This document shows, in pieces, positions 1 to 64,000 of a DNA stretch of 64,000 bases. Both the position numbers and the translations under genes were made by a program. Source of the DNA: a virus; IMG/VR virus record IMGVR_UViG_3300031552_000002, positions 11,792 through 75,791 of that record. One strand, given 5' to 3'. The notes below the pieces were generated by a model, which was not told the origin of the DNA, did no database searches, and saw only the letters and a program-made list of their open reading frames with translations. How positions within the stretch are numbered: the stretch's first letter is position 1; each line of letters opens with the position of its first letter.

Positions 1-1
1 C

Positions 2-142
2 AGCACCGACAGCCGCGACCACCTCGACCGGGCCAACGAGTGGCTTCGGGAGAACCTCAGCCCCGACGCCAAGGTGCTGGGGGCATTCACCCAGCCCCTT
101 GACGGAGACTGGCAGTCAGAGCACCTGGTCATGTATCCGTGA
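2..142 (+). CDS. 3' end of hypothetical protein, paralog of 4303..4734
   Basis: Manual translation STDSRDHLDRANEWLRENLSPDAKVLGAF...* matches NTDSRDHVDRANEWLRENLYPSAKVLGAF in 4303..4734. Confidence 0.75.
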   Translation, partial: STDSRDHLDRANEWLRENLSPDAKVLGAFTQPLDGDWQSEHLVMYP

Positions 143-171
143 TGCGGTCGCCAGATGTCTCGGCGTAATGG

Positions 172-200
172 TTGACAACGCCCGCCGCACCTGACAGTAT
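172..200 (+). promoter_or_regulatory. Repeated sigma70-type promoter, copy 1
   Basis: TTGACA-N17-CAGTAT with TG extended -10; same motif at five other sites. Confidence 0.8.
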
Positions 201-244
201 TCAGGTGTCGGCAAGGTTCACCCCACCACCACCAGGAGGACACC

Positions 245-604
245 ATGAACGCCACCCGCGAGATCTGCAGCTGGAACAACATCGCCACCAGTACGCTCCG
301 GGTCGAGGACTGCGTCAGCGACTACCTGTCAGGTGGCGGCGTCGAGTTCGGCGAGCGCTGCTCCGCCACCGGGAGCTATGCCCGGATGGTCGATGGCTAC
401 CGGGACGCGATCAACGAGGCTTTCCCCGAGGGCATCTCCCTCAACGGGGACGTCGTGTATGGCCCCGCCGACACCGACATCGCGCTTGAGACGCTCCGCG
501 AGATCGTCGAAGAGATCGACCTCGGCGCGATCGTCGAGCGTCACGACCCCGACCGCCACGGCAACCGCGAGGTCGCCGAGGTCACCGGACGCCACGACCG
601 CTGA
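245..604 (+). CDS. Acidic hypothetical protein (ATREIC family), paralog of 22406..22717
   Basis: RBS AGGAGG; MNATREICSW vs MGATREICNW. Confidence 0.75.
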   Translation: MNATREICSWNNIATSTLRVEDCVSDYLSGGGVEFGERCSATGSYARMVDGYRDAINEAFPEGISLNGDVVYGPADTDIALETLREIVEEIDLGAIVERHDPDRHGNREVAEVTGRHDR

Positions 605-610
605 CCAGCC

Positions 611-657
611 AGGCGGAAGGCCCCACCCCAGCATCCCGGGGTGGGGCCTTCCGTCTG
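611..657. terminator. Hairpin terminator between convergent genes
   Basis: aggcggaaggccccacccc-agcatccc-ggggtggggccttccgtct inverted repeat. Confidence 0.65.
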
Positions 658-698
658 TCCAAGACCATCCATCGGGCCTTGTGGCCAGGCGGATTCCC

Positions 699-1400
699 CT
701 ACGGATCGGTGTAGGTACGCCAGGCGCGGGTGATGACCCCGGACCCGGGGAACAGGTCGTCCAGGGTGTCCCCGGGCTGGGCGTTGAGCAGGTCGAAGAC
801 CCACCGGGCGAAAACCGGTGGCTTGGTGCCGATGACACGGCCCGGGACAGTAGTCATGGGCGTCACCCCGTGCACGAGGGAGTCAGGCACTGCTTCCCCG
901 TCAGGGTCACGAGGCCGGGACGGCACATACAGTACGGGCTCCCACGCGGTCAGGGGGTTGCGGGACCGCGTAGGCCGGGGGCCCCGGTGCCACGCGGCGA
1001 CACGGACCCCGCGCGGGCACAGGCCCAGGACCGCGGGTAGGGCGCTGGCCGAGGTTGACAGGGCCCATCCGTCATACCCGCAGAGCCGACGGATCAGCAC
1101 GGCATGATCGACCTCCCCGGCGTAGTCCGGGTGATCCCGGTAGTAGTGCGCGAGCCCGGGGTACGGGGGGTCAGCGTAGGCCAGCCGCCGAGGACCCCCA
1201 GGGCAGGCAGGACCGGCGGTGCCGACGACCCGGGCGAACCTGGCCCGGGCCTGCCGGCAACGCTGCGAGCAGGTCAGGGCGTCGGACCGGGCGGCGGCCG
1301 GCAGGGGGCCCTCGCACCACGCGCAGGTGCGGGTAGCCGTCGAGTCCGGCCGCGGGCGACGGCTCAGGCCCCGCCCCGGGGCAGGGGCGGTGTCAGACAT
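699..1400 (-). CDS. N6-adenine/N4-cytosine DNA methyltransferase with N-terminal Zn finger
   Basis: DPPY catalytic motif, TKP, DLFPGSG SAM motif; CAWC...CSQRCR. Confidence 0.8.
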   Translation of the reverse strand: MSDTAPAPGRGLSRRPRPDSTATRTCAWCEGPLPAAARSDALTCSQRCRQARARFARVVGTAGPACPGGPRRLAYADPPYPGLAHYYRDHPDYAGEVDHAVLIRRLCGYDGWALSTSASALPAVLGLCPRGVRVAAWHRGPRPTRSRNPLTAWEPVLYVPSRPRDPDGEAVPDSLVHGVTPMTTVPGRVIGTKPPVFARWVFDLLNAQPGDTLDDLFPGSGVITRAWRTYTDP

Positions 1401-1512
1401 GGCCGGTCAGGGTCCAGTGGTTGGCGGCGGTGCGGACCTGGACGCCGGGGACTTGCATGGCCCCGGTGCTTGATCCGCCCGCCCCGCAGAACAGATCAGT
1501 CATGGTGATCAT
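1393..1512 (-). pseudogene. Truncated N-terminus of a C5-cytosine DNA methyltransferase (39 aa)
   Basis: Manual translation MITMTDLFCGAGGSSTGAMQVPGVQVRTAANHWTLTGHV*; FxGxGG motif I and AANHW. Confidence 0.75.
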
Positions 1513-2111
1513 CGCAGGTCCCTGAAGTTGGTAATGATGGTGTCATCGTTGGCGACCTGCTCAGCCTTAAGACCGGTGGCTGTCGGCCAGCACGCGCCGG
1601 GGCACAGGAGGGGAGTTAGGGCCCTGGCGGTGGCAGCGCTGGTGGTCTGCAGGTACAGGCCACTGGCCGTGACCGTGATGTGCCAGAGGTCCGCCAGGTT
1701 TATGGGGGACCCGGGGACGGTCAGGGCCTCGTGCAGGCGGGCCAGGTGGCCGATCATGGCGCTGGAACCCGGGATGCGGTGCTGGATCAGCACCCGGGCG
1801 TCGTGAATGATCGTGACGTCCGCGTAGTGCCCCCACGGTGTCGGCGCCCCGGACCCGGACCATTGAGTCAGCGGCGGGTGCGTGTTCTTGGACGGCGGGA
1901 CCCCCAGGCGGTCAGCGAACACCTGGGCCGCCTCGACAGAGGCCATGGCCAGGGTCAGGTAGGGGGATCCCGGCTGGCACTGGTAGGTCGCGATACCGAT
2001 GCTGTCGATCTGTCCGGCCTCGGCGGGCAGCTGCCTGAGCAGGGCCAGCAGATCTGCCACGTGGGCCCCCGGGGAGGCGTACGAAACGGGCCGGTCGGTG
2101 CTGTCGGTCAT
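1509..2111 (-). CDS. Hypothetical protein
   Basis: RBS AGAGAGGA upstream of MTDSTD; ORF track. Confidence 0.6.
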   Translation of the reverse strand: MTDSTDRPVSYASPGAHVADLLALLRQLPAEAGQIDSIGIATYQCQPGSPYLTLAMASVEAAQVFADRLGVPPSKNTHPPLTQWSGSGAPTPWGHYADVTIIHDARVLIQHRIPGSSAMIGHLARLHEALTVPGSPINLADLWHITVTASGLYLQTTSAATARALTPLLCPGACWPTATGLKAEQVANDDTIITNFRDLR

Positions 2112-2144
2112 GGTGATGTCCTCTCTGTGCTGGTGGTCAGGAGT

Positions 2145-2202
2145 GCCCTGGCCCGGTCTGACTCCGGGTGTCCCGCTCACGTCCCTGCGCGGGGTCCAGG
2201 GC
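2145..2202 (-). ncRNA. Intergenic three-way-junction structured element, copy 1
   Basis: P1 gccctgg/ccagggc, P2 cccgc/gcggg, P3 cccgg-AGUCAGA-ccggg; repeated at 2975 and 3430. Confidence 0.55.
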
Positions 2203-2212
2203 TGGCCTGGTG

Positions 2213-2941
2213 TCAGATCTCCCAGGAGGCTTCTCGTAGGCAGTCCTCGCACCACCAACGCGGTGCGAGTTCCTCATTGTCGTCGGAGGGAGCGGACCCG
2301 GGGCAGGCGCCGGGGCCAGCAAGCCACCACTCGACGGCGGACGGGTCGGGGGCGGACACCAGTTCGGGGACCTCAGGCACGGCCCGGTGGCACCTGTGGC
2401 ATTTCCCCAGGGCGCCCTGGGCGGCCTGGCCCTGTGCCTCCTGGGCGGGGGGTGTTTCTCGGATCTCCCGCAGGTAGACCCCGAGAGCCTCCAGGGTGAC
2501 GTGATGCTCCGGCTTGGTGGCGAGGGCGGACAACAGCCCGTGCAGACGCCACAGCCATTGACGGTCGGTGCTGGTAGGGGCGGGGCGGTGTGCCTTCAGC
2601 GCGCGGAGGATCACGGCCTGGTCGGCGCCATACTGCTGTGCCAGGACTGAGGCGAGAGCCTCCACCCCAGCCCCCTCCACGGGGATCTGCCGTTCTTTGT
2701 CGAAGATCAAGCCGTCGGACTTACGTCCGATGACCTGCGTGAGCGCGGTCTCTCTGACGTCCCAGTGCCCACCAGACAGCTGTAGGACGGCCAGTTCGAC
2801 ATCGTGGCCGTCACCGGTCTCGGCGTCGACGACGGTGAGAGACACCTCACTGTCAGCGAGTGGGACGTCGCTGAAGAAACCGCCTCGAATGCGGATCTCG
2901 GTTCCCGGGTGGTAGAGATCCCCGATGGGGTACATGACCAT
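2213..2941 (-). CDS. Hypothetical protein, paralog of 3042..3395 with C-terminal extension
   Basis: MVMYPIGDLYHPGTEI...LQLSGGHWDVRE. Confidence 0.7.
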   Translation of the reverse strand: MVMYPIGDLYHPGTEIRIRGGFFSDVPLADSEVSLTVVDAETGDGHDVELAVLQLSGGHWDVRETALTQVIGRKSDGLIFDKERQIPVEGAGVEALASVLAQQYGADQAVILRALKAHRPAPTSTDRQWLWRLHGLLSALATKPEHHVTLEALGVYLREIRETPPAQEAQGQAAQGALGKCHRCHRAVPEVPELVSAPDPSAVEWWLAGPGACPGSAPSDDNEELAPRWWCEDCLREASWEI

Positions 2942-2974
2942 GATCTTGTCCTCTCTGGGGGTGATGCTGGTCGT

Positions 2975-3031
2975 GCCCTGGCCCGGTCCGACTCCGGGTG
3001 TCCCGCTCGCGTCCTGCGCGGGGTCCAGGGC
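2975..3031 (-). ncRNA. Structured element, copy 2
   Basis: Near-identical to 2145..2202. Confidence 0.55.
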
Positions 3032-3041
3032 TGGTCTGGGG

Positions 3042-3395
3042 TCAGGCATCCGGGCCGGGGTGTGCCTGGAGGGCGCGGAGGATCACGGCCTGGTTTGCTC
3101 CGTACTCCTGAGCCAGGGCTGAGGCGAGGGCCTCCAGTCCGGTCCCCTCTACGGGGATCTGCCGTTCCTCGTCGTACACCCAGCTGTCGAACTTGCGTCC
3201 GACGAGCTGCCCGAGGATTGCCTCTCGGACGTCCCAAGAACCGTTCGACAGCTGTAGGACGGTCAGCTCGGCGTCGTACCCGTTGCCGGTGTCGGCGTCG
3301 GTGACGGCGAGATCCATCTCACAGTCTGTGAGTGGACCGTAAATGTCGATCTCGGTCCCCTGGTGGTACTCCTTGCCGATGGCGTACATGACCAT
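3042..3395 (-). CDS. Hypothetical protein, paralog of 2213..2941
   Basis: MVMYAIGKEYHQGTEI...LQLSNGSWDVRE. Confidence 0.75.
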   Translation of the reverse strand: MVMYAIGKEYHQGTEIDIYGPLTDCEMDLAVTDADTGNGYDAELTVLQLSNGSWDVREAILGQLVGRKFDSWVYDEERQIPVEGTGLEALASALAQEYGANQAVILRALQAHPGPDA

Positions 3396-3429
3396 GGTCG
3401 TGTCCTCTCTGGTGGTGTTGTGGTCTGGC

Positions 3430-3483
3430 GCCTTGCCCCGGTCTGACTCCGGGCGCCCGCCTCAGTGGTGGCGGTGGCAAGGC
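3430..3483 (-). ncRNA. Structured element, copy 3 (covarying stems)
   Basis: P1 gccttgcc/ggcaaggc, P2 ccgcc/ggcgg, identical P3. Confidence 0.5.
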
Positions 3484-3490
3484 TGGTGGT

Positions 3491-3862
3491 TCAACGTGCC
3501 GAGCGGCGTGCTGCTTCAGCTCTCCGGTAGCGGGTAGCCCACCGGCGGACGAGCTTCCTAAGCTCGGTGGCCTCTGTTGGTGTCACGAAGACGTAGCCCT
3601 GCTGACAGCGCGTCAGCTGGTGGAGCTCGACCCAGCCCGGAGTCGAGTACTCCCAGGACTTGAAGAGTGGGCGGAGCACGGCGAGGAAAGCCTCGTCGTA
3701 GTTCCAGCCCCAGCTGGCGTTCCTGACGACGCTGTCGTCATCGATGACGGTGACGGCGTCGAGGGCGTCGGCGGGGACGCGGGGAGCGTTCCCCGGCTTC
3801 TGGGCCGGGTTCACTGTCGCCGGAATTCCGGCGATCAGCTCGCTCACCGTTTTCTCGCTCAT
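3491..3862 (-). CDS. Hypothetical protein
   Basis: RBS GGGAGGAG; ORF track. Confidence 0.7.
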   Translation of the reverse strand: MSEKTVSELIAGIPATVNPAQKPGNAPRVPADALDAVTVIDDDSVVRNASWGWNYDEAFLAVLRPLFKSWEYSTPGWVELHQLTRCQQGYVFVTPTEATELRKLVRRWATRYRRAEAARRSAR

Positions 3863-3892
3863 GGTGGCTCCTCCCTTCGGTGTCGTCGGTGA

Positions 3893-4147
3893 TCAGGCGG
3901 CGAGCGCGGTCTCGATGATCTCGCCCGCCTCGTCACCGGTGAGGTAGGCGATGGTCTCGCTGACCACCGGGTCGATGTTGCTGGCGCTGATGGGGGTGTC
4001 GGCGCCGATGTTGAGGGTGTAGGTGACGCGTCCCACCGCCAGGTTCTCGGCGACGCCGTTGTTGGCGCCGAGGGCCGCGAGTTCGGCGTTGAGGTACTCC
4101 TCGACCAGGTCGCTGATGAGGTCGGTGACGGTGGGGGTGGCGTTCAT
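3893..4147 (-). CDS. Small acidic hypothetical protein
   Basis: GAGGAGGACACCATG start directly after repeated promoter. Confidence 0.75.
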   Translation of the reverse strand: MNATPTVTDLISDLVEEYLNAELAALGANNGVAENLAVGRVTYTLNIGADTPISASNIDPVVSETIAYLTGDEAGEIIETALAA

Positions 4148-4180
4148 GGTGTCCTCCTCGGCTCACGTTCTGACATCCAC

Positions 4181-4209
4181 ATACTGTCATGTGCCGTAGG
4201 TGCTGTCAA
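4181..4209 (-). promoter_or_regulatory. Repeated promoter, copy 2
   Basis: TTGACA-N17-CAGTATGTGGATGTCA. Confidence 0.8.
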
Positions 4210-4257
4210 CCTGAGACGCTGAGACACGCCCAGGAACATGCGGAAGGCCAGCAACCA

Positions 4258-4293
4258 GAAGGGCGCCCGCCGGAACTCCGGCGGGCGCCCTTC
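4258..4293 (-). terminator. Intrinsic terminator hairpin
   Basis: gaagggcgcccgccgga-ac-tccggcgggcgcccttc inverted repeat. Confidence 0.65.
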
Positions 4294-4302
4294 GAGGGGT
4301 GA

Positions 4303-4734
4303 TCACATCACCTGTAGGTGATCTGCACTTCCAGATCCGTAACTGAACGCCCCTAGCACCTTGGCGCTGGGGTAGAGGTTTTCCCGGAGCCACTCGTTGG
4401 CCCGGTCCACATGGTCACGACTGTCGGTGTTACTGCTCACGATGGTCAGGCCCGCCGGGATGTGGTGCTTGTCCAGCCAGCCGTGGAGCCCCTGAGCCTT
4501 GTCCTTCGACACCAGGTCGGTGGAGGCCACGATGAAGGCCCCACCCCTCATGAGCGACCGCATGAGCGCGGCATAGCCAGGATCCGGCTCCCCCCAAGAA
4601 ATCACCCCACCATCACCCAGCACCGGGGCCGGAGCGACAAGGTACTCGATGTCGAACATCCAAGCCGACCGCCTGACTACTCCCTTAGCTCGACGGAGAA
4701 GGTACTCGATGTCGAACATCCAAACTGACCGCAT
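4303..4734 (-). CDS. Hypothetical protein with duplicated N-terminus
   Basis: WMFDIEYL occurs twice; paralog of 2..142. Confidence 0.65.
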   Translation of the reverse strand: MRSVWMFDIEYLLRRAKGVVRRSAWMFDIEYLVAPAPVLGDGGVISWGEPDPGYAALMRSLMRGGAFIVASTDLVSKDKAQGLHGWLDKHHIPAGLTIVSSNTDSRDHVDRANEWLRENLYPSAKVLGAFSYGSGSADHLQVM

Positions 4735-4751
4735 GACTACTCCCTTAGCTC
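4639..4751. repeat. 60-bp tandem duplication spanning RBS and gene start
   Basis: aaggtactcgatgtcgaacatccaa...tgactactcccttagctc x2. Confidence 0.9.
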
Positions 4752-5254
4752 AGGTGGGGCGGGATGGTCCCAGCCCTCGGGATGATGTCGCCAATGTCGT
4801 CCCGGATGATGTCCCCCCCGTCACCCTCACCGGGCCTCTCGTGCGCCGACCCGGCGGCGAGTCCGCGCAGTGCCGATGACACGTCCGTCATCCTGTCCCG
4901 TAGCGGGTCGATGTCTTCATTCCGGACTCGGAACGTCTTCACTCCGGACCCGTCTGTCAGCTCGGTGCTGATCGTCGCGCCGCCACAGAATCCGCTGTCG
5001 AAATCGATGGCGACGAGCTTCGAGCGGAATCGCTGCCGGTCCTCGTCGGGAGAGAACCCGTCGTTACCGAACTCGGGGTCGTCGACGAATCCCTCAGGTT
5101 CGAGTTCGACCCAGCTGCGAGGATGCTGGGTCAGGGCTGCGCGCAGGGCGTCCCGGTAGGTGTTGTGGAGCCCTGGGGTGCGCCAGTCGGCGTCCCCGGC
5201 AATGATCCACGTCCCGGTCTCATCGGATTCGGTGGCGTGTGGTCCAACAATCAT
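4745..5254 (-). CDS. Hypothetical protein, paralog of N-terminal half of 15519..16628
   Basis: IIAGDADWRTPGLHNTYRDALRAALT vs VIADDADWTVPGIHNRYRAALQSALT. Confidence 0.75.
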   Translation of the reverse strand: MIVGPHATESDETGTWIIAGDADWRTPGLHNTYRDALRAALTQHPRSWVELEPEGFVDDPEFGNDGFSPDEDRQRFRSKLVAIDFDSGFCGGATISTELTDGSGVKTFRVRNEDIDPLRDRMTDVSSALRGLAAGSAHERPGEGDGGDIIRDDIGDIIPRAGTIPPHLS

Positions 5255-5295
5255 GGTGTCCTCCGCGTCATCGTCGTCATCGTCCCGACGTCCAC

Positions 5296-5324
5296 ATACT
5301 GTCACGTGCGGCTGTCATTGTCAA
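5296..5324 (-). promoter_or_regulatory. Repeated promoter, copy 3
   Basis: TTGACA-N17-CAGTATGTGGACGTC. Confidence 0.8.
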
Positions 5325-5345
5325 TGCGGAATACACGCCCCCACG

Positions 5346-5876
5346 TCATCCCTGCGAGCACGGCCCCAGCCGCTCACCGTCGAGAGTCGTCACACCTTCC
5401 CCCAGGTGCGCATCGCGGCTGATCTGACTTCCATGCGAGAGGATCACGTTCCGCTCGACGTCCGAACCGGAGCCGACGAATGATCCACTACCGATGAGGG
5501 CGTTCCTCCCTATCGTGACCCTTTCTCCGATCTGGACGGCGATCCCGACGACAACGGCGTCATGGATATGCGTCGCGTCTCCGACTCGGAGCCCATGCCC
5601 GAGGTCCGTGTGGCCACCATCGATGACGACGTCATCACCGATCTCGGAGCCGATCCCGAGGCTCGCGCCGATGCGCGACCTTGCCCCGATCTTCACCCCG
5701 AACCCGATCTTGACGTCATCCTCGATCTTGGTGTCTTCCCCGACGTCAGATCCAGCGAAGATCACCGCACGCCTGCCCACCTCGACCCCGGGGCCGATCT
5801 TTACCCAAGGGCCTACGGTGGCCGTCTCGTCGATAGTGGCCGTCTCGTTGATGGTGGCCGTCTTGTCGATGCCCAT
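5346..5876 (-). CDS. Hexapeptide-repeat left-handed beta-helix protein
   Basis: Continuous [IV]G/[ID]xxxx hexapeptide periodicity (TATINE TATIDE TATVGP WVKIGP GVEVGR); RBS AGGAGG. Confidence 0.8.
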   Translation of the reverse strand: MGIDKTATINETATIDETATVGPWVKIGPGVEVGRRAVIFAGSDVGEDTKIEDDVKIGFGVKIGARSRIGASLGIGSEIGDDVVIDGGHTDLGHGLRVGDATHIHDAVVVGIAVQIGERVTIGRNALIGSGSFVGSGSDVERNVILSHGSQISRDAHLGEGVTTLDGERLGPCSQG

Positions 5877-5974
5877 TGACTTCCTCCTTGTCAGAATCCG
5901 TTGTCTCCGCGGTCCCGCCGGTCCGTCTACCCGTCGCTGGCGGCCGCAGGCGACGAATGACGACGTGCTCGTGC

Positions 5975-6906
5975 TCAGGGAGAGCAGAGCTCGGGATCGG
6001 CGGCTCTCCGACGCTGCCTGAGGGCCGCCTTGACGTAGTCCGGCACCGGCACGCCCTTGCCGGCGCACTCCGGGCAGCAGATGACACGGTGGGTCGGGTG
6101 GTCAGGGCACATCGCCTGAGGACCGGGAGCCGGGTGGGCCGCTGTGTGCCGATCTGACGGCCTCAAATCGCGAAGCCATGCCACCACAGCACCACCGTGG
6201 CACGAACCCCAGGACCGGGAACCTACGGCGGCGGAAATGGTCCCTGGGGTCCACCCGTCGGCTATCAGCCGCTCACACTCCCGGATGATGACTCCCCGGT
6301 TCAGGGACCGGCCCACGTCACCGACACCCTCGACAACCGCCTCAGCGAGGAGGGCAGTGGTTCCCCTGTGCCCGGCCTCAGTCGGGTTCTGGGTTGCGGG
6401 GTTTCCCGTTGATCCTTCCACCACCACCGTTGCCTCGTCTTGGGGTGCGGTGGGGCCGGTGGGCTGGGGGGCTTGGGGGGTGGATGGTTCTACGGATGGT
6501 TCTAAGGATGGTTCGGGGGATGCTGGCATCCTCCCCCCCCCGGATGCTGGCATCCTCCCCCCCCGGATGCTGGCATCCCCCCCTGTTCAGGTGTCCGATG
6601 CTGCGACGTCCCATCGCAGCCGGCCGGACACCGGACGAGGATTTCATACCGGTTCGGACGCTCATGCTCAGCGGTCCGGCGAGTCCCGCCATCGCCCAGG
6701 TGAGTCCGGATCTCGCCGGCAGTCTCCAGGCGGCGCAGGGCCGCGCGGACGTTCCGGGGATCGACGTTCGCGTACTTGGCCAGCGTCGCGATGGTCGGCC
6801 AGGACCCGCCGTCGCCGTCGTGGTTGGCGATCCCGAGGAGGACGACCTTGTCGGTGCCTCTGGACCGTGAGTGGTGCAGGACGATCGCCAGTGCCTCGAC
6901 GCTCAT
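5975..6906 (-). CDS. HTH-type replication initiator Rep1, frameshifted in an iteron G-tract
   Basis: KVVLLGIANHD...SWPTIATLAKYAN...VRAALRRLETAGEI; ORFs 6502..6906 and 5975..6553 join if the C8 at 6557-6564 were C9. Confidence 0.7.
6518..6578. repeat. Iteron-like palindromic repeats (candidate origin 1)
   Basis: GGATGCTGGCATCC x3 spaced by C-tracts; adjacent 12-bp GGATGGTTCTA repeats. Confidence 0.7.
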
Positions 6907-6992
6907 GCCGGGCCTCTCCGCCCGGTCTCAGCATCCGACCGGACCGGGAGTGTGCCTCGACCGATCCGGGATGCGCGGGTACTATGGTTCAT
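6903..6992 (-). CDS. Putative 29-aa leader peptide translationally coupled to Rep1
   Basis: GGAGCTGACATG start; MNHSTRASR...RRGPA* with its stop overlapping the Rep1 ATG (ATGA). Confidence 0.5.
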   Translation of the reverse strand: MNHSTRASRIGRGTLPVRSDAETGRRGPA

Positions 6993-7055
6993 GTCAGCTC
7001 CGATCTGACCATGGCCCGGATCCCCTACCAGGGATGCCGGGCCTCCACTTTTTGT
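6980..7055 (+). ncRNA. Putative antisense (counter-transcribed) RNA over the Rep1 leader RBS
   Basis: -10 TACTAT, 5 nt, ATGTCAGCTCC, two hairpins, T-run; homolog at 33521..33600. Confidence 0.55.
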
Positions 7056-7257
7056 CTTGTGCTGTAACCATACTCTGTGGTCTCGTTCGCTGGCCGCAAG
7101 GAACGGCATCGAATATCTACAGCTCAGGTCGGGGTCACCTATCACCCCAGGTCCTCGATCTTCACCTGCCCCGACCCGTTGGACAAGGACAAGATCCTCC
7201 GTGCGATCGCTGGCATCGATCCTGCGGCGGTGATCACCGCCTGACACCAGCAACGCA

Positions 7258-7303
7258 CGCAGGGAGCCCCCGATCTCGCTATGAGATCAGGGGCTCCCTA
7301 CGT
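7258..7303. terminator. Long hairpin terminator
   Basis: agggagccccc gatctc...gagatc aggggctccct. Confidence 0.65.
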
Positions 7304-7307
7304 CTTG

Positions 7308-7616
7308 TCAGATCTTCGTCCGGCGCTTCCGGGGTTGAGTCTTCCTATCGTCGAGGCCCCACCAGCCGCACCCCGGCCGTGATCTCCGCCAGGCCAGTAC
7401 GTCTGAACGCCGGTACAGGTACCGGTGCAGATCAGGGGACCATGTCCTCGGGCACGGCGTGCACGCGGCAGTGTCCCGGAGGGCTGCCCGCGTGAAAACC
7501 GGGCGCGTCATCCTGAGAAGATCCGCCGCCTGCTGCGAGGTCAGCCAAACATCATCACCGGTCATGGTGTCATCGTCTCGTTCCATGTCTCGTTCCATTC
7601 CTTCACCTCCTCCCAC
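7308..7616 (-). CDS. Excisionase/MerR-like HTH protein
   Basis: WLTSQQAADLLRMT...RYLYRRSDVLAW; start uncertain. Confidence 0.65.
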   Translation of the reverse strand: MGGGEGMERDMERDDDTMTGDDVWLTSQQAADLLRMTRPVFTRAALRDTAACTPCPRTWSPDLHRYLYRRSDVLAWRRSRPGCGWWGLDDRKTQPRKRRTKI

Positions 7617-7777
7617 CGGTAACGGAGTTCACAGCCGACCCGGACAGACGGCAGCGGCCTTACCGTCCTGTTGGCCCACCGCCAGACGGTGACTGGTGAG
7701 ACCCCGAGGGCGCGTGCTACTGCTCCGACCCTCAAAAGGTCACCCCCCGCGTCAGCGGGGGGTCTGGTTGCTCCCAT
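7562..7777 (-). CDS. Excisionase/MerR-like HTH protein
   Basis: LLRVGAVARALGVSPVTVWRWA...LRYRWEEVKEW. Confidence 0.75.
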   Translation of the reverse strand: MGATRPPADAGGDLLRVGAVARALGVSPVTVWRWANRTVRPLPSVRVGCELRYRWEEVKEWNETWNETMTP

Positions 7778-7821
7778 CGGGGGTTCTCCTTCCTCGCCGA
7801 GTCTCCCACGTCCACGCAACG

Positions 7822-7851
7822 CTTGCAATACTTGCAATACTTGTGACATGG
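7822..7851. promoter_or_regulatory. 9-bp direct repeats in divergent promoter region (operator candidate)
   Basis: CTTGCAATA CTTGCAATA CTTGTGACA between HTH genes and the transfer operon. Confidence 0.5.
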
Positions 7852-7886
7852 TGAGTGTCACACGGGCACGACACGAAAGGGCAGAA

Positions 7887-8216
7887 ATGACAGTGCAACT
7901 AGAGCGCCTCGTAACAGAGGCCACAACGGCGGCCGTCGCCGTGTACGCCCTACGAACGGGAGACGTGGCCGCTACCTGGGGAGCCCTCGGCGCGTCCGGT
8001 GCCCTCGTTCTCTGGGCCGACGCCGACGGCCTCCCCGGACGGTCCCTCACGACCGTCCTCCTGATGATCGTCTTCGTGGGGGTTGCCCTGGACCTTCAGG
8101 GGATCTCGCCCCTCGGAGGCCCCATCACCTGGGCCCTCGCGGCCCTCGCCCTCGCGACCTGCGCGTCCTGGCTGCGGGCCACGAGACGCACAGGACGCAG
8201 GGAGGAGGCCCAGTGA
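7887..8216 (+). CDS. Small membrane protein (Spd-like)
   Basis: Several hydrophobic helices; first gene of the transfer operon. Confidence 0.6.
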   Translation: MTVQLERLVTEATTAAVAVYALRTGDVAATWGALGASGALVLWADADGLPGRSLTTVLLMIVFVGVALDLQGISPLGGPITWALAALALATCASWLRATRRTGRREEAQ

Positions 8217-8440
8217 GCTGGGCCAGGTATGACCTGGTCCTGCGAATGAAGGACCACAGGCCATCCCGGACCCGTGTCGGATCGGGTCGGCTCGACGAGA
8301 AGGACGCGAAGGCCCTCGCAGCTGCCTTCGAGTCGATGCTCCACCCGGGCGACAACCCGGCCGAGTGGAAACTCGAAGTCCGCAAGCAGGACGCGAAGTA
8401 CGCGGGTAACGGGACCGTCGTCGCCCGGTACGAGGGCTGA
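8213..8440 (+). CDS. Hypothetical protein
   Basis: GTGA overlap, RBS GGAGGAGG. Confidence 0.6.
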   Translation: MSWARYDLVLRMKDHRPSRTRVGSGRLDEKDAKALAAAFESMLHPGDNPAEWKLEVRKQDAKYAGNGTVVARYEG

Positions 8441-8443
8441 GCA

Positions 8444-8629
8444 GTGGCCTACCGGCAGAAGACAGCCGCCGACCGAGAGCTGAACGAGGCTCTCCGACGG
8501 CTCAGGGCCACAGCGGTCGGGCTCGACAGGCTCGACGGGACCACAGAACCCGGTGACTGTCTCCGCCGTGAGGCAGCGGCCCTCATCAAGGGTCTGGTGA
8601 AGGCCAGACTCCGCGGGACCGGGACCTGA
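8444..8629 (+). CDS. Hypothetical protein
   Basis: ORF track, operonic position. Confidence 0.45.
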   Translation: MAYRQKTAADRELNEALRRLRATAVGLDRLDGTTEPGDCLRREAAALIKGLVKARLRGTGT

Positions 8630-8752
8630 ACGGAAAACGGAAACGGAAAACCTACGGAACGTTTTTCGGGGCCAAGGTACGTAGGCGTGTACGTGCGCGT
8701 GCACGCACGCGTGTACAAGGCCCGCCGACTGATGTCAATGAAGGGAGGAATG

Positions 8753-9319
8753 ATGAGCGGTGCAGCAGCGGACGGCGCGGCCATCACGGCAGCAGTAGTG
8801 ATGATCGTGATCGTCTTTGGCCTTGATTCTCTCAAGGTCAAAATCAGGCTGGTCGATAAGTACCAGCTTGACAAGATTCTCGGTCTGATCCTGATGGTCG
8901 CTGCGGGGGCAACACTCGCGATGACGCCTGTGATGGGCGTTTTCGTGTGGGCGGTGGGGATCGTCGAAGGAATGGCCGGTTTCGCGGTCGGCGCCATTTT
9001 CGGCGCGTTGAACTCCGTAGCCGGGTCGCTGTCGCCGGGGGCGCCAAAATTCCCGACATCGGACGGGTTCAACGCGAGCGCCGGTCATGGCCTGGTCGTG
9101 GCAGGGGCCTCGCTGCTCCTGCTGCGCCTGGCCTGTGGTGCCCTGCCTAAGGTGTCGGAGCGCCGCCTGGCGTGGAGTGACGTGCACCTGGCGGTGCTGG
9201 TGCCCCTGTTGTTGACGGTGTGTCTGTCGTCGCTGGGGCAGGCGCTTGAGGGCCCGGTGCAGTGGGCCCACGGCACTGTTGGCGGCTGGTTCGAGCAGCA
9301 GATCACGGAGGTGCCGTGA
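8753..9319 (+). CDS. Multi-pass membrane protein (Spd-like)
   Basis: 4-5 hydrophobic segments; RBS GGGAGG. Confidence 0.65.
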   Translation: MSGAAADGAAITAAVVMIVIVFGLDSLKVKIRLVDKYQLDKILGLILMVAAGATLAMTPVMGVFVWAVGIVEGMAGFAVGAIFGALNSVAGSLSPGAPKFPTSDGFNASAGHGLVVAGASLLLLRLACGALPKVSERRLAWSDVHLAVLVPLLLTVCLSSLGQALEGPVQWAHGTVGGWFEQQITEVP

Positions 9320-9321
9320 TC

Positions 9322-10641
9322 ATGGAACTGTTCCTGCTGTTCATCCTTTTCGAGGTGGCGTCGGGCGGGTGCCTCACGGCGTCCGTGACTGGTGCCACGG
9401 CAGGTGCCGCAGCAGGTGCCGCGAAGGGCGGCAAGGCGGCTGTGGCACCGCGCCGCAAGTCACTGCGGCAGCGCCTCACGAAGTCCCGTAAGGGGCGTGC
9501 GTTGATAGCTGCTGGTGGTGCAGCGTCCCTGGTGGGGACAGGGATCGCTGGTGCCGCGAGAGGTGCCGCAGGAGGTGCCGCACGCGGGTTCACGGCAGCG
9601 CATCGGGTGCGCCGTGAGCGGGTGCCGTCGCCTGCCGCGATCGCGGTCCGGAAGGTCCGCGAGCGCCGTGGCGGCACTGCCGCGGCTGGTGACGTGGACG
9701 CTGCCACGGCACCAGGGAAGGCCAGTGCCACGGCACCTAGCGGCACTGACACTGGTGCCGCCGCGGCACCGCCCGAAAGCACTACCGCGGCACCAGGCGA
9801 TGGTGCCGCGGGCTCTTCCACGGCACTGTCCCGTGATGCCGTGCGGTGCCCGCGGTGCGGTGCCGTGACGCTGCTGGCCGTGGACGGCAGAACCATCTGC
9901 CGCCAGTGCAGAGCCTTCGTCGATAGCACCGCGCCTGGTGCCGCCGCTGCCGTTCTCACGTCCTGCGCGAAGTGCGGCAGGGAATGCCTCGAACGGCAGG
10001 ACGGGGAGCCTTCCCTGTGCGCTGCCTGCGCCGTCGTCGGGGCGGGGCAGTACCAGGGCACGACCCCGGGCCGGTGCACGGCCTGCGGGTGCCGGACTGT
10101 CGTGCAGGACGGTCGGGTCCGCTGCCCGTCCTGCGGCACCGGGATGACCAGCATCAACGGTGACGGTGCGCACCCGACGTCGGAGGACTGCGGGTGTGAC
10201 GGGTGCACGGCTGCCGTTGCTGCCTCGCAGCAGAAGGACAGCACCAACGCTGGGGCGACCGCCCCAGCCGAGACGAGCAAGAAAACCGAGGGAGACACCA
10301 TGAGCGAGAACACCACGAACGTGTCCGCTGAGGACGCGGGGATCACCCCGTACCTCGCGGCCTGGGACCAGGCTGCGGGCACCGGCCTGGAAGCGATCAT
10401 CGCGCAGGTTGCGGGGACGGCGGCAGCCCTGTCGGCGGCTGTGGAGGCCAACTCCCGGCACGACGTCGGCGGCGGCGCAGACGCCATCGGAGCACTCCAA
10501 CACGCCGTGTCCGCTCTTGACAACGCGCAGGAGCAGCTCCTGGCCCACGCCGCGATGCTGCACGGCCAGTGGGACCAGGCGACCGAGGCGTTGTCCGGGG
10601 TCACCGCGGACTCGGCGCAGGAGCTGTTGGGCCAGCGCTGA
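9322..10641 (+). CDS. Membrane-anchored Ala-rich protein with CxxC Zn ribbons and helical C-terminal domain (TraA-like position)
   Basis: N-terminal hydrophobic stretch, multiple CxxC pairs, internal RBS GGAGAC + ATG at 10300. Confidence 0.55.
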   Translation: MELFLLFILFEVASGGCLTASVTGATAGAAAGAAKGGKAAVAPRRKSLRQRLTKSRKGRALIAAGGAASLVGTGIAGAARGAAGGAARGFTAAHRVRRERVPSPAAIAVRKVRERRGGTAAAGDVDAATAPGKASATAPSGTDTGAAAAPPESTTAAPGDGAAGSSTALSRDAVRCPRCGAVTLLAVDGRTICRQCRAFVDSTAPGAAAAVLTSCAKCGRECLERQDGEPSLCAACAVVGAGQYQGTTPGRCTACGCRTVVQDGRVRCPSCGTGMTSINGDGAHPTSEDCGCDGCTAAVAASQQKDSTNAGATAPAETSKKTEGDTMSENTTNVSAEDAGITPYLAAWDQAAGTGLEAIIAQVAGTAAALSAAVEANSRHDVGGGADAIGALQHAVSALDNAQEQLLAHAAMLHGQWDQATEALSGVTADSAQELLGQR

Positions 10642-10705
10642 GGATCGGACCGGGCGGGCGCCGAGGAGATGCGGCGCCCGCCCCCCTATTTGAGAGGACA
10701 CCATC

Positions 10706-12808
10706 ATGGGCAGGATGAGGACTCCGGGGCCGCTGCGTCCCGCCGTGGGGGTCGTGCGGCTGGTGCGGCGCCGGAAGCGCCGTGCCACTCAGAAGGCTGC
10801 CGAGCAGCGGAACGCCGACCGGCAGCAGGCCAGGGACCTTGCGGTTCTCGCTGCCCTCGCGCAACAGTCCGGGGCCAGCATCGACCTGGGGGCCCTCTCG
10901 GGGAAGATCCCTACCGGTAAGCCTGCCTGGCATCGTGCCTACCTGCAGGCTGGTGGGCACCGGGCCATCGGGTCCGTGTGGGCAGTCGCTCTGGGGCTCG
11001 ACGTGACCTGGCTGGGCGTCCACTACCTGCCCGGGGGGTGGATGGTGGGGGTCGGGAAAGCCCTCGTTGCCCTGGCGTGGATGGTAGGGGCTGTCCTGTG
11101 GCTGGGAAGTCTCGGCGGAGGGGCGAACCGCCGCATCGCGTCGTCCGGGGTTGTCCTGTTGTCGGCCGTCTGGGTGGGTCTCCCAGCCGGGCCGGTGGAG
11201 CTCCCCGCCCGATGGATGACGCTGGTCCTGGTCGCGGTCGTGGCGTCCGTGGCGAGGGGCTGGCATTTCCGGGCCCGCCCGGTCACGGAAGAGACCAGGG
11301 CAGCGCGGAAGCCGCGCCAGACAGACCAGGCCCGGACCTGGGATGAGTACCTGGGGGCCGAGAAGAAAGCAATCGCCGGGACCCGCCTGGAGGGTGTCGA
11401 GGTCAAGGACACGTCGTGGTCGGCGACGGTTGTGTGCCCGAGGGACTCTCAGGGCGCGCAGCTCGTCGTTAGTGCCCGGGAGCGCATCGCCACGGCTTTC
11501 GGGGTGTCGCCGCTGTGGGTCGAGGTCATCCGGACCTCGGACAACTCGCGGCCTCGGGTCGTCGTGACGACAGAGGCGACCCTCGCGGAGTCCCGGCCGT
11601 GGACTCCTGCCGGGGTGACGGCGACGACGGTCGAGGTCGGGACCCGCCCGGACGGCACCCGGGTGGTCGCTGAAGTGCAGCGCCCGGAATCCGGGGTCCG
11701 CCACTGGTGGTTCACCGGCGGGTCCGGGTCGGGGAAGACAGCGGCGGTGATCGGGACGGTGGGGCGGATCATGCAGCCGCACGTGCCGGCACTGGAGGCC
11801 ACAGGTGAGAAGGTCGGGTGGGTCGTCCTTGACCTCGTGGACCTGGGTGAGACCTCGCTCCCCGCCCTCGCGGATGACCGGGTGAGGTTCCGGTTCGGGA
11901 CGACGGTCGAGGACTGCCGGCTCGCGCTCCAGCGGGCTGTCGCGGTGATGGAGTCCCGGCAGCACGCTATGCGGTCTATGCGGATCGTGGACCGGGGGGT
12001 GGAGCGTGTCGGTGTCTCGACGCTCCAGGTGGGCCCCGAGTACCCCCTGTACCTCCTCCTGATCGAGGAGGCTACGGGGATCATCGGGGACAAACAGTCG
12101 ATGCTGCTTGCGCAGCAGGTCGCGAAGTTAGGCAGAAAGTACGGCGTGTCCCTGGCCTGGGTTACCCAGACCAGCAGCCTCAACGAGGCTTTCGGGCCGA
12201 ACGGCGGCGAGGCCGTCCGCATGAATATTCAGGCCAACGGGTCGGTGTGGGCCGGATGGTCGAACCGCGGGTCCGGGCAGATGGCTTTCGGTGGCGGTGT
12301 TCAGATCAATCTCGCCGAGATCCCGAAGGGCCAGCCGGGAACGGGCCTGTGGGTCACTCAGGGCGGGGACCGGTGCGGGGTGTCCCGAACGGACTGGATC
12401 GATGATTCACAGGGCCGCCCCGACAGCGTGCCGTCGATGTGGCAGGTCGCGGACACGATCGTTCCCGGGGGCCTCGAAGCGGCGGCGTTGGTGGCCGTCG
12501 AGGAGGTCGAGGCCGCCGCTGTTCAGGGGAGCGGGGAAGGCGGGGAGGTCCCGGCGGTCCGGCTGGTGGAGGCGTCGTCCTCGGTGGGTGACCGGCGAGC
12601 GCTGGTCGCAGGGATCGTCGAGGATCTGGCCGCGGAAGGCCCGGTTAGGACATCCGAGGTGATGGTCGAGTTCTTGGCCCGTACTGGGGACGCCGGGCTG
12701 CAACCAACGGACCCCGAATGGGGAAAGATTTACGACCGTGTTCTGAAGGATCTCGGGCAAGTCGCCGCGAAAACCTCTCGCGGCCAGTGGGAAAGGAAAG
12801 CAGCATGA
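10706..12808 (+). CDS. traB: TraB-like FtsK/SpoIIIE DNA translocase
   Basis: N-terminal TM helices, Walker A GGSGSGKT, Walker B LLLIEE, LGRKYGV...TQ, C-terminal wHTH-like region. Confidence 0.75.
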   Translation: MGRMRTPGPLRPAVGVVRLVRRRKRRATQKAAEQRNADRQQARDLAVLAALAQQSGASIDLGALSGKIPTGKPAWHRAYLQAGGHRAIGSVWAVALGLDVTWLGVHYLPGGWMVGVGKALVALAWMVGAVLWLGSLGGGANRRIASSGVVLLSAVWVGLPAGPVELPARWMTLVLVAVVASVARGWHFRARPVTEETRAARKPRQTDQARTWDEYLGAEKKAIAGTRLEGVEVKDTSWSATVVCPRDSQGAQLVVSARERIATAFGVSPLWVEVIRTSDNSRPRVVVTTEATLAESRPWTPAGVTATTVEVGTRPDGTRVVAEVQRPESGVRHWWFTGGSGSGKTAAVIGTVGRIMQPHVPALEATGEKVGWVVLDLVDLGETSLPALADDRVRFRFGTTVEDCRLALQRAVAVMESRQHAMRSMRIVDRGVERVGVSTLQVGPEYPLYLLLIEEATGIIGDKQSMLLAQQVAKLGRKYGVSLAWVTQTSSLNEAFGPNGGEAVRMNIQANGSVWAGWSNRGSGQMAFGGGVQINLAEIPKGQPGTGLWVTQGGDRCGVSRTDWIDDSQGRPDSVPSMWQVADTIVPGGLEAAALVAVEEVEAAAVQGSGEGGEVPAVRLVEASSSVGDRRALVAGIVEDLAAEGPVRTSEVMVEFLARTGDAGLQPTDPEWGKIYDRVLKDLGQVAAKTSRGQWERKAA

Positions 12809-13629
12809 GCGCGACCACGATCGCCGTGCAGGCTGCGCGGCCCCCGGTGTGGGGGTGGATCTCCGCGGGGGACCGTGCCCTCGTCCTGGGGGCGTCCCTC
12901 GGCTCCTTCGTCCACGTCCACGACGCGATGGGTCTGTACGGCCAAGCGGGTTTTTTCGCGTGGCTCGCCGCCGGGGTAATCGAACTCGGGGGGATCCTCG
13001 GGATCCTCCTGCTCTCCCAGGCGACGCGGATCAGCGGCGCCCTGCCTACGGGGATCATCGTGGTCACGGCCTGCCAGGGCATTAGTCTCTGGGCGAATCA
13101 GGCCATGGTCACGGCGTCGGCGACGGCCGGGCAGGAACTCAACGCCCGGATTTCCGGGGTCGTGTTCCCGGCTGTCGTGGTGCTGGGTCTCGGCCTGGAG
13201 CTGGTGATGCAACGGCACCATGAGCAGGAGGCACGGTCTGCCCGAGAGGCAGAGGCGAGGGCTGAGGCCGCTGCCCGGGCCGCTCAGGAACGCGAGCAGA
13301 AGGAAGCCGAGCGTCGCGTCGTCGAGGCCCGGGAGACTGCCGAGGCCAAAGCCCGTGAGGCCAAGAAAGCTGAGGATCCGGCAACTGCCGTAGGGAAGCG
13401 ACCGGCCCAGCGGCGCGCGAAGGCCCCGGCCCCGGCGGCTGCCCAGGGCCGGAGTATCCCTGTGCTAGAGGACGCGGTCACGGCTGCTCTGAACGCAGGA
13501 GTGGATACGTCGAAGGCCGGATGGTATGTGCCATTGTCCCGTGACCTGGGGGGGTCACGGTCCTGGTGGAAGGAACGCGTTGCGCCTGAGCTGGCAGCTC
13601 AGGCTGGAGTCGTGAGGGTGACGTCATGA
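12805..13629 (+). CDS. Spd/DUF2637-like membrane protein with coiled coil and C-terminal HTH
   Basis: 4 TM segments, EAR-rich coiled coil, ATGA coupling to traB. Confidence 0.6.
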   Translation: MSATTIAVQAARPPVWGWISAGDRALVLGASLGSFVHVHDAMGLYGQAGFFAWLAAGVIELGGILGILLLSQATRISGALPTGIIVVTACQGISLWANQAMVTASATAGQELNARISGVVFPAVVVLGLGLELVMQRHHEQEARSAREAEARAEAAARAAQEREQKEAERRVVEARETAEAKAREAKKAEDPATAVGKRPAQRRAKAPAPAAAQGRSIPVLEDAVTAALNAGVDTSKAGWYVPLSRDLGGSRSWWKERVAPELAAQAGVVRVTS

Positions 13630-13895
13630 GCGTCCGTGAGAATCTCCCGTCGAGGGCTATCGCTGTGGGCGTTGCGGCGGCGTCTGTGTTGAGGTGCGGT
13701 GAGCTACTGGGAGGAGGTCCCCTGTCGGGGGTACTCCCCCTGGTGGCTGGCGCGCTGTTCGCTGCGGCTGGCGTCCTGGGGGTCTCGGCGATGGTGTCCG
13801 CGGTGAGAGGCACTGCCTCTGCCAGCTATGCCTTGTACGGCTTGGGAGCCCTGATCATGTGGGTCGAGGAAAGGGATGTTCCGTGGACGTTCTGA
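13626..13895 (+). CDS. Small membrane protein
   Basis: Hydrophobic, ATGA overlap. Confidence 0.55.
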   Translation: MSVRENLPSRAIAVGVAAASVLRCGELLGGGPLSGVLPLVAGALFAAAGVLGVSAMVSAVRGTASASYALYGLGALIMWVEERDVPWTF

Positions 13896-14155
13896 TGAAG
13901 TCGGTCTCGGTGGGGATCGCGAATTTCCTGTTTGGGCTGGTGCTGACGACGTGTCTGGTGGTTGGGGTGGTGACGTTGCTGTCCCTGCTGGGGCTCGGAG
14001 TGACGACGTGCTCGACGGCTGTGATGGTGGCGTCGCTGAATCAGCCGTCGGAGGTCCACATACGGGAGGTCCTGCGGGCGGCGGTTGTCCTGTCGCTGGT
14101 GGCGTCGGTGCTGACAGTGCTGACGTTGGTTACCGCCGTGGTGGTGGTTCTGTGA
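13895..14155 (+). CDS. Small membrane protein
   Basis: Two hydrophobic helices; start uncertain. Confidence 0.5.
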   Translation: MKSVSVGIANFLFGLVLTTCLVVGVVTLLSLLGLGVTTCSTAVMVASLNQPSEVHIREVLRAAVVLSLVASVLTVLTLVTAVVVVL

Positions 14156-14661
14156 ATAGGGCTACGCACCGGTTGGCTGGGGCGGTGGCAGGGCTCGGGG
14201 TGGGGCTGGTGGAGGGGTGGGAGCCTGGGCGGGCTGTCCTGGGGGTCGGCCTGTCGGTCCTCGTGTCGGGGGGCGTGCTGTCGCCGGATATGGATCAGTA
14301 CGGGTGGTGGAGGTTCCTGGACCGGTGGGTCCCGGACGAGGTGCTGGGTCGGGGCGGGCCGCTACAGCACCGGGGGATCACGCATTGGTGGGGGCTGCCG
14401 GTGCTGGTCCTGGTGTGGCTGGTGGTGGTGGGCCCGGGTCTGCTGTGGCCTGTCTTGGCGCTGCTCGCCGGCTGGGGGTCTCACCTGGTGGGGGATCTTC
14501 TCTATGGGGCGGAGAGCCCGGGGCGTGGGCCGGGTATTCCGATGGGGTTGTGGTGGGGGCATAGGGGTGTGGGGTGGCATTCGGGTGGGCGGGGTGAGGT
14601 GTGGGTGGCGAGGCCGGTGCTGGTGGTGCTGGTGCTGGGGTTGTTGGCGTTGTCGTGTTGA
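14152..14661 (+). CDS. YdjM-like membrane metal-dependent hydrolase
   Basis: TH, PDMD, HRGITH, SHLVGD motifs. Confidence 0.8.
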   Translation: MNRATHRLAGAVAGLGVGLVEGWEPGRAVLGVGLSVLVSGGVLSPDMDQYGWWRFLDRWVPDEVLGRGGPLQHRGITHWWGLPVLVLVWLVVVGPGLLWPVLALLAGWGSHLVGDLLYGAESPGRGPGIPMGLWWGHRGVGWHSGGRGEVWVARPVLVVLVLGLLALSC

Positions 14662-14686
14662 CACAACCCACTACATGTGACAGTAT
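14658..14686 (+). promoter_or_regulatory. Repeated promoter, copy 4
   Basis: TTGACA-N17-CAGTATGTGGATGTCA. Confidence 0.8.
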
Positions 14687-14716
14687 GTGGATGTCAGCAA
14701 GCGTTGAGAGGACATC

Positions 14717-15481
14717 ATGAAACTCCACAACGGGCCCCGCCAGACAACGGCAGAGGCAGCAGCAACCCACCTCGGAATCGACGTCAACGAAGGCGAAAAA
14801 TTCTACGCCTGGGTCAACCCCGCGGACCTTGACCGGAAGGCCATCTGGGCAAACTTCAAGGGATTGCCCCACCCTGACGAGGAGCTCGTCCTCGTCGCGA
14901 TCCCGGTCTTCCCCCGCTCCGCCGCCATCCGGAGCGGACGCGGCGTAGGGAACATCCCCTGCTTGCGGGTCCCGCGCGAGAAAGTCGAGAAGATCGGAAC
15001 GTTCACGATCTCCGAGGTCGTGAAGTCAGGAGCCCTAGCCCGGGTCTCCCTCAGAGGACTCAACCTCCAGGACTGGTCCGCAGCGCGCTACTGGGACAAG
15101 CGGACCTGGGACCTGTCCGGATGGTTTCTCGAAAGGGCCAGCCTCCCCGAGGCAGGACTCTCCGGGATCCCCATGATCAGGATCAACCTGGCGCGAGCGA
15201 ACCTCACCGGCGCCTCCCTGAACACGGCAAACATGACAGCAGCAACACTCCGCCGGGCGAACCTGACCGGGGCCAAGCTCCGGGGATCCAACCTCACCGG
15301 CGCCGATCTGAGCGGCGCAGACCTGGCCAAGACCGATTTCCTGAACGCGAATCTGACCGGGGCCGATCTCCGATCCGCCAAGAACATCGGAGACGCGAGA
15401 GTCTCTGGAGCGAAGATCACCGGAGCGCTCATGGACGAGGGCATCCGAGAGATCCTGCTCAGCAACGGCGCGACCGAGTAA
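14717..15481 (+). CDS. Pentapeptide repeat protein
   Basis: A[ND]LxG/A repeats in the C-terminal half. Confidence 0.85.
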   Translation: MKLHNGPRQTTAEAAATHLGIDVNEGEKFYAWVNPADLDRKAIWANFKGLPHPDEELVLVAIPVFPRSAAIRSGRGVGNIPCLRVPREKVEKIGTFTISEVVKSGALARVSLRGLNLQDWSAARYWDKRTWDLSGWFLERASLPEAGLSGIPMIRINLARANLTGASLNTANMTAATLRRANLTGAKLRGSNLTGADLSGADLAKTDFLNANLTGADLRSAKNIGDARVSGAKITGALMDEGIREILLSNGATE

Positions 15482-15518
15482 ACAACCCCACCAGCCAGAG
15501 ACCAGAGAGAGGAAACCC

Positions 15519-16628
15519 ATGAACACCACACCGGGCCCCTACGCCACCACTCGTGAGGACGGCGTCATCGTCATCGCTGATGACGCCGACTGGACCGTCC
15601 CCGGGATCCACAACCGGTACCGGGCCGCCCTTCAGTCGGCCCTGACACGGCACGTCTGGAACTGGCAAGCGGATGGTGATGGGGGGCTGGTATCTCGTTC
15701 TGGGTGTTGGTCTCCCCGGTACGTCTGGCTCCGACAGGGAGTAGTTGCCGTTTCCTCCAAGGAGGACCCGGACTGTGTGACAGAATTCGCTATCCGTAAG
15801 TCCGAGATCGAGGCGCTGGACACCCGAGTCGAACAGATACGGCGCGCCCTCGAAGGGCTCGCCGACAACACCGCCACCGAGATCAACGGTGGAGGGGAAC
15901 CGGTCAGGTCCGACGAGTACGGAGACGTCAAGCTGGACTCCGGGGAGGTCATCCCCGGTGACGGGACGTGCCCCAGTCACCTCTCAGACAAGAACTGGCC
16001 GAGGGACCTCCGGGCCCTCTCCGAGGAAAAGAGTTTCCTGGAGGAATTGGTGAGCCTCATCCCGGGGAACCTCATCCCGGGCCTGACCGCAAGGGCCGAG
16101 GCGATGCGCGCCTCGACGGCCGCCCTGGCCGAGAATCTCACCGGAATCTACCAGGAGCACCTCAGGCGCGGCCTGACCGCGACGGAAGAGACTGCCATTC
16201 GGGAAACCCCGGTGGCTGGCCATGAGCCCTGGGAAGTAGAGCTGACCGGGATCTGTGAGCTCGACGACGAGGAAACCGAACTCGCGACGCGCAAGATAAT
16301 GCGTGACCGGGTAGAGGCCCTGAGGAAACGCTGCACTCCGCGCCTCACGAATGAGGAAGTTCGGCTCTACGAGGGGACCCTGAACCTGGCGTTTCCCCTG
16401 GTTGAGCAGGCCCTCGCGGTCTGTGAGGTGGACGTTCTGCGGCACCGGGATGGTGTCTGGGAGCTTGCCCGGCGCATGGTGGAGCCGGGGGAGCTGCTCG
16501 GAGAACTGGACGACCTGGCCATGGCTCAGGTCATGCCGGTTCTGGCGCAGAAGCTGGTGTACCGGGCCATTTGGCTCGGGGTGATTGACTGGTTTCCGTC
16601 AGATCCCTGCCCTGAGGGAAACGTCTGA
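15519..16628 (+). CDS. Hypothetical protein; N-terminal half paralogous to 4745..5254
   Basis: Shared DADWxxPGxHNxYRxAL and IPxxGTxPxHLS. Confidence 0.7.
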   Translation: MNTTPGPYATTREDGVIVIADDADWTVPGIHNRYRAALQSALTRHVWNWQADGDGGLVSRSGCWSPRYVWLRQGVVAVSSKEDPDCVTEFAIRKSEIEALDTRVEQIRRALEGLADNTATEINGGGEPVRSDEYGDVKLDSGEVIPGDGTCPSHLSDKNWPRDLRALSEEKSFLEELVSLIPGNLIPGLTARAEAMRASTAALAENLTGIYQEHLRRGLTATEETAIRETPVAGHEPWEVELTGICELDDEETELATRKIMRDRVEALRKRCTPRLTNEEVRLYEGTLNLAFPLVEQALAVCEVDVLRHRDGVWELARRMVEPGELLGELDDLAMAQVMPVLAQKLVYRAIWLGVIDWFPSDPCPEGNV

Positions 16629-16731
16629 TCCGTCGTCTGTGGCCGTGCCCGACGGGTAAACGTCGCCGGCGGCCGGAGGTTGGGTCCCTGCCCTGAGGGG
16701 TGGGGGCTCTTCCTCTTTGGCGGCGCTAACG

Positions 16732-16760
16732 TTGACACACGCCACAAGACGTGACACTAT
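16732..16760 (+). promoter_or_regulatory. Repeated promoter, copy 5
   Basis: TTGACA-N17-CACTAT. Confidence 0.7.
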
Positions 16761-16787
16761 CTAGGCATCACATCTGAGAGGAAGCCC

Positions 16788-17495
16788 ATGAAAACATTCG
16801 CCAGGGCCGCAGCCCAGTCCCTCAACCTCGGCCCCGCCCCCCACGGATCCGTCTACGCCGTCATCCACTGCGGCGGTGACCGAATCCCCAGCGGGGAACT
16901 CGGACGCACGCCACTCCCCCCCACCGGGGGAACCTACCCCGGGTTGCTCTGCGCCCAGAGGGATTTCGACTACAGCTGGAGTATCGGCACACCGCTGGCA
17001 GTCCTCGTCGTACCGCTGGCCAGCCCCTTCGCACCACTCGCCGATCACATGCCCGAGGAGAACATCGAGGAGAACATCGAGAAGAACATCCGGGTCGGCC
17101 GGTTCTTGTTCCTGTCCGCCGAGGTCGTCGGAGAGGTCACTTTCCACGGCGTCGCGCACTGGGGCAGCCTGGCCAACACCTACTTGACCGGTCTCATCCT
17201 GTCGGGCCTCGACCTGTCGGGCCTCGACCTGTCAGGCGCGGACCTTAGCTCGGCCAACCTCAACCGCGCGAACCTGTCCGACGCTGACCTGTCCGACGCG
17301 AACCTGTCCGGCGCGGACCTCACCGACGCAGACCTCACCGGCGCGAACCTGACCGAGGCGAACCTCACCGGCGCGGATCTGACCGACGCGATCCTGTCCG
17401 GCGTGGACCTCACCGACGCAGACCTGACAGGAGTGATCCTGACCGGGGCGGACCTCGACGGCGTCGAGGGTCTTCCCCCCATCCTGAGCATCTGA
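16788..17495 (+). CDS. Pentapeptide repeat protein
   Basis: ADLSG/ANLTG repeats. Confidence 0.85.
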   Translation: MKTFARAAAQSLNLGPAPHGSVYAVIHCGGDRIPSGELGRTPLPPTGGTYPGLLCAQRDFDYSWSIGTPLAVLVVPLASPFAPLADHMPEENIEENIEKNIRVGRFLFLSAEVVGEVTFHGVAHWGSLANTYLTGLILSGLDLSGLDLSGADLSSANLNRANLSDADLSDANLSGADLTDADLTGANLTEANLTGADLTDAILSGVDLTDADLTGVILTGADLDGVEGLPPILSI

Positions 17496-17518
17496 TCCAA
17501 CTAACCCAGGAGGACACC

Positions 17519-18817
17519 ATGGGCGCCCTGGACGCCATGAGCATCAGCGAGATCACCGGCATTCTGGCCAACGATTATCACCGGCCGCTGCGGGCCCTCG
17601 TCATCACCCAGGGACCCCCCGGGTGCGGGAAAACCACGTGGGCATCCCGCTACGTGGACGAGATCAACAGCACGTATAAGGAAATGGAAACGAGGGCCTT
17701 CAAGGGGCCCTCACGGGACGACCTCCGTGCTCTGCGCGGATACCCGCCCCTGGGGAACACTCAGCAGGAAAGCAAGGTGTCCCAGATCCAGAGAAAGGCC
17801 ATCAGGGGACACTTCAGCTCGTCCTGTAGCAGAAACACTATCGTCGTCATTGACGATACGAACGTCTCCACGATGGCCCTGCACAACATGAAAATCATCG
17901 CCGAGGAGAACAACGCTTTCCTCGTGATCAAGAGATTCGAGGTCCCCCGCGAGGAATGTCTTAGGCGTTGCCGGGATCGCGGGTATCGCCCGATCTCGGC
18001 CTCGGTCTGGGATCTGATCGATTCTCGTCTTGCCGGGCTGGACAACGCCATGATCGCTGAGGCTGTCGTAACAGGTACGAAGATTCAGCTTCCGGTCGTT
18101 CTCCGGGCCCTGGACCGCGCCGGGATCGGGGTCACCGGGCCGTCCCCGGAGAAAGCCCTTGAGGTGCTGCTCTCCCTCGGCTACGGCCAGGAGGATCTCA
18201 TCGAATGGTTCAACGAGCCCTGTGTTGATGACCGGGACAGCTTCGAGGAGTTCTTGTTTCTCAGGATCGGGATTGAGAGGGCACGTAAGGCCCTGGGGGC
18301 AGCACTGCCGATGGTCTCGCCGCCGTCCTGGTTCGTGGAAGCGCACCAGCGCGCACAGGCGGCTGAAGGTGATTCGGTCAGGGACGCGAGCCTTCGCGGC
18401 GTCATCAAGTGGTTCATCCCTTCGTGCCTGGAGGAGGCACGAACAGCCGTCGTCAGGATGGCGTTCGGTCTCCGGCCTGAAGTCCAGGGGCTTCGTGAGA
18501 AGCTCGACGGCTCAGAGACCGCGTGGGGGCAGCTGTGGGGACGGCCTCTCCGAGGGGCGGAGGATGACCGTCTAGCGGTTTTCGCGGTGATGGTCGTCGC
18601 AAGCGCGGAGGGTGATGCCGTCGCGTTCCGACGGAGGGTCGCGGTGGCAGCCCGGATGATCCCTCACAAGGTTGTGAGGGGCGAGGGGACGCTGCCGTCG
18701 GCCTACTGGACGTATACGTCCAGCACCTTTTCTCCTCGGGTCTTCAGCAAGGTCGGGTCTGTGGCGGCGTGGGTCCCGCCGTGCGCTGAGGCCCTGGCCT
18801 CAGTGATCGGATGGTGA
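17519..18817 (+). CDS. AAA_33/polynucleotide-kinase-like N-terminal domain fused to unknown C-terminal domain
   Basis: GPPGCGKTTWA, SRDDLR, VVIDDTN, ECLRR. Confidence 0.75.
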   Translation: MGALDAMSISEITGILANDYHRPLRALVITQGPPGCGKTTWASRYVDEINSTYKEMETRAFKGPSRDDLRALRGYPPLGNTQQESKVSQIQRKAIRGHFSSSCSRNTIVVIDDTNVSTMALHNMKIIAEENNAFLVIKRFEVPREECLRRCRDRGYRPISASVWDLIDSRLAGLDNAMIAEAVVTGTKIQLPVVLRALDRAGIGVTGPSPEKALEVLLSLGYGQEDLIEWFNEPCVDDRDSFEEFLFLRIGIERARKALGAALPMVSPPSWFVEAHQRAQAAEGDSVRDASLRGVIKWFIPSCLEEARTAVVRMAFGLRPEVQGLREKLDGSETAWGQLWGRPLRGAEDDRLAVFAVMVVASAEGDAVAFRRRVAVAARMIPHKVVRGEGTLPSAYWTYTSSTFSPRVFSKVGSVAAWVPPCAEALASVIGW

Positions 18818-18822
18818 TTTCT

Positions 18823-18858
18823 GGGTGGGCCGGTGACACTACGGTGTCACCGGCCCAC
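18823..18858 (+). terminator. Hairpin
   Basis: gtgggccggtgacac-tacg-gtgtcaccggcccac. Confidence 0.6.
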
Positions 18859-18890
18859 ACACTACCCACAGCGCATCTCAGGGATGTACT

Positions 18891-19151
18891 GTGACGGGAG
18901 TGAAACTCTTAACGGCGCAGCAGGTCGTCGATCACCTGGAACGTCACTACGGCAGGAAAGCCCTGCCCCGCACGTGGCGGTCCTACGTCTACCGGGGAAC
19001 AGCGCCACCACCCGACGCGTACGCCACAGTCCGCGGCCTGCTGCTGGACTGGCAATCCCAAGACCTCGGCCCACGACCTACCCCCCTCTGGAGGATAGAC
19101 ACCGTGGACCGGTGGGCCTCGACCCGAGAGAACACCGAGAGGACACCATGA
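18891..19151 (+). CDS. HTH DNA-binding protein
   Basis: LLTAQQVV...TWRSYVYRGTAPPPD...PLWRIDTVDRW. Confidence 0.7.
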   Translation: MTGVKLLTAQQVVDHLERHYGRKALPRTWRSYVYRGTAPPPDAYATVRGLLLDWQSQDLGPRPTPLWRIDTVDRWASTRENTERTP

Positions 19152-19429
19152 AAACGATCCAAGTCCTACACCGGCTTCTGCCGGTACCCCGCGCCGAAAC
19201 CAGCACCACAGCTATCACAGCGGGCGACAGCCCGCCCCTGGCAGCCGGCCTCGCCGAGCTGTACGTGTGCGCGGTCCGCCGCGACTCCCACGCGCAAGCA
19301 GCAGCCGGACGGGTCCTGGCGGAGATTTCCCAGTCCGGGACCCCGGAAGGCTCCTGGCTCTGGGAGCAGGTCCGAGCCGGTGTCACCAGCGACCTCGCCC
19401 GCCGCATCGCCGAGGGGAGGACCTCATGA
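19148..19429 (+). CDS. Hypothetical protein
   Basis: GAGGACACCATG start. Confidence 0.6.
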   Translation: MKTIQVLHRLLPVPRAETSTTAITAGDSPPLAAGLAELYVCAVRRDSHAQAAAGRVLAEISQSGTPEGSWLWEQVRAGVTSDLARRIAEGRTS

Positions 19430-20007
19430 CAGCACCCGGGCTCCGGACCTTGACCTGCCCCGCCGCCGTCAATGCGACGGCGGGCCTGGTCCTCGCTGCC
19501 TCAGGCTCGACCCTCATCGGCGGAGTCTGGGACCAGAATCTTTCCGTCAGACCGCAGTTGCGGTTCACGCCAGCCGGGGGCGTTTCCGAGGCGCGGCTCC
19601 TGGTTCTCGCCGCCGGAGCAGAAACAGCACACCATGACGTGCTCCTCCAGACCGTTGCTGGCCCCGTCGGGGTCGTCTTCGACGATGTCAGCAGCCGCGG
19701 TGACGCTCTGGCCGTGACGTCCAAGACCCTGGAGGAATGGAAGGCCGCGAGCGCTGCCTGTGAGGCCCTGGAAGCCGCCGGTCTGCTCTCCTGGGTCGCC
19801 CGGGTGGCTTTCGGGAGTGATTCCCGCGGCTGGGGGTGGCCTGGTCGCGCTGACGTCTCCCTCACGGTGGAGACGACCGACGGAGATGGTATCCGTGAGC
19901 GCGCCATAGAGGCCCTTACCGGGGCTGTCGGGGACTACCCGGAGGAAGACACCAGCGGGCACCACTGGCGTGTCGGTAACGTCCTGTTGCGGCTGGTGTG
20001 CCCATGA
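19426..20007 (+). CDS. Hypothetical protein
   Basis: ATGA overlap, RBS GGAGG. Confidence 0.6.
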   Translation: MTAPGLRTLTCPAAVNATAGLVLAASGSTLIGGVWDQNLSVRPQLRFTPAGGVSEARLLVLAAGAETAHHDVLLQTVAGPVGVVFDDVSSRGDALAVTSKTLEEWKAASAACEALEAAGLLSWVARVAFGSDSRGWGWPGRADVSLTVETTDGDGIRERAIEALTGAVGDYPEEDTSGHHWRVGNVLLRLVCP

Positions 20008-20243
20008 ACGGCCGGGGCGTTTCCGTGAGGTCCTGCGGTGACCTGAACAGGGCTGCGGTGGCAGCGTTGAGCAGACGCGGTCAGGGGACGGCCTCCCAGG
20101 TCGCGAAAGACGCCGGTCTCACAGAGGGTGGGGCCCTCGTCCTGCTCCGGGCCCTGGTCAGTGACGGGCTGGCGACGGCCTCTCCGACGGCGATGGGGCC
20201 CGGCCCGTATGGCGCCGTGTTCGCCTGGGTAGGCGCGTCGTGA
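20004..20243 (+). CDS. Small winged-HTH protein
   Basis: TASQVAKDAGLT...LRALVSDGLA. Confidence 0.6.
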   Translation: MNGRGVSVRSCGDLNRAAVAALSRRGQGTASQVAKDAGLTEGGALVLLRALVSDGLATASPTAMGPGPYGAVFAWVGAS

Positions 20244-20770
20244 CGCTGACCATCGTGGGCGTGGATCCCGGGGCGCGATGGACCGGTGTCATCGCGAGGC
20301 GGGGCCGTGATCTGTTGCACGGTGTCGTGGTCGAGAACACGGCCGGGGACCGGGTTCCGTACGCGGTAGCAGTGTGCGCGGAGATCCGGAACGGGATCGA
20401 GATCAGCGGCGGGAATGCCGTGGTCGCGGTGGAAGACGTAAGGGCTCCCTGCCCGCACGTGAACCGCCGGAACGGGAGAGCCTTGACGAACCCGGGGCCG
20501 ATCATCGAGACCGGGGTCCTCCTCGGGTGGGTCCTAGCCACGTTCGAGGACGTCGTGGTCGTCCCACCGGGCGGGCACGGGTCGAACCCCCTCATCAGCT
20601 ACCCGGGCGCCCTGGTCACGGCCAGCGAGCACGCTCACATGGTCCGCGCTAAGGCCCAGCTCAAACCAGCACCGCAAAACTCGACCCGGCGGCACCTACG
20701 GTCTGCCTGGGACATCGCGGGGACCCTCACCAGGGTCGGCCGCACACACCTAACGAGGAGGACACAGTGA
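20240..20770 (+). CDS. RuvC-like Holliday junction resolvase
   Basis: IVGVDPG..TG, VAVED, HLRSAWD. Confidence 0.65.
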   Translation: MTLTIVGVDPGARWTGVIARRGRDLLHGVVVENTAGDRVPYAVAVCAEIRNGIEISGGNAVVAVEDVRAPCPHVNRRNGRALTNPGPIIETGVLLGWVLATFEDVVVVPPGGHGSNPLISYPGALVTASEHAHMVRAKAQLKPAPQNSTRRHLRSAWDIAGTLTRVGRTHLTRRTQ

Positions 20771-21198
20771 GTTACTGGGTTGTGGATGTTGACGGGACTC
20801 TCGCAATCAGGTGCCCGGGGGGGCGTGGTCCCTACGAGGAGGACCGGGTGTGGGAAGACCTCCCTAACCTGCCAGTCATTGAGATTGTCCAGGCTCTCAG
20901 GGCGGCAGGGCACCTGATCATTATCGTGTCCGGGCGGCAGGACTCCTGTAAGGAAGAAACTGAGGCGTGGCTGGCGAGACACAGAGTGCAATACAACTCG
21001 GTATACATGCGGAAGGCCGGAGACCGTAGGCATGACTACGAGGTGAAGGGGGAGATCCTAGAAAAGATCTTCCGGGATCACCCGCTGATCGGTGACCCGC
21101 AGGACAACCTGCGAGTCCTGGATGACCGTGATCAATGCGTACGGCTGTGGCGCGACTGTGGCCTGTTCTGCGCTCAGGTCGCGCCGGGGGACTTCTGA
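20767..21198 (+). CDS. HAD-family phosphatase (PNK 3'-phosphatase-like)
   Basis: VDVDGTL, VSGR, MRK.GD.R.D..VK, LDDR. Confidence 0.85.
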   Translation: MSYWVVDVDGTLAIRCPGGRGPYEEDRVWEDLPNLPVIEIVQALRAAGHLIIIVSGRQDSCKEETEAWLARHRVQYNSVYMRKAGDRRHDYEVKGEILEKIFRDHPLIGDPQDNLRVLDDRDQCVRLWRDCGLFCAQVAPGDF

Positions 21199-21623
21199 TG
21201 CCGGGGGAATTCGCGGCAGTGTTCGTGGCCCTGTGGGTCGGGCACCAGGTTGGCGACCACTGGGCCCAGACCGGTCCTCAAGTGATGAAGAAAGGGCTAC
21301 CGGGGTGGGTCGGGCGGTTGGCGTGCAGCAGGCACGTCCTGTCTCTGACGCTGGTGAAGGGTGTCGCGCTGGTCGCGGTCTCCGTTGCCACTGGGTGGCG
21401 TCCTGGCCTGGTGGGGCTGGTGGCTGGTCTGAGCATCGACGCCGTATCCCACTGGTGGGCTGACCGGCGCAGCACGCTGCGGTGGCTGGCCGCTGTCATG
21501 GGTAAGGGGCGGTTCTCCAGGCTGGGGGACCCTATCGCTGCCCCGTGCGGTACTGGGGCCTATGCCCTTGACCAGAGCTGGCACGGATTGTGGATGTTCC
21601 TGGCAGCCCTCATCATCAGCTAG
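21198..21623 (+). CDS. DUF3307-like membrane protein
   Basis: HQVGDHWAQT, SHWWAD, DQSWH. Confidence 0.75.
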   Translation: MPGEFAAVFVALWVGHQVGDHWAQTGPQVMKKGLPGWVGRLACSRHVLSLTLVKGVALVAVSVATGWRPGLVGLVAGLSIDAVSHWWADRRSTLRWLAAVMGKGRFSRLGDPIAAPCGTGAYALDQSWHGLWMFLAALIIS

Positions 21624-21790
21624 CTGTCGCCCGCGGCCGTACTCGACAGGTCCGCGCCTGGCCCCAGGGTGGGGCCTGCACGGTGCAACAGGAGCGGCCC
21701 CACTCCCCGTGACGGGGGGAGTGGGGCCGTTTCTCATCCCGTCCAGGTGAGTGCCCAGGCGCTCGGGCACTCACCTGCCCGCCCCGGATC

Positions 21791-22330
21791 CTATCGGTGC
21801 TGGGCTTGGACCCTTCGTGATCGTGCGCGTGCCTCGTGGAGGTCTACTGCTGCCGACGGCTGGTCCAGGGGCAGGACACCGGTGATATCGAGGCCGGTCA
21901 GGTCAGTGCCCGGCTGGAGGTCCTCCCAGCACCGGGGGCACCATCCCTGCGCCTGGTGGTCAGGCTCATGTGCTGCCCAGGTGAGGACGGTTACGGGGCC
22001 TAGGATTCCCCGGCACCGCTGGCAGGTCAACCACTGGCCTCGGCTGTCCCAAGAGATCCGCGCGGCTTCTGCTGTGGTGATGGGCCGGGGCGGTTCCAGG
22101 TGTCTTGCGCCGTTGTTCCACCAGAGCAGTCCGGTCTCGGTGTGTTCCGGACAGAGGACGTCCGGTGAGGGGTAGGGGGACTCTGCTTCGATGGTGGCTA
22201 TGGTCTGCGCGTCGCAGCCGGGGTGGGTGCAGGTGGCGTGCTGGGTGGGGCCGTTGGCGTGGCGTGCTGCGGGGTTGGTTGTCCAGTCCCGGAGGGCATC
22301 TGTGAGCGCGAGCCAGAGACGGGCGTACAT
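21791..22330 (-). CDS. Hypothetical Zn-binding protein
   Basis: Several CxxC/CxxH pairs. Confidence 0.5.
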   Translation of the reverse strand: MYARLWLALTDALRDWTTNPAARHANGPTQHATCTHPGCDAQTIATIEAESPYPSPDVLCPEHTETGLLWWNNGARHLEPPRPITTAEAARISWDSRGQWLTCQRCRGILGPVTVLTWAAHEPDHQAQGWCPRCWEDLQPGTDLTGLDITGVLPLDQPSAAVDLHEARARSRRVQAQHR

Positions 22331-22348
22331 GGATCTACTAGTAGCAGA

Positions 22349-22388
22349 CCGTAGGCCCTGCCCCGGGATGCTGGGGCAGGGCCTACGG
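22349..22388 (-). terminator. Hairpin terminator, same loop as 611..657
   Basis: ccgtaggccctgcccc-agcatccc-ggggcagggcctacgg on the minus strand. Confidence 0.65.
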
Positions 22389-22405
22389 CGTGCTGGTTAG
22401 ACGTG

Positions 22406-22717
22406 CTACTGCTTGGTGACGTCGAGGGCGATTTTTTCCAGGCTGACCGTGTCGAGGGCTTCGTTGATGATGGTGATGAGGTCGCTGTCAGCGGCCTGGT
22501 TGTCCTCGCTGGTGGTGAAGATCTCTTCCCAGGCGCAGAAGAAAATACCGTCCTTGGCGAGCTGCGCCTGGAGGGCTTCCCGGTAGGTGATGGTGATGGT
22601 TCTCCGTGCGTCGTCGGAGAGTCCGGGGAGGTCGGCGATGACTTCGTCAACGTAGCTGGTGAAGTCGTGGGTGGGGTAAAGCTCATCCCAGTTGCAGATC
22701 TCTCGGGTGGCGCCCAT
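22406..22717 (-). CDS. Acidic hypothetical protein, paralog of 245..604
   Basis: MGATREICNW...YREAL. Confidence 0.75.
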   Translation of the reverse strand: MGATREICNWDELYPTHDFTSYVDEVIADLPGLSDDARRTITITYREALQAQLAKDGIFFCAWEEIFTTSEDNQAADSDLITIINEALDTVSLEKIALDVTKQ

Positions 22718-22793
22718 GGTGTCCTCCTCGTTTGCTGATGTCCATATAGCGTGGTGTGTGTCAACAGGGTAGGCAATACATCCCCTGCCTTGC

Positions 22794-22967
22794 TCAGCCG
22801 TCCGAGAGCTCCGGGCGGTGGCCCTCCTCGTAAGACGAGGTCCACTGGGCGCCGCAGGAGTCACATTCGAATAGGCCAGAGTCGAAGGTGATCTTCCCCT
22901 CGCAATCCAACGCCGGGCACAAATCTTCGTCATCCCAGTCGAGCGCTGGCACGACGCCGGGCCACAT
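22794..22967 (-). CDS. Small Zn-ribbon protein
   Basis: CPALDC...ECDSCG; start uncertain. Confidence 0.4.
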   Translation of the reverse strand: MWPGVVPALDWDDEDLCPALDCEGKITFDSGLFECDSCGAQWTSSYEEGHRPELSDG

Positions 22968-23080
22968 TACGAGTCCTTCACGGCGTCGCTGCCGACGCTG
23001 GGCCGCGGTCTGGTGAGTTCGTCGTCTCGGGTGGCGTTCATGGCGTCCTCCTGGCGTTCTGACAATTACCTGACATCCAC

Positions 23081-23109
23081 ATACTGTCACAACGTGGTGT
23101 GTGTGTCAA
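23081..23109 (-). promoter_or_regulatory. Repeated promoter, copy 6
   Basis: TTGACA-N17-CAGTATGTGGATGTCA. Confidence 0.8.
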
Positions 23110-23123
23110 CTCTGAACAACCAA

Positions 23124-24485
23124 TCACCCCTCCGCCATGTCAACGAACCTCGAATAGTGCCCCTGGAACGCCACCGTCACCGTGTCCGTCGGCCCGTTCC
23201 GGTGCTTCGCCACGATCAGGTCCGCCTCCCCCGCCCGGGGGCTCTCCCGGTCGTAGGCATCCTCCCGGTGCAACAGGATCACCAGGTCAGCGTCCTGCTC
23301 GATAGCCCCCGACTCGCGGAGATCCGACAGCAACGGACGACGATCCGCCCGCTGCTCCGGACCCCGATTCAGCTGGCTCAACGCCACGACGGGTACCCCT
23401 AACTCTTTCGCGAGGAGCTTCAGAGTCCGAGAGAACTCGGAGACCTCCTGCTGCCGGCTCTCCACCCGGCGCCCTGACGTCATGAGCTGGAGATAGTCCA
23501 CGATGATCAGCTTCAGGTCGTTCCGTTGCTTGAGCCTGCGGCATTTCGCGCGGATCTCTGGGAGCGACATGTTCGGGCTGTCGTCGATGAACAGTGGCGC
23601 GTCCTGGAGTTCAGCGATTTTTTCGGCGATCCGTATCCAGTCAGAATCCTCGACGGCCCCGGTACGAAGCTTCTGGAGCCCGACGCGGGCCTGCGCGGAG
23701 AGAAAACGCATGGTGACTTCCTGGGCGCTCATCTCCAGTGAGAACAGCACCGTGGTGAGCTTCGACATGGCGGCCGAGCGTGCGAAGTCGAGGGCGAGGG
23801 TCGATTTTCCGATTGCGGGACGGGCCGCGATCACGACCAGTTGCCCGGGGTGTAGCCCGTGGGTGAGCCGGTCAAGATCCGCAAATCCTGTCGGTATGCC
23901 CTGCATCGTCATATTATGGCATCCTGCCGCCTCGACGATGTCGATGACCTCCTCGACGAGCATCCCGAGGGGCCGACAGTCCGATGCCTGGTTGCGGGCC
24001 CCGGTGGCATCGTCAAGGGCAGCGTGGGCTGCCGTGACCGCTTCCTCAGCAGTCTCGGACGCTGCCCCGGACCGTCGGTGCCCGATCTGGAGGATCCGCG
24101 TCCCCGCCATGGTGAGAGCCCGGAGGGTTGCCGCCGTCCGGACGGCCTCGGCGTAGGACCGTGCCCCCGCCGTCGAGGGGACCTCAGCGATCAGCGTGTG
24201 GAGGTACGCCGGGCCGCCGATCTGGGTGATCTGCCCGGCGTTGACGAGCCGTGACGCCACGGTCACGGGGTCTGCTGGTTCGCCGGCCCCGTACAGGTCC
24301 AGAACCGTGTCATAGATGATCTCGTGTGCAGGGCGGTAAAAATCGTGTCCCCTAAGGACCTCAACGACGTCCGCGATGGCGTCCTTGGACAGCAGCATTG
24401 CTCCGAGGACAGAGCGTTCCGCAGGGTCGTCCTGGGGCGGGGTAGGGGTGTTGGTGTCGTCATAGGTGTCTGTCAGCTCAGTCAA
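23124..24485 (-). CDS. dnaB: Replicative DNA helicase
   Basis: PPQD..AERSVLG, AARPAIGKS, VDYLQL, LSQLNRG, SDLRESGAIEQDAD. Confidence 0.97.
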   Translation of the reverse strand: MTELTDTYDDTNTPTPPQDDPAERSVLGAMLLSKDAIADVVEVLRGHDFYRPAHEIIYDTVLDLYGAGEPADPVTVASRLVNAGQITQIGGPAYLHTLIAEVPSTAGARSYAEAVRTAATLRALTMAGTRILQIGHRRSGAASETAEEAVTAAHAALDDATGARNQASDCRPLGMLVEEVIDIVEAAGCHNMTMQGIPTGFADLDRLTHGLHPGQLVVIAARPAIGKSTLALDFARSAAMSKLTTVLFSLEMSAQEVTMRFLSAQARVGLQKLRTGAVEDSDWIRIAEKIAELQDAPLFIDDSPNMSLPEIRAKCRRLKQRNDLKLIIVDYLQLMTSGRRVESRQQEVSEFSRTLKLLAKELGVPVVALSQLNRGPEQRADRRPLLSDLRESGAIEQDADLVILLHREDAYDRESPRAGEADLIVAKHRNGPTDTVTVAFQGHYSRFVDMAEG

Positions 24486-24543
24486 GGTGTGTCCCTAATC
24501 CGGGCCGTCCGGGGTCCGGTCGGCGGGGGTGGTGTTAGGGGGG

Positions 24544-24759
24544 TCAGTGATTTATTCGGTTGCCACGTCCGGGCCTTACTGCGGCACGAGCACGGACGGT
24601 CTGGGCGGAGTAGAGCGCGAGGGACCCTCCACCGGCAGGAGAGGGGTTCCGGCGGTAGCGGAGGGCCCGAATGCCCAGGCGGCTGAGTGCTGTCCGTGCG
24701 GAGTTCTGGTTGATGCCGAGATAATCCGCGACTTGGCTTACCGTCCATTCTTCCACCAT
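24544..24759 (-). CDS. HTH DNA-binding protein
   Basis: WTVSQVADYLGINQNSARTALSRLG. Confidence 0.7.
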   Translation of the reverse strand: MVEEWTVSQVADYLGINQNSARTALSRLGIRALRYRRNPSPAGGGSLALYSAQTVRARAAVRPGRGNRINH

Positions 24760-24850
24760 GGCTGCCTCGGCTTCTGTTCGTTGGTGTCCTGACAGAACCA
24801 TGATGCCACATCCGTAGCGTTATCGCTCTGGACGTCCCGCAGCGGACCCG

Positions 24851-25429
24851 TCAGACGCTCAACGCACGCCCGACCAGAGCGAACCGGACCCGCAGGTCAG
24901 CAAGCTCACCAGCCACCGTTACAGCCATCTCCAGGCACCGCACAACCTCAGCCATCACCGCCACAGACGGCACCATCTCGCCCGCCTCACGAACACCACG
25001 CAAGGCCGCTTCCAGGGCCGCGACGAAATCGCTCGTGTCACGCTGCGGGCAGGCCGGGAGGCCCGAGTCCAGCCACTCGACCCGGGTCCGCCCACCGTGC
25101 CCATGACAGGCCAGCATGTCCTCCAGAGAGTCCCAGTGCGACAGCGAGGCACGCTCACCTTCCCACTGGAGCGTCACCCGTCCCGATGACCATTCCACGC
25201 CGTCCGCGATATGCCCCACCCCGGAGACACCGGAAACATCCTCGTCGCGGATCAGCCGGAAACGCATCGGCGACGCGACCTCCGCATACGACAGGGTCCG
25301 GACAACAGCATCGCAGGCCCTCACCACGAAACCGGCAGCATCTCTGCTGGGGTTACCGGTCTCAAGTTCTCCTCGGAGACGCTCAATAACACCTATGAGC
25401 GTCTGGAGTTCAACACTGGCCTTGGTCAT
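24851..25429 (-). CDS. Hypothetical protein (conserved actinophage-type domain)
   Basis: RFRLIRDEDVSGVSGVG...HGHGGRTRVEWLD. Confidence 0.7.
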   Translation of the reverse strand: MTKASVELQTLIGVIERLRGELETGNPSRDAAGFVVRACDAVVRTLSYAEVASPMRFRLIRDEDVSGVSGVGHIADGVEWSSGRVTLQWEGERASLSHWDSLEDMLACHGHGGRTRVEWLDSGLPACPQRDTSDFVAALEAALRGVREAGEMVPSVAVMAEVVRCLEMAVTVAGELADLRVRFALVGRALSV

Positions 25430-25627
25430 CTCGTATTCCTCATCCTCAGGTCATTACGTAGCGCCGTTCGCCCGGCTTCCGGCAGGCATGGGGCCGGCAC
25501 ACAGGGCACGGTCTTGGGGAGTCCGGGGCCCAGGGCGCACGAGGGAGCCATCCGACGCCTGGCATGTCGGGGTCAGCCCCGCAATCCGGGTCCTCACAAT
25601 CAGGCATGTCCATGCCCCTATGAAACA

Positions 25628-25930
25628 TTATGTCGATTTTTTAAGCAACCTTCTTTGGGCTCGGTCTCTTGGGGTTGTCCCGCCCCAGATCCCGAAAACC
25701 TCACCAGACCGGAGGGCCCACTCTGCGCATTCCTCTATGACTGGGCAGCTATGGCAGATACGTAGCGCCTCCTGCTGGACGCCTAAGCCATCTCCGTAAA
25801 ACGACTCACAATCCGTTCCGATACAGGCCGCCCGATCACGCCACTCCGCGAATATCTCAAGGCGATTCTCACGCAGAAACACCGCCTGCACGCCCGTAGG
25901 CGACACTCCTGTTCCCTTTCCCATCAGCAA
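25628..25930 (-). CDS. whiB: WhiB-family transcriptional regulator
   Basis: WRDRAAC...ICHSCPV..EC...FGIWGG. Confidence 0.9.
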   Translation of the reverse strand: MLMGKGTGVSPTGVQAVFLRENRLEIFAEWRDRAACIGTDCESFYGDGLGVQQEALRICHSCPVIEECAEWALRSGEVFGIWGGTTPRDRAQRRLLKKST

Positions 25931-26003
25931 CGTTCACCGAAAAGTGGTGGTGCCCACAGAAAAATCCTGCGGGCACCACCACAGACCTTACCTTACTGCC
26001 GTC

Positions 26004-28043
26004 TCACCTTACGATCTTGACGACAGTCCTCCCGGGACCCGTGGTGCAGCCCGGAGACACGATCCTTACCTTGATGGCCTTCCATCCCTTGCCGGTGTTC
26101 AGGGTGAAGACGCGCACTGAGGTGATCATCTTGTGCTTGCCGTTCACCGACACCCAGTACCGGGCACCAGCAGAGGGCTGCCCCAACGTATAGATCTTGA
26201 CCTTCCCATAGCCAGCCTGCGCAACGACGAGCGCCGTCATCCGGGTCGTGACCCTCACCATGACCGGCGCAGTGGCCTGCCCACCGGAACCGGCAACGAA
26301 CGTGGTCGTCCGGGTCGCCGGGTAGGTCGCGGTCCAGGTCCCGCCGGTAGCAGTGACCGTCCAGGATCTCGGCGGGATACCGATGCCCTTCGCGGTGATG
26401 GTCACGGGCCCGTTCGGGGCGGTGCCGCTCAGGCTGATGGTCCGCCCGGCGAGCGCACCGGACGCGGTCAGTGACAGGGCAGTCGGCTCGGGGGTGGCCC
26501 CCACCGTGATCGACGGCGACATGGCCGTGACCGTGGCTGGCACTGTCAGGGACGTTCCGAGCCACTGCCCGGCCCCAGCCGGAGTGACACCAGGCAGGAC
26601 AGCGGAGTACGCGCCGGTCCCGGGACTGTCAGCAGCCGCGAACCTCCCGGACCACGTGCCGTCAGCGCCAGTACTGATGCTGGCGACGTCGAGGACGCCG
26701 ACGCCACCGGTGACGCCGGACAGCTCGACAGGGGTTCCCGGGACGGGGTTCCCGAACGCGTCGGCGACGCTCCCGGTGAGGACTCCGCTCTTCCCCTGCT
26801 CCAGGGTCGCCGCGGGGGCCGAGATCACATAAGGGTCAGTGGAGGCTGCCCCGGCTGGCGTGATCGTTGCCTGGGCGTCACCGGCCCGTACGGTGATCTT
26901 CGCCGGTCCGGTCTTCGTGAACACCACAGCGTTGAACCTGAGGTCAGAACCGACGTACTCAACGGTCTTGATCTCAGGGTGGTTGACTCCCTTGATCAGG
27001 GCGGTAGCGGCGTGGAGGCTATCCACGGCATTGTCACCGTCGAGGACCCACGTCCCCGGGGACGTGGTGACGTCCACGAGGGGGCACTCCAGGCGCACCG
27101 GCCCCGGCGCGCTCACCCGGGCCACGAGATCCACCGAATTCAGGTGATCGCGGTCCCCCAGGGGGTAGGTCTTCCCGCTCGGGCTGGCCTGGCCACCGAG
27201 GCGCATGACCTCGACGCTGTCCGGCTTCGCGGAGTGCAGCCACGCCACATCTGCGACCCCGGGGGAGCTGGTATTGGGGAAGGTCGGGGTGACCTTCACG
27301 GTTCCGCCGTTGTGGGGCGTGACGAGGGTGGCAGTCCCAAGGTCGAACGTGAACGCCTGCGACCCGTTGAACTTCACGGGCACCGCTGGGGACGGGGGCG
27401 TGACGGTGACGTTCCCGCCCTGGCCGGCAGCGTCGGCCCCACAGGGGCCGTTCTTAGCGGTGACATGGGTGTAGGCAGCAATGACGTCCCCGAGGACAGT
27501 CCCTCCTCGGAAGTCCCGCACGGTGGGCTGCGGCTCGAACTTGATGGTCCCGTCGAGGGTGACGGTTCCCATCGAGTCCTCGGGAGCGCGGAGCGTCACC
27601 GTCGGCACGAGGTCCGCGACCCGCATCGTCAGGAGCTGGGCAGCACGGTCGATCCCCTGATCGAATGCCGAATTCCCGTTCTCATCCGCGAAGACGCGGA
27701 CCTTGTACTCACCCGCCGCGTCCGCAGCGAACGACCAGTAGACGTGAGTCGAACAGGAAGGACTCAGGGCCCCGGCGCCGGTCGGCGTCGTGGCGTGACG
27801 GGCCTTCAGGGTTCCGGGGCCGGACACGCGCTGGACACAGATCTTGTTCCCGTCACTGCCACCGATCTTCGCGTGGGCTGCGAGACCCGGGACGGCAGCG
27901 GCCCGGGTCGACACGGTCACCGTGCTGCCGATGCCGTCCACGGTCAGGGCCGTGCCAGCGCGGGACGACGTCGCCACCGTTACAGCGACACCGCCCACAG
28001 TCAGGGCTACCGCCAGAGCGGCAGCCACGTTCCGATGCTTCAT
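26004..28043 (-). CDS. Secreted/surface protein with Ig-like (Big_1) domains
   Basis: Sec signal peptide MKHRNVAAALAVALTVGG; DAFGNPVPG motif; beta-rich. Confidence 0.7.
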   Translation of the reverse strand: MKHRNVAAALAVALTVGGVAVTVATSSRAGTALTVDGIGSTVTVSTRAAAVPGLAAHAKIGGSDGNKICVQRVSGPGTLKARHATTPTGAGALSPSCSTHVYWSFAADAAGEYKVRVFADENGNSAFDQGIDRAAQLLTMRVADLVPTVTLRAPEDSMGTVTLDGTIKFEPQPTVRDFRGGTVLGDVIAAYTHVTAKNGPCGADAAGQGGNVTVTPPSPAVPVKFNGSQAFTFDLGTATLVTPHNGGTVKVTPTFPNTSSPGVADVAWLHSAKPDSVEVMRLGGQASPSGKTYPLGDRDHLNSVDLVARVSAPGPVRLECPLVDVTTSPGTWVLDGDNAVDSLHAATALIKGVNHPEIKTVEYVGSDLRFNAVVFTKTGPAKITVRAGDAQATITPAGAASTDPYVISAPAATLEQGKSGVLTGSVADAFGNPVPGTPVELSGVTGGVGVLDVASISTGADGTWSGRFAAADSPGTGAYSAVLPGVTPAGAGQWLGTSLTVPATVTAMSPSITVGATPEPTALSLTASGALAGRTISLSGTAPNGPVTITAKGIGIPPRSWTVTATGGTWTATYPATRTTTFVAGSGGQATAPVMVRVTTRMTALVVAQAGYGKVKIYTLGQPSAGARYWVSVNGKHKMITSVRVFTLNTGKGWKAIKVRIVSPGCTTGPGRTVVKIVR

Positions 28044-28530
28044 CTGTCACTCCGATGCTTGTCTTGTACAAGACTTGCCCCCCGCACCACGCGCACGGTG
28101 CGGGGGGCTCGACCATCTTGCCACTTGCTGTGCCTGTCCTCAGTCAATGACCCTTCTTGGGCGACGCCGAGGAGCCACCGCCCTGGCCGTACCGGCAGCA
28201 CACACTGACCGATTGACGACTTCAGCAAGCCGCCCGCACTGCCAGCACCAGGCGAGGCCGGTCGCTGGGGGCGGCTCTACCCCGGTGGCGACAGGGTGCA
28301 CAGCAGCCTGGTGCCCGCAGCCCAGATCCCGGACCCAGACCTCTTTCGTCTTACCGGTTAGTTCTGCGCTGATCTCAGCCGTTCCGAAAGAGATGCTCGT
28401 CACCGGTACACCCCCACCGCGGCCGCGATCTTCAGGAGATCCGTGGTGGCCTCGTCGTCGAGGCCGGGGCACGGCGGGGCCACGTCCGGAAGAGAAGTAG
28501 TGCGCCTGGCCAACCGTCGGAAGATTCCCC

Positions 28531-29409
28531 TCACTGTGCAACTCCGCTCTGCTCGGCGGCCCACGGGTCCATCCCCGGGGGGTCCTCGGCCTGGTACTGG
28601 TCGGCCCCCGCCGGGACGTCAACGGTCTCCCCGGTTACCGTTTCCGGTCCCACGTACTGCGAGACGACCGAGATTTCTTGGTCGTCTCGCAGATCGACGC
28701 GGACCGTGTCGTCTGCTGCCATTGCGTTCATGAGTTCGGTCGATCGCGGCGCGTATTTCAGTGCCCGCTTCAGGACCGTTTTCTGAGCCATGGCCCAGAA
28801 ATGGTCTCTCCAGGGGCCGAGGATTACGCCGTTTTTCTTGGCCATCGCGAACTCGTCGCGGTGGCGTTCAAGGTCTGTCCTAGACATGTAATCCCAGTAC
28901 ACGCCGCCGTTCGCCTTCACCACGGCGTAGGCCCCGATCTCCGCACCCCGGTCGCCCTTCAGGTAGGGGCGGTGAGTGAGACGGTCTGACGTCCCGTACT
29001 CGATGTCGAACTCGTCGCGCTCGTACACGACCCTCGATGAAATCGACTCGATCAGCCCTGACCTCTGGGCCAGGGTCACGAGCCCCTGGTACCCGATGAT
29101 GAGCTGCGCCTGCAACTCGCCCCGGATCCGGAGCGGCAGGAGCCATCCGTGCCCCAGGACCCCGGGCCTGAGCCCGAGCTGGGCCATCGTCATGAGCCCA
29201 CCGAGGACGCTCACGCGGGTGCATTCAGCGAGCCTCGGATTGTTACTGATCACGGTTAGGGCATCCCTGACCAGCTGTCGGGCCTCAGCCCCCCTCGGCA
29301 TAGCCTTTTGAAATTCACCCTCAAGATCCGTGACTTTCCGACGCATCACCTTTTCGGTGTCCGACGCCTTGACGGCCTGCTGGCCGGTCATTCTTTCTTT
29401 CAGCGACAT
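28531..29409 (-). CDS. recT: RecT-family ssDNA annealing protein
   Basis: QLGLRPG, QLIIGYQGL, VYERDEF, MAQKTVLKR. Confidence 0.9.
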   Translation of the reverse strand: MSLKERMTGQQAVKASDTEKVMRRKVTDLEGEFQKAMPRGAEARQLVRDALTVISNNPRLAECTRVSVLGGLMTMAQLGLRPGVLGHGWLLPLRIRGELQAQLIIGYQGLVTLAQRSGLIESISSRVVYERDEFDIEYGTSDRLTHRPYLKGDRGAEIGAYAVVKANGGVYWDYMSRTDLERHRDEFAMAKKNGVILGPWRDHFWAMAQKTVLKRALKYAPRSTELMNAMAADDTVRVDLRDDQEISVVSQYVGPETVTGETVDVPAGADQYQAEDPPGMDPWAAEQSGVAQ

Positions 29410-29436
29410 GGTGTGGTGTCCTCTCGGTTATTGCTG

Positions 29437-30384
29437 TTACCAGTTGACTTTCAGCGTTGAGGACAAGGTTTCCTCAACGGTGTACCCGCGCCGGACCGTC
29501 CGTTTCATGGCCCAGGCGGGCGTTTCCCTGCCCTTCACCCAGGCCGTGTCAGCAGGGCCGAGGAGATCGAGCATCTCTGCGCGGACCGCTGTCCGGCGCG
29601 CCTCTGCTGCTTTCACTGCGGCGCGGGCCCTTGCGACGTCTGCTGAGGCGTCGGCCCACGCCTGGGTGAGGCGCACGGCGTCCCCCTCAGGCACAGTTAC
29701 TCCACCAGACCGGTCCGGAAACAGGTTCTCCAGGACCTTGACCGCGGTCTCGTCGTAGTCCACTGGGGGCATGGTCCTGGCGGTCACGTGCCCCCAGAAC
29801 TCGACGGCGTGCTTCACGAGGAGTTCCTCGACCTCCCGGTCACGCTCAACGGTGACCTGGATGAGCCGCTGCCCACCCAGTAGGACGGCGACGTGCACGT
29901 GCGGAAGGCCAGTGACGTGCAGCTGCCACGCCACCTGTGCCTCGACGTCCTCGGGGAGCCGATCCGTGTCCGGGTCCCACTGGCCAGTGAGGAACGCTGA
30001 CTTAGTTTTCACCTCTAAGGCACAGGGGCCGCCGTGGGCGTGGGGGCATCCGGTGACGACCCGGTCGAGGGACGCGCGGCGCCAGGGGTGGTCACGGTGC
30101 GCGAGGACCCCTACCTGGTGGATGGTCACGCCCTCCCGGCGTGACCATTCGTCGGCGACGACGGGCTCAAGGAGGGTGCCCCAGTGGGCAGGCTCCCCGA
30201 CGGGGGAGTTGTCCGTGCGGGTGGTCTTGGCCTCCCACACGGATCGCGGGTTTCCCCATTTCGACATTCCGATGATTTTCGGGATGTCCGTGGCGGTGAG
30301 TCCGTCGTAGCGGGCTGCCAGCCACGCCTCGGTGCCTGGTGCTGCCCCGGTGACGAGGACCGCGCGGGGTCCTTGGGTGTTCAT
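29437..30384 (-). CDS. YqaJ/RecE-like exonuclease
   Basis: WL.AR..GL.ATD, WGTLLEP, ASLDR, LEVKT, QVAWQL. Confidence 0.9.
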   Translation of the reverse strand: MNTQGPRAVLVTGAAPGTEAWLAARYDGLTATDIPKIIGMSKWGNPRSVWEAKTTRTDNSPVGEPAHWGTLLEPVVADEWSRREGVTIHQVGVLAHRDHPWRRASLDRVVTGCPHAHGGPCALEVKTKSAFLTGQWDPDTDRLPEDVEAQVAWQLHVTGLPHVHVAVLLGGQRLIQVTVERDREVEELLVKHAVEFWGHVTARTMPPVDYDETAVKVLENLFPDRSGGVTVPEGDAVRLTQAWADASADVARARAAVKAAEARRTAVRAEMLDLLGPADTAWVKGRETPAWAMKRTVRRGYTVEETLSSTLKVNW

Positions 30385-30557
30385 CTCCGCACCAGGTCAC
30401 GGAGGACACTGTTAGGGACGGCGATCGTGAAGTCGTCGTTCCCGGCCGTCCCCTGGGGGCGGAGGATCAGCCGTATACCGGTGGGGTGCCGCAGGGCCCC
30501 CACGACCGTGGGGCGGACGGTGCGGACGGGGTTGATGGTTCGTGGTGTGGTGTGCAT
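30381..30557 (-). CDS. Hypothetical protein (58 aa, not in ORF track)
   Basis: MHTTPRTINP...; RBS GAGGA; ATGA coupled to the exonuclease gene. Confidence 0.5.
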   Translation of the reverse strand: MHTTPRTINPVRTVRPTVVGALRHPTGIRLILRPQGTAGNDDFTIAVPNSVLRDLVRR

Positions 30558-30575
30558 CGGTGTCCTCGGTCTTTT

Positions 30576-30755
30576 CTAGAGGTGTGTCGGGTCTCCAGGT
30601 TCGGGCTCCCTGGAGTTGAGAGCCTCGGTCAAGAGGATGTTGACCATCGAGTTTGTGCTGATGTTGAACTCTGCGGCCTGTGCTGTGATCCTCCGGTGGA
30701 GGTCTTCAGGCAGTCTCGCGTGGACTTGCCGGATGGTGGTTTTCTTCGGCGGCAT
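30576..30755 (-). CDS. Arc/ribbon-helix-helix regulator (59 aa, not in ORF track)
   Basis: Manual translation MPPKKTTIRQVHARLPEDLHRRITAQAAEFNISTNSMVNILLTEAL. Confidence 0.75.
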   Translation of the reverse strand: MPPKKTTIRQVHARLPEDLHRRITAQAAEFNISTNSMVNILLTEALNSREPEPGDPTHL

Positions 30756-30971
30756 AACGTCACACTACCATAGTGGTACCACTGTTGTGGTGGGGAGACA
30801 CGCCGCCGCCACCACCCGGACGCCATCCCGGCAGCAGCCCGGATTGACCAACACTGGGACCATCAGGGAGGATCGACCTGTCACAGGTGTCCTCTCAAGG
30901 TGACGCGCCGCTACGGTGGCGAGCTGGTCCCGGTCGTGGTGTCCGGGACCAGCAAACACCGAGAGGAAACC

Positions 30972-31493
30972 ATGAACGAGGACGCAGCCCGTACAGCGAT
31001 AACGGTCCTGTCGCGGGCCCTCAACCAGGACCTAGTCGTCACCGTAGGTGACCGCTGGAATGAGGACCTCGAAGCCCTGAAGATTCTTCTCAGCGACGGC
31101 CTCGCCGAGCTAACCGTCCTTCCCGCCCGTGGCCTCACGGCCTGCCCGACGGCGGCGGGGATCGGCCTTCTTGAGGTCGCCGGCAGGATTCAGCGCGAGG
31201 AAACAGCTGAGGCCCGGATCCGGACGGACTCGCGTATCGCCTCTGCCTACGCGGAGGCGGCTTCGGCGTTACTTGCCAGGACCCCAGTCACACGGCATAG
31301 CGCTGTGGACGCCGAGGAGCTCGCTTCGCCGCCCGGGTTCAAGGAACAGGGCGGGCCGCCAGATCGGCGCCACGGTCCACCACCAGATCGCGGCGTCCTG
31401 CGGGGTGTCGTGATGTGGGCTGTAGCCGGGCCGGAGGGTGAGGCCATCGCCCAGGCGGCGAGCCAGTTGCCCGAAACAGACACCTGTGATTAA
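30972..31493 (+). CDS. Hypothetical protein containing a 108-bp in-frame duplicated segment
   Basis: RBS GAGG; segment shared with 56654..56761. Confidence 0.55.
   Translation: MNEDAARTAITVLSRALNQDLVVTVGDRWNEDLEALKILLSDGLAELTVLPARGLTACPTAAGIGLLEVAGRIQREETAEARIRTDSRIASAYAEAASALLARTPVTRHSAVDAEELASPPGFKEQGGPPDRRHGPPPDRGVLRGVVMWAVAGPEGEAIAQAASQLPETDTCD
31326..31433 (+). repeat. 108-bp dispersed repeat, inverted copy of 56654..56761
   Basis: Manual alignment, 5 mismatches. Confidence 0.9.
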
Positions 31494-31542
31494 CCACTGA
31501 ATCAATATATCAATACCCGCAGTAAACGCGTACAATAATACT

Positions 31543-31869
31543 ATGAGCGAAGAAAGACTCCGCTGGATCTCCCACATCATGGGAGACGACTGCCTCACAA
31601 ACGCCACGCGCCTAATCGCCGTGGCCTACGCCATCACCCCATCAGAAGGAAGGACAGTCCAGCTCACAGCAAAAGAGGTAATGGCACTGTCAGGGATCAG
31701 ATCAACCATGACAGTATCGAGATCACGGAAACAACTAATAGCACGCGGATGGCTCACCACCGAAACACGCAGAGGATGGGGAAAAGCAGCAACTTATACC
31801 CTCACCATCCCGGCAGGCCGGCAACCGGCCACCACCAGCATCGATACCACGGACGGGGCGTCCCGATGA
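31543..31869 (+). CDS. Winged-HTH protein, A-rich, probably leaderless
   Basis: TVSRSRKQLIARGWL; TACAAT 6 nt before ATG. Confidence 0.65.
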   Translation: MSEERLRWISHIMGDDCLTNATRLIAVAYAITPSEGRTVQLTAKEVMALSGIRSTMTVSRSRKQLIARGWLTTETRRGWGKAATYTLTIPAGRQPATTSIDTTDGASR

Positions 31870-32621
31870 AAGACCTTGAGCAGGGTGACCGCTGGTGGTC
31901 GCAGCTGTCGGCTCTCGACACGGAGACGACAGGGGCCAACACGGCTGAGGACCGTATCGTCACCGCCGCCATCACGAGCGCTGGCACCGGGCCGTGCCGC
32001 GAGTGGCTCATCTATCCGGAAGTCGAGATCCCGGAGAGCGCTACAGCCGTTCACGGGGTTTCCACGGAGCACGCGCAGAAACACGGCTGGGACGCGCGTC
32101 TGGTCCTTACCGAGATCTCCAGCATGCTCCAAGAGATCACGGAAAGGGGCGTGCCCCTCGTGGTCTTTAATGCGAAATTCGATCTCCCAATACTCACGGC
32201 GGAGTTTCACCGCCACGGCGTCAATAACGGCGCCTGGCCCGAGATCATTGACCCCCTGGTCATCGACAAGCACGTTGACCAATACCGGGGGGGAAGCCGT
32301 AAGCTCGACGCTGTCTGCGAGCACTGGGGGGTGGAGCTAGTGAACGCGCATTCCTCAACCGGTGACGCAGAGGCCGCGCTGCTCCTCGCCCAGGCAATGT
32401 TTGACCGTGGAGTCCTCAACAACAGCCTCGTCTATGAGAAGAAAGGCGAAGACGGGGAACTGTGTCTGTTCCAGGTGGATGGATCGTCCAGCAGTCTCCA
32501 GGCTGCGCAAGCGGCCTGGGCAGACCAGCAATCGGACTCTCTCCGGAAGTTCTGGAGAAAGAAAGGCAACCCGCTGTGGAAGACCGTCACCAACGGGTGG
32601 CCCTTTCCCAAGGGGCAATAG
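31866..32621 (+). CDS. DnaQ-like DEDDh 3'-5' exonuclease
   Basis: LDTETTG, VHGV, FNAKFD, AHSSTGDA. Confidence 0.9.
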   Translation: MKDLEQGDRWWSQLSALDTETTGANTAEDRIVTAAITSAGTGPCREWLIYPEVEIPESATAVHGVSTEHAQKHGWDARLVLTEISSMLQEITERGVPLVVFNAKFDLPILTAEFHRHGVNNGAWPEIIDPLVIDKHVDQYRGGSRKLDAVCEHWGVELVNAHSSTGDAEAALLLAQAMFDRGVLNNSLVYEKKGEDGELCLFQVDGSSSSLQAAQAAWADQQSDSLRKFWRKKGNPLWKTVTNGWPFPKGQ

Positions 32622-32633
32622 CTGCGATTGTGA

Positions 32634-33533
32634 TCACGCTGCTACCGTTGCCGCGCATTGGCCTCGGAGAAGGTCTCGGATCCTCGCAGCCCCAGCGCTG
32701 GGAGCAGGGGCCTGCTCCGGTATCACCTGCTGCGCTACGGGAATAGTGCCCGCGTACCGGGGGTGGCAGTGGCAGCGTCTCATGCGGCCGTATCCGTCCT
32801 CGACGAAACCGTGGTCACAGGACCCGCACCACTCCCGGCGGGGAACAGGAAGACGGCACGGGGTGACCTCGCCGAGCCGGTGGAGGAGGACAGCCCGGGG
32901 GCTCCGGGCCCCGTCGAGGGCCCCGCTAAGGGTCTCCTCGGCGGCCCGAAAACCACGCAGGGCGTTCCCGGCGCCGAGGCCACGAAGGATCGGCAGGAGC
33001 TCGTCCTCCTGGACTGGCAGGGACATCCTGGCGAGTCGGCGTCGGACGTCCAGCTCGTCAGGGTCTTCCTCCTGGCGTTCAGTGGGCGCGGGCCCGGCGT
33101 GAGGCCAGACGACAGCGGGAGGCCCCGGGCGCAGAACCTCGACCGGGCGCCGGACTGCTGTGGGTTCCTCTACGAGCGCGGGGTTCTCGTGGGGCTCCTG
33201 GGATGCGTCCTCGACGTGTTCGGCTGTCTCCGTGGCTCCTGCGGACGGCGCGTAGGTCGTCAGCGTGTACGTGCACCCGACGATCCCGCCGTTCCGGTGC
33301 CGCTGCACCGACGTGACCAGCCCCGAGGCCCTGAGGGCAACCAGGGCCGCCTTGACGGGGCGGAGCGTGAGGCCAGCGCGTTCGGCAATCGCGTGCTGTG
33401 AGGGCCAGCAGGTGCCGTTGCTGTCGGCGAAGGACTCAAGCGCCAGGTACACGCGAACCTCAGCGCCGGTCTTGGTGAGTTCGAGGGCCCGTGCCGCTCT
33501 GAGGCGCGGTCCCGGGCAGGTACACTGTTCCAT
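32634..33533 (-). CDS. HTH-type replication initiator Rep2
   Basis: VYLALESFAD..GTCWPSQHAIAERAGL...ALVALRASGLV; C-terminal WCGSC...RCHCHP. Confidence 0.7.
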   Translation of the reverse strand: MEQCTCPGPRLRAARALELTKTGAEVRVYLALESFADSNGTCWPSQHAIAERAGLTLRPVKAALVALRASGLVTSVQRHRNGGIVGCTYTLTTYAPSAGATETAEHVEDASQEPHENPALVEEPTAVRRPVEVLRPGPPAVVWPHAGPAPTERQEEDPDELDVRRRLARMSLPVQEDELLPILRGLGAGNALRGFRAAEETLSGALDGARSPRAVLLHRLGEVTPCRLPVPRREWCGSCDHGFVEDGYGRMRRCHCHPRYAGTIPVAQQVIPEQAPAPSAGAARIRDLLRGQCAATVAA

Positions 33534-33600
33534 GTCAGCTCCTATCAAGCTGGCCACGGCCCGGACCCCCTCCGCAGGGGTGCCGGGCCTTCTTCTGTCG
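33521..33600 (+). ncRNA. Putative antisense RNA over the Rep2 RBS
   Basis: -10 TACACT, 5 nt, ATGTCAGCTCC, hairpins homologous to 6980..7055. Confidence 0.55.
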
Positions 33601-33689
33601 TTGTGGTCCTGAAGCTATCACCTGCCGCCGCTGTTCCCGTGGAGCACCTCGCCGAGGCCGAGGCTGGGGGGTAGGGGGGTTCTTTCCTT

Positions 33690-33784
33690 GAAAACCTTCT
33701 TTGGAAACCTTCTGTAGGCTCCACAGAGCACTAGGTAGTGCTCCGTGGAGCACTAGGTGGTGCTGGTGGGAGCACCAGGTAGGA
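33690..33784. repeat. Iteron-like 22-bp-period repeats (candidate origin 2)
   Basis: GAGCACTAGGT at 33726 and 33748, variant at 33770; adjacent GAAACCTTCT-like repeats. Confidence 0.6.
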
Positions 33785-34415
33785 CGAGGCCGTCCAAGAC
33801 CTCTGACGGGTAGGTGGATGACACCGTGCTGGTGCCGTCCCCCCGGGTCACCTGGTAAGAGCCGTGCACAGTCGATGACACCGACCCTGCTGCTTCCATC
33901 GCGGCCCTGACCATCAGTTCCGGTGACAGCTCTAGCCTGCTGGCCACGGCTAGGGCACCGGAGGCGATGGCCTCAGCGCTGCCGATCGCCACGTAGCCGC
34001 AGAACGGGACGAGTACCCCGTAGTTGCTCTCGATCAGCGCGCACGAGTCATCGTGCGCGATGACGAGTTGCTCATCGCAGGACGGGAACCCCGGGCCCTG
34101 ATGGGTGAGCCCAGCCTCAGCGAATGTTCGCCGGAGGAACGGGACAACGGCTCGCACGACCCAGGTGCAGAATCTCTCGTGGGGGAACCGTTCGGGGAGC
34201 TTACTTCCCGTCCGGACGCTGGACAGGATGAGCTGCGGGGTGAGCGCGATCCCGGCTGTACCCAGGTAGGCGTGAAGGTACGACCCGGTAACGGGAACGG
34301 CAACGATCTTCGGGTTGTCGTACTCGTCGCTGAGTACTGGGTCTGAATACCGGTAGTCCGCTGCGATCGCGGCACTACCACGGCCAGGCCCGGCGGCAGC
34401 GATGACCAGAGTCAT
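33753..34415 (-). CDS. Ntn-hydrolase (HslV/proteasome-beta-like) peptidase
   Basis: M-T-LVIAA...AAD, PKI, AIGS. Confidence 0.7.
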   Translation of the reverse strand: MTLVIAAAGPGRGSAAIAADYRYSDPVLSDEYDNPKIVAVPVTGSYLHAYLGTAGIALTPQLILSSVRTGSKLPERFPHERFCTWVVRAVVPFLRRTFAEAGLTHQGPGFPSCDEQLVIAHDDSCALIESNYGVLVPFCGYVAIGSAEAIASGALAVASRLELSPELMVRAAMEAAGSVSSTVHGSYQVTRGDGTSTVSSTYPSEVLDGLVLPGAPTSTT

Positions 34416-34461
34416 CCTGGGTGGTCCTCCAGATCGGTGTGAGCGTGGAGCCGTAGCACTG

Positions 34462-34713
34462 TCAGCCAGGCTGCGGGCCCTGAGAACGCATGATCTGTGC
34501 TACGGCGTGACCGGCGACAGCTCCGCCGGACGCCGACCATGCGTTCTTGATCCGCTCTGGCAGTTTTTCCCAGGTCGGGAGCGGTTCGCCACTGACAAGA
34601 CTCACGCCGTCGGACGACTTCAAGTACATCTCGTAGTTGAGACGTCCATAATCACGATCGGAGAACTGGGTCACGGGGGAAAGATCTTGTCCCATGGGCT
34701 CGTCATCTTCCAT
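34462..34713 (-). CDS. Hypothetical protein
   Basis: GEPLPTWEKLPERIKNAW motif typical of small phage proteins. Confidence 0.55.
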   Translation of the reverse strand: MEDDEPMGQDLSPVTQFSDRDYGRLNYEMYLKSSDGVSLVSGEPLPTWEKLPERIKNAWSASGGAVAGHAVAQIMRSQGPQPG

Positions 34714-34750
34714 GGGCTCATCATCGCAGGACCCCGGCCCTGGACCGAGC

Positions 34751-34791
34751 GGAAGGCGCGCCCTTGTTGCTATCGGCAGGGCGCGCCTTCC
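34751..34791 (-). terminator. Late operon terminator
   Basis: ggaaggcgcgccct...agggcgcgccttcc. Confidence 0.65.
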
Positions 34792-34841
34792 ATCTCATCC
34801 ACGCGGGGCAATCCCTCGTCCCGTGACCGGGATCCTACCTG

Positions 34842-35249
34842 CTAGCTGACGCCATACCCAGCAGGCTTAGGCGGGTCAGCCCAGAACCCCGCCAGCGAGA
34901 CCAGGCCACCAGCCAGCGACGCCAGGAGAAGGGCACGCCACCCGTCCGGCCCGAGGTCCACCATCCCGGCCAGCGATACCGGCATCAGGCCCAGGGCAAC
35001 GCCGGCAGCTGTCGCCACGAATCGCGCAGCAGGTCCAGCCGGTCCCAGCCCTGCTAGTGCTCGCAGGACCCCGTGAATCCCGGTCACGATGACGGCGCCC
35101 GTCAGGGCGAGGGCCGTCGTCGAGACGCTAATACGGCCTTCAGCCGCTTCCACGGTCGCGAGGATCGGGACCACCGTTTGAAGGATCTGCCTGGCTACAG
35201 AGGACACCATGGTCCTCCACCAGTCAGGGGCGAGCAGTAGATCTGTCAT
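34842..35249 (-). CDS. Holin
   Basis: Multiple TM segments, lysis cassette position. Confidence 0.7.
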   Translation of the reverse strand: MTDLLLAPDWWRTMVSSVARQILQTVVPILATVEAAEGRISVSTTALALTGAVIVTGIHGVLRALAGLGPAGPAARFVATAAGVALGLMPVSLAGMVDLGPDGWRALLLASLAGGLVSLAGFWADPPKPAGYGVS

Positions 35250-35643
35250 CTTGCGTTCTCCTCGTCGTGTTGAGCCGGTCGAGGACCGGGACTTCGTCCA
35301 CGGTCCCCCCGATTTCCGTGAGTCTTCGCGCGTGGACGATGGACCAGTCCCTCATCGACCTTGCCCAGACCCCTATTTCCCCGAGGGCAGCGTGGGCGTC
35401 GGCGAGATCTTGGGTAAGGGCCTCGACGCGGCTGCTGGCGTCGGTGAGGGCAGCGCGGACGCGGTCGAGTTCGTTTCGGAGATCCCCGATGATCGCACTG
35501 TAGGTTTCGGTGCGGATCCGGTCGGCTTCAGCGTCGGCTTTCTCTGCCTCTGATTTCCGGCCGCGTTTCTCGGACCAGAGCATGACGAGGGTAGTAAGAC
35601 CGCTGGTCGTGATGACTGGACCGGCGGCCTCGGGCCAGGGCAT
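35224..35643 (-). CDS. Lysis-associated membrane-anchored coiled-coil protein
   Basis: N-terminal TM plus coiled coil. Confidence 0.6.
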   Translation of the reverse strand: MPWPEAAGPVITTSGLTTLVMLWSEKRGRKSEAEKADAEADRIRTETYSAIIGDLRNELDRVRAALTDASSRVEALTQDLADAHAALGEIGVWARSMRDWSIVHARRLTEIGGTVDEVPVLDRLNTTRRTQDDRSTARP

Positions 35644-35644
35644 C

Positions 35645-36226
35645 TTACTTTGTCCTGGCCTCGATGGCGGCGACTGTTTTCCGGAGTTCAGTGATTGATG
35701 CCTGGAGCTGGGCGAGGGTCTGGAGGACGTGAATAGTGTTCAGGTAGGCGCCTCTGACTGATTGGAAGAACGTTATTTTCTGTCCGTCTTGGGGGAGATC
35801 AACGCGGTCGTCTGGTTTCATGTCGATATCCTCGGTGGTGTTTTCGCGTGGGGCCGGTAGTTTGGCGGCGTGGTGCCATCTCCTGCCGCTGATGTTCCCT
35901 ATTCGTATTCCGAGGGCGGAACTCATGGCCTCAACGGTGTGGCCGTTCCCGAGGCTTATCGCGACGTGTTCCTCGGCTCGTGTCCCCCGGTAGAGTAAAG
36001 CACCCAAGGTCTGGGAGGCGTCTTCGACGGCTAGGGCCAGACCGAGATCCTTAAGATACGCGTACTGGGACGCAGAGTAGTGCGGTAAAGGGATCCCGAA
36101 ATGGGCGGCGCACCACATGACGAGGCCGGAGCAGTCGAACGAGTCAGGGCCTTCAGCACCCCACACGTAGGGCTTTCCTCGCTGGGCAAGGGCCAGAGCG
36201 ATGAACTGTTCAGTGTCGTTCATCAT
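35645..36226 (-). CDS. Endolysin, NlpC/P60 peptidase
   Basis: GKPYVWGAEGPDSFDCSGL, HVAI. Confidence 0.85.
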   Translation of the reverse strand: MMNDTEQFIALALAQRGKPYVWGAEGPDSFDCSGLVMWCAAHFGIPLPHYSASQYAYLKDLGLALAVEDASQTLGALLYRGTRAEEHVAISLGNGHTVEAMSSALGIRIGNISGRRWHHAAKLPAPRENTTEDIDMKPDDRVDLPQDGQKITFFQSVRGAYLNTIHVLQTLAQLQASITELRKTVAAIEARTK

Positions 36227-36232
36227 AGCTTG

Positions 36233-36697
36233 TCAGGTCTCACCCAAGTACTGGGCTTCAATTGTCGAGAACCTCACGTCCTGTTGCGTCTCATTGCCGT
36301 AGATGGAAAGCCTCGCGGCGAGTCTCGTTCCGGCCGCAACGGTGAACCACGGGTTTATTTCAGCGCTACCGCAGAGCATAGTGCCCGTCCCGTTGATGTA
36401 GACACTCCCTGAAAGCACGATCTCCGCTATCTGTTCTTCCGATCCGGAAGCCCCGACCCCGAGCCCAACGAGAGCACGCATATAGGACGCTGGGACGGCA
36501 GGCCCGGAGCTAGAATGCGGGTGGTGCGTGAGCCTCAACACATAGGTGTCATCGGCTGCGGACGCGATCACTTCATACCATCCCCCATACCCACCAGCAG
36601 CGGACCCCTGCAATGTTTGGGTGATGGTTGTGATCCTGGTGTCATTCTTTTTTCCTGCGAGCGCTAGCTGTTTCTTCCCGATCTGCGACAGGCTCAC
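36233..36697 (-). CDS. Minor tail protein
   Basis: Position after tail genes, beta-rich. Confidence 0.5.
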   Translation of the reverse strand: MSLSQIGKKQLALAGKKNDTRITTITQTLQGSAAGGYGGWYEVIASAADDTYVLRLTHHPHSSSGPAVPASYMRALVGLGVGASGSEEQIAEIVLSGSVYINGTGTMLCGSAEINPWFTVAAGTRLAARLSIYGNETQQDVRFSTIEAQYLGET

Positions 36698-37056
36698 GAG
36701 ATCACCTCTGAGATGAGCGAGCCTGAAAGGTTGAAGGCCAGCGTGTCAGCGACGGATGACACGACGTAGATGGTGTCTCCGCTGGAGGCGGTGTATCCAG
36801 TGGTGAGGGCGTGGAACTCTCCTGGTCGCACTACGACGTTTTTCGCGACGTAGTGTTCTGCCGCCGTCGTTCCTACACCGGACGGACGCATGATGACGTC
36901 GTATCGTGCTTCCGTCCCGGATGCGATTGTTGCCACGTTGCACACCGAGATCGTCGAAACAACTAACTGCACCCCGGTGGGGACCGTGTAGAAAAGGACT
37001 TCTGAAGTCCCGGAGGGGCATTCTTGCCCCAGAATACTGTACGACGTTATCATCAT
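36694..37056 (-). CDS. Minor tail protein
   Basis: YTVP...VSTISVCN motif, position. Confidence 0.55.
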   Translation of the reverse strand: MMITSYSILGQECPSGTSEVLFYTVPTGVQLVVSTISVCNVATIASGTEARYDVIMRPSGVGTTAAEHYVAKNVVVRPGEFHALTTGYTASSGDTIYVVSSVADTLAFNLSGSLISEVIS

Positions 37057-37526
37057 GCGCCCATCAGGATAAAGGGATGAACAATTGCCGCCATCTCTAA
37101 TGGGGCAAGAGAACTCTCCGTGTTCGTCACGCGCCCATCAAGCGCTGAGAGCTGAGCCACCGTCGCATACTGGTAAGTCTCCGATGGTGTCTCTGTGGCC
37201 GGTGCCAGTATCGCTATCTGGACCGGTGGAACCATCGCCGATGGCAACTGGAAAGACCACGACCGGCCACCGGCAAACAACTCCTTGACGTCCCACGTCC
37301 AGCCTGTAGGCGACGTCAGCGGGTCATCCGTCACGAGAAGGTCTATCGAGAACTCGCCGGACCCGTCGAGCGTAACCAACAGTGGCGTAGGTGGGACGAC
37401 GACGTTCCCCGCCTGATCGAGAACCGTCGTCGATGGCTGGAACCGGACCTGACCCGCCACGGGGTCACCGTCAGGAGCCTGGTATGCCCCCACGACGCTC
37501 TTGTATGTGAACGGCGGTGTAGCCAT
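37053..37526 (-). CDS. Minor tail protein
   Basis: G.V.F.P, LDGSGEFSIDL, PTGWTW. Confidence 0.65.
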   Translation of the reverse strand: MATPPFTYKSVVGAYQAPDGDPVAGQVRFQPSTTVLDQAGNVVVPPTPLLVTLDGSGEFSIDLLVTDDPLTSPTGWTWDVKELFAGGRSWSFQLPSAMVPPVQIAILAPATETPSETYQYATVAQLSALDGRVTNTESSLAPLEMAAIVHPFILMGA

Positions 37527-37582
37527 TCCTCAGATCACCTCCACGCGCATTGGTAGAAATCCATTTCCCGCATTGGAATGTC

Positions 37583-38077
37583 TCACTGTCGGCGCTCTGC
37601 ACCATCAGGCCAGATGACGTTTACTGGTAATCCGATTCGCCGAGCACGCGCGACGATATCAGAAGTCCCGCCAAGGTATGGCGAATCGATACCGTCCCAG
37701 ACGGCTATTAGCTGGTCAATGGCGCCGAGCATCTTTTTTCCGGCAGCTAAATACGCTGCCGCCCCTGAAGGCCCATTGTGCGCGTACTGGATTGTTCTTG
37801 CACGACTCAACAGCTCGTCGAACTGCTCGACGCCATCATCATCAATGATGTCATCGCGGTAGTCTGTGGCTGGGATTATCGCGTCAAGAACCCCACCGAG
37901 TTCGAGAACAACATTAGCGAAAATCTGGTCCGCTCCAGCCGCAAGACTACTGACACCAACTATTTCTTGGGTTTCGCTGATCGGTGTCAGAAAGTTTCTC
38001 ACGGCATCTTCAATGCCAGGAACGCAGCTATTGACAAGCTTGATGTGCCCGGTGATTCCGATTCTCACAGGTCTCAC
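37583..38077 (-). CDS. SLOG-superfamily (YpsA-like) protein
   Basis: IGITGH, SSLAAGADQ, AVWDG, GGTSDIV; lower GC. Confidence 0.7.
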   Translation of the reverse strand: MRPVRIGITGHIKLVNSCVPGIEDAVRNFLTPISETQEIVGVSSLAAGADQIFANVVLELGGVLDAIIPATDYRDDIIDDDGVEQFDELLSRARTIQYAHNGPSGAAAYLAAGKKMLGAIDQLIAVWDGIDSPYLGGTSDIVARARRIGLPVNVIWPDGAERRQ

Positions 38078-39207
38078 GTCACCACCCCATCACCAGGCAG
38101 GAGCCTGTCTATCTGAGCTGACATCCGTTCCTCCCACGTTTTCATGATCGACCCGAGTTCGAGGGTCGCCTTCACGCCGCCAGACCCGGACACCGACAGG
38201 GCTATCTGTGACACCCGGCGCTCCACGACCTGCAACCCGGCAGCCCGGGTCAGGATCCAGTCCCCGGGCCGGTAGTCCACCCACGGACGTGACCCGTCAG
38301 CAGCGTCCGTCACCTCGTGCGTGAGCTGGACATCAGCGGCCCCATGAGCCCCCAGATACAGGTCACCGAGCGAATCGAGGACCCCTGAGGCTGCCTTCGA
38401 TTCTGAGACGAAGGCTTCACGGGCTCGCCTTCCGGTAAGGGCCTGGGTACGGCGTGCCGTCGCGTCAGCGGCCCCCAGGACGAGGACAGCAGTCGCTACG
38501 GCTTTCCGTGACCTCGCGACCGGCGCCGAGGTCACGTCCCGCCCAGGACGGAGCATCACGGGCTGGTGCCGCTCCAGGCCACCGGCCCACCGGTGCAGCT
38601 CCAGCTCACGGCCGTCCCACCGGGTCTCCAGCAGCCGCGCCTCTACCAGGGCCTTCACCACCGAGGAAAGTGTCGCCCCGGCCTTGTGGGTCACGGTGAC
38701 CGTGGTGGGCCACGCCACCCCAGAGGCGTCTACGGTCGCGGTCCCCGACACCGTGACACCCTGGAGGAGCCCCCGGGCCTGCGCCGACGTCACCAGGTCA
38801 GTGACGATCTTCCCTGGTGTTTCTGCCGTCCACGCCCACTCCGCCGGGGTCGTCCCGACGCCGCCCGAGGGCGGGACGAGGGCCTCGTCCAGGAGCGCGC
38901 TCAACCCGCGGCCCGTGATCCTGAGGGTCTCGGTCGCCGGGTCATCGCTGATCCACGTCGAGGCGTCATCGTCGAGAACCCACCAGGACGTGACCGCGCC
39001 ACCCTCGTACGGGATCGTGACCGACAGCTGCCGGTCCTCATCCACGTCGAGATGCTCTGCCCCGACCGAGGACCGGGGGACTTCGAGTTGCAGGGATCCT
39101 TCCCCAGACAGGACCTCCGAGATAGTCACCGACTGGTAGCCGCCGAGGACGGCAAGGCCCGTGGAGCCGGTTTCGTCCCACACCTTCAGGATCGGGTAGG
39201 GGATCAC
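38074..39207 (-). CDS. Minor tail protein (baseplate hub/Tal-like)
   Basis: Follows Dit; DYRPGDWI motif. Confidence 0.7.
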   Translation of the reverse strand: MIPYPILKVWDETGSTGLAVLGGYQSVTISEVLSGEGSLQLEVPRSSVGAEHLDVDEDRQLSVTIPYEGGAVTSWWVLDDDASTWISDDPATETLRITGRGLSALLDEALVPPSGGVGTTPAEWAWTAETPGKIVTDLVTSAQARGLLQGVTVSGTATVDASGVAWPTTVTVTHKAGATLSSVVKALVEARLLETRWDGRELELHRWAGGLERHQPVMLRPGRDVTSAPVARSRKAVATAVLVLGAADATARRTQALTGRRAREAFVSESKAASGVLDSLGDLYLGAHGAADVQLTHEVTDAADGSRPWVDYRPGDWILTRAAGLQVVERRVSQIALSVSGSGGVKATLELGSIMKTWEERMSAQIDRLLPGDGVVT

Positions 39208-40079
39208 CGGAGCCACTTCCGGTGTGTCTCGAACGCGACACTGAACCCGTCCGAGGCCCCAGTCGTGGCCACCAGAACACTCGGGCCGCGGTTCGGGGCA
39301 GGCGCCGGGGCCAGCTCGATAATCACCTGGTCGGTGAGGACCAGAGACGTGATGACCGACGTCGCCCCGACCACGGCCGTCCACGCCCCGGAATCCACGA
39401 CCAGGGACTCGGCCCCGGAGAGAGCCGACGCATACGCGAACCCCGACCCTGTCTCCTCGTCATACACCGACACTGTGGAGCACGGGCCGGTCACCGTGAC
39501 CACGGCATCAGAGCAGGGGGCGGTCTGCCCTGCCAGCGAGTACACCTCCATCGTCTGCTCACCCCCGGTCGACGTGTCATAGTCCACGCGGTGCGTCACC
39601 GGGTCCGTGTCTTCCCAGAACGACCCGGGGACCGACAGCTCGACTGACAGCCGGTACGCGGTGTCACCGATGGGCTTCGGTGCCAACGCTGAGACGACCT
39701 CACAGCCGGCAACCCGCCGGGACCCGTCGGCGTGGACTCGCTCCACTTGCAGGAGCCGGTGACGTGGGGCGAAGGCCCGGAGGAGCTCGTCGAGAGCCTG
39801 CTCGGACGCGGCGCGCCGCTCCAGACCGGTCACAGGGGCGACATGCCCTCCAGCTCCGGTGCCGTTCACGGCCAGGGTGAGGGTTTTCTTCCCAGGGCCG
39901 TAGCGTTTCCGGCGCCAGGACGTTCCGTGGACGCCGAGCAGAGTGGTGTCCTCTCCCCGGAGTCCGGGGACGTCGTCCCAGCCGTCGCGGTTTTCGATGG
40001 TCACCCCGTTGTCGTCGGTGACCTGGGCCCAGCGGTCCAGGCGGGCGCCGTCCACATACCAGCCCTCAGTCAGCGCCAT
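39204..40079 (-). CDS. Distal tail protein
   Basis: Immediately after tape measure. Confidence 0.7.
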   Translation of the reverse strand: MALTEGWYVDGARLDRWAQVTDDNGVTIENRDGWDDVPGLRGEDTTLLGVHGTSWRRKRYGPGKKTLTLAVNGTGAGGHVAPVTGLERRAASEQALDELLRAFAPRHRLLQVERVHADGSRRVAGCEVVSALAPKPIGDTAYRLSVELSVPGSFWEDTDPVTHRVDYDTSTGGEQTMEVYSLAGQTAPCSDAVVTVTGPCSTVSVYDEETGSGFAYASALSGAESLVVDSGAWTAVVGATSVITSLVLTDQVIIELAPAPAPNRGPSVLVATTGASDGFSVAFETHRKWLR

Positions 40080-43000
40080 CAGCCGAACATCCCCACTGCG
40101 GCGAGGCGCCGCATCACCCGGGTCGTGGATTCCGAGGCCGTCTCAGGGACAGGGTTCGTGACCTCGACATTCACGGTGGCGCCGGTGGCGAGCTGGTCCC
40201 ACTGCTGGGGGGTCAGGACCGGTTCCGGGTGCCCGGTCCGGTTGACGACAGTGGTTACGCCGGGGGGGATCCACCCGCCGGAATCGTATTTCAGGACAGG
40301 GCCGCCCCCGGAGAACCCGGGGATAATGTTGAGCGCAGACCTGAGTTTACTGACAATCCCGTTCGTGAGTTTCCGCGGAATCGCGGAAAGCATTCGCCCG
40401 AGCGGATTATCGGCTACTTCTTTCATTTTGTCGAGCCAATGCCCGATTGCTCTGCGGACCCAGCCGAGGGGATTCTTGAAATCGAATCCCGGTGGGGCGT
40501 CCTCGGCGTTACCGCCCGGCCCGAGATTCTCGAGGTAATACTGTTTCGGGAGCGACATCACGGATCTGGCTCCTTGGCCGACGAAGATGCCGTACTTGCT
40601 GCCCTTCGCTTCGAAGGGTAGCGATGCGAGATTCCCCACCATGTGCGTGCGTGAGACGCCGATCGTGTACATGCCTGTCCCAGGTTTAAAACCGAGAGAC
40701 GGGAAATCTGCCCTCGTAGTGAACGCACGCCGGTACGACGGACGTCCCGTTAGCCTGTTGAAGACCTCACCAGTGAGCCCTGAGCAGTCATACCCGCCGG
40801 GCCCGACGCCACCCCACACGTAGGGCAGGGGGTCCACAGACGGGAGCCAGTCCCTTACCTGCTGGACCACGCCACCAGCCGCGTACTTCGAGCCGATCAC
40901 GGTGCGTCCTGGGTCCCCGGACACGTTGACTTTCCCCCCAGCCGCGTTCAGGAGGTCGAGGAAGTCCAGCCCGAGAGCCTTCACCGCCGCAGCATTGATC
41001 ACGTACTCGCCGGCGGACAGGCGCGCGAGGACACTGTCTGACGTCGCGGTACCCGGGCCGTTGACCCTACCGCCTCTAGCGAATCCCTCAGGTAGTTTCA
41101 CTTCGTCAACCGGGTCAACACCGAACCAGCCGGCGACCTTGTTCCAGGTCCCGATGATTCCCTTGTTGATGATCGTGTTGACCATGAATCTGACGGGTAT
41201 CTTCGCGGCATCACTGATCGAGTCCCAAGCTGCCTTGATGGCGTCCACGCCGCGTCGGAATGGTGGCGCAACATTCTTACTAATGAAGTCCCCGAACGTA
41301 CTGAAAATAGGTCTCAGCACATTGTTCCATGTCGCGGACAAGAACGACGCTATCCCATTGAACACGGGAATGAAGATGACGTCCTTCAACCAGGTGAACA
41401 CCGGGGCGAGAACGCTCTCGACGAACATTTTAATAGCAGCGAATATGACTTTAATGACGGACCATGCGAGTTGGATCGCCGTCGTAACCAACGCCCACAC
41501 GAGCTGTATCTGCGGCAGTAACGTCGCCTTGAACACTGGGATGAGAACGGACTCGATGTATGAACGGATCGCGGCGAATACGACTTTAATGACGGACCAC
41601 GCGGCGCTGATCGCCAACCGTATTCCGCTAAATGCCGGGCGGACGGCGTTCTCCAGAAGCCAGGTGAACGCGACCCCGAGCACATCATGGATCGTCCCCG
41701 CGATCTGCGAGAACGCCGCCCCCAAGGTGGACGCGAGGAGCCCGACAGCGGCCCCCACGGCTTCCGCCACCGTATCCACAACGGTCCGGAACACGTCCCA
41801 GTGCTGGTATGCCTGGACGACAGCGAGCCCCAGCAGTGCCAGCGCAGCGACCACTACGGCGACGACCCCGATAATGACGCCGAGGGACACCGACAGCGTC
41901 CCGATCGTCACCGTGAAGGCCATCACCGGGGCCGTGATGACCCCGACCACCAGGCCCATCACACTGAGAGCCACCGACACCGCCGTCAGGGAGATCGCCA
42001 CCGCCTGGATGGCCCACGGCGGCATCGCGGCAATGAGGTTCGCGAACTGCCCGATGAGCTGGAGAACGACCGGGCCGATCGGAGACAACGCCACCGTGAT
42101 CTGCGTGAAGGCCCTAGAAATGGACGCGATGGTCTGGGCTACTACCGGTCCGGTCTCACGCAGATAGCCCATGAGAGCCTGCACGGCCTCGGACCCACCA
42201 GCGGACTTCCCGAACTCAGCGAACCTCGCTGAGAGATCTTCCAGGGACTTCCCGAGCCCCATCCCCACCGGTGAGAAAGCCTGAAACAGCCCGGCGAACC
42301 CCGTGGTGAGGTTCCCCAGAGTCCGCGCGAATATCTGCACTGACGTGATCGCAGTCCCACCGAGCCACGAGAAGAACTGGCGCCACCACGGCCCGGCGAG
42401 CGTGGCCCCGGCTTCCCGGGCCAGCTCTCCGAGAGCAGCACCCATCCGCCCGACCCACGTCGTGAAACCACCCAGGTAAGGAAGGACAGAACGGATCCCG
42501 TCCTGGAGCCCGGGCAAGAACCCGCTCTGCGCGACCTTCGGGATCTCCCGGAGCTGGGGGAGGAGTGTCCCGGCGATGAACTGCGCGAACGCGCGGCCCT
42601 CCGGTGAGAGAGCCGCCATCCTCTGCTGAAGGTCCAGCATCGCGGCGCCGCCGACCGATCCGGCCGAGAGCGCTGCCTGCTCGATTCCACGCTGGGCAGA
42701 GACCACAGCCTGTTGCGCGGACGCTACGGACGCCGCTGACCGGCGCTGCTGCTCGGCTGACGACCGGACCGCTACGGCGAGGGCCAGCTCGGCGTCAGCG
42801 ACCTTCCGCGACGCCTCACGGTGGGCGTCAGCGGCCCCGGTGACGGCGTCCCTGACTCCCTGCTGGGCGTCAGCGACCCGCCGTGCCGACTGCTCCTGCT
42901 GGAGCCCAGCCTGAGCCGACGCGTCCGCCACTCTCTGCTCGGCGTCCCCCACCTGGCGGCGTGCCTGCGCCGTACGCTTCTGGGCGTTGGTCACGGCGTC

Positions 43001-44680
43001 AGAACCCTCAACACCGGCCCGGGACGCCTTCGCCTGTTCCTCCCGGAGACGGACCAGCTCCCGCCCCTGGTCCGACAAGGCCAGGGTCGCTTCCTTGACC
43101 GCGAGGATTGCTTTCCGGCGGTCCAGCTCCGTCGACTTCGGGTCGCTGGCGACCTCCGCTGCCCGCTGCCGGGCCTCAGCGAGCCGGATCTGTGCCGACT
43201 CCTCGTCGAGGACGCTGCCCGCGAGCCGGGATTGAAGGTCCTCCAGATCCTTCGCAGCTTGCTTGCGCGCGTCGTTCACGGCGAGCTGCGCGGACAGGAA
43301 ATCGCGCTGGGCCCTAGCGAGGGACTCCTCGGCGTCCTGGACCTGCCGGGCAGCAGCAGCCTCATCCCGGGCGGCGTCCCGTTTCACGTCGGCGAGATCC
43401 CGGCGGGCGTCCCGGACCCGGCGCGCTGCCTCGGCCTCCTGCGCTGCTGCCTCCCGGCGCGCGTCAGCCACCGAACGGGTCGCAGCCGCGACCTGCTCCG
43501 CCGACCGGACCTGCTGCTCACGGGCAGCAGCCACAGCGCCGGCAAGCGACCGCTGCGCGGACCGTAGACCATCCGACGCCGCAGCCATCTGCCCCTGAGA
43601 CCGGGCAGCACCAGCAGCAGCCTGCCCGGACTGGTCCTCTGCTTTCCCGAGCGCCTGCACAGCGCCGATCACCGGGATCAGGGCCATAGCCAGGACACCG
43701 ACAGCGCCAGCAGCGCCGACCGCTGCTACCCCGATGGCGGCGATCCCTCCGATAGCAGCAGCCCCCAGCGGGACCAGAGCAGGCCCCAGAGTGAGGATCA
43801 CCGCGGCCAGCATCCCCACGGACGGCGTAGCCCCCGAGGACGCCGCCCCGATCGCTGTCAGCCCGGCAACCGCGCGCCCGGAATCGACATCGACGTTCAC
43901 GGTGATGTCATCGGCATCGACCCGTGCCGCCTGCGCGGAAAATCTGGTGAGTGCTGCCTGCGCGGCCCCGGCATCCACTTGGATCCGGACGTCAGGGCTC
44001 GACGCCGACAGGGCCGCGAGGCGTGCTTCGAGATCGCGGACCTGGGCGAGGGCCTGCGCGGCGTCCACGTCCACGCCGATTTCCTGGTCCTGGAGGGACG
44101 CGAGGGAGGCGCGGACGTCGGCGATCTCACGGTCAGCAGCGGTCGAGTCAGCGTCGATCTCTACCTCGGGGAGAGCATCGAAGGCCCCGGCTAGTGACCT
44201 TGTGAAACCGCGGGTGAACGCCGACCCCGTACGCTCACCTGCTGCCGGGGCGTCACGTTCTGCCTGCGCCGAGCCGTCCCTGGCACCGCTGGCCACGCCC
44301 TCGGAGATCCGGGCGCGGGCCTTCTGGCCGGCTTCCCCGGCGGCCTTGTCCATCCTTGAGGAAAGCCTCGACGTGTCCACATCGACGTTGACTCTCTGGT
44401 CTTTCAGCCCTGCCCGGATCGTGGCGTTCGCGGTCCGGGCGAAAGCCTTCCCGTACTCCGCCCCGGACCTGGTGCCGATCGCGGAGACGTCCACGCCGCG
44501 CAGGGCGTCCCGTAGTCCCTGCGCGGCGTGGCGTCCGAGGAGCTGGCCCAGCTGCCGACCGGCCCGCTCCCCGACCTTGATGACCTGTGGTGTGACCCCG
44601 GCCGTTAGTTCCCGCCCGAATCCCGCCGTGTCGGGGACGATCTCGACGCTGACGCTCCCAGCGCTGGCCTCAGCTGGCAT
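40079..44680 (-). CDS. Tape measure protein with C-terminal NlpC/P60-like motif
   Basis: 1533 aa, coiled coil, W/F periodic repeats, GPGTATSDSV, PYVWGG..GYDCSGL. Confidence 0.95.
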   Translation of the reverse strand: MPAEASAGSVSVEIVPDTAGFGRELTAGVTPQVIKVGERAGRQLGQLLGRHAAQGLRDALRGVDVSAIGTRSGAEYGKAFARTANATIRAGLKDQRVNVDVDTSRLSSRMDKAAGEAGQKARARISEGVASGARDGSAQAERDAPAAGERTGSAFTRGFTRSLAGAFDALPEVEIDADSTAADREIADVRASLASLQDQEIGVDVDAAQALAQVRDLEARLAALSASSPDVRIQVDAGAAQAALTRFSAQAARVDADDITVNVDVDSGRAVAGLTAIGAASSGATPSVGMLAAVILTLGPALVPLGAAAIGGIAAIGVAAVGAAGAVGVLAMALIPVIGAVQALGKAEDQSGQAAAGAARSQGQMAAASDGLRSAQRSLAGAVAAAREQQVRSAEQVAAATRSVADARREAAAQEAEAARRVRDARRDLADVKRDAARDEAAAARQVQDAEESLARAQRDFLSAQLAVNDARKQAAKDLEDLQSRLAGSVLDEESAQIRLAEARQRAAEVASDPKSTELDRRKAILAVKEATLALSDQGRELVRLREEQAKASRAGVEGSDAVTNAQKRTAQARRQVGDAEQRVADASAQAGLQQEQSARRVADAQQGVRDAVTGAADAHREASRKVADAELALAVAVRSSAEQQRRSAASVASAQQAVVSAQRGIEQAALSAGSVGGAAMLDLQQRMAALSPEGRAFAQFIAGTLLPQLREIPKVAQSGFLPGLQDGIRSVLPYLGGFTTWVGRMGAALGELAREAGATLAGPWWRQFFSWLGGTAITSVQIFARTLGNLTTGFAGLFQAFSPVGMGLGKSLEDLSARFAEFGKSAGGSEAVQALMGYLRETGPVVAQTIASISRAFTQITVALSPIGPVVLQLIGQFANLIAAMPPWAIQAVAISLTAVSVALSVMGLVVGVITAPVMAFTVTIGTLSVSLGVIIGVVAVVVAALALLGLAVVQAYQHWDVFRTVVDTVAEAVGAAVGLLASTLGAAFSQIAGTIHDVLGVAFTWLLENAVRPAFSGIRLAISAAWSVIKVVFAAIRSYIESVLIPVFKATLLPQIQLVWALVTTAIQLAWSVIKVIFAAIKMFVESVLAPVFTWLKDVIFIPVFNGIASFLSATWNNVLRPIFSTFGDFISKNVAPPFRRGVDAIKAAWDSISDAAKIPVRFMVNTIINKGIIGTWNKVAGWFGVDPVDEVKLPEGFARGGRVNGPGTATSDSVLARLSAGEYVINAAAVKALGLDFLDLLNAAGGKVNVSGDPGRTVIGSKYAAGGVVQQVRDWLPSVDPLPYVWGGVGPGGYDCSGLTGEVFNRLTGRPSYRRAFTTRADFPSLGFKPGTGMYTIGVSRTHMVGNLASLPFEAKGSKYGIFVGQGARSVMSLPKQYYLENLGPGGNAEDAPPGFDFKNPLGWVRRAIGHWLDKMKEVADNPLGRMLSAIPRKLTNGIVSKLRSALNIIPGFSGGGPVLKYDSGGWIPPGVTTVVNRTGHPEPVLTPQQWDQLATGATVNVEVTNPVPETASESTTRVMRRLAAVGMFG

Positions 44681-44686
44681 CAGGTC

Positions 44687-45190
44687 CTACCTTCCGGGTC
44701 GGTTGGCTAGTAGGCGTTCAGCAGCGGCGCGGGCGCTGGGACTGGCCGATGCCAGCACACTGTCGAGGGTCCGGGGACGGCGGCGAGTGTCGTTACCGTC
44801 CGCCGGTGGGTCCCCGGTGCCAGGGCGCGGTAGGCGGGATGGACGTTTCGGTCGTTTCTTCCACTGGCCGAGGACCCAGGTCTGCTCGGCGACCCTGTCA
44901 GCGATCTCCGCGAGCAGCATCTCCGTGTGGGACCAGGGGCCGTGCCCCTGCTGGGAGGATGCTGCTGCCTCCAGCTCGCCCGGGGTGAGGGAATCACGGA
45001 TCGCTGTCGAGGTCGCTGACTCCCCAGGGAGCCCATGGATGAGGGCCAGGCACCGGCGGTGGGTAAGCCTCGACGGCCCGCCCCCGGGACGCCACAGGTC
45101 ACGGAGATCGATCCTGTAGTACCGCTGAAGGTCGGCCTCTACCTGCGGCGCCCACGAGCGGAGGCACGCCGCGAGGCCCTGGATCCCCCC
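44687..45190 (-). CDS. Tail assembly chaperone, -1 frameshift extension
   Basis: VEADLQRYYRIDLRDL; entered via GGGGGGA at 45184-45190. Confidence 0.75.
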   Translation of the reverse strand, partial: GGIQGLAACLRSWAPQVEADLQRYYRIDLRDLWRPGGGPSRLTHRRCLALIHGLPGESATSTAIRDSLTPGELEAAASSQQGHGPWSHTEMLLAEIADRVAEQTWVLGQWKKRPKRPSRLPRPGTGDPPADGNDTRRRPRTLDSVLASASPSARAAAERLLANRPGR

Positions 45191-45606
45191 AGGGACTGGC
45201 CCATGGCCTCCATCACGGCGTCGATGATCCGCTTCCGTGCGCCAACAGAGAGGGCGATCCATTCCTCCTGGAACCATCCCTGATCGTCAGGGTGACTCAG
45301 GGACGGGAACACCGACAGCGACCCTTGATCCACGATCGCGTCGTAGACCCGGCCGGGCCACTCCGTGAGGGGAAGGCATCGGAAGACCAAGCCCTCGACC
45401 TCGACCTCGATCCACTCAGTTTCTTCAGCCGCGACCTCAGCGGTGATGGCGTCGGAAAGATCTGGCGGGTCCAGTCTCCCGGTAGGGTCTGGAGTCCGGA
45501 TTGTCTCGGTCACTGCTGGGGCGCGTTGCGCCCGTGTCGAGGGCCTCTGTGTCGAGGGCCTCCGTGTCGTGGTTTTCCTGGGCGTCGTTTTCTTGGTGGC
45601 AGCCAT
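45139..45606 (-). CDS. Tail assembly chaperone
   Basis: Between major tail and tape measure; slippery site near 3' end. Confidence 0.8.
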   Translation of the reverse strand: MAATKKTTPRKTTTRRPSTQRPSTRAQRAPAVTETIRTPDPTGRLDPPDLSDAITAEVAAEETEWIEVEVEGLVFRCLPLTEWPGRVYDAIVDQGSLSVFPSLSHPDDQGWFQEEWIALSVGARKRIIDAVMEAMGQSLGGSRASRRASARGRRR

Positions 45607-45702
45607 CTGTTACCCCTCGGTCCTTTCCCCTCGGTTGTCTGGTGTGGTGAGCGCGGGGGCCAGCCGAGGGGACCCAACCCCCGCGCCTTATCACGGCGAC
45701 CG

Positions 45703-46296
45703 TCAGGAAGCCGCCGCGAGTTCTGGGATGTGGAAGTACTCGTACAGGGCCTTCCCGTCAGCGCCCGGGTACGCAGTGAACGTGACTTCGTACTGGATCG
45801 GGGACCCCTTCGCGACCTGGATCTCTCCCCGGTCGCTGACCTCACACGACGGGTAGTAGTACCGCAACGCGTTGACGCCGTCCACGACGTCAACGACCAC
45901 CGAGTACGTCTGAACACCGATGGTCCCGATGGACAGGTCGAAATCCCCCTGGGCGTCAGGGACGATCGTGCCCGGCTCCAGACGGTTGTAAATCTCGATG
46001 GTCGTCGGGTTCGTTTCCAGGAACGTCACGCCCAAGGTCTGCTTCGAATCGGTGTTCAGGGTCCGGACGGGACCGGACGCCGCGTACGCTCCGACGTCCT
46101 CGGATGACTCGTCAACCCCGAGGGTCACCCCATCCGTGGTGATGTACCCAGCCGATTCCCACCCGGCAGGGAGCGCCGTGGTGGCGTCAGTGGGAGCTGT
46201 CGCCGTGGTCGGGGCAACCCACAGAAGCTCCAGTGCTGTGGTGCCACCGGCTGCGACGCCGGCGAGGATCAGGTCACGGTTCGCTGTCACGCTCAT
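45703..46296 (-). CDS. Major tail protein
   Basis: GYITTDGV, FLET, YEVTFTAYP. Confidence 0.9.
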   Translation of the reverse strand: MSVTANRDLILAGVAAGGTTALELLWVAPTTATAPTDATTALPAGWESAGYITTDGVTLGVDESSEDVGAYAASGPVRTLNTDSKQTLGVTFLETNPTTIEIYNRLEPGTIVPDAQGDFDLSIGTIGVQTYSVVVDVVDGVNALRYYYPSCEVSDRGEIQVAKGSPIQYEVTFTAYPGADGKALYEYFHIPELAAAS

Positions 46297-48335
46297 TCTC
46301 CTTGCGCTGTGGCCCATCGGCCGGTGGCCGTCACGGTGAACACCGCACGGTGTAGATCCGGGTGCCCGGGATCGTGGACGTGCCCGATCCCGGTGGTGTC
46401 GGTGACGGAGAGGATCGTCACCCCGTCGATGACCCGCCCGGGGGCGTCATGGGTGATGGCCCGCAGGGTCTCCGCAGTGTCGCGGGCCTGTTTCTCGTCC
46501 AGGTGCCAGACCTGGAGGTTTAGGGATGACCTGGCTATCGCGCACCAGATGAGGGGCGGCGGCCCGGGAGGCTCGAAAACCGCCGCGTAGGGGACGAGCC
46601 CGGCAGGTAGGTCATCGGCGAGGGCGCCGGCAACGGTCAGCCCGGAGGGGGACGCCGGGTGCTCCTGTAGGAAGACGATGAGGGCAGCGCGTAGGTCCGG
46701 GACCGTCGCCGGGGTCCCGAGGCCGGGCCACCGCGTGATGGTGCCCGTCGCTGTCGCGGCCAGGGGCGGGGTGGCCGCCGTGGACGCGGCGAGGTAGACG
46801 GGAGAGTCCACGACGCCGGTCCCCGTCACGGCCACCGGGGCGGTAACGGCGTGGGAGGCCCCAGCGGCGGTGACGCTACCGGGCGCGGCCCCGGACACGG
46901 TGGGGACCAGGGCTACCGCGGTGGCAGCGGTGAAGACGACGCCTTGGACGCTGGCGGTCGAGGGCCCGGTAGTAGTGGCAGCAGCAGCTTCGATGAAGGG
47001 CGGCGTTGCCGTCCCGGTGGCAGCCGCTGTCACGAGGGAAGTAGTAGGGGCGGCCTGCCCTGAGACGGTGAACGTTCCTGTCGCAGCAGCCTGGACTGGT
47101 GCCGTAGCGGCGGTGGATACCCCGCCTGCAGGTGGGGTGTACGTGCCAGCAGCCGAGCTGGTCACCGGAGCGACCTGAGTCACGGCCGTCGCAGTAGCGG
47201 TGTACGTGCCAGCAGCCGAGCTGGTCACCGGAGCGACCTGGGCAGCAGCCGTCGCGGCAGCAGTGACAGTGCCCGCCGCTGCCCCGGTGACAGGTGCCGT
47301 GTGACTGTCGGCTGCCCCGGTGACTCCGGTTCCCGGCGTGAATGTCCCGGTCGCGGACGCTTGCACTGGGGCTGTGGCCGCTGCTGCGTCCCCAGCAGTA
47401 GTAGCTAAAAACAGGACGTCCGTGAAGTAACAGGTGCCGCCGCCGCCGGTCGGGTATTCGAGCCCGCTACCGCCGACTTTGAAACGCCCGTTGCGGGCAG
47501 GGGTCACAGAGTCATCGGCGGGCGCGGTTAGGTCACCGTTAGTGACGTCCGTAGTGAAGAACGCTAGAGAGTAGACGTATCTGTCCGTCCAGACGGCGGC
47601 GTAGAGGTCCGCGCCGTCCTCGACCTCGACCGGGGTATCGAACAGGACATCCTGCCAGCCTGGTGTCAGCGTCGAGAAAGCCTTCGAAGCGAGGAGGGTC
47701 CCGGCCGCGTCCGATGTCCGGGAGAACAAGCCACCGACAACCTGTGTCGGTGCCGTGTCCGGCATCCAGTAGCGGACCCCGACGATCGACCCGGCAGCAC
47801 CACAGACAATCCGCGTAACCAGCGTGTAATACACGCTGTCAGTGGCGTCCGTGACATTCGGGGTCTGATCCGTAAAGACGGACTGCGTCACGGTCTCGAC
47901 AGCCACAGCAGCAGCACTAGTTGTAGCGCCCACCGTGGATGACGACGACCCGAGAACCAGGACCGCCCCAGAGGCAGCACCAGAGACACTAGGCGCTGAC
48001 CCCGAGGAAACGCCGCTGTCAACGACGACACCAGCAGCGGAACCGGTGACAGCACTGACCTGTGCCTCTGACACCGCTAGAGCAGTAACAGCCCCGGCAG
48101 TAGCACTGGTGACAGCAGGAGCTACCCCTGGGGAAGACCCACTACTGGTGACGACACCGGTAGCGGCACCAGAGGTGTCGGGGACCTCAGCCGCCGACAG
48201 TCCACCGGTAGACACCTCACCCGTAGCTGCTGCCTCCACCGGGCCAGTGCCGGTAGTGCTTCCGGCGTAGAGAGACAGGGACTGGCTACGGACGATGACG
48301 GTCCGAGGGGGGAGTCCGCGACCGTACCGTGCCAT
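46293..48335 (-). CDS. Ala/Thr/Ser-rich fibre with DUF4082-like domain fused to a tail-terminator-like domain
   Basis: Low-complexity A/T/S stalks, GWQDVLFDTPV beta domain, C-terminal PDLRAALIVFL...LQVW...AVFTV. Confidence 0.6.
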   Translation of the reverse strand: MARYGRGLPPRTVIVRSQSLSLYAGSTTGTGPVEAAATGEVSTGGLSAAEVPDTSGAATGVVTSSGSSPGVAPAVTSATAGAVTALAVSEAQVSAVTGSAAGVVVDSGVSSGSAPSVSGAASGAVLVLGSSSSTVGATTSAAAVAVETVTQSVFTDQTPNVTDATDSVYYTLVTRIVCGAAGSIVGVRYWMPDTAPTQVVGGLFSRTSDAAGTLLASKAFSTLTPGWQDVLFDTPVEVEDGADLYAAVWTDRYVYSLAFFTTDVTNGDLTAPADDSVTPARNGRFKVGGSGLEYPTGGGGTCYFTDVLFLATTAGDAAAATAPVQASATGTFTPGTGVTGAADSHTAPVTGAAAGTVTAAATAAAQVAPVTSSAAGTYTATATAVTQVAPVTSSAAGTYTPPAGGVSTAATAPVQAAATGTFTVSGQAAPTTSLVTAAATGTATPPFIEAAAATTTGPSTASVQGVVFTAATAVALVPTVSGAAPGSVTAAGASHAVTAPVAVTGTGVVDSPVYLAASTAATPPLAATATGTITRWPGLGTPATVPDLRAALIVFLQEHPASPSGLTVAGALADDLPAGLVPYAAVFEPPGPPPLIWCAIARSSLNLQVWHLDEKQARDTAETLRAITHDAPGRVIDGVTILSVTDTTGIGHVHDPGHPDLHRAVFTVTATGRWATAQGE

Positions 48336-48336
48336 G

Positions 48337-48948
48337 TCACCACCTCGATGCTCGGTCGATAGCCGTCCTGCCGGCGTTCACAGGGCGGGGCTGTTTCGCT
48401 GGGGCGAGGAGAGCTGACCACGTCCCGAGGGGGGTGTCTCCGGCCCAGGTCTTGGTCCCGGTGGCACCGGTAGCGGCGAGCTGCTTGTAGGCGTAGCCGG
48501 TCCGGGAAGCTCCGACGATAGCGCCGGTCATTCCTGAAGGAATACTGGTCATATCGAAATACGACGACGCCGTACACACCAGGAATCCGTCCGGGAAACT
48601 ATTATCTAATGACGGGGAAACATATGACTTGTCAGCCTCAGAGTTAGCTATCAGCTCTGGCGCCGCACCTCTATACGCAGAGATAGACCAATAGATGTCT
48701 ACGTAAATGTTTCCCCAGGTCACAGACGGTGTTGACGGTCCGCGAACCGTTTTCCACAGTTGCCCGTAGTACGTCCCATATTCGACGGTAGTGTTCGAAC
48801 AGGTGGCACCGACCTGTTCCCACCCGGCGGGAGCCGTCAGCGCCTGGTAATAGGCGCGTGTCGTAGCCAGAAAAACGTCACCGGACTGGACCCCCGACGG
48901 TTCAGCGACAGAGTTCCAGCCACCGGACACCGCGACGAACGAAACCAC
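48337..48948 (-). CDS. Putative virion appendage protein
   Basis: PSGVQSGDV..., TAPAGW; lower GC. Confidence 0.5.
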   Translation of the reverse strand: MVSFVAVSGGWNSVAEPSGVQSGDVFLATTRAYYQALTAPAGWEQVGATCSNTTVEYGTYYGQLWKTVRGPSTPSVTWGNIYVDIYWSISAYRGAAPELIANSEADKSYVSPSLDNSFPDGFLVCTASSYFDMTSIPSGMTGAIVGASRTGYAYKQLAATGATGTKTWAGDTPLGTWSALLAPAKQPRPVNAGRTAIDRASRW

Positions 48949-48952
48949 GGCG

Positions 48953-49423
48953 TCAGGTCCGCTCGGAGTCCAGGGAGACCCGGACGTTCACCGCTGCCGG
49001 GGCCGTGCACCGGACTGCGAACCCCTCGGCGAGCGCGCAGTCCGGGGTGTTCCCCAGGGGCCACCGATACGCGACGAGGCCGCCGTTCGGCGTCAGTAGA
49101 AATTCTTTCAGGACTGTTAGGACGGTCGGTTCAACGGTCCATGTCTTCGCTGCCGTGAAACCGGCTGCTGCTACCCGCCCATACGACTGGGCTGGGGTCA
49201 CGGACGTGGAGTTCGTTCCCGGGCTGTTCGTGGCCCACGTCGAGGCACAGAACTCGACCAGGACAGGGACCGCTGACGCCGTGACGCCGTCGAAGCCGAT
49301 CTCGAAACCGAGGACGTCCAGGCAGAACGCCGCCCCGGACTTCACCCCGAGGACAGTCTTCGCCGTCCCCGCTGACAGTGCCACCGCGCCGCCAGTGGTC
49401 ACCGTGTACCCGGTTTTCGCCAT
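48953..49423 (-). CDS. Putative virion structural protein
   Basis: Beta-rich, in morphogenesis operon. Confidence 0.55.
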   Translation of the reverse strand: MAKTGYTVTTGGAVALSAGTAKTVLGVKSGAAFCLDVLGFEIGFDGVTASAVPVLVEFCASTWATNSPGTNSTSVTPAQSYGRVAAAGFTAAKTWTVEPTVLTVLKEFLLTPNGGLVAYRWPLGNTPDCALAEGFAVRCTAPAAVNVRVSLDSERT

Positions 49424-49425
49424 GG

Positions 49426-49860
49426 TCAGGCCCCTGCCGGGACGGTGACGGTCATCGACGTGATCTGGACGACGCCGCCGGTCGTAATGGTGGTGGTCCC
49501 CAGGGTCATGTCTCCGCCGCCGCCGGTCGCTGTGACCGTCCCGTCGAAAACTCCGTAGCCGTCCCCGGCCGCCTCGGTGGAGTCGAGGACACGGAACCAC
49601 CCGGCTGTTCCGTCATCTCCGGCAGTCCCGGACCGGGCCGAGGACACGTCGAGGGTCGCGACGCCGTCCGAGGCTGCGCCGAATGCCGGGTCCGCGAGGT
49701 CGATCTCGACGAGGAGGGTCCCGGTCGCCGACGACCCCGGCCCAGCTGGCCTGGACCCGGTGTAGATCCGGATCTTCCCTGCGGCAGACCCCGCATCGAC
49801 GAGGTCAACGATCGCATCGCAGGCCGCCGTCCGGGCAGCATTGATGAGGTTCAGAGTCAT
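49426..49860 (-). CDS. Putative collar/fibre structural protein
   Basis: GKIRIYTGSRPA, GTAGWFR. Confidence 0.6.
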   Translation of the reverse strand: MTLNLINAARTAACDAIVDLVDAGSAAGKIRIYTGSRPAGPGSSATGTLLVEIDLADPAFGAASDGVATLDVSSARSGTAGDDGTAGWFRVLDSTEAAGDGYGVFDGTVTATGGGGDMTLGTTTITTGGVVQITSMTVTVPAGA

Positions 49861-49912
49861 TTCTCAGCCTTCCTCAGATGGTATCGGTGACTTAAAGAAT
49901 CCAGCGAAGTCC

Positions 49913-50269
49913 CTATTCCCTGGCCCTGAAATCGGTCGCTGCGCCGGTCAGGATCAGTTGGGGGTGTATCCCGCGTTTCTGCGGTGTTCTGGTCGGTGTC
50001 GGTGCCGAGGCTGAACGTCGCGCGGAAGTTCCCCACTCCACATAGTTGGAATGCGCGGCTGACGCTGTCAGACGAAAAGAATTCCTGGGCAGTTCGTGAA
50101 CCTTGAGGCCCCTGATATACGCTCCGGTGTCACGGTGCGGAAGAGCCCGGCGGATTGCCGCCACGTGAACAGCCGTCGCTGCTTTCTTCATCCCTGCCCG
50201 GACCGCGGGGCTGTCCGCTAGCGCGCGTTCGAGCTTGGCCTGGTCGAGGCGGACACGGACACGGACCAT
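49913..50269 (-). CDS. HK97 gp10-like neck protein
   Basis: P.RDTGAY, YVEWGT. Confidence 0.75.
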   Translation of the reverse strand: MVRVRVRLDQAKLERALADSPAVRAGMKKAATAVHVAAIRRALPHRDTGAYIRGLKVHELPRNSFRLTASAAHSNYVEWGTSARRSASAPTPTRTPQKRGIHPQLILTGAATDFRARE

Positions 50270-50913
50270 CAGGAAGCCACCGGCTGGGCTCCCCAGGACC
50301 TGAGCCTCGCCGTGGACCAGGACAGGCCAGTCACATCGACGCGGGTGATGGGGTCACCGTCGAACGCGTATTCGGCGCCGTCCGGGCCGATGACCTTCGT
50401 CCAGGCGTCTACGCCGTACGCTGCGAGATCCGCGTCAACGGTCAGGGTCCAGGTCCGATAGGACCGCTGGCCGTCGGACGTGTCCTCACCGGAGTCCACA
50501 GGGTCGAGGCGCCCGACCAGGTCGAAGGCCGCCGTGTCGTCAGGGACCCGGGTCCGTGTCCCGTACGCGTCCACCACGACGCCAGCCGGGATGAAAGTCA
50601 GATCGTCGGTGGTGGGCCCGCCGAGGACGTCTTCCCTGGTCGCAGCGTAGACGCGGGCATGCCGCATCCAAGGACCAGAAGCGTCGAAGACCGTGACAGA
50701 GGCGACACGCGCCGTGGTGCCGTCCCGAGTGACCAGGACAGCCCCTACCGTCGGGGCCGACCGGACCCGAAACACTGCCTCCAGGGAGCACTGAGCACGT
50801 TCACCGGCCCCAGTGAGGACCCTGGAGGACGATCGGCGCGCTGAGGGGATCAGAGCGCACCGTCGCCGGACTCCGTCCACTGTCACCGGGTCACGGAGCA
50901 GCGAGAGCATCAC
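50269..50913 (-). CDS. Head-to-tail stopper
   Basis: Position; DAYG motif. Confidence 0.6.
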   Translation of the reverse strand: MMLSLLRDPVTVDGVRRRCALIPSARRSSSRVLTGAGERAQCSLEAVFRVRSAPTVGAVLVTRDGTTARVASVTVFDASGPWMRHARVYAATREDVLGGPTTDDLTFIPAGVVVDAYGTRTRVPDDTAAFDLVGRLDPVDSGEDTSDGQRSYRTWTLTVDADLAAYGVDAWTKVIGPDGAEYAFDGDPITRVDVTGLSWSTARLRSWGAQPVAS

Positions 50914-51299
50914 GTCCACGACAGGGGCCCCTGAAGGATCGAAGCCCCGGCCGAATCGACTCCGGAACGGATGAGGTCAACGGCCACCGGTGAGACCCGG
51001 GGGATGGCACCGGTCCAGGACGGGCCGCCGGAGATCGACGCGCTTTTCATGAGGGACGCTACGCCCTGCTCATCCCCTGTTTCGACCATGAAGGCTGCCT
51101 GGGCGACCGTGGCCTGCCGGAACACCTCGGCAACGCCAGCGTCCGTGGGAAGACTGTTGTCATCGACGTCATAGAGCGCCGTGACCAAGGGGCCGGTCAG
51201 GAGCGCCCTGGTGGCGGCCTCCAGGAGGCGGTCAACGTCCGGTGGCTCCTCCAGGCCGTCTGGGAGGACCAGGTCAGACGCTTCTGCGAACGCTGTCAC
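50910..51299 (-). CDS. Head-to-tail adaptor
   Basis: FAEASDL, RLLEAAT, ATVAQA, SASISG. Confidence 0.7.
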   Translation of the reverse strand: MTAFAEASDLVLPDGLEEPPDVDRLLEAATRALLTGPLVTALYDVDDNSLPTDAGVAEVFRQATVAQAAFMVETGDEQGVASLMKSASISGGPSWTGAIPRVSPVAVDLIRSGVDSAGASILQGPLSWT

Positions 51300-52312
51300 G
51301 GTGCCTTCTTCCTGCTTCTCCAGGTAGAGGCCCGGGACGCTGCCCGGGACCGGGCGGTGGCGGTGAGGGCTACTGTCTCGCGGCGTTCCCAGGCTCTCGC
51401 GGTGCGGCCCGTGTACCGGCGCCACGCTCTGGCCTGCGCCGATACGGTCCGCGGGGACCGGAGTCTCGTCGTCCGGCCGGGGATCCAGGCGACGAGGCGG
51501 TGACGGCACCAGGGGTGCATCAGCCCGGCGTCCCGTGCTTCCCGGAGGGTCCCGGCGACGCGGACCGTGCGACCGCTGGTCTCGACGCTGCCCGGGCTGA
51601 CGTCGTCCAGGGACAGGATGGCGTTCTCCCAGGGGACACAGCGAGCGCACGGTGACGCTGACCGCCCGACGACGACCAGACTGACCCCGGCTGACCGGCA
51701 GGCGTCCGTGTACTCATCGAGGGCTGCCTGCGCGTAGTGGGCCCGGACCGTTGTCTCAGCCCATGTTGTGAGGCTCCAGCGGCGGCCGGACGTGTCCACG
51801 AACACGGTTAGGCCCCGTGCTGCAGCCCGGTCTAGGACAGCCTGAATTTCCCGTGTCGGGTCGCCGGTGGAACGGCTGATGACGGTGACGGCTTCCAGGT
51901 ACGTGTCGTAGAGGGCCGAGGCCAGGCGTTCCTCGCAGGAGCGGAGTGCCGACCGGAGCGCTGTCGCTCTCGGCTCGGCGGCGGGGAGCGTTCCGGGGAT
52001 GGCCCGTTTCAGGTCACGTGCCGCGCTGGCCCGCGCTGAGGCTGTGAGGCTACGAAACGCGTTCTCGGCGACGCGTTGGACTCTCGGACCGAGGCCCTGG
52101 AGCCCATCGGAGACCCTACGGCGGGCACGCAACGGGTCCAGGGACCGACGCCAGACGTCGAAGGCCCCGGGGAGAGGCGGGGCGAGCTCGGACGCCAGCC
52201 ACGCCAGGAGCACCGTTAGGAACACTGCGTACAGGGCTGGGACAGTACCGGGCTCAGCATCACCCTCGGGAGACGTCACATATTCATCGACGTCACTCGG
52301 GGAAACCGGCAC
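51296..52312 (-). CDS. Minor capsid protein (MuF/phage_min_cap2-like)
   Basis: GRRWSLTTWAETTVR, CARC.PWE, GLMHPWCRH. Confidence 0.8.
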   Translation of the reverse strand: MPVSPSDVDEYVTSPEGDAEPGTVPALYAVFLTVLLAWLASELAPPLPGAFDVWRRSLDPLRARRRVSDGLQGLGPRVQRVAENAFRSLTASARASAARDLKRAIPGTLPAAEPRATALRSALRSCEERLASALYDTYLEAVTVISRSTGDPTREIQAVLDRAAARGLTVFVDTSGRRWSLTTWAETTVRAHYAQAALDEYTDACRSAGVSLVVVGRSASPCARCVPWENAILSLDDVSPGSVETSGRTVRVAGTLREARDAGLMHPWCRHRLVAWIPGRTTRLRSPRTVSAQARAWRRYTGRTARAWERRETVALTATARSRAASRASTWRSRKKAP

Positions 52313-53459
52313 GCCGCCGGACCTCCTCGATCAGTTCGGCCTTCGTCTTGGTCTCCGGGGATTCGACACCGAGCGCGAGCGCGGCCTCGACCCATTCCCC
52401 CTTGGACGCGTAGGACTTCGGGATGCCAGCGGTGATGAGCAGCTGGCGTTGCTGGTCCTCGGTCTTAGCAGCTGGCGCAGGGTCCGGCGTTGCCACGGTC
52501 CCCGTGGCCGCGACCTGGAGCGCCGGGACCGGCGTAGTCTCCTCGACGACAGTGACCGTCGCCGGTGCCGCTGGCGCTGGTGCTGCTGCTGCCGGCGCCG
52601 GTACCGCGGGGGCGGGGACCGTGCCGGGTTCGGCGATGGTTTCCCAGTTCGGGAGCCGTTCCAGACGGTCACGGCGGACTACTGAGTTTACGATCTGCCC
52701 CGTGTTGCGGTTCCGGTATCTCCAGGTGGTCATGATGGGTGTCTCCTCGTGGTGTTCCAGGGGCGTACCGGACCGGGTCTCGGCGATGATCGCGTGGAGG
52801 GCAGGCGGGTTCTTCGCCGCCCGCCAGTACCGGGACACGAGCGTCCATCCGTCTTTTGACCCTCGTGAGGGAGTCATCTTGGGCTGCTGCTCATGCCACA
52901 GGTGCCACAGCGTGGCCGACCCGCGCCACGGCAGGCCCAGGATCCCGGTGAGCGCCGTGCCCCAGGCTTGATCTTCTTGTCCCCAGCCGAGGAAACGAGG
53001 GTCTAACGGGACCATGTTGTAGTCCTCACGTCGGAGGACAACGATCCCGCCGCCAGCGACCCCGCCGTAAGGGCGGCGGCAGAGGACACCGCCGAGGACG
53101 TCGGTGTCTAGGACTGCCCTGGTCGATGCTTCGTCAAGCCGGTGCACGAGGAGATGGGGGACCGCCCACCGCGCGGCCCCCGAGGAGACGGCGTCGAGGG
53201 CATCGCTGACGCCGTTAGTCCAGACGTCAGCGTCAGCGACAATGAGGACACCATCGGTAGTAAGGGCAGCCCCCGCGTTGACAGCGGCGGCTTTAACCCA
53301 CGGGGTCACGCCCGTGGTATCGGCGACGATGACACGCCACCGCCGGGACCGGTCCTCGCGGGCGAGACGTCCCCACCACGTTTTCACGCGCTCGAACGCC
53401 CGGTCACGATGCGGGTCCCCAGTGCTGGCCCAGGGGATGACGACGGCCACGTCCCGCAT
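52293..53459 (-). CDS. Glycosyltransferase (GT7C-like) fused in frame to a small capsid-region protein
   Basis: VVIPW, VADAD, DPRFLGWGQED; internal RBS GAGGAG + ATG at 52733. Confidence 0.75.
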   Translation of the reverse strand: MRDVAVVIPWASTGDPHRDRAFERVKTWWGRLAREDRSRRWRVIVADTTGVTPWVKAAAVNAGAALTTDGVLIVADADVWTNGVSDALDAVSSGAARWAVPHLLVHRLDEASTRAVLDTDVLGGVLCRRPYGGVAGGGIVVLRREDYNMVPLDPRFLGWGQEDQAWGTALTGILGLPWRGSATLWHLWHEQQPKMTPSRGSKDGWTLVSRYWRAAKNPPALHAIIAETRSGTPLEHHEETPIMTTWRYRNRNTGQIVNSVVRRDRLERLPNWETIAEPGTVPAPAVPAPAAAAPAPAAPATVTVVEETTPVPALQVAATGTVATPDPAPAAKTEDQQRQLLITAGIPKSYASKGEWVEAALALGVESPETKTKAELIEEVRRRAGFPE

Positions 53460-54281
53460 TCAGCGTCCCCCGACCTGGGCAGGGTCATAGATCAGGCCCG
53501 TGGTGTCCCGGTACAGGAAATGCTCGTCCCAGATGGCGCGGAGAGCCTCAGGGCCGCCCTCGTTGAGGATCCGCCCGTAGGCGCGCCAGTGCGTTCCGAA
53601 ATCGGCAGGCAGATCGGGGGCAGCAGCGTACGCTGCTGCCCCGTTCCTGGCCTTCCGCTCGAACTGCTCAGGCGACCGGTACGGAAAGTGCCGGACTTCC
53701 AAGAAACGTCGGGTCCCGGGCTTGGGGAGAACCCCTGAGCCGAGCTTCACGCCGTGGTTTCCCTGCTCGATGACAGCGCCGTCCTCCCAGCGGATCGCGA
53801 CCTTAGGGAGGAGCCCCGGACGCGGGTCCTTCCACGGCATGAAATCGGGCCAGCACAGGCCGAGATCCGAGTAGTCCGGGTGTTCCGGGGTAGCCAGGGC
53901 ACAGTAGTGGTTGATCACGTCGCCGTAGAGGACGCGGTCCCCGGCGTCGCTCCTCCAGCTAAGGAGCCGGGAAAGCCTTATCCCTGAGGCGAGTGGTACC
54001 CACAGCTCATCAGCGTCGAACGGGACGACCCAGTCGGCACCCTTCTCGGCGGCGAGCCCGGCGAGACGGGTCATTTTCGCCGACTGGTAGTAGCCGGGCT
54101 CCGGGTCGTCGAGGACCGTCAGCGGTAGCTCTCGGGACAGCCGGTCCAGGATTTCCCGGGTGCCGTCCGTGGACCCGTTGTCCGCGATGATCAGGCCGTC
54201 GAGGTGCCAGACCAGATGACGGACCGTGGTCTCGATGACGTCGGCCTCGTCCAGGACCATCGATACCCCGAACGCCGTCAC
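53460..54281 (-). CDS. GT2-family glycosyltransferase
   Basis: DNGSTDGT, PFDADE, RHFPYRS. Confidence 0.85.
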   Translation of the reverse strand: MTAFGVSMVLDEADVIETTVRHLVWHLDGLIIADNGSTDGTREILDRLSRELPLTVLDDPEPGYYQSAKMTRLAGLAAEKGADWVVPFDADELWVPLASGIRLSRLLSWRSDAGDRVLYGDVINHYCALATPEHPDYSDLGLCWPDFMPWKDPRPGLLPKVAIRWEDGAVIEQGNHGVKLGSGVLPKPGTRRFLEVRHFPYRSPEQFERKARNGAAAYAAAPDLPADFGTHWRAYGRILNEGGPEALRAIWDEHFLYRDTTGLIYDPAQVGGR

Positions 54282-54937
54282 CGTGCCCGCCTGGCATTGA
54301 ACAGGACCGGGTGCACGACGTGCAACGGCTTGGTGTGAGGGCCCGTGAACATCCACGGCTCGTCATCCGGGTGCCTGGTCGCGTACAGGAGGTTCTGCCG
54401 GTACCAGTTTTCGATCCGGCTGTCTTCCCAGATCATCCAGCGGAGGGCTCCCGATACGGAGAACCCTTCTGCTTCGAAGAGGTCGGCCCAGATCCTCGGC
54501 GCCGCCTCGTTCAGGTGCCCGGTCCCGCCCTGCCCCGGGATGGCAGCAGACCACAGAACGGTGTCGGTGAGCGTGCCCAGCTCCGCCACGAGTCCGGCAG
54601 CCCGCGTGGAGGGAAGGTGCTCTCCGACCTCCAGGCAGGACACGAGATCGAACCGTCCCAGGCCATCAGCCCACGTGGGGTCCATGAGGTCGAGGCTCCG
54701 GAACCCGAAACCGGGGGCGAGCGCGTAGGGCGGGATCTCCCCGGAATCGACTCCGACGACCTCGGCGCCGCGGGCGGCCCACTCCGAGGCCCACCAGCCC
54801 TCACCGCAGCCCACGTCGAGAACACGCCGCGGGAACTCCAGGCCCAGCACGTCCTTGTAGAGGGCATCGAGGACCGGCCCAGCAGAAGCCTGTATGCCGG
54901 GGCGGATCGTGTCGTAGAAAGCCCTGTTGTACGTCAT
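54278..54937 (-). CDS. Class I SAM methyltransferase
   Basis: VLDVGCGEG, FDLVSCLEVGEH, PGQGG.GHLNE. Confidence 0.85.
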   Translation of the reverse strand: MTYNRAFYDTIRPGIQASAGPVLDALYKDVLGLEFPRRVLDVGCGEGWWASEWAARGAEVVGVDSGEIPPYALAPGFGFRSLDLMDPTWADGLGRFDLVSCLEVGEHLPSTRAAGLVAELGTLTDTVLWSAAIPGQGGTGHLNEAAPRIWADLFEAEGFSVSGALRWMIWEDSRIENWYRQNLLYATRHPDDEPWMFTGPHTKPLHVVHPVLFNARRAR

Positions 54938-55527
54938 CGGGCGTGCCCCTGCCCCGAGCCGACGAGCATCATCCAGGCCACGCCCCGAGGAGTCGGGAGA
55001 TACAGGGGTGGCCGGATCACGCCTTGACGTTCCAGGTCGTCGATGAACCCCCGGGTGATGTGCTGCGGGCCGGTGTCGTGGATGCCGATCACGGTCCGGG
55101 GGGTCATCCACGGGGTTAGGCGCAGCAGCTCGGCGGCCCTGAGGTGCGGCTCGGAGTCCAGCCACAGAAGGTCGATGTCACCAGGCGGTGGGCACCACTC
55201 GGTGGAGTCCACGCAGTGCACGGTCACGGGCAGGTCCTCGGCCGCGCAAGCCTCACGGGTCTGCTCGGCACGCGCCGGGTCGATCTCCAGAGCGTGGAGG
55301 ACCCCGCGCCCGGCGTCAGCGAGGACCCGGCCCACGCGGAGCGTCGTGGTCCCCATGTGAGCCCCGGTCTCGACAACGACCCCGGGCCGGAGCGCCACAG
55401 CCATCGCCGCCACGAGTTCGGCGACCTCAACCTCGGTAGCGAGGTCGTCCGTGGCATGCCACAGGTCAGGGTACGGGCAGTCAGGCCGGGGCGCGGTCCA
55501 CGTGGATTCGGGGAGCAGGGGGATCAT
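54934..55527 (-). CDS. Class I SAM O-methyltransferase (Methyltransf_24-like)
   Basis: VVETGAHMG, LEID, IDLLWLDS, IHDT. Confidence 0.8.
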   Translation of the reverse strand: MIPLLPESTWTAPRPDCPYPDLWHATDDLATEVEVAELVAAMAVALRPGVVVETGAHMGTTTLRVGRVLADAGRGVLHALEIDPARAEQTREACAAEDLPVTVHCVDSTEWCPPPGDIDLLWLDSEPHLRAAELLRLTPWMTPRTVIGIHDTGPQHITRGFIDDLERQGVIRPPLYLPTPRGVAWMMLVGSGQGHAR

Positions 55528-56189
55528 CAATATCCTTTTCCGGTCCGGGTGCCCGAATGGACACACCACGTGCCAGTATCTCGCGGTCCCCAATAGCCGG
55601 CTCTCGCCGCCGGGTCGGCGAGGACACCGAACCGGAAGGCAGCCTCGGATCCCTTCTGCTCAGGCCAGGGGACGTCGAGGATCCGGCGCGGGAACAGGGA
55701 CGGGTTACACGTCCAGTACAGGCGGTGCTCCAGCCAGGTCAGGTCTCCGTCGGACTGGTCGGTGTAGGCGAACGGCCACTGCTCGATGACGCCACCGGCT
55801 GCGAGTTCCGGCGCGGACCAGGGTTGCCGTCGGAGCGCCAGCTGCACCAGGTCAGGGTGTTCGTTGAGGACCCTGGCCATGTCGTCGAGGTCCACGGTGC
55901 GCGTCAGCGTGAAATCGGTCTCGAACCAGAAAATGTGGTCTGCCTTAGTCCTCTTAGCGAGGACACCGCGAACGTGCCGCATCATGCCCGTGAACCCCCG
56001 ACGTGGGCCGTACCCGAGATGCGACCACCCCTGGTAGACATCCATCAGGGACCGTCGGAAACCGGTATCACCGGAGTCGTCATGGAACCAATATTCGGTC
56101 ACTGGGCCGCCCCGGAGGAGGCTGAGGGACGCTATCGCCTCGGAGACTCCTGGTCGCCCGTCAGACAGCGCCACCAGTGCGACGCTCAC
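55527..56189 (-). CDS. Putative GT-A fold glycosyltransferase
   Basis: HDDSG, FWFETDF, WTCNPSL, HSG. Confidence 0.65.
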   Translation of the reverse strand: MSVALVALSDGRPGVSEAIASLSLLRGGPVTEYWFHDDSGDTGFRRSLMDVYQGWSHLGYGPRRGFTGMMRHVRGVLAKRTKADHIFWFETDFTLTRTVDLDDMARVLNEHPDLVQLALRRQPWSAPELAAGGVIEQWPFAYTDQSDGDLTWLEHRLYWTCNPSLFPRRILDVPWPEQKGSEAAFRFGVLADPAARAGYWGPRDTGTWCVHSGTRTGKGY

Positions 56190-56677
56190 GAAACGCCCCT
56201 CGTTGACAGGGCAGGCCAGGGGGTGTCACGTACCGGCCAACCGCTGTTCCTGAGGGACGCGAATACGCCGCCCAGCGACCTCGGGTCACGCCCAGCGACA
56301 TCCGAGTAGTGGATGACGTCAGCGCGGTTGCCGAACCGGCGAAGGAGCCCGGCGTAGCGTTTCTCCACCGCTCTGGCTGGCAGCTGGTTGAGCATCTTCG
56401 TCGTCGAGGCCGCGACCTGGCCCGGGTCACGACGCATGATGATCACCCTTACTGGTTCGACTGGAAGCGCCGGGTCGAGGATCTTCACGACCTCATCCTG
56501 TCCCGCCTCACCCAGCCGCGACGGCTGGATCTCCAGGAACGGCTCAGGACGCACCTGGGACCTCGATGCCCACTCGGTGCTCAGGTCCCACCTGACACGC
56601 AGCGGCGTCCAGAGGGCAACGGCCTCCAGCATCATCGTGGTGCCGGATCGTGGCGGCCCAGCTACAGCCCACATCAC
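56186..56677 (-). CDS. Sulfotransferase-like P-loop protein
   Basis: AGPPRSGTT (5'-PSB-like) and VIIMRRDP..VAAS (3'-PB-like). Confidence 0.6.
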   Translation of the reverse strand: MMWAVAGPPRSGTTMMLEAVALWTPLRVRWDLSTEWASRSQVRPEPFLEIQPSRLGEAGQDEVVKILDPALPVEPVRVIIMRRDPGQVAASTTKMLNQLPARAVEKRYAGLLRRFGNRADVIHYSDVAGRDPRSLGGVFASLRNSGWPVRDTPWPALSTRGVS

Positions 56678-57306
56678 GACACCCCGCAGGACGCCGCGAT
56701 CTGGCGGTGGACCGTGGTTCCGACCTGGCGGCCCGCCCTGTTCCTTGAACCCGGGCGGCGATAGGCGTCGTAGGTTCCCGGGAACCAGGCGAAGACCCCG
56801 CCGGTGAGGTGTGCTCTGAGCCACAGGTCCCAGTCCTCATAGATCGGCCAGTCGCGCCAGGCCCCGATGTCCTGGAGGAGCTGGACCCTGGCAGGGGCCC
56901 CGACCACCACGTAGTTGCCGGAAGGAAGACATTCCTGTCGGCATTCGTGGCTGTGACCGGAGACTGTCAGCTGCGACCGGTCACCGGCGACGTTGCCACG
57001 CCAATACCGGACGTAGGGGACGTGCACGTCAACGCCCGGAGACGCGCTGATCGAGGCTCTCGCTTTCCCCAGGTAGCCGGGGTCCATGACGTCGTCGGCG
57101 TCGAGATGCACGACCCAGTCCTGGCCCAGGCGCGCGAGCCCGGTGTTCCGCGCGTCGTGGAGAGTGCTGGCCTCGACGACCTCGACCTGGTCGGCTCCAG
57201 CAGCAGCGGCGGACGCCGCTGCGCGGGCTGCTCTCGGCCTCCACGCCTTCAGATCACCGAAAATCGGGATGACGACTCCGATCCCGGTGCTCACGGCGTC
57301 TCCCAC
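56674..57306 (-). CDS. GT2-family glycosyltransferase
   Basis: VVIP, ARNTG, HLDADD, YEDWDLWLR. Confidence 0.85.
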   Translation of the reverse strand: MGDAVSTGIGVVIPIFGDLKAWRPRAARAAASAAAAGADQVEVVEASTLHDARNTGLARLGQDWVVHLDADDVMDPGYLGKARASISASPGVDVHVPYVRYWRGNVAGDRSQLTVSGHSHECRQECLPSGNYVVVGAPARVQLLQDIGAWRDWPIYEDWDLWLRAHLTGGVFAWFPGTYDAYRRPGSRNRAGRQVGTTVHRQIAASCGVS

Positions 57307-57968
57307 AGGTGTCGTCTCCTCGCGTACAGGACACGGCCCCGCCGCATCCGCCTACGCTGCCCGGCGTAGGTGCTGTCCATCTGCCCTTTCCCCCAGTCCG
57401 GGTGGAGGTGCTCAACATGCGAGCCGTGGGCGTGCACGTAGGCTCCCCGGAGCTGCGCAGTCCGCACGAACTCGTCGTCCACATACTCGTGGACGTACCC
57501 CTCGTGGAGGAGCACGCGCGGGTCGTCGATAGTCCCCCGGGTCGTGTACTCGCGGGTCACCAGCGAGTGCGTCGAGTGATCCCCGGCGATCACTCTGGGC
57601 GACCCGAGATCGTTCGTGCCGACGACGCCGATCCCGGGCCGGAGAAGTGCTGTGGCTGCTTCGAACCACCCCTCGTGGAACCGGAGATCTGAGGCCCCGA
57701 GGAAAACCAGGGCCTCCCGCGTGCCTTCCACCACCGCGTTGATTTTCCGCGCGTAGTCACCTGCGGGACGGCGAGGGACCAGGACCAGCTCACGGCGGGC
57801 AGCACTCACCTCACAGATCACCTCGTCGTCCCCCGGAGTGCACGCGAAAACGACGCGGCACCCTGGCGCTGCCCCATCCAGGGAGTCCAGGAGAGGCGCG
57901 ACGTGGTGGGGCCGCCCCAGCATCGGGACGGCCACCACCAGGTCACTCGGCTTCACCTCAGGAGACAC
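57291..57968 (-). CDS. GT2-family glycosyltransferase
   Basis: VPMLGRP, YARKIN, YVDDE, VEHLHP. Confidence 0.75.
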   Translation of the reverse strand: MSPEVKPSDLVVAVPMLGRPHHVAPLLDSLDGAAPGCRVVFACTPGDDEVICEVSAARRELVLVPRRPAGDYARKINAVVEGTREALVFLGASDLRFHEGWFEAATALLRPGIGVVGTNDLGSPRVIAGDHSTHSLVTREYTTRGTIDDPRVLLHEGYVHEYVDDEFVRTAQLRGAYVHAHGSHVEHLHPDWGKGQMDSTYAGQRRRMRRGRVLYARRRHLWETP

Positions 57969-58866
57969 CAGCCGTGATCAGGCACGCCCGGTTGGCGTCC
58001 ATCGTCTTGACGCCGTAGAGACAGTCCACCGAGACGACGTCCTGCTTGTACGTCTGGTCGTAGTCGAAAACGACCCTCAGCCCGAGGCCCTTGTACGACT
58101 CATACGAGGCGTTGGCAGCGCCCTTCGGGAGCGCCAGGGGACGGGTCACGAGGGTGATGGCGGTCCGGTGGAACGCCAGGCCGACCTCGGGGTCATCCGT
58201 GACGTTCTGCGACTGGTACGGCTGGAACCCGAACAGCCGGTGGCCCAGCGACGCGTTCTTCAGGCCGTCGGTGTCGCCCCTCGCGTCGGCGCGGCTCAGG
58301 AGGTCGTCACCGCGCCAGTCAGCAGCCGTCGCCGGGCCGACGACGACGTTACGGTCCGACGGCGGGACGTTCCGCTGATCCAGGACCCGCCCGGCGTCGA
58401 TCAGAACCTTCGGGTCGTCAGCGTCGTACTTGTTGGTTCCCGCGAGGCCCGTCACGGTCTCGCCGGCAACGCCGACTTCCTGCGCGATGTCGTCCCTTGC
58501 TGCGAGGAGGTCGCGGTCGATTTTCTGCGCGAGGGCTTCGCAGGCCGGGTTCAGGAGTTGCTGCGCGAAATCCTGGATGGAATACGTGAGTTCCTCGGTC
58601 GTGACCGCGAATGAAACGTCAGCGAGGTGATTCAGGACGACCGGGACGGTTCCCTCGGTCGCGTCCTGGATACTGATACCAACGGACCTGTCGAAGTCCT
58701 CCGCGACGAAGGTCGTGGGCTCCCGGACGTTGACGGTGGCACCCTGCTTGCCCTGGAAGTCCTGATCGTAATTACGATCGACGAGAGGGACCATGACGGT
58801 GTTCTCGTACAGTGTGGCGAGCGCCTGACGCGCGACGAGGGTAGGGGTCAAGAACGTGTTTGTCAT
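57958..58866 (-). CDS. Major capsid protein (P22 coat-like)
   Basis: MTNTFLTP, GATVNVREP, LAFHR, DCLYG. Confidence 0.9.
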   Translation of the reverse strand: MTNTFLTPTLVARQALATLYENTVMVPLVDRNYDQDFQGKQGATVNVREPTTFVAEDFDRSVGISIQDATEGTVPVVLNHLADVSFAVTTEELTYSIQDFAQQLLNPACEALAQKIDRDLLAARDDIAQEVGVAGETVTGLAGTNKYDADDPKVLIDAGRVLDQRNVPPSDRNVVVGPATAADWRGDDLLSRADARGDTDGLKNASLGHRLFGFQPYQSQNVTDDPEVGLAFHRTAITLVTRPLALPKGAANASYESYKGLGLRVVFDYDQTYKQDVVSVDCLYGVKTMDANRACLITAGVS

Positions 58867-58880
58867 CGTGTTCCTTCAGG

Positions 58881-59735
58881 TCAGGAGCTGCGGTGCAATC
58901 CTGCTTTCCGCAGCTCTTCGACGGTCATGTCTTCCAGGGGCTTGCCCTTGACCCCGGTGGGGGCGGTCCCGCCGCTCACTGCCGGTGGCCTGGGCTTCTG
59001 CTCTACCCGGAAACTGGTGTTCTCCGTGACGGCCTCCTGGACCGCTGCGGCGACGGCGACGCGGTAGGCGTCGTCGTCAACATCCAGGTCTTTCAGTTTG
59101 CTCATGAACCCGCGAGAGTCGAGGAGTTTCGACGGGTCAGCGCCGTGCATGTTCGCCGCGTCCTGCACGGCGACTTCCACGAGAAGATCCCGGTACTTCG
59201 AATCTCTTTCCTCGCGTGCTCTTCGTTCTTCGTCACGCTCAGTGCTGATCTTTTTGATCACCTGTTCAGGGGTGAGTTCTTCCTCTTCGTCATTGTCCAG
59301 ACCGAGGGCTTTCATGACGGCCTTGGTGACGGATGTTTTCGTTTCTTCGACGGCTTTCAGCCGGTCGTTTTCGGCCTCGTCGAGGACCTTCTGCTTCGCA
59401 GCAGTACGGGCCTTGGCAGCTTCGTCCCTGGTTTTCTTCAGGAGTTTCTGTGCCCAACCTGGGAGCGACGACACGTCCTGTGGTTCCGTGGTCTCACCGT
59501 CAGCGCCCTCATCCTCCGGTCCGTCGCCGGGCCCGTCGCCGGTCCTGTCACCGAGCTCAGCCTCGGTCCCGCCGCCGGTCCCGCCGCCGGTCCCGCCGCC
59601 GGTCCCGCCGCCGGTCCCGCCGCCGGTCCCGCCGCCGGTCCCGCCGCCGGTCCTGTCACCGTCAGCGCTACCGGTTTCCTGTTCTTCCAGCGTCCCCCGG
59701 TCGTCCACGGCAGGGTCATTGTTTTCGATGGGCAT
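58881..59735 (-). CDS. Capsid scaffolding protein
   Basis: LPGWAQ..., RDEAAKAR, LLDSRGF; precedes capsid gene. Confidence 0.8.
   Translation of the reverse strand: MPIENNDPAVDDRGTLEEQETGSADGDRTGGGTGGGTGGGTGGGTGGGTGGGTGGGTEAELGDRTGDGPGDGPEDEGADGETTEPQDVSSLPGWAQKLLKKTRDEAAKARTAAKQKVLDEAENDRLKAVEETKTSVTKAVMKALGLDNDEEEELTPEQVIKKISTERDEERRAREERDSKYRDLLVEVAVQDAANMHGADPSKLLDSRGFMSKLKDLDVDDDAYRVAVAAAVQEAVTENTSFRVEQKPRPPAVSGGTAPTGVKGKPLEDMTVEELRKAGLHRSS
59566..59653. repeat. 12-bp tandem repeat (GGTCCCGCCGCC) x ~7, encoding (GGGT)n
   Basis: Direct read. Confidence 0.9.
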
Positions 59736-59842
59736 CGGCACTCCTGGTGCGTCAGAGGGCTGAGCAGGGTCCAGCCCCACCCAGGCCGTGATCGGTTCTT
59801 TACCGCGGCAGTAACGTCGTCTCGCCGGCCGTCACCTCAGGG

Positions 59843-61360
59843 TCAGGACTGCTCACCCCGGGCCACCTGCTCAGGATCCGGGACCGGGCCGAGGCCCTCC
59901 TCGGCGTAGATCCGTTCGACTTCCTCACGGACAGTCCCGTCGTCCCACGAAGGGTGCAAGATCCTTACTTTCGATTCGGTGGACGCCGCGCGGGCCTGAG
60001 TGAGCTGTGTCAGGGTCGCTGCGACAGTGTCCGTGGACTCCACGACGGCGTCCCCCAGCTCGACCGTGGGACGGCCCTCGACCGTCCGCGTCCCGAAAAC
60101 CTCCCGGTCCACGGCGAGGAGCAGCTCGAAGATCTCGCGAAGACCATAGGCCCAGTAGAGCGCCTTCTTGTCCCGTGTCCGGTACGACAGCACCTCACGC
60201 TGTCGTGCCTCGGTCGCCGTCAGAGCGACACTGCTGCTACCGGTCCCACCGAAAGACGCCGCCGTGTACCCGGCAGACCGACACACCTGCTCCAGCAGGG
60301 CCGTCGCACCCCGAATGTGCTCATCGACCCTGATCAGCGGTTGGATCAGGCGCACCGGGTCCGTGACCGTCTCAGGGTTGACGCGCAGCGGGACGAAAAT
60401 CTCACGATCGATGTCGGCGGTAGCCCCCCGCCCGGGCCCCAGAGGACGCAACGCATCCTCAGTGATCACCGCGCGGGCCTTCGCCAGCCGGAACTCCCGG
60501 ACCAGGGACGTCCACACCTCGTCGAGAGAGTCCATCAGCCCCAGCGTCGCCGGAGAAAAATCCGACCGGCCCAGCAGCGACCACCGCTCCAGGCGGTTCG
60601 GCCGCAGATTCGGGACGTGCACGATCAGCACCCGGCTGATACCCGTCAACGTCTCCGGGACGAGCCTCGACGTCTCCTCCCTCGACGCAAGGTCCACCGA
60701 TGCCCCCAGCTCGGACGCCGTCCCCCGGTACAAGCCGTGGAGGATCTTCCCGGGCTCGTGGCGTTCGAGGTGCCGCCACACCGGCCCGCCCGTCTCGCTC
60801 TCCAGGACCGTCCACACCGTGGCAGCCGTGAGAACACCGGAACCCCACTCCGGGACAACCGAGTCTGCGTGAACCGGGCGGATCCACGGGTAATCACGGG
60901 TCTCCGCGTCCCACGCGACCGTGAGCCACCCGTCACCGAGAGCAGCAGTAACCTCGGCAGCTTCCACGAACGTCGCATGAACACCGGCACGATCCGTGAT
61001 CTCATCGGCGCGGGCCTGGGCACCAGGATCCTCGAACGTGACCTTCGGCGGTTCAGAGAACAACAGATCAGCCGACAGGGTCGCCAGATCCGACGCGACC
61101 GGGATGTGAGCCTTCGACCTCAGCTCACCCGTCGGTGGCGGTGCCCCCCAGAACCATCGTGAAACCGTCCCCACCAAGCCGCCCCGGAACTGACCCACCC
61201 GGTACCTCACATCAGGGATCGACCCGCGGGCTCCCCCATACAGGTCGGACAGGGTCTCAGGGTCGCCGGCGAACCACGCTGAGAGCTCCTCGTACCGCCG
61301 TTGCGTCGCCGTGTTCGCTGCTGGTGGCCACTGGGTTTTCCCCGGCCTTGGTAGTGGCAT
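59843..61360 (-). CDS. Portal protein
   Basis: HIPVASDL..SADLLF.EPP, HVPN.RP, GRSD; follows terminase. Confidence 0.9.
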   Translation of the reverse strand: MPLPRPGKTQWPPAANTATQRRYEELSAWFAGDPETLSDLYGGARGSIPDVRYRVGQFRGGLVGTVSRWFWGAPPPTGELRSKAHIPVASDLATLSADLLFSEPPKVTFEDPGAQARADEITDRAGVHATFVEAAEVTAALGDGWLTVAWDAETRDYPWIRPVHADSVVPEWGSGVLTAATVWTVLESETGGPVWRHLERHEPGKILHGLYRGTASELGASVDLASREETSRLVPETLTGISRVLIVHVPNLRPNRLERWSLLGRSDFSPATLGLMDSLDEVWTSLVREFRLAKARAVITEDALRPLGPGRGATADIDREIFVPLRVNPETVTDPVRLIQPLIRVDEHIRGATALLEQVCRSAGYTAASFGGTGSSSVALTATEARQREVLSYRTRDKKALYWAYGLREIFELLLAVDREVFGTRTVEGRPTVELGDAVVESTDTVAATLTQLTQARAASTESKVRILHPSWDDGTVREEVERIYAEEGLGPVPDPEQVARGEQS

Positions 61361-61379
61361 GGTGGTTCCTCCTCCCTGG

Positions 61380-62645
61380 TCACGCTGCTGTCAATGCTGG
61401 GATCTGGTCACGCCAGGACCAGATAGTGGTGGCGGTCAGATACCGGAGGGCGTCCGGGCCGTGGTCATCGACCTTCAGTGGCTGCTCAACTCCCAGGAGC
61501 AGCGCCTTGTCGTCCCACACGTACCCGGCGAGTTCGTCGAGGAGGCCCTTGCAGGACCGGTGGATCCGCAGCGCGTCCTTCGCGATTAGCCCTGCTACGG
61601 CGCGGATACCGTCCTGGACCGCGTTCCGCCCCTTCGTCGGTGACCACCCGTCACGCCATAGCTGCTGGGTGAACGACGCCGCCGACGGGTCCACGACGAT
61701 TTCCAGCCCGAGGCCCTCGTGAAGGCCCGGGACGCTCAGGGAGGACAGCCACCCCCGGATCGCTTCTGCGTACTCGGGGTCCGTGAGCTGGCGGTGAGCC
61801 GTTCGCGAGTCATGCCGCCACTCGGAAATGACGTGGAGCCGCCCATCTTTCCCGATCCCAGCGAGGAGCGCGACGAAAGGGTTCGTGGTCCCGTAGTCGA
61901 TTCCGATCCCGACCCAGGAGGTGATCCGCGGTATCTCGTCCTCGACGATTCTGTCCTCGTCGAAAGAATCATAGATAGCGCCCTCGGCGTTGACCCACAA
62001 CCCGGAAACGAACCGCTTGTACCACAGGCCCGTGTATTCGGCCTTCAGATTAGCGACGTAGGACGGCGGTAGGGCCTTGTTGTCGTCGAGCGTGAAATGC
62101 CACGACCTCAAATCGAGGTCACTCTCACGGTCCAGGAAACACCGTTTCAGCCAGTGGCGCCGGTTGTCCGGGTTCGTTGTCCCGAAAAGTTTCGCCCCCG
62201 GCGGTGACATCCGCGCGAGAGTCTGACGGAAAAACGACTCAGGAAGCAGCGTCACCTCATCCGCGAGGCACCCAGCAACCGTCATGCCGCGGATCTTCGT
62301 TTCAGCGACCGCGTCATTCGCGCCGATGACGTGCACTGTCCGACCCAGGATTCTCCCTGTCGGAGCGCCCTGCCGGTAATCAACCTGACTGGAGATACTC
62401 CCGAACAGCGAACGGTCCATGAGGGGCCGGAAAAGGTTCCGGTACGCCGTGTCCCTGGTCTTCCCGATGACGATAAGTTCGCCCGATGGCGGGTCAACTA
62501 AGTACTCGAGCCACCGGAACAACGAGACAACGGTTTTCCCGGACCGGACCGACCCCTCAGAAATGTTGATTCGAGCCGTCGAATCCAGAAAAAAATCTAT
62601 CTGCTTGCTGCTAAGGGGAAGGTCCAGATCATCAGACCATGTCAC
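61380..62645 (-). CDS. Terminase large subunit (PBSX-like)
   Basis: EGSVRSGKT, ADEV, TTNPD, GIDYG, DHGPDALRY. Confidence 0.95.
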   Translation of the reverse strand: MTWSDDLDLPLSSKQIDFFLDSTARINISEGSVRSGKTVVSLFRWLEYLVDPPSGELIVIGKTRDTAYRNLFRPLMDRSLFGSISSQVDYRQGAPTGRILGRTVHVIGANDAVAETKIRGMTVAGCLADEVTLLPESFFRQTLARMSPPGAKLFGTTNPDNRRHWLKRCFLDRESDLDLRSWHFTLDDNKALPPSYVANLKAEYTGLWYKRFVSGLWVNAEGAIYDSFDEDRIVEDEIPRITSWVGIGIDYGTTNPFVALLAGIGKDGRLHVISEWRHDSRTAHRQLTDPEYAEAIRGWLSSLSVPGLHEGLGLEIVVDPSAASFTQQLWRDGWSPTKGRNAVQDGIRAVAGLIAKDALRIHRSCKGLLDELAGYVWDDKALLLGVEQPLKVDDHGPDALRYLTATTIWSWRDQIPALTAA

Positions 62646-63145
62646 GTCTCACCGCTGAGACTATCGCGGGCTTCTGACAGTCGTTCCCGGAGCCTGGCCA
62701 GGACAGACCTATCCTCGTCGCAAGACCGATCTCCGTCGATCTTAGCGATCCGCTCAATAGCTGCGACCTCAGCAGCTATGGCTTTTATGAGCGTTATCTC
62801 ATCGTCGGCCGGGACATACTCTAACGTGTTCGTTATGGTGCCGTTCGGGGTCCTCGTGCAGGTGACGAACGGCTCACAGTCCAGCCGCCGCGTCGTCACG
62901 AGGGCACGCTCCGTGAGCCACTCCAGGAGCTCAGCGCGCCGGGCACGGTTATCAGCCTGCTTCGCTGACGTCGCTGCCTGCGTACGCTCACGGTTCCACC
63001 CGAGGCCAAGTTTCTTAGCGTGGAGCGAGACCGTGGACTTCTGGCGGCCCATCCGCCGAGCGACCTCACAGAGTGAGTAACCGCGCCCGTGGAGGGCCCG
63101 CAGCCGGCGTGTCTCGGAGTCCTGCCAGGGGGTGGAACGAGTCAT
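62642..63145 (-). CDS. Terminase small subunit (HTH)
   Basis: LRALH..G.SL.EVARRMGRQKSTVS; upstream of the large subunit. Confidence 0.75.
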   Translation of the reverse strand: MTRSTPWQDSETRRLRALHGRGYSLCEVARRMGRQKSTVSLHAKKLGLGWNRERTQAATSAKQADNRARRAELLEWLTERALVTTRRLDCEPFVTCTRTPNGTITNTLEYVPADDEITLIKAIAAEVAAIERIAKIDGDRSCDEDRSVLARLRERLSEARDSLSGET

Positions 63146-63220
63146 CCTCGTGGCTCCCGGCCGTGAGGGGCAGCGCCCGGCTGCCGTGCGTGCGTGATGT
63201 CACCGGTGTACGTTCGCAGC

Positions 63221-63469
63221 TCACCCAGGTCCGATGCGTTTCCCCCTGGGTGGTTTTCCCTGGCGGACTCGGGCAGTGTCGGACCCCGGGTAGTCCCCGA
63301 ACACCTCGTGGTACCACTCAGTCGTCACGCGCCTCGCCCTTTCCGGTTCGAGGTACTTCTCCAGGTGGTGGAGCAAGGTCGTCCACGGATGGGGCTTCGG
63401 CGCCCACTTCGCGAGGCCCTTACCCTTCGTCCAATACGTTTTGAGCTGGTTGTGACTGGCGTCGGGCAT
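63221..63469 (-). CDS. Small conserved actinophage protein
   Basis: LKTYWTKGKGLAKW...HLEKYL...YHEVFGDYPG. Confidence 0.6.
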   Translation of the reverse strand: MPDASHNQLKTYWTKGKGLAKWAPKPHPWTTLLHHLEKYLEPERARRVTTEWYHEVFGDYPGSDTARVRQGKPPRGKRIGPG

Positions 63470-63639
63470 GACTGGGCTACCCCCTCACGGGTCTCACAGA
63501 ACTGGGAGCGCGCCAACGGGTGGCACAAGAGCACAGTAACCCGTTCGCGCAGGTCACATCATCACCGGGGGCTATTAAGGTCTGGGCGCGCCGTGACGTT
63601 AACTCCCCTGTCAGGACACTACGAGCAGGGGAGGCCACC

Positions 63640-63975
63640 ATGAGCAGGGACCGCCAGCACATCGCCAGACTCCGCAGGGGCATCGTCCGCCTGGAGGCAG
63701 GGCTCGCGAGCGCTGTAGCGCTGGTTCAGTCCGCCGAGGAGCAGCTCAGCGAGCTACGGGAGGAGCTCGCGTCAGCTGAGGGAGTCCCGGCGGCGGGGCG
63801 CCGAGTCGTGATCGAGGACTGGAGGTGCTGGGCTTCCGAGGTCGCTACGGCGCTCAAGGACCCTGACGACGATCGGGTCCTGGTCTACGCCCCGGACGGC
63901 GTCGAGTCCGGGGAAGCCTCGACGCCGGAGTCCCGGGCGTTGTCCCGGGGGAGCGTGTACGTCGATCTGAGGTAG
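63640..63975 (+). CDS. Hypothetical coiled-coil protein
   Basis: RBS GGGGAGG. Confidence 0.55.
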   Translation: MSRDRQHIARLRRGIVRLEAGLASAVALVQSAEEQLSELREELASAEGVPAAGRRVVIEDWRCWASEVATALKDPDDDRVLVYAPDGVESGEASTPESRALSRGSVYVDLR

Positions 63976-64000
63976 ACAGCGTCGTGGTGCCAGGCAGTTT

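Follow-up and report, generated by a model that had tools for sequence, protein, structure and literature searches.

The window analysed here, a stretch of 64,000 nucleotides covering positions 11,792 to 75,791 of the IMG/VR virus record IMGVR_UViG_3300031552_000002, contains a short structured element (6903-7072) in front of rep1, a gene for a putative replication initiator, and this raises the question of what the element controls, and how. The initial annotation answered it with a plasmid-style switch, in which an antisense RNA and a leader peptide would set the copy number of a phage-plasmid. Comparison with related sequences points to another answer. The element (copy 1) represents a portable cassette of ~90-100 bases that occurs in well over a hundred copies, and we consider it fairly probable that this cassette encodes a small antisense RNA of ~65-75 nt opposite the ribosome site and start codon of the gene behind it.

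Two copies of one element in the window

At copy 1 the plus-strand anatomy described initially, i.e., a -10 box, two hairpins and a T-run, is present where it had been placed. The predicted -10 box TACTAT (6980-6985, plus strand; read directly), which lies within codons 3-5 of an ORF on the minus strand, has GGTTC directly 3' of it. Positions 6991-7001 read ATGTCAGCTCC on the plus strand and lead into hairpin 1 (6993-7009), in which GTCAG (6993-6997) pairs with CTGAC (7005-7009) around the loop CUCCGAU, an anti-Shine-Dalgarno segment complementary to the Shine-Dalgarno sequence. Hairpin 2 (7013-7043, plus strand), the predicted terminator stem of the antisense RNA, has 12 bp and a bulged G, its order being GGCCCGGATCCC, the loop CTACCA, GGGAT, the bulged G and CCGGGCC; it is followed by a T-rich tail (7044-7058, plus strand; TCCACTTTTTGTCTT) with TTTTT at 7049-7053. 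The antisense RNA predicted from these features (6991-7058, plus strand) would be ~65-70 nt long, and we infer that it starts at A6991 or G6993 and ends within the T-rich tail. The plus-strand RNA folds into the two hairpins with -30.9 kcal/mol (z = -3.1). A simple consensus promoter/terminator scanner called neither a promoter nor a terminator at copy 1, the latter because the T-run begins 5 nt past the stem.

On the minus strand, direct reading confirmed the ribosome site and start codon (6990-7001), with GGAG at 7001-6998, then CTGAC and ATG at 6992-6990, which lie under the predicted antisense RNA, as well as the 29-codon ORF that begins there (6903-6992 including its stop; MNHSTRASRIGRGTLPVRSDAETGRRGPA). 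The TGA of this ORF (6905-6903) overlaps the ATG of rep1 (6906-6904) as ATGA. A candidate sense -10 box, TATGGT (7067-7072, minus strand), faces the antisense promoter.

A second copy, 79% identical to the first, is found at 33519-33607, where it heads a second O-like initiator gene, rep2 (32634-33533, minus strand; 299 aa, HTH_36/O-like). The 12-mer GGAG-CTGAC-ATG is identical at the start of Rep2, and the ATG under the predicted antisense RNA of copy 2 is the start codon of rep2 itself. The plus strand has a predicted -10 box, TACACT (33521-33526), and a predicted antisense RNA at 33532-33605 with hairpin 1 at 33534-33554, hairpin 2 at 33558-33589 and the tail TTCTTCTGTCGTTGTG; a candidate sense -10 box for rep2, TAGCTT, lies at 33612-33617 on the minus strand. 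Compared with copy 1, copy 2 has one compensatory change (U-A to C-G) and one U·G pair that is formed on the antisense strand only. Covariance model R1 scored 103.8 bits on copy 1, and model R2 67.6 bits on copy 1 and 76.1 bits on copy 2. The second copy in the same phage, together with the pairing and covariation among relatives (see below), places the element far beyond chance.

Rep2 matches the profiles PF13730 and phrog_391 (E = 2.1e-10); for both Rep1 and Rep2 "replication initiation O-like" is a family annotation, and they are treated here as putative initiators. No viral relatives were recovered in a scan with Rep2. A protein 90% identical to Rep2 (P0002) is likewise called from MEQCTCPG, and the first five codons of the cassette are grafted onto Rep2, as MEQCTC precedes the part that is conserved in another relative (P0003). 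Upstream of rep2 there is also a repeat array with a 22-bp period.

A cassette at the starts of unrelated genes

When IMG/VR was scanned with a pattern that placed no constraint on the -10 box, the tail or the 3' arm of hairpin 2, at least 119 stretches matched, a count of family members that are related by descent and not of independent events. Two over-specific DNA patterns yielded few or no relatives, and blastn with copies 1 and 2 as queries gave nothing useful among isolated phages and plasmids. A consensus-like member was required as query to match the Gordonia phages; blastn then revealed the element in 63 isolated phages (57 of Gordonia, 4 of Microbacterium, and 2 of Rhodococcus), with the Gordonia phages Guacamole, BENtherdunthat, and Faith5x5 among the cultured carriers, in which the cassette heads gene 77, an HNH gene, and gene 29, respectively. 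In plasmids the cassette is rare (7 out of 72,556 records). Records carry one or two copies (e.g., two in G000 and in G003, one in G001). The whole window gave no match in Rfam 15 at the gathering score, and at a permissive threshold Rfam returned chance-level hits only (sX13 at 17.7 bits versus a gathering score of 50). No description of the cassette was found in the literature searched, that on Gordonia phages included, and it is apparently undescribed so far.

The genes behind the cassette are unrelated: they encode HNH and GIY-YIG nucleases, small Cys proteins and, in the phage studied here, two initiators, most copies heading nucleases and other genes rather than initiators. Since the downstream proteins are unrelated, the conserved entity is the cassette and not a protein N-terminus. 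The cassette would be a general gene-start control, often placed on selfish nuclease genes, and in one case (L227) it has been retained with a 19-codon remnant ORF.

This distribution over unrelated genes, many of them for HNH or GIY-YIG nucleases, could also reflect a function at the level of the DNA, the element marking where a mobile endonuclease cassette ends (as a boundary for recombination or homing) and its RNA features being incidental. The graft on Rep2 and the remnant ORF behind the L227 cassette would fit. However, such a boundary gives no reason to expect strand-specific G·U pairs, a T-rich tail restricted to one side, or a TAnnnT whose inner bases are free, all of which are observed (see below), and we give this explanation hardly any weight. 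Mobility and an RNA function are in any case compatible and can both be true.

Strand specificity, predicted promoter and proposed mechanism

The two hairpins are conserved as structures. In the first five relatives 98.8% of the cells were paired, and in 90 distinct relatives 98.5%, against 28-55% in slid controls. The 90 relatives contain 216 compensatory cells compared to 52.7 in shuffles, and none of 500 shuffles reached as many. Helix 1 is paired in 99.8% of the cells, with compensatory changes in two of its five pairs, while hairpin 2 shows such changes in 7 of 12 pairs and retains its bulged G in 88 of the 90 members. The loop of hairpin 2 was also considered as a YUNR U-turn, an idea that was rejected since only 31 of the 90 copies have one.

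Pairs that involve G and U reveal the strand on which the fold is maintained. The antisense reading contains 1312 Watson-Crick pairs, 167 G·U pairs and 22 mismatches, and the sense reading the same 1312 Watson-Crick pairs, 11 G·U pairs and 178 mismatches. Leaving out the conserved U·G of hairpin 1, the antisense reading still has 79 G·U pairs against 22 mismatches, and the sense reading 11 against 90. A model built in the antisense orientation served to fit the 98-row alignment of the family. Alignment-free folding gave a more stable structure for the antisense strand in 93 of 109 copies (mean -32.1 versus -28.9 kcal/mol). T occupies the first five positions past hairpin 2 in 56, 43, 66, 58, and 54% of the copies, with a background of ~20%; an individual tail can be weak, as in the L004 copy, which lies 16 nt past the stop of an upstream gene.

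The putative antisense promoter has left an equally specific mark in the genes themselves. The position of TAnnnT is the same in 102 of 109 copies, its three inner bases being free; T, A, and T at -10, -9, and -5 before CATG occur in 103, 104, and 104 of the 109 copies. In the ORF these letters fall on the second position of codon 3, the third of codon 4 and the first of codon 5. Of 82 ORFs, 80 have T as the last letter of codon 4, with T at only 9.3% of the third positions of codons 8-60, and residue 4 is any of 12 different amino acids among the 82 ORFs; judged from these sequences, a TAnnnT -10 box is held at synonymous sites. No conserved -35 box or extended -10 was found among the 109 copies; the predicted promoter is a bare -10 box. 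A/T-rich early codons also favour translation initiation and could add to the T signal; such a bias does not explain three fixed positions separated by free bases. On the sense strand, a TAnnnT occurs 8-35 nt past hairpin 2 in 60 of 90 members (23 of 90 for a control pattern). Computationally, two features of a cis-antisense RNA that occludes a ribosome site (the IS10 RNA-OUT and P22 sar type) are found together: a predicted promoter on the opposite strand in the 5' part of the target gene, and a structured antisense-strand RNA ending in a predicted terminator, as judged from covariation, G·U asymmetry and the T-rich tail. The antisense RNA over the ribosome site that had been proposed for copy 1 has in this way gained a conserved -10 box, a strand-specific fold and a T-rich tail, at the level of comparison only.

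A promoter so placed might instead chiefly serve a divergent neighbour, with the hairpins as the leader or attenuator of that neighbour and the overlap with the gene start incidental. A divergent ORF just past the tail was called in 17 of 82 copies by a crude GC3-based criterion that left 32 of the 82 contexts unclear, and the "antisense" promoter may therefore sometimes also feed a gene. Examples are gene 28 of Faith5x5, which begins 37 nt past the cassette on the other strand, and, in the window, an ORF at 7077-7244 (GC3 0.75) that begins ~20 nt past the tail. The latter, however, lacks a Shine-Dalgarno sequence and relatives and matches nothing in Pfam or PHROG; in at least 33 of the 82 copies the upstream gene runs in the same direction and a divergent one is absent (e.g., Guacamole gp76-gp77 and L004), and the conserved strong stem with its T-rich tail resembles a terminator. 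We consider it improbable that the promoter exists mainly for a neighbour.

A somewhat better case can be made for an action of the sense mRNA alone. Its leader hairpins would then serve as an operator for translation, bind a protein or stabilise the 5' end, and any antisense transcript would be irrelevant. The hairpins are at the extreme 5' end of the predicted mRNA, GGAG is in a loop beside the AUG, and there are known parallels in the hairpins that sequester the ribosome site of homing-endonuclease genes in T4-like phages and in the SAS/ESAS repeats. Yet the pairs are kept intact on the antisense strand and broken on the sense strand, the antisense fold is mostly the more stable one, a T-rich tract follows hairpin 2 in the antisense direction only, and a leader element has no need of a TAnnnT kept at synonymous sites of the ORF. 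For these reasons we regard sense-only action as a minor possibility.

The two parallels resemble the cassette but also differ from it. In T4-like phages, hairpins upstream of free-standing endonuclease genes have been described as translational regulators (PMC2677866); like the cassette they are conserved, immediately precede the start codons of genes for selfish nucleases and are thought to limit translation. These hairpins, however, are described as belonging to the sense strand and embedding a late promoter (PMC2677866), whereas the cassette has an opposite-strand-specific fold with a -10 box and a terminator tail of its own. SAS and ESAS are start-associated repeats with upstream inverted repeats and of unknown function, reported from Cluster K mycobacteriophages (PMC3203893) and Microbacterium Cluster EF phages (PMC7302621); for SAS the authors allowed for binding to a partner, which might be "RNA or protein" (PMC3203893). 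They share with the cassette a conserved sequence on the ribosome site of unrelated genes and an inverted repeat just upstream. Their 13-bp consensus is GGGATAGGAGCCC (Cluster K) or GGGAAAGGACCCC (Cluster EF) versus GGAGTCGACATG in the cassette, the core of which, GGAG-TCGAC/CTGAC-ATG, does not conform to the SAS consensus. Furthermore, SAS is present in 10-19 copies per genome but the cassette once or twice, and conserved codons, an antisense promoter and a strand test are unreported for SAS.

The reading that we prefer, i.e., a small antisense RNA, would work as follows. In phages of high-GC Actinobacteria, the cassette forms the head of a gene, and the sense promoter, where present, would produce an mRNA with a ~75-nt leader in which the complement of hairpin 2 is followed by that of hairpin 1, GGAG lying in the loop of the latter, and then by the AUG. 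From the facing promoter, a bare TAnnnT in codons 3-5, an RNA would begin at the complement of the start codon and consist of hairpin 1 with its CUCC anti-Shine-Dalgarno loop, hairpin 2 and a U-rich tail, fully complementary to leader, ribosome site and AUG. Pairing of this RNA with the mRNA would block the 30S subunit and possibly trigger cleavage of the duplex, and head-on transcription may add interference between the facing promoters. As a net outcome the protein behind the cassette would be held down; at copy 2 this would be the O-like initiator Rep2 itself and at copy 1 the product of the 29-codon ORF. Taken as a whole, the notion of an as yet unnamed actinobacteriophage cassette family that moves between genes and restrains selfish or dangerous DNA-binding proteins, such as homing nucleases and replication initiators, through an antisense RNA has, in our view, about an even chance of being correct.

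A close functional counterpart is the RNA-OUT/RNA-IN pair of IS10/Tn10. There, two promoters face each other, and a short, stable stem-loop antisense RNA, RNA-OUT, complements the beginning of the mRNA for the enzyme of the transposable element, with its 5' end, ribosome site and start codon, and represses its translation. Facing promoters and an antisense RNA that covers the ribosome site of a selfish DNA-cutting enzyme would be common to both systems. There is no sequence or Rfam relationship, however; the cassette RNA would have two hairpins instead of one and overlap the whole ~75-nt leader, its -10 box lies in codons 3-5, and the cassette occurs in phages of high-GC Actinobacteria, where it heads many unrelated genes. 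Phages, too, encode small antisense RNAs that block a ribosome site. In P22, sar covers the ribosome site of ant, and in P1/P7, c4 blocks icd; translation of ant is coupled to this upstream ORF, and the downstream gene is thereby reached, as might be the case at copy 1. These are single loci of enterobacterial phages that control antirepressors, unlike the portable, repeated cassette described here.

If the RNA is made, the cassette would represent a widespread family of regulatory RNAs in actinobacteriophages that is absent from Rfam, and it would explain the restraint of free-standing nuclease and initiator genes. Its design would also be compact, with the promoter placed at synonymous or near-synonymous sites of the first codons of the regulated gene. 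It furthermore offers a concrete, testable hypothesis for the SAS/ESAS repeats, the role of which has been unexplained since 2011. Because cultured SEA-PHAGES Gordonia phages carry the cassette, such predictions are testable at once. For genome annotation, the cassette marks true start codons, establishing the ATG for Rep2 as well as for many hypothetical genes, with the warning that the first five codons are constrained by the promoter and not by the protein.

The upstream ORF of copy 1 and the comparison with plasmid R1

The gene behind copy 1 is interrupted in this assembly. Its N-terminal ORF (6502-6906, minus strand; 134 aa) has an HTH_36 domain and a PHROG assignment as "replication initiation O-like" (PF13730, E = 3e-9; phrog_8540, E = 1.4e-29), and its C-terminal part (5975-6553, minus strand) continues in a different frame because of a one-base difference in a G-run at ~6553-6561, inside 24-nt tandem repeats. 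The closest homologue, from L005, is a single protein of 335 aa, 79% identical. The L005 locus also matches copy 1 in its layout, with TACGAT, an ORF of 22 codons that runs into ATGA, a hairpin of 13 bp and GTTTTGTCGTG.

The 29-codon ORF was rejected as a conserved peptide. Its GC content by codon position (0.63/0.73/0.63) indicates that it has no coding signature, a homologue search found no relatives, and its Pfam match is at chance level only. It is confined to copy 1, copy 2 having no upstream ORF; among the relatives of the locus it is not conserved in L046 or L066, and L005 has the analogous ORF mentioned above. The ATGA overlap was likewise dismissed as a designed feature. It is generic, because nearly all Rep1 homologues start with (A/G/T)TGAGC, and is explained by the conserved Met-Ser start of the family; 4-nt overlaps are, moreover, frequent after short first ORFs.

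Nevertheless, translational coupling of the 29-codon ORF to rep1 is plausible from the arrangement of the sequence, as a special trait of copy 1. The predicted sense fold exposes the GGAGAG of rep1, 7 nt upstream of its ATG, as part of a loop, and has the AUG in the stem-loop through which the upstream ORF passes. Ribosomes on the 29-codon ORF would traverse this stem-loop and stop at the AUGA, and repression by the antisense RNA would therefore reach rep1 by termination-reinitiation. Since rep1 has a GGAGAG of its own, the coupling may be partial.

In plasmid R1, the antisense RNA CopA pairs upstream of tap, and the layout of hok/mok/sok is related. Copy 1, and copy 1 only, resembles these systems in that a predicted antisense RNA covers the ribosome site of a short ORF, the stop of which overlaps an initiator-like start. 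This resemblance, the presence of the same element on a second initiator-like gene and the 22-bp-period array upstream of rep2 would be in line with the copy-number switch of a phage-plasmid (CopA/tap/repA) proposed initially. That proposal is not supported by the comparison, as the cassette also heads HNH, GIY-YIG and other unrelated genes and is neither initiator-specific nor replicon-specific, and as the short ORF is unconserved and missing at copy 2. Kinship with CopA is likewise unsupported, Rfam giving no CopA match with copy 2 searched to E values up to 10, and both putative initiators match HTH_36/O-like families and not IncFII RepA. The 75.8-kb record is that of a tailed phage (terminase, portal, DnaB, RecT) in which no ParA, ParB, or integrase was found, and the near-absence of the cassette from plasmid records points in the same direction. 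We therefore regard an R1-like switch as very unlikely.

Scans anchored on the Rep1 protein in viral, genome and metagenome collections recovered ~195 loci. Nearly all of these are from ~15-kb Arthrobacter- or Microbacterium-type phages without the cassette, related elements being present only in L005, L046, and L066. In the ~15-kb phages, the start of rep shares 4 nt with a MerR-like gene that lies upstream.

The two copies of the cassette

The cassette, an element of about 90 bases lying over a gene start, occurs exactly twice in the phage of the window, whose record is a 75.8-kb IMG/VR virus contig with terminase, portal, DnaB, RecT and YqaJ; integrase, ParA and ParB were searched for in this record and none was found. 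All features listed at copy 1 in the initial annotation were recovered there by direct reading of the sequence. The plus strand, which at both copies is opposite to the headed gene (hereafter antisense), carries the predicted -10 box TACTAT (6980-6985) with GGTTC next to it, ATGTCAGCTCC (6991-7001), hairpin 1 (GTCAG 6993-6997 paired with CTGAC 7005-7009, loop CUCCGAU), hairpin 2 (7013-7043; 12 bp, an A-T pair beside a bulged G, loop CTACCA) and the T-run TTTTT (7049-7053). The minus strand reads GGAG-CTGAC-ATG and continues into a 29-codon ORF, the TGA of which shares an ATGA (6906-6903, minus) with the ATG of rep1. In silico, the plus-strand RNA folded into this pair of hairpins with an energy of -30.9 kcal/mol (z = -3.1), and a simple scanner called neither a promoter nor a terminator at copy 1.

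The product of rep1 (6906-6502, minus) matches HTH_36 (PF13730, E = 3e-9) and PHROG phrog_8540 “replication initiation O-like” (E = 1.4e-29), and since its naming rests on these matches, “Rep1” is a family name rather than an assayed function. In this assembly the gene lies in two overlapping frames, ORFs 6906..6502 and 6553..5975 (minus). Three 24-nt tandem units, consisting of ATGCCAGCATCC, a G-run and AGG, are present at 6515-6590 (minus); the G-run is 8 G long in the first unit but 9 G in the second, and it is this difference that splits rep1. With 9 G the frame would stay open (MPASGGGR, MPASGGGR, MPASPEPS...); the homologue at locus L005 is likewise one uninterrupted protein of 335 aa. 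Candidate explanations for the split are an assembly error, a true frameshift and homopolymer slippage.

Self-comparison of the window revealed the second copy at 33516-33590, 79% identical to copy 1. It has TACACT at the same spacing and the same CATGTCAGCTCC; relative to copy 1, hairpin 1 is re-paired and hairpin 2 shows a compensatory U-A to C-G change with the same bulged G. Here the covered ATG belongs to a second O-like initiator, Rep2 (32634-33533), as its own start codon, and a database protein 90% identical to Rep2 is likewise called from MEQCTCPG. Some 185-260 bp upstream of the rep2 start, at 33718-33793, a direct repeat with internal dyad symmetry (GCTCCnnnGAGCACTAGGTrGT) occurs three to four times at a period of 22 bp. 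This array resembles iterons or operators and is the best candidate for an origin or initiator-binding array.

Distribution of the family

Narrow search patterns returned single relatives before unrelated genes, e.g., a MUG113/GIY-YIG-like gene (locus L004, where the tail of the cassette is poor), while at locus L201 two HNH genes of one provirus are headed by relatives. A wider scan of IMG/VR with CATGTCRRCTCC N5-9 YYGRCC N2-5 CCCGG, which leaves the -10 box, the 3' arm of hairpin 2, the bulge and the tail free, matched at least 119 stretches. The initial annotation had proposed a covariance model and searches of Rfam and actinophage genomes. A covariance model aligned 98 of the matched stretches (90 distinct), and a separate query with a consensus-like member located copies in 63 isolated phages (57 of Gordonia, 4 of Microbacterium and 2 of Rhodococcus), at annotated starts of HNH, GIY-YIG and hypothetical genes; Rfam 15 has no family for it. 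Only seven of 72,556 plasmids carry the cassette, and our literature searches found no published description of it. The downstream genes share a single trait: their products bind or cut DNA, or are small proteins of unknown role.

Conserved fold and facing -10 boxes

Pairing is present in 98.5% of cells, compared with 28-55% in slid controls. Compensatory changes occur in 216 cells versus 52.7 in shuffles (none of 500 as high), although family counts of this kind overstate independent events because the members are related by descent. Both strands give 1312 Watson-Crick pairs, the antisense reading adding 167 G·U pairs and 22 mismatches and the sense reading 11 and 178; if the conserved U·G of hairpin 1 is left out, these values become 79 and 22 versus 11 and 90. 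The G·U pairs are distributed over at least five pair positions. The model behind the 98-row alignment had itself been built in antisense orientation, a bias that is offset by alignment-free folding, where 93 of 109 copies were more stable as the antisense strand (mean -32.1 versus -28.9 kcal/mol for sense). At the first five positions past hairpin 2, T reaches 56, 43, 66, 58 and 54% (background ~20%) and A is almost absent. In 88 of 90 members the 3' arm of hairpin 2 keeps a single bulged G (column 94 of the family alignment A6) while the surrounding stems covary freely, which suggests a recognition feature for a protein or RNase that goes beyond termination alone.

Upstream of CATG, T, A and T occupy positions -10, -9 and -5 in 103, 104 and 104 of the 109 copies, whereas the three inner bases of this TAnnnT and its flanks are variable. 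In the headed gene the three conserved positions correspond to the second base of codon 3, the third of codon 4 and the first of codon 5. Although 12 different amino acids occur at residue 4, T is the last base of its codon in 80 of 82 ORFs, compared with 9.3% T at the third positions of codons 8-60 in these ORFs. TANNNT is the established actinobacterial -10 consensus and, judged from the sequences, the conservation of TAnnnT is selection on nucleotides in the form of this consensus. A start predicted 6-8 nt downstream of the antisense box lands on the complement of the start codon. Sixty of 90 copies have a sense-strand TAnnnT, often TAGAAT, 8-35 nt past hairpin 2 (control pattern: 23 of 90), with TATGGT (7072-7067, minus) and TAGCTT (33617-33612, minus) as the candidate boxes of copies 1 and 2. 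Together, the -10 box, fold, strand, tail and sense box indicate two facing predicted promoters ~100 bp apart, and the sense leader and the predicted antisense RNA would overlap fully.

Predicted mode of action and gene context

The most economical reading is that the cassette represses translation initiation by a cis-antisense mechanism. The loop of hairpin 1 would present the anti-Shine-Dalgarno CUCC opposite the GGAG that the mRNA carries in its own hairpin loop, and complementarity to the mRNA would be complete from the AUG up to the leader's 5' end. In function the cassette would be closest to RNA-OUT/RNA-IN of IS10 and sar of P22, and copy 1 alone also resembles CopA/tap/repA of R1, c4/icd/ant of P1 and hok/mok/sok. 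The cassette was tested for membership of the CopA family and of the IncFII system and belongs to neither. The start-associated SAS/ESAS repeats of actinophages (PMC3203893; PMC7302621) and the hairpin leaders of T4-like endonuclease genes (PMC2677866) are placed like the cassette but differ in sequence and copy number, and the cassette is further set apart by a strand-specific fold with its own predicted promoter and terminator. The plasmid-style copy-control switch initially envisaged is not supported; what the downstream genes have in common agrees better with a restraint on costly or selfish genes than with replicon copy control.

At copy 1, repression would pass to rep1 via the 29-codon ORF, whose last codons would traverse a stem-loop holding the GGAGAG and AUG of rep1. 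The leader-peptide model of the initial annotation accounts for only half of the picture: copy 1 has the short ORF with its ATGA, but copy 2 has no upstream ORF. The 29-codon ORF is without a coding signature (GC by codon position 0.63/0.73/0.63) and a search for its relatives found none. Its ATGA overlap is generic, because nearly all of ~80 Rep1 homologues start (A/G/T)TGAGC; in small Arthrobacter-type phages an upstream MerR-like gene terminates on the same TGA. The closest Rep1 relative (L005, 79% identical) shares the copy-1 layout, with TACGAT, a 22-codon ORF ending in ATGA, a 13-bp hairpin and GTTTTGTCGTG.

In several contigs (L274, L252 and L226 were compared) the cassette heads a 65-aa Cys-rich protein (CxWH...ACxPC), the stop of which overlaps with the beginning of a conserved 76-aa gene (MTWKPKPP...). 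At L227:1603-1659 the Cys-rich gene has shrunk to 19 codons with the ATGA overlap kept, a natural parallel to the 29-codon ORF. The O-like gene of ~15-kb contigs (L006-L084) and of small Arthrobacter-/Microbacterium-type phages is without the cassette, and in these phages an upstream MerR-like HTH gene overlaps it by 4 nt, so that one and the same initiator family has two kinds of wiring. Two Rep1 homologues of lower identity (47-48%) have a diverged cassette on the minus strand of their loci, at L046:1891-1981 and L066:1892-1981 (covariance model R2: 31 and 27 bits), with TAAACT and both hairpins but without CATG; no ATG follows GGAGG, and the initiator ATG lies ~45 nt beyond it.

By a crude strand call, a divergent ORF lies just past the tail in 17 of 82 cases and a co-directional gene in 33, so that the predicted antisense promoter may in some places also feed a neighbour. 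The candidate in the window, without homology support, is a 55-codon ORF (7077-7244, plus; GC3 raised at 0.75) that begins ~20 nt past the tail of the predicted antisense RNA and that, if real, could be served by read-through; it has no Shine-Dalgarno sequence, Pfam or PHROG match, or relatives. A hairpin whose 21-nt arms are 90% complementary (7257-7303) immediately follows the xis-like HTH_17 gene (7616..7308, minus) and is probably the terminator of that gene, which would make the downstream rep1 cassette its own transcription unit.

Follow-up and report, generated by a model that had tools for sequence, protein, structure and literature searches.

A covarying two-hairpin element opposite the start of a phage replication initiator gene, a candidate cis-antisense RNA

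We identified a two-hairpin element on the plus strand of a stretch of phage DNA of 64,000 nucleotides, hereafter called the window, where it lies opposite the Shine-Dalgarno (SD) sequence and start codon of a predicted replication initiator gene (initiator gene 2). A second copy is found near another initiator gene of the same window (initiator gene 1). The stems of the element covary among its relatives, and a number of sequence signals point to the strand that is antisense to the genes. On this basis we propose, with moderate confidence, that the plus strand at approximately 33532-33604 encodes a ~70-nt cis-antisense RNA which would block the initiation of initiator translation.

Anatomy of the element at initiator gene 2

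The copy at initiator gene 2, referred to here as copy B, and the gene that it faces comprise the following features.

33519-33604, plus strand: the 85-base two-hairpin element, copy B, opposite the SD and start codon of initiator gene 2
33521-33526, plus strand: -10-like hexamer TACACT (TANNNT), a candidate antisense promoter, inside codons 3-5 of initiator gene 2
33531-33542, plus strand: CATGTCAGCTCC, separated from TACACT by the 4-nt spacer GTTC
33534-33554, plus strand: hairpin 1, GUCAGCU/AGCUGGC, with the anti-SD GCUCCU in its 5′ arm and loop
33558-33589, plus strand: hairpin 2, in which a 7-bp outer stem GGCCCGG/CCGGGCC is followed, past an internal bulge, by an inner stem of 5 bp; candidate stem of the terminator
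33590-33604, plus strand: T-rich tail TTCTTCTGTCGTTGT, with 6 T in its first 10 nt
33532-33604, plus strand: predicted antisense RNA of ~70 nt; the -10 spacing would place its 5′ end at the A or G of CATG, and the terminator-like sequence would place its 3′ end at the end of the tail
33539-33543, minus strand: SD sequence AGGAG of initiator gene 2, 5 nt upstream of the ATG, as read from the sequence
32634-33533, minus strand: initiator gene 2, encoding a 299-aa O-like HTH_36 protein, from Pfam and PHROG matches
33718-33793, no strand assigned: three to four 22-bp iteron-like repeats, 130-200 bp upstream of initiator gene 2
23124-24485: DnaB helicase gene

A sequence-only reading of this DNA had described TACACT, the spacing behind it, CATGTCAGCTCC and both hairpins, and all of these were found in place when the sequence was read directly. 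The same reading took the covered ATG to be the start of the initiator itself. This proved correct: the CAT at 33531-33533 on the plus strand is the ATG of the 299-aa gene on the minus strand, AGGAG stands 5 nt ahead of it, and the start at 33533 is supported by a database homologue (P0004, 90% identical) that opens with the same N-terminus, MEQCTCPG. The predicted RNA of copy B is thus complementary to both the AGGAG and the ATG of the HTH_36 gene.

The product of initiator gene 2 matches PF13730 (HTH_36, an N-terminal winged-helix domain) at 34.1 bits against a Pfam cut-off of 25. Moreover, it matches phrog_391, phrog_1032 and phrog_270, PHROGs annotated as 'replication initiation O-like / replication initiation protein', with E-values of 2e-10 to 3e-9. 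By these matches the 299-aa protein would belong with the Lambda-O-like/HTH_36 phage replication initiators, its activity being predicted. Its neighbours are a convergent RNase_T exonuclease gene (31749-32621), YqaJ, RecT and DnaB. The portal protein is ~40% identical to Streptomyces phage portal proteins, and the record is therefore taken to be that of an actinobacterial tailed phage.

At an orthologous locus on another contig (L213), 22-bp repeats are found in the same place (about 2790-2870) with a different sequence. An unchanged period with a changed sequence is what would be expected if iterons co-evolve with their initiator. Both loci also share a conserved CCCCCTACCCCC block and a conserved, doubled GAAGGnnnTnCA block (33664-33710).

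Other genes of the record were also noted. A TET-associated glycosyltransferase gene (TAGT, PF20691, E 4e-33) lies to the left of the window at L241:5288-6190 (G000 5288-6190) and suggests that the phage DNA is hypermodified, and a pentapeptide-repeat protein is encoded at L241:10748-11647. A 700-aa ORF (10706-12808, plus strand) has no Pfam or PHROG match, and PF01580 matches nothing in the whole record; a reading of this ORF as an FtsK/TraB-like conjugation module is therefore unsupported by profile searches.

Copy A and a small covarying family

The second copy lies in front of initiator gene 1 and covers the start of a short leader ORF.

6978-7058, plus strand: element copy A, with TACTAT at 6980-6985, hairpin 1 at 6993-7009, hairpin 2 at 7013-7043 and the tail at 7044-7058
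6903-6992, minus strand: 29-aa leader ORF, its SD and ATG covered by copy A and its stop overlapping the initiator-1 ATG as ATGA
5975-6906, minus strand: initiator gene 1 (HTH_36), which a frameshift divides into 6502-6906 and 5975-6553

Copies A and B align at 83% column identity, with equal spacing and different loops. Exactly two occurrences of the 12-mer (33531-33542 in copy B), and likewise of the full pattern, were counted in the window as in the whole 75.8-kb record, and a covariance-model scan with filters off found full-length copies only at A and B. A weak third match of that scan (21677-21743) was rejected as an ordinary terminator-like GC hairpin (GGCCCCACTCCCC..GGGGAGTGGGGCC, 21694-21731) followed by the T-containing GTTTCTC. 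Another strong GC hairpin, with 21-bp arms (7257-7303), follows the HTH_17 gene at 7308-7616 and also has the look of an ordinary terminator.

The sequence-only reading went on to suggest that the phage carries two full replicons. This is doubtful. A frameshift inside a repeated MPAS(G/P)n coding repeat divides initiator gene 1 into P0002 (134 aa) and P0003 (192 aa), whereas its orthologue at L003 (79% identical) is a continuous protein of 335 aa with the same MPAS repeat; the gene may be a pseudogene, or the split may stem from an assembly error or from phase variation. Moreover, no integrase, resolvase, tyrosine or serine recombinase, ParA, ParB or FtsK_SpoIIIE was matched in the record, for which CheckV estimates 84% completeness. 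Replicon-specific control through the different loops, as had also been suggested, is plausible in principle, since the hairpin-1 loops of A and B have hardly any complementarity to each other. The computed binding of each RNA to the other's target is still favourable, at about -32 kcal/mol against -85 to -95 kcal/mol for the cognate pairs, so that cross-talk between A and B may occur.

Pattern scans and covariance models (first R1, then R2) were used to find members of the family in phage and metagenome contigs. Six were recovered beyond A and B:

L213: in front of an orthologue of initiator 2, 46% identical
L003: in front of a homologue of initiator 1, 79% identical
L044 and L064: in front of homologues of initiator 1, 47-48% identical
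L088 (G005): in front of a 151-aa MUG113/GIY-YIG-like gene
L247: in front of a 92-aa signal-peptide protein gene

The eight members represent about four or five independent lineages, and both the size of the family and its gene association are lower bounds. L003 was detected at E 4e-5 though it was in no training alignment. Between copy B and L213 the element is far better conserved than either its flanks or the initiator protein. Further candidates (L216, L221/L225, L084 and L090) were not counted: they carry an SD with ATG and a GGCCCGG hairpin, but neither hairpin 1 nor the -10 hexamer is present in them.

In the alignment of all eight members, 97.3% of pair cells are paired, compared with 34-54% when the partners are slid by 1-3 columns, and both sides have changed in 14/19 pairs, values reached by none of 500 shuffles; the alignments behind these counts were fitted to the structure of the model. 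Hairpin 2 alone accounts for nine covarying pairs out of 12. Its outer stem reads GGCCCGG, GCCCCAG, GCCCCGG or GATCTGG depending on the member, with a matching partner arm each time, and the one-sided bulged G is kept in 7/8. Between the two copies of the window there is likewise a compensatory change, in that one inner-stem pair is U-A in copy A and C-G in copy B. The claims of compensatory change and of a conserved covarying family of RNA type are supported by the eight members and by the 14/19 pairs of their alignment.

The proposed link to replication genes holds in part. The family is real and small, and is enriched at initiator genes but not exclusive to them: L088 and L247 (2/8 members) are at non-initiator genes, and the element is present at only 3 of the 80 loci that encode initiator-1 homologues. 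At most of these homologues the gene immediately upstream is an HTH_17 gene, and the element is absent. Initiator-1-type HTH_36 proteins (the P0002 homologues of loci L003-L082) are common in viral contigs of 15-17 kb and also occur in Arthrobacter phages of 15.3-15.6 kb (e.g. Decurro and Toulouse), usually after a MerR/excisionase-like HTH gene.

The DNA of the 1.9-kb locus and the protein P0001 had no match in GenBank phages or PLSDB plasmids, and the full pattern was absent from the 401 Streptomyces genomes searched. In a pattern scan of genome contigs, all of the matches listed (at least 120) were without the second stem arm and were taken for chance SD/start matches. None of the 4227 Rfam families matched the 64-kb window at its gathering threshold; the best matches by E-value (E up to 10) were unrelated and at chance level, such as sX13 (20.5 bits against 50) and scr5239 (13.6 against 64).

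Strand polarity and alternative readings

We propose the following course of events. A -10-only promoter, the TACACT embedded in codons 3-5 of the initiator, would drive an antisense RNA whose transcription starts opposite the start codon. The 5′ hairpin of this RNA would present the anti-SD in and next to its loop, and the GC-rich, bulged hairpin 2 with the U-rich tail would act as terminator. The predicted RNA would then anneal to the leader of the initiator-2 mRNA, to which it is fully complementary, and would block ribosome binding by masking the SD and AUG, so lowering translation of the O-like initiator and possibly affecting replication. The RNA of copy A would act likewise on the 29-aa leader ORF, which is translationally coupled to initiator 1 through ATGA.

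Four strand-specific signals favour the plus strand, antisense to the ORFs, as the RNA. Firstly, the consensus pairs read on the plus strand include nine G-U cells and no A-C cell. Two of the G-U pairs are in mid-stem (L044 and L247), where the sense strand would have C-A mismatches, and a U-G pair in hairpin 1 is possible only on the plus strand. Secondly, TANNNT occupies the same alignment column in 7/8 members, and the remaining one, L003, has TACGAT and TACCAT nearby. Thirdly, in all five members that cover a start codon the arrangement is TANNNT, 4 nt and CAT, which in sense terms is A-NNN-TA at +8 to +13. These five are unrelated reading frames (a leader peptide, two HTH_36 proteins, a MUG113 protein and a signal-peptide protein) whose fourth codons are AGT, TGT, GGT, GAT and CGT, and codons ending in T make up only 11.8% in this genome. 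Lastly, 4-6 T are found within 10 nt after hairpin 2 in 8/8 members. Within the window, at least 4 T in 10 nt occur at 8% of positions and at least 6 T at 0.4%; the U-tails of L088, L213, L044, L064 and L247 are weak. On the sense strand no U-run follows the hairpin.

Other results bear against the antisense RNA. No -35 element is conserved, and a simple sigma-70 promoter scan and a strict terminator scan called nothing at A or B. The predicted RNA would miss the initiator ATG in L044 and L064. Moreover, the sense strand folds slightly more stably than the plus strand, at -38.4 against -36.2 kcal/mol for copy B and -32.8 against -29.2 kcal/mol for copy A.

These energies are also part of the case for the strongest alternative, in which the element is a 5′-leader cassette of the sense strand and the functional RNA is the mRNA itself, with no antisense RNA. 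Hairpin 2 would then stabilise the 5′ end, undergo RNase III-type processing or bind a protein, and hairpin 1, with the SD exposed in its loop, would make initiation efficient. Such a leader would suit an element that always adjoins an ORF start or a leader, that in L088 sits between two co-directional genes, 8 nt past a stop codon, and for which no consensus plus-strand promoter or terminator was called. It would also suit the AUG or GUG that 7/8 members have immediately after hairpin 2 on the sense strand. However, a sense leader does not account for G-U pairs that fall on the antisense strand only, nine to none, nor for a T-rich run on the antisense side. The A-NNN-TA at +8 to +13, kept with a rare codon in five unrelated ORFs, has no evident sense role, and no sense-strand promoter or -10 was found to be conserved between copy B and L213. 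We regard this reading as rather doubtful, though it is the best placed of the alternatives.

The AUG or GUG mentioned above is part of a conserved CCRUGG linker and lies on the sense strand at 33555-33557 in copy B, at 7010-7012 in copy A, at L044:2939 and L064:2940, and in L247. In copy A it begins a mini-ORF of seven codons, and the UGA of this ORF overlaps the AUG of the leader. It shares the reading frame of the initiator in B and L213, and in L044 it opens a 21-aa ORF that ends in ATGA at the initiator start.

It is unlikely that hairpin 2 and its tail are a mere plus-strand terminator, which would halt read-through antisense transcription before the iteron/origin region, with the remaining conservation reflecting the shared SD and start. 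The exonuclease gene at 31749-32621 is convergent with initiator gene 2 and could supply such read-through, and the terminator-like orientation does face the iterons. This leaves unexplained, however, the TANNNT at fixed spacing, the covarying hairpin 1 and the conserved CCAYG linker, and neither a comparable convergent gene nor iterons are present at copy A, L088 or L247. A site acting at the DNA level, either a palindromic operator for a dimeric regulator or the hairpin of a single-strand origin, is very improbable: the inverted repeats do adjoin iterons and an initiator gene, and operator half-sites would co-change too, but the conserved G bulged on one side only, the G-U pairs, and the stems, fully changed yet still paired, fit an RNA and not a protein site in duplex DNA, and some members are at non-replication genes.

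A possible portable regulatory unit and its closest known counterparts

If the antisense RNA exists, it offers a simple handle on how the phage limits or times the synthesis of its initiator. Moreover, it would be a complete regulatory unit, with a promoter hidden in the first codons, that can be grafted onto unrelated genes, and it would offer a compact part for gene control in high-GC actinomycetes; its function is predicted and the family is small. The sites at which the element was seen are two different O-like initiators, a MUG113/GIY-YIG-like gene and the gene of a small secreted protein. We tentatively suggest that the element is a self-contained, portable antisense-RNA cassette, consisting of a promoter within the first five codons, an anti-SD hairpin and a terminator, which moves among unrelated actinophage genes as a plug-in translational brake; A and B might then cross-talk and so coordinate the two initiators.

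Control of initiator translation by antisense RNA is textbook plasmid biology. In our literature search, no such RNA was described for actinobacterial tailed phages or Streptomyces plasmids. The antisense and ctRNA families of Rfam would be of the same functional class if the prediction holds, and none of them matched.

In plasmid pMV158, translation of the initiator gene repB is inhibited by RNAII, a small countertranscript (PMC4485353, PMC5717011). RNAII has a 17-nt single-stranded tail and a single bulged hairpin, whose loop is 6 nt long and behind which comes a U-rich 3′ stretch. Hairpin 2 of the present element is similar in having a one-nucleotide bulge and loops of 4-7 nt. However, there is no sequence homology, and in place of the 17-nt single-stranded tail of RNAII the element has an extra 5′ hairpin with the anti-SD. 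The hosts of the two systems also differ, in that pMV158 is a streptococcal rolling-circle plasmid and the element belongs to a tailed actinobacterial phage, where it is known from sequence alone and where no CopG-like partner was identified.

In the CopA/tap/repA system of plasmid R1, the target of the antisense RNA is a leader peptide ORF to which translation of the initiator is coupled (PMC5717011). Copy B departs from this arrangement, since it covers the initiator's own SD and ATG and has no leader. In copy A, unlike in R1, the SD and ATG of the leader would themselves lie within the duplex, and there is neither homology to CopA nor an Rfam CopA match. Copy A (6903-7058) nevertheless resembles CopA/tap in that it lies on a leader ORF, the coupling to the initiator being provided here by the ATGA overlap.
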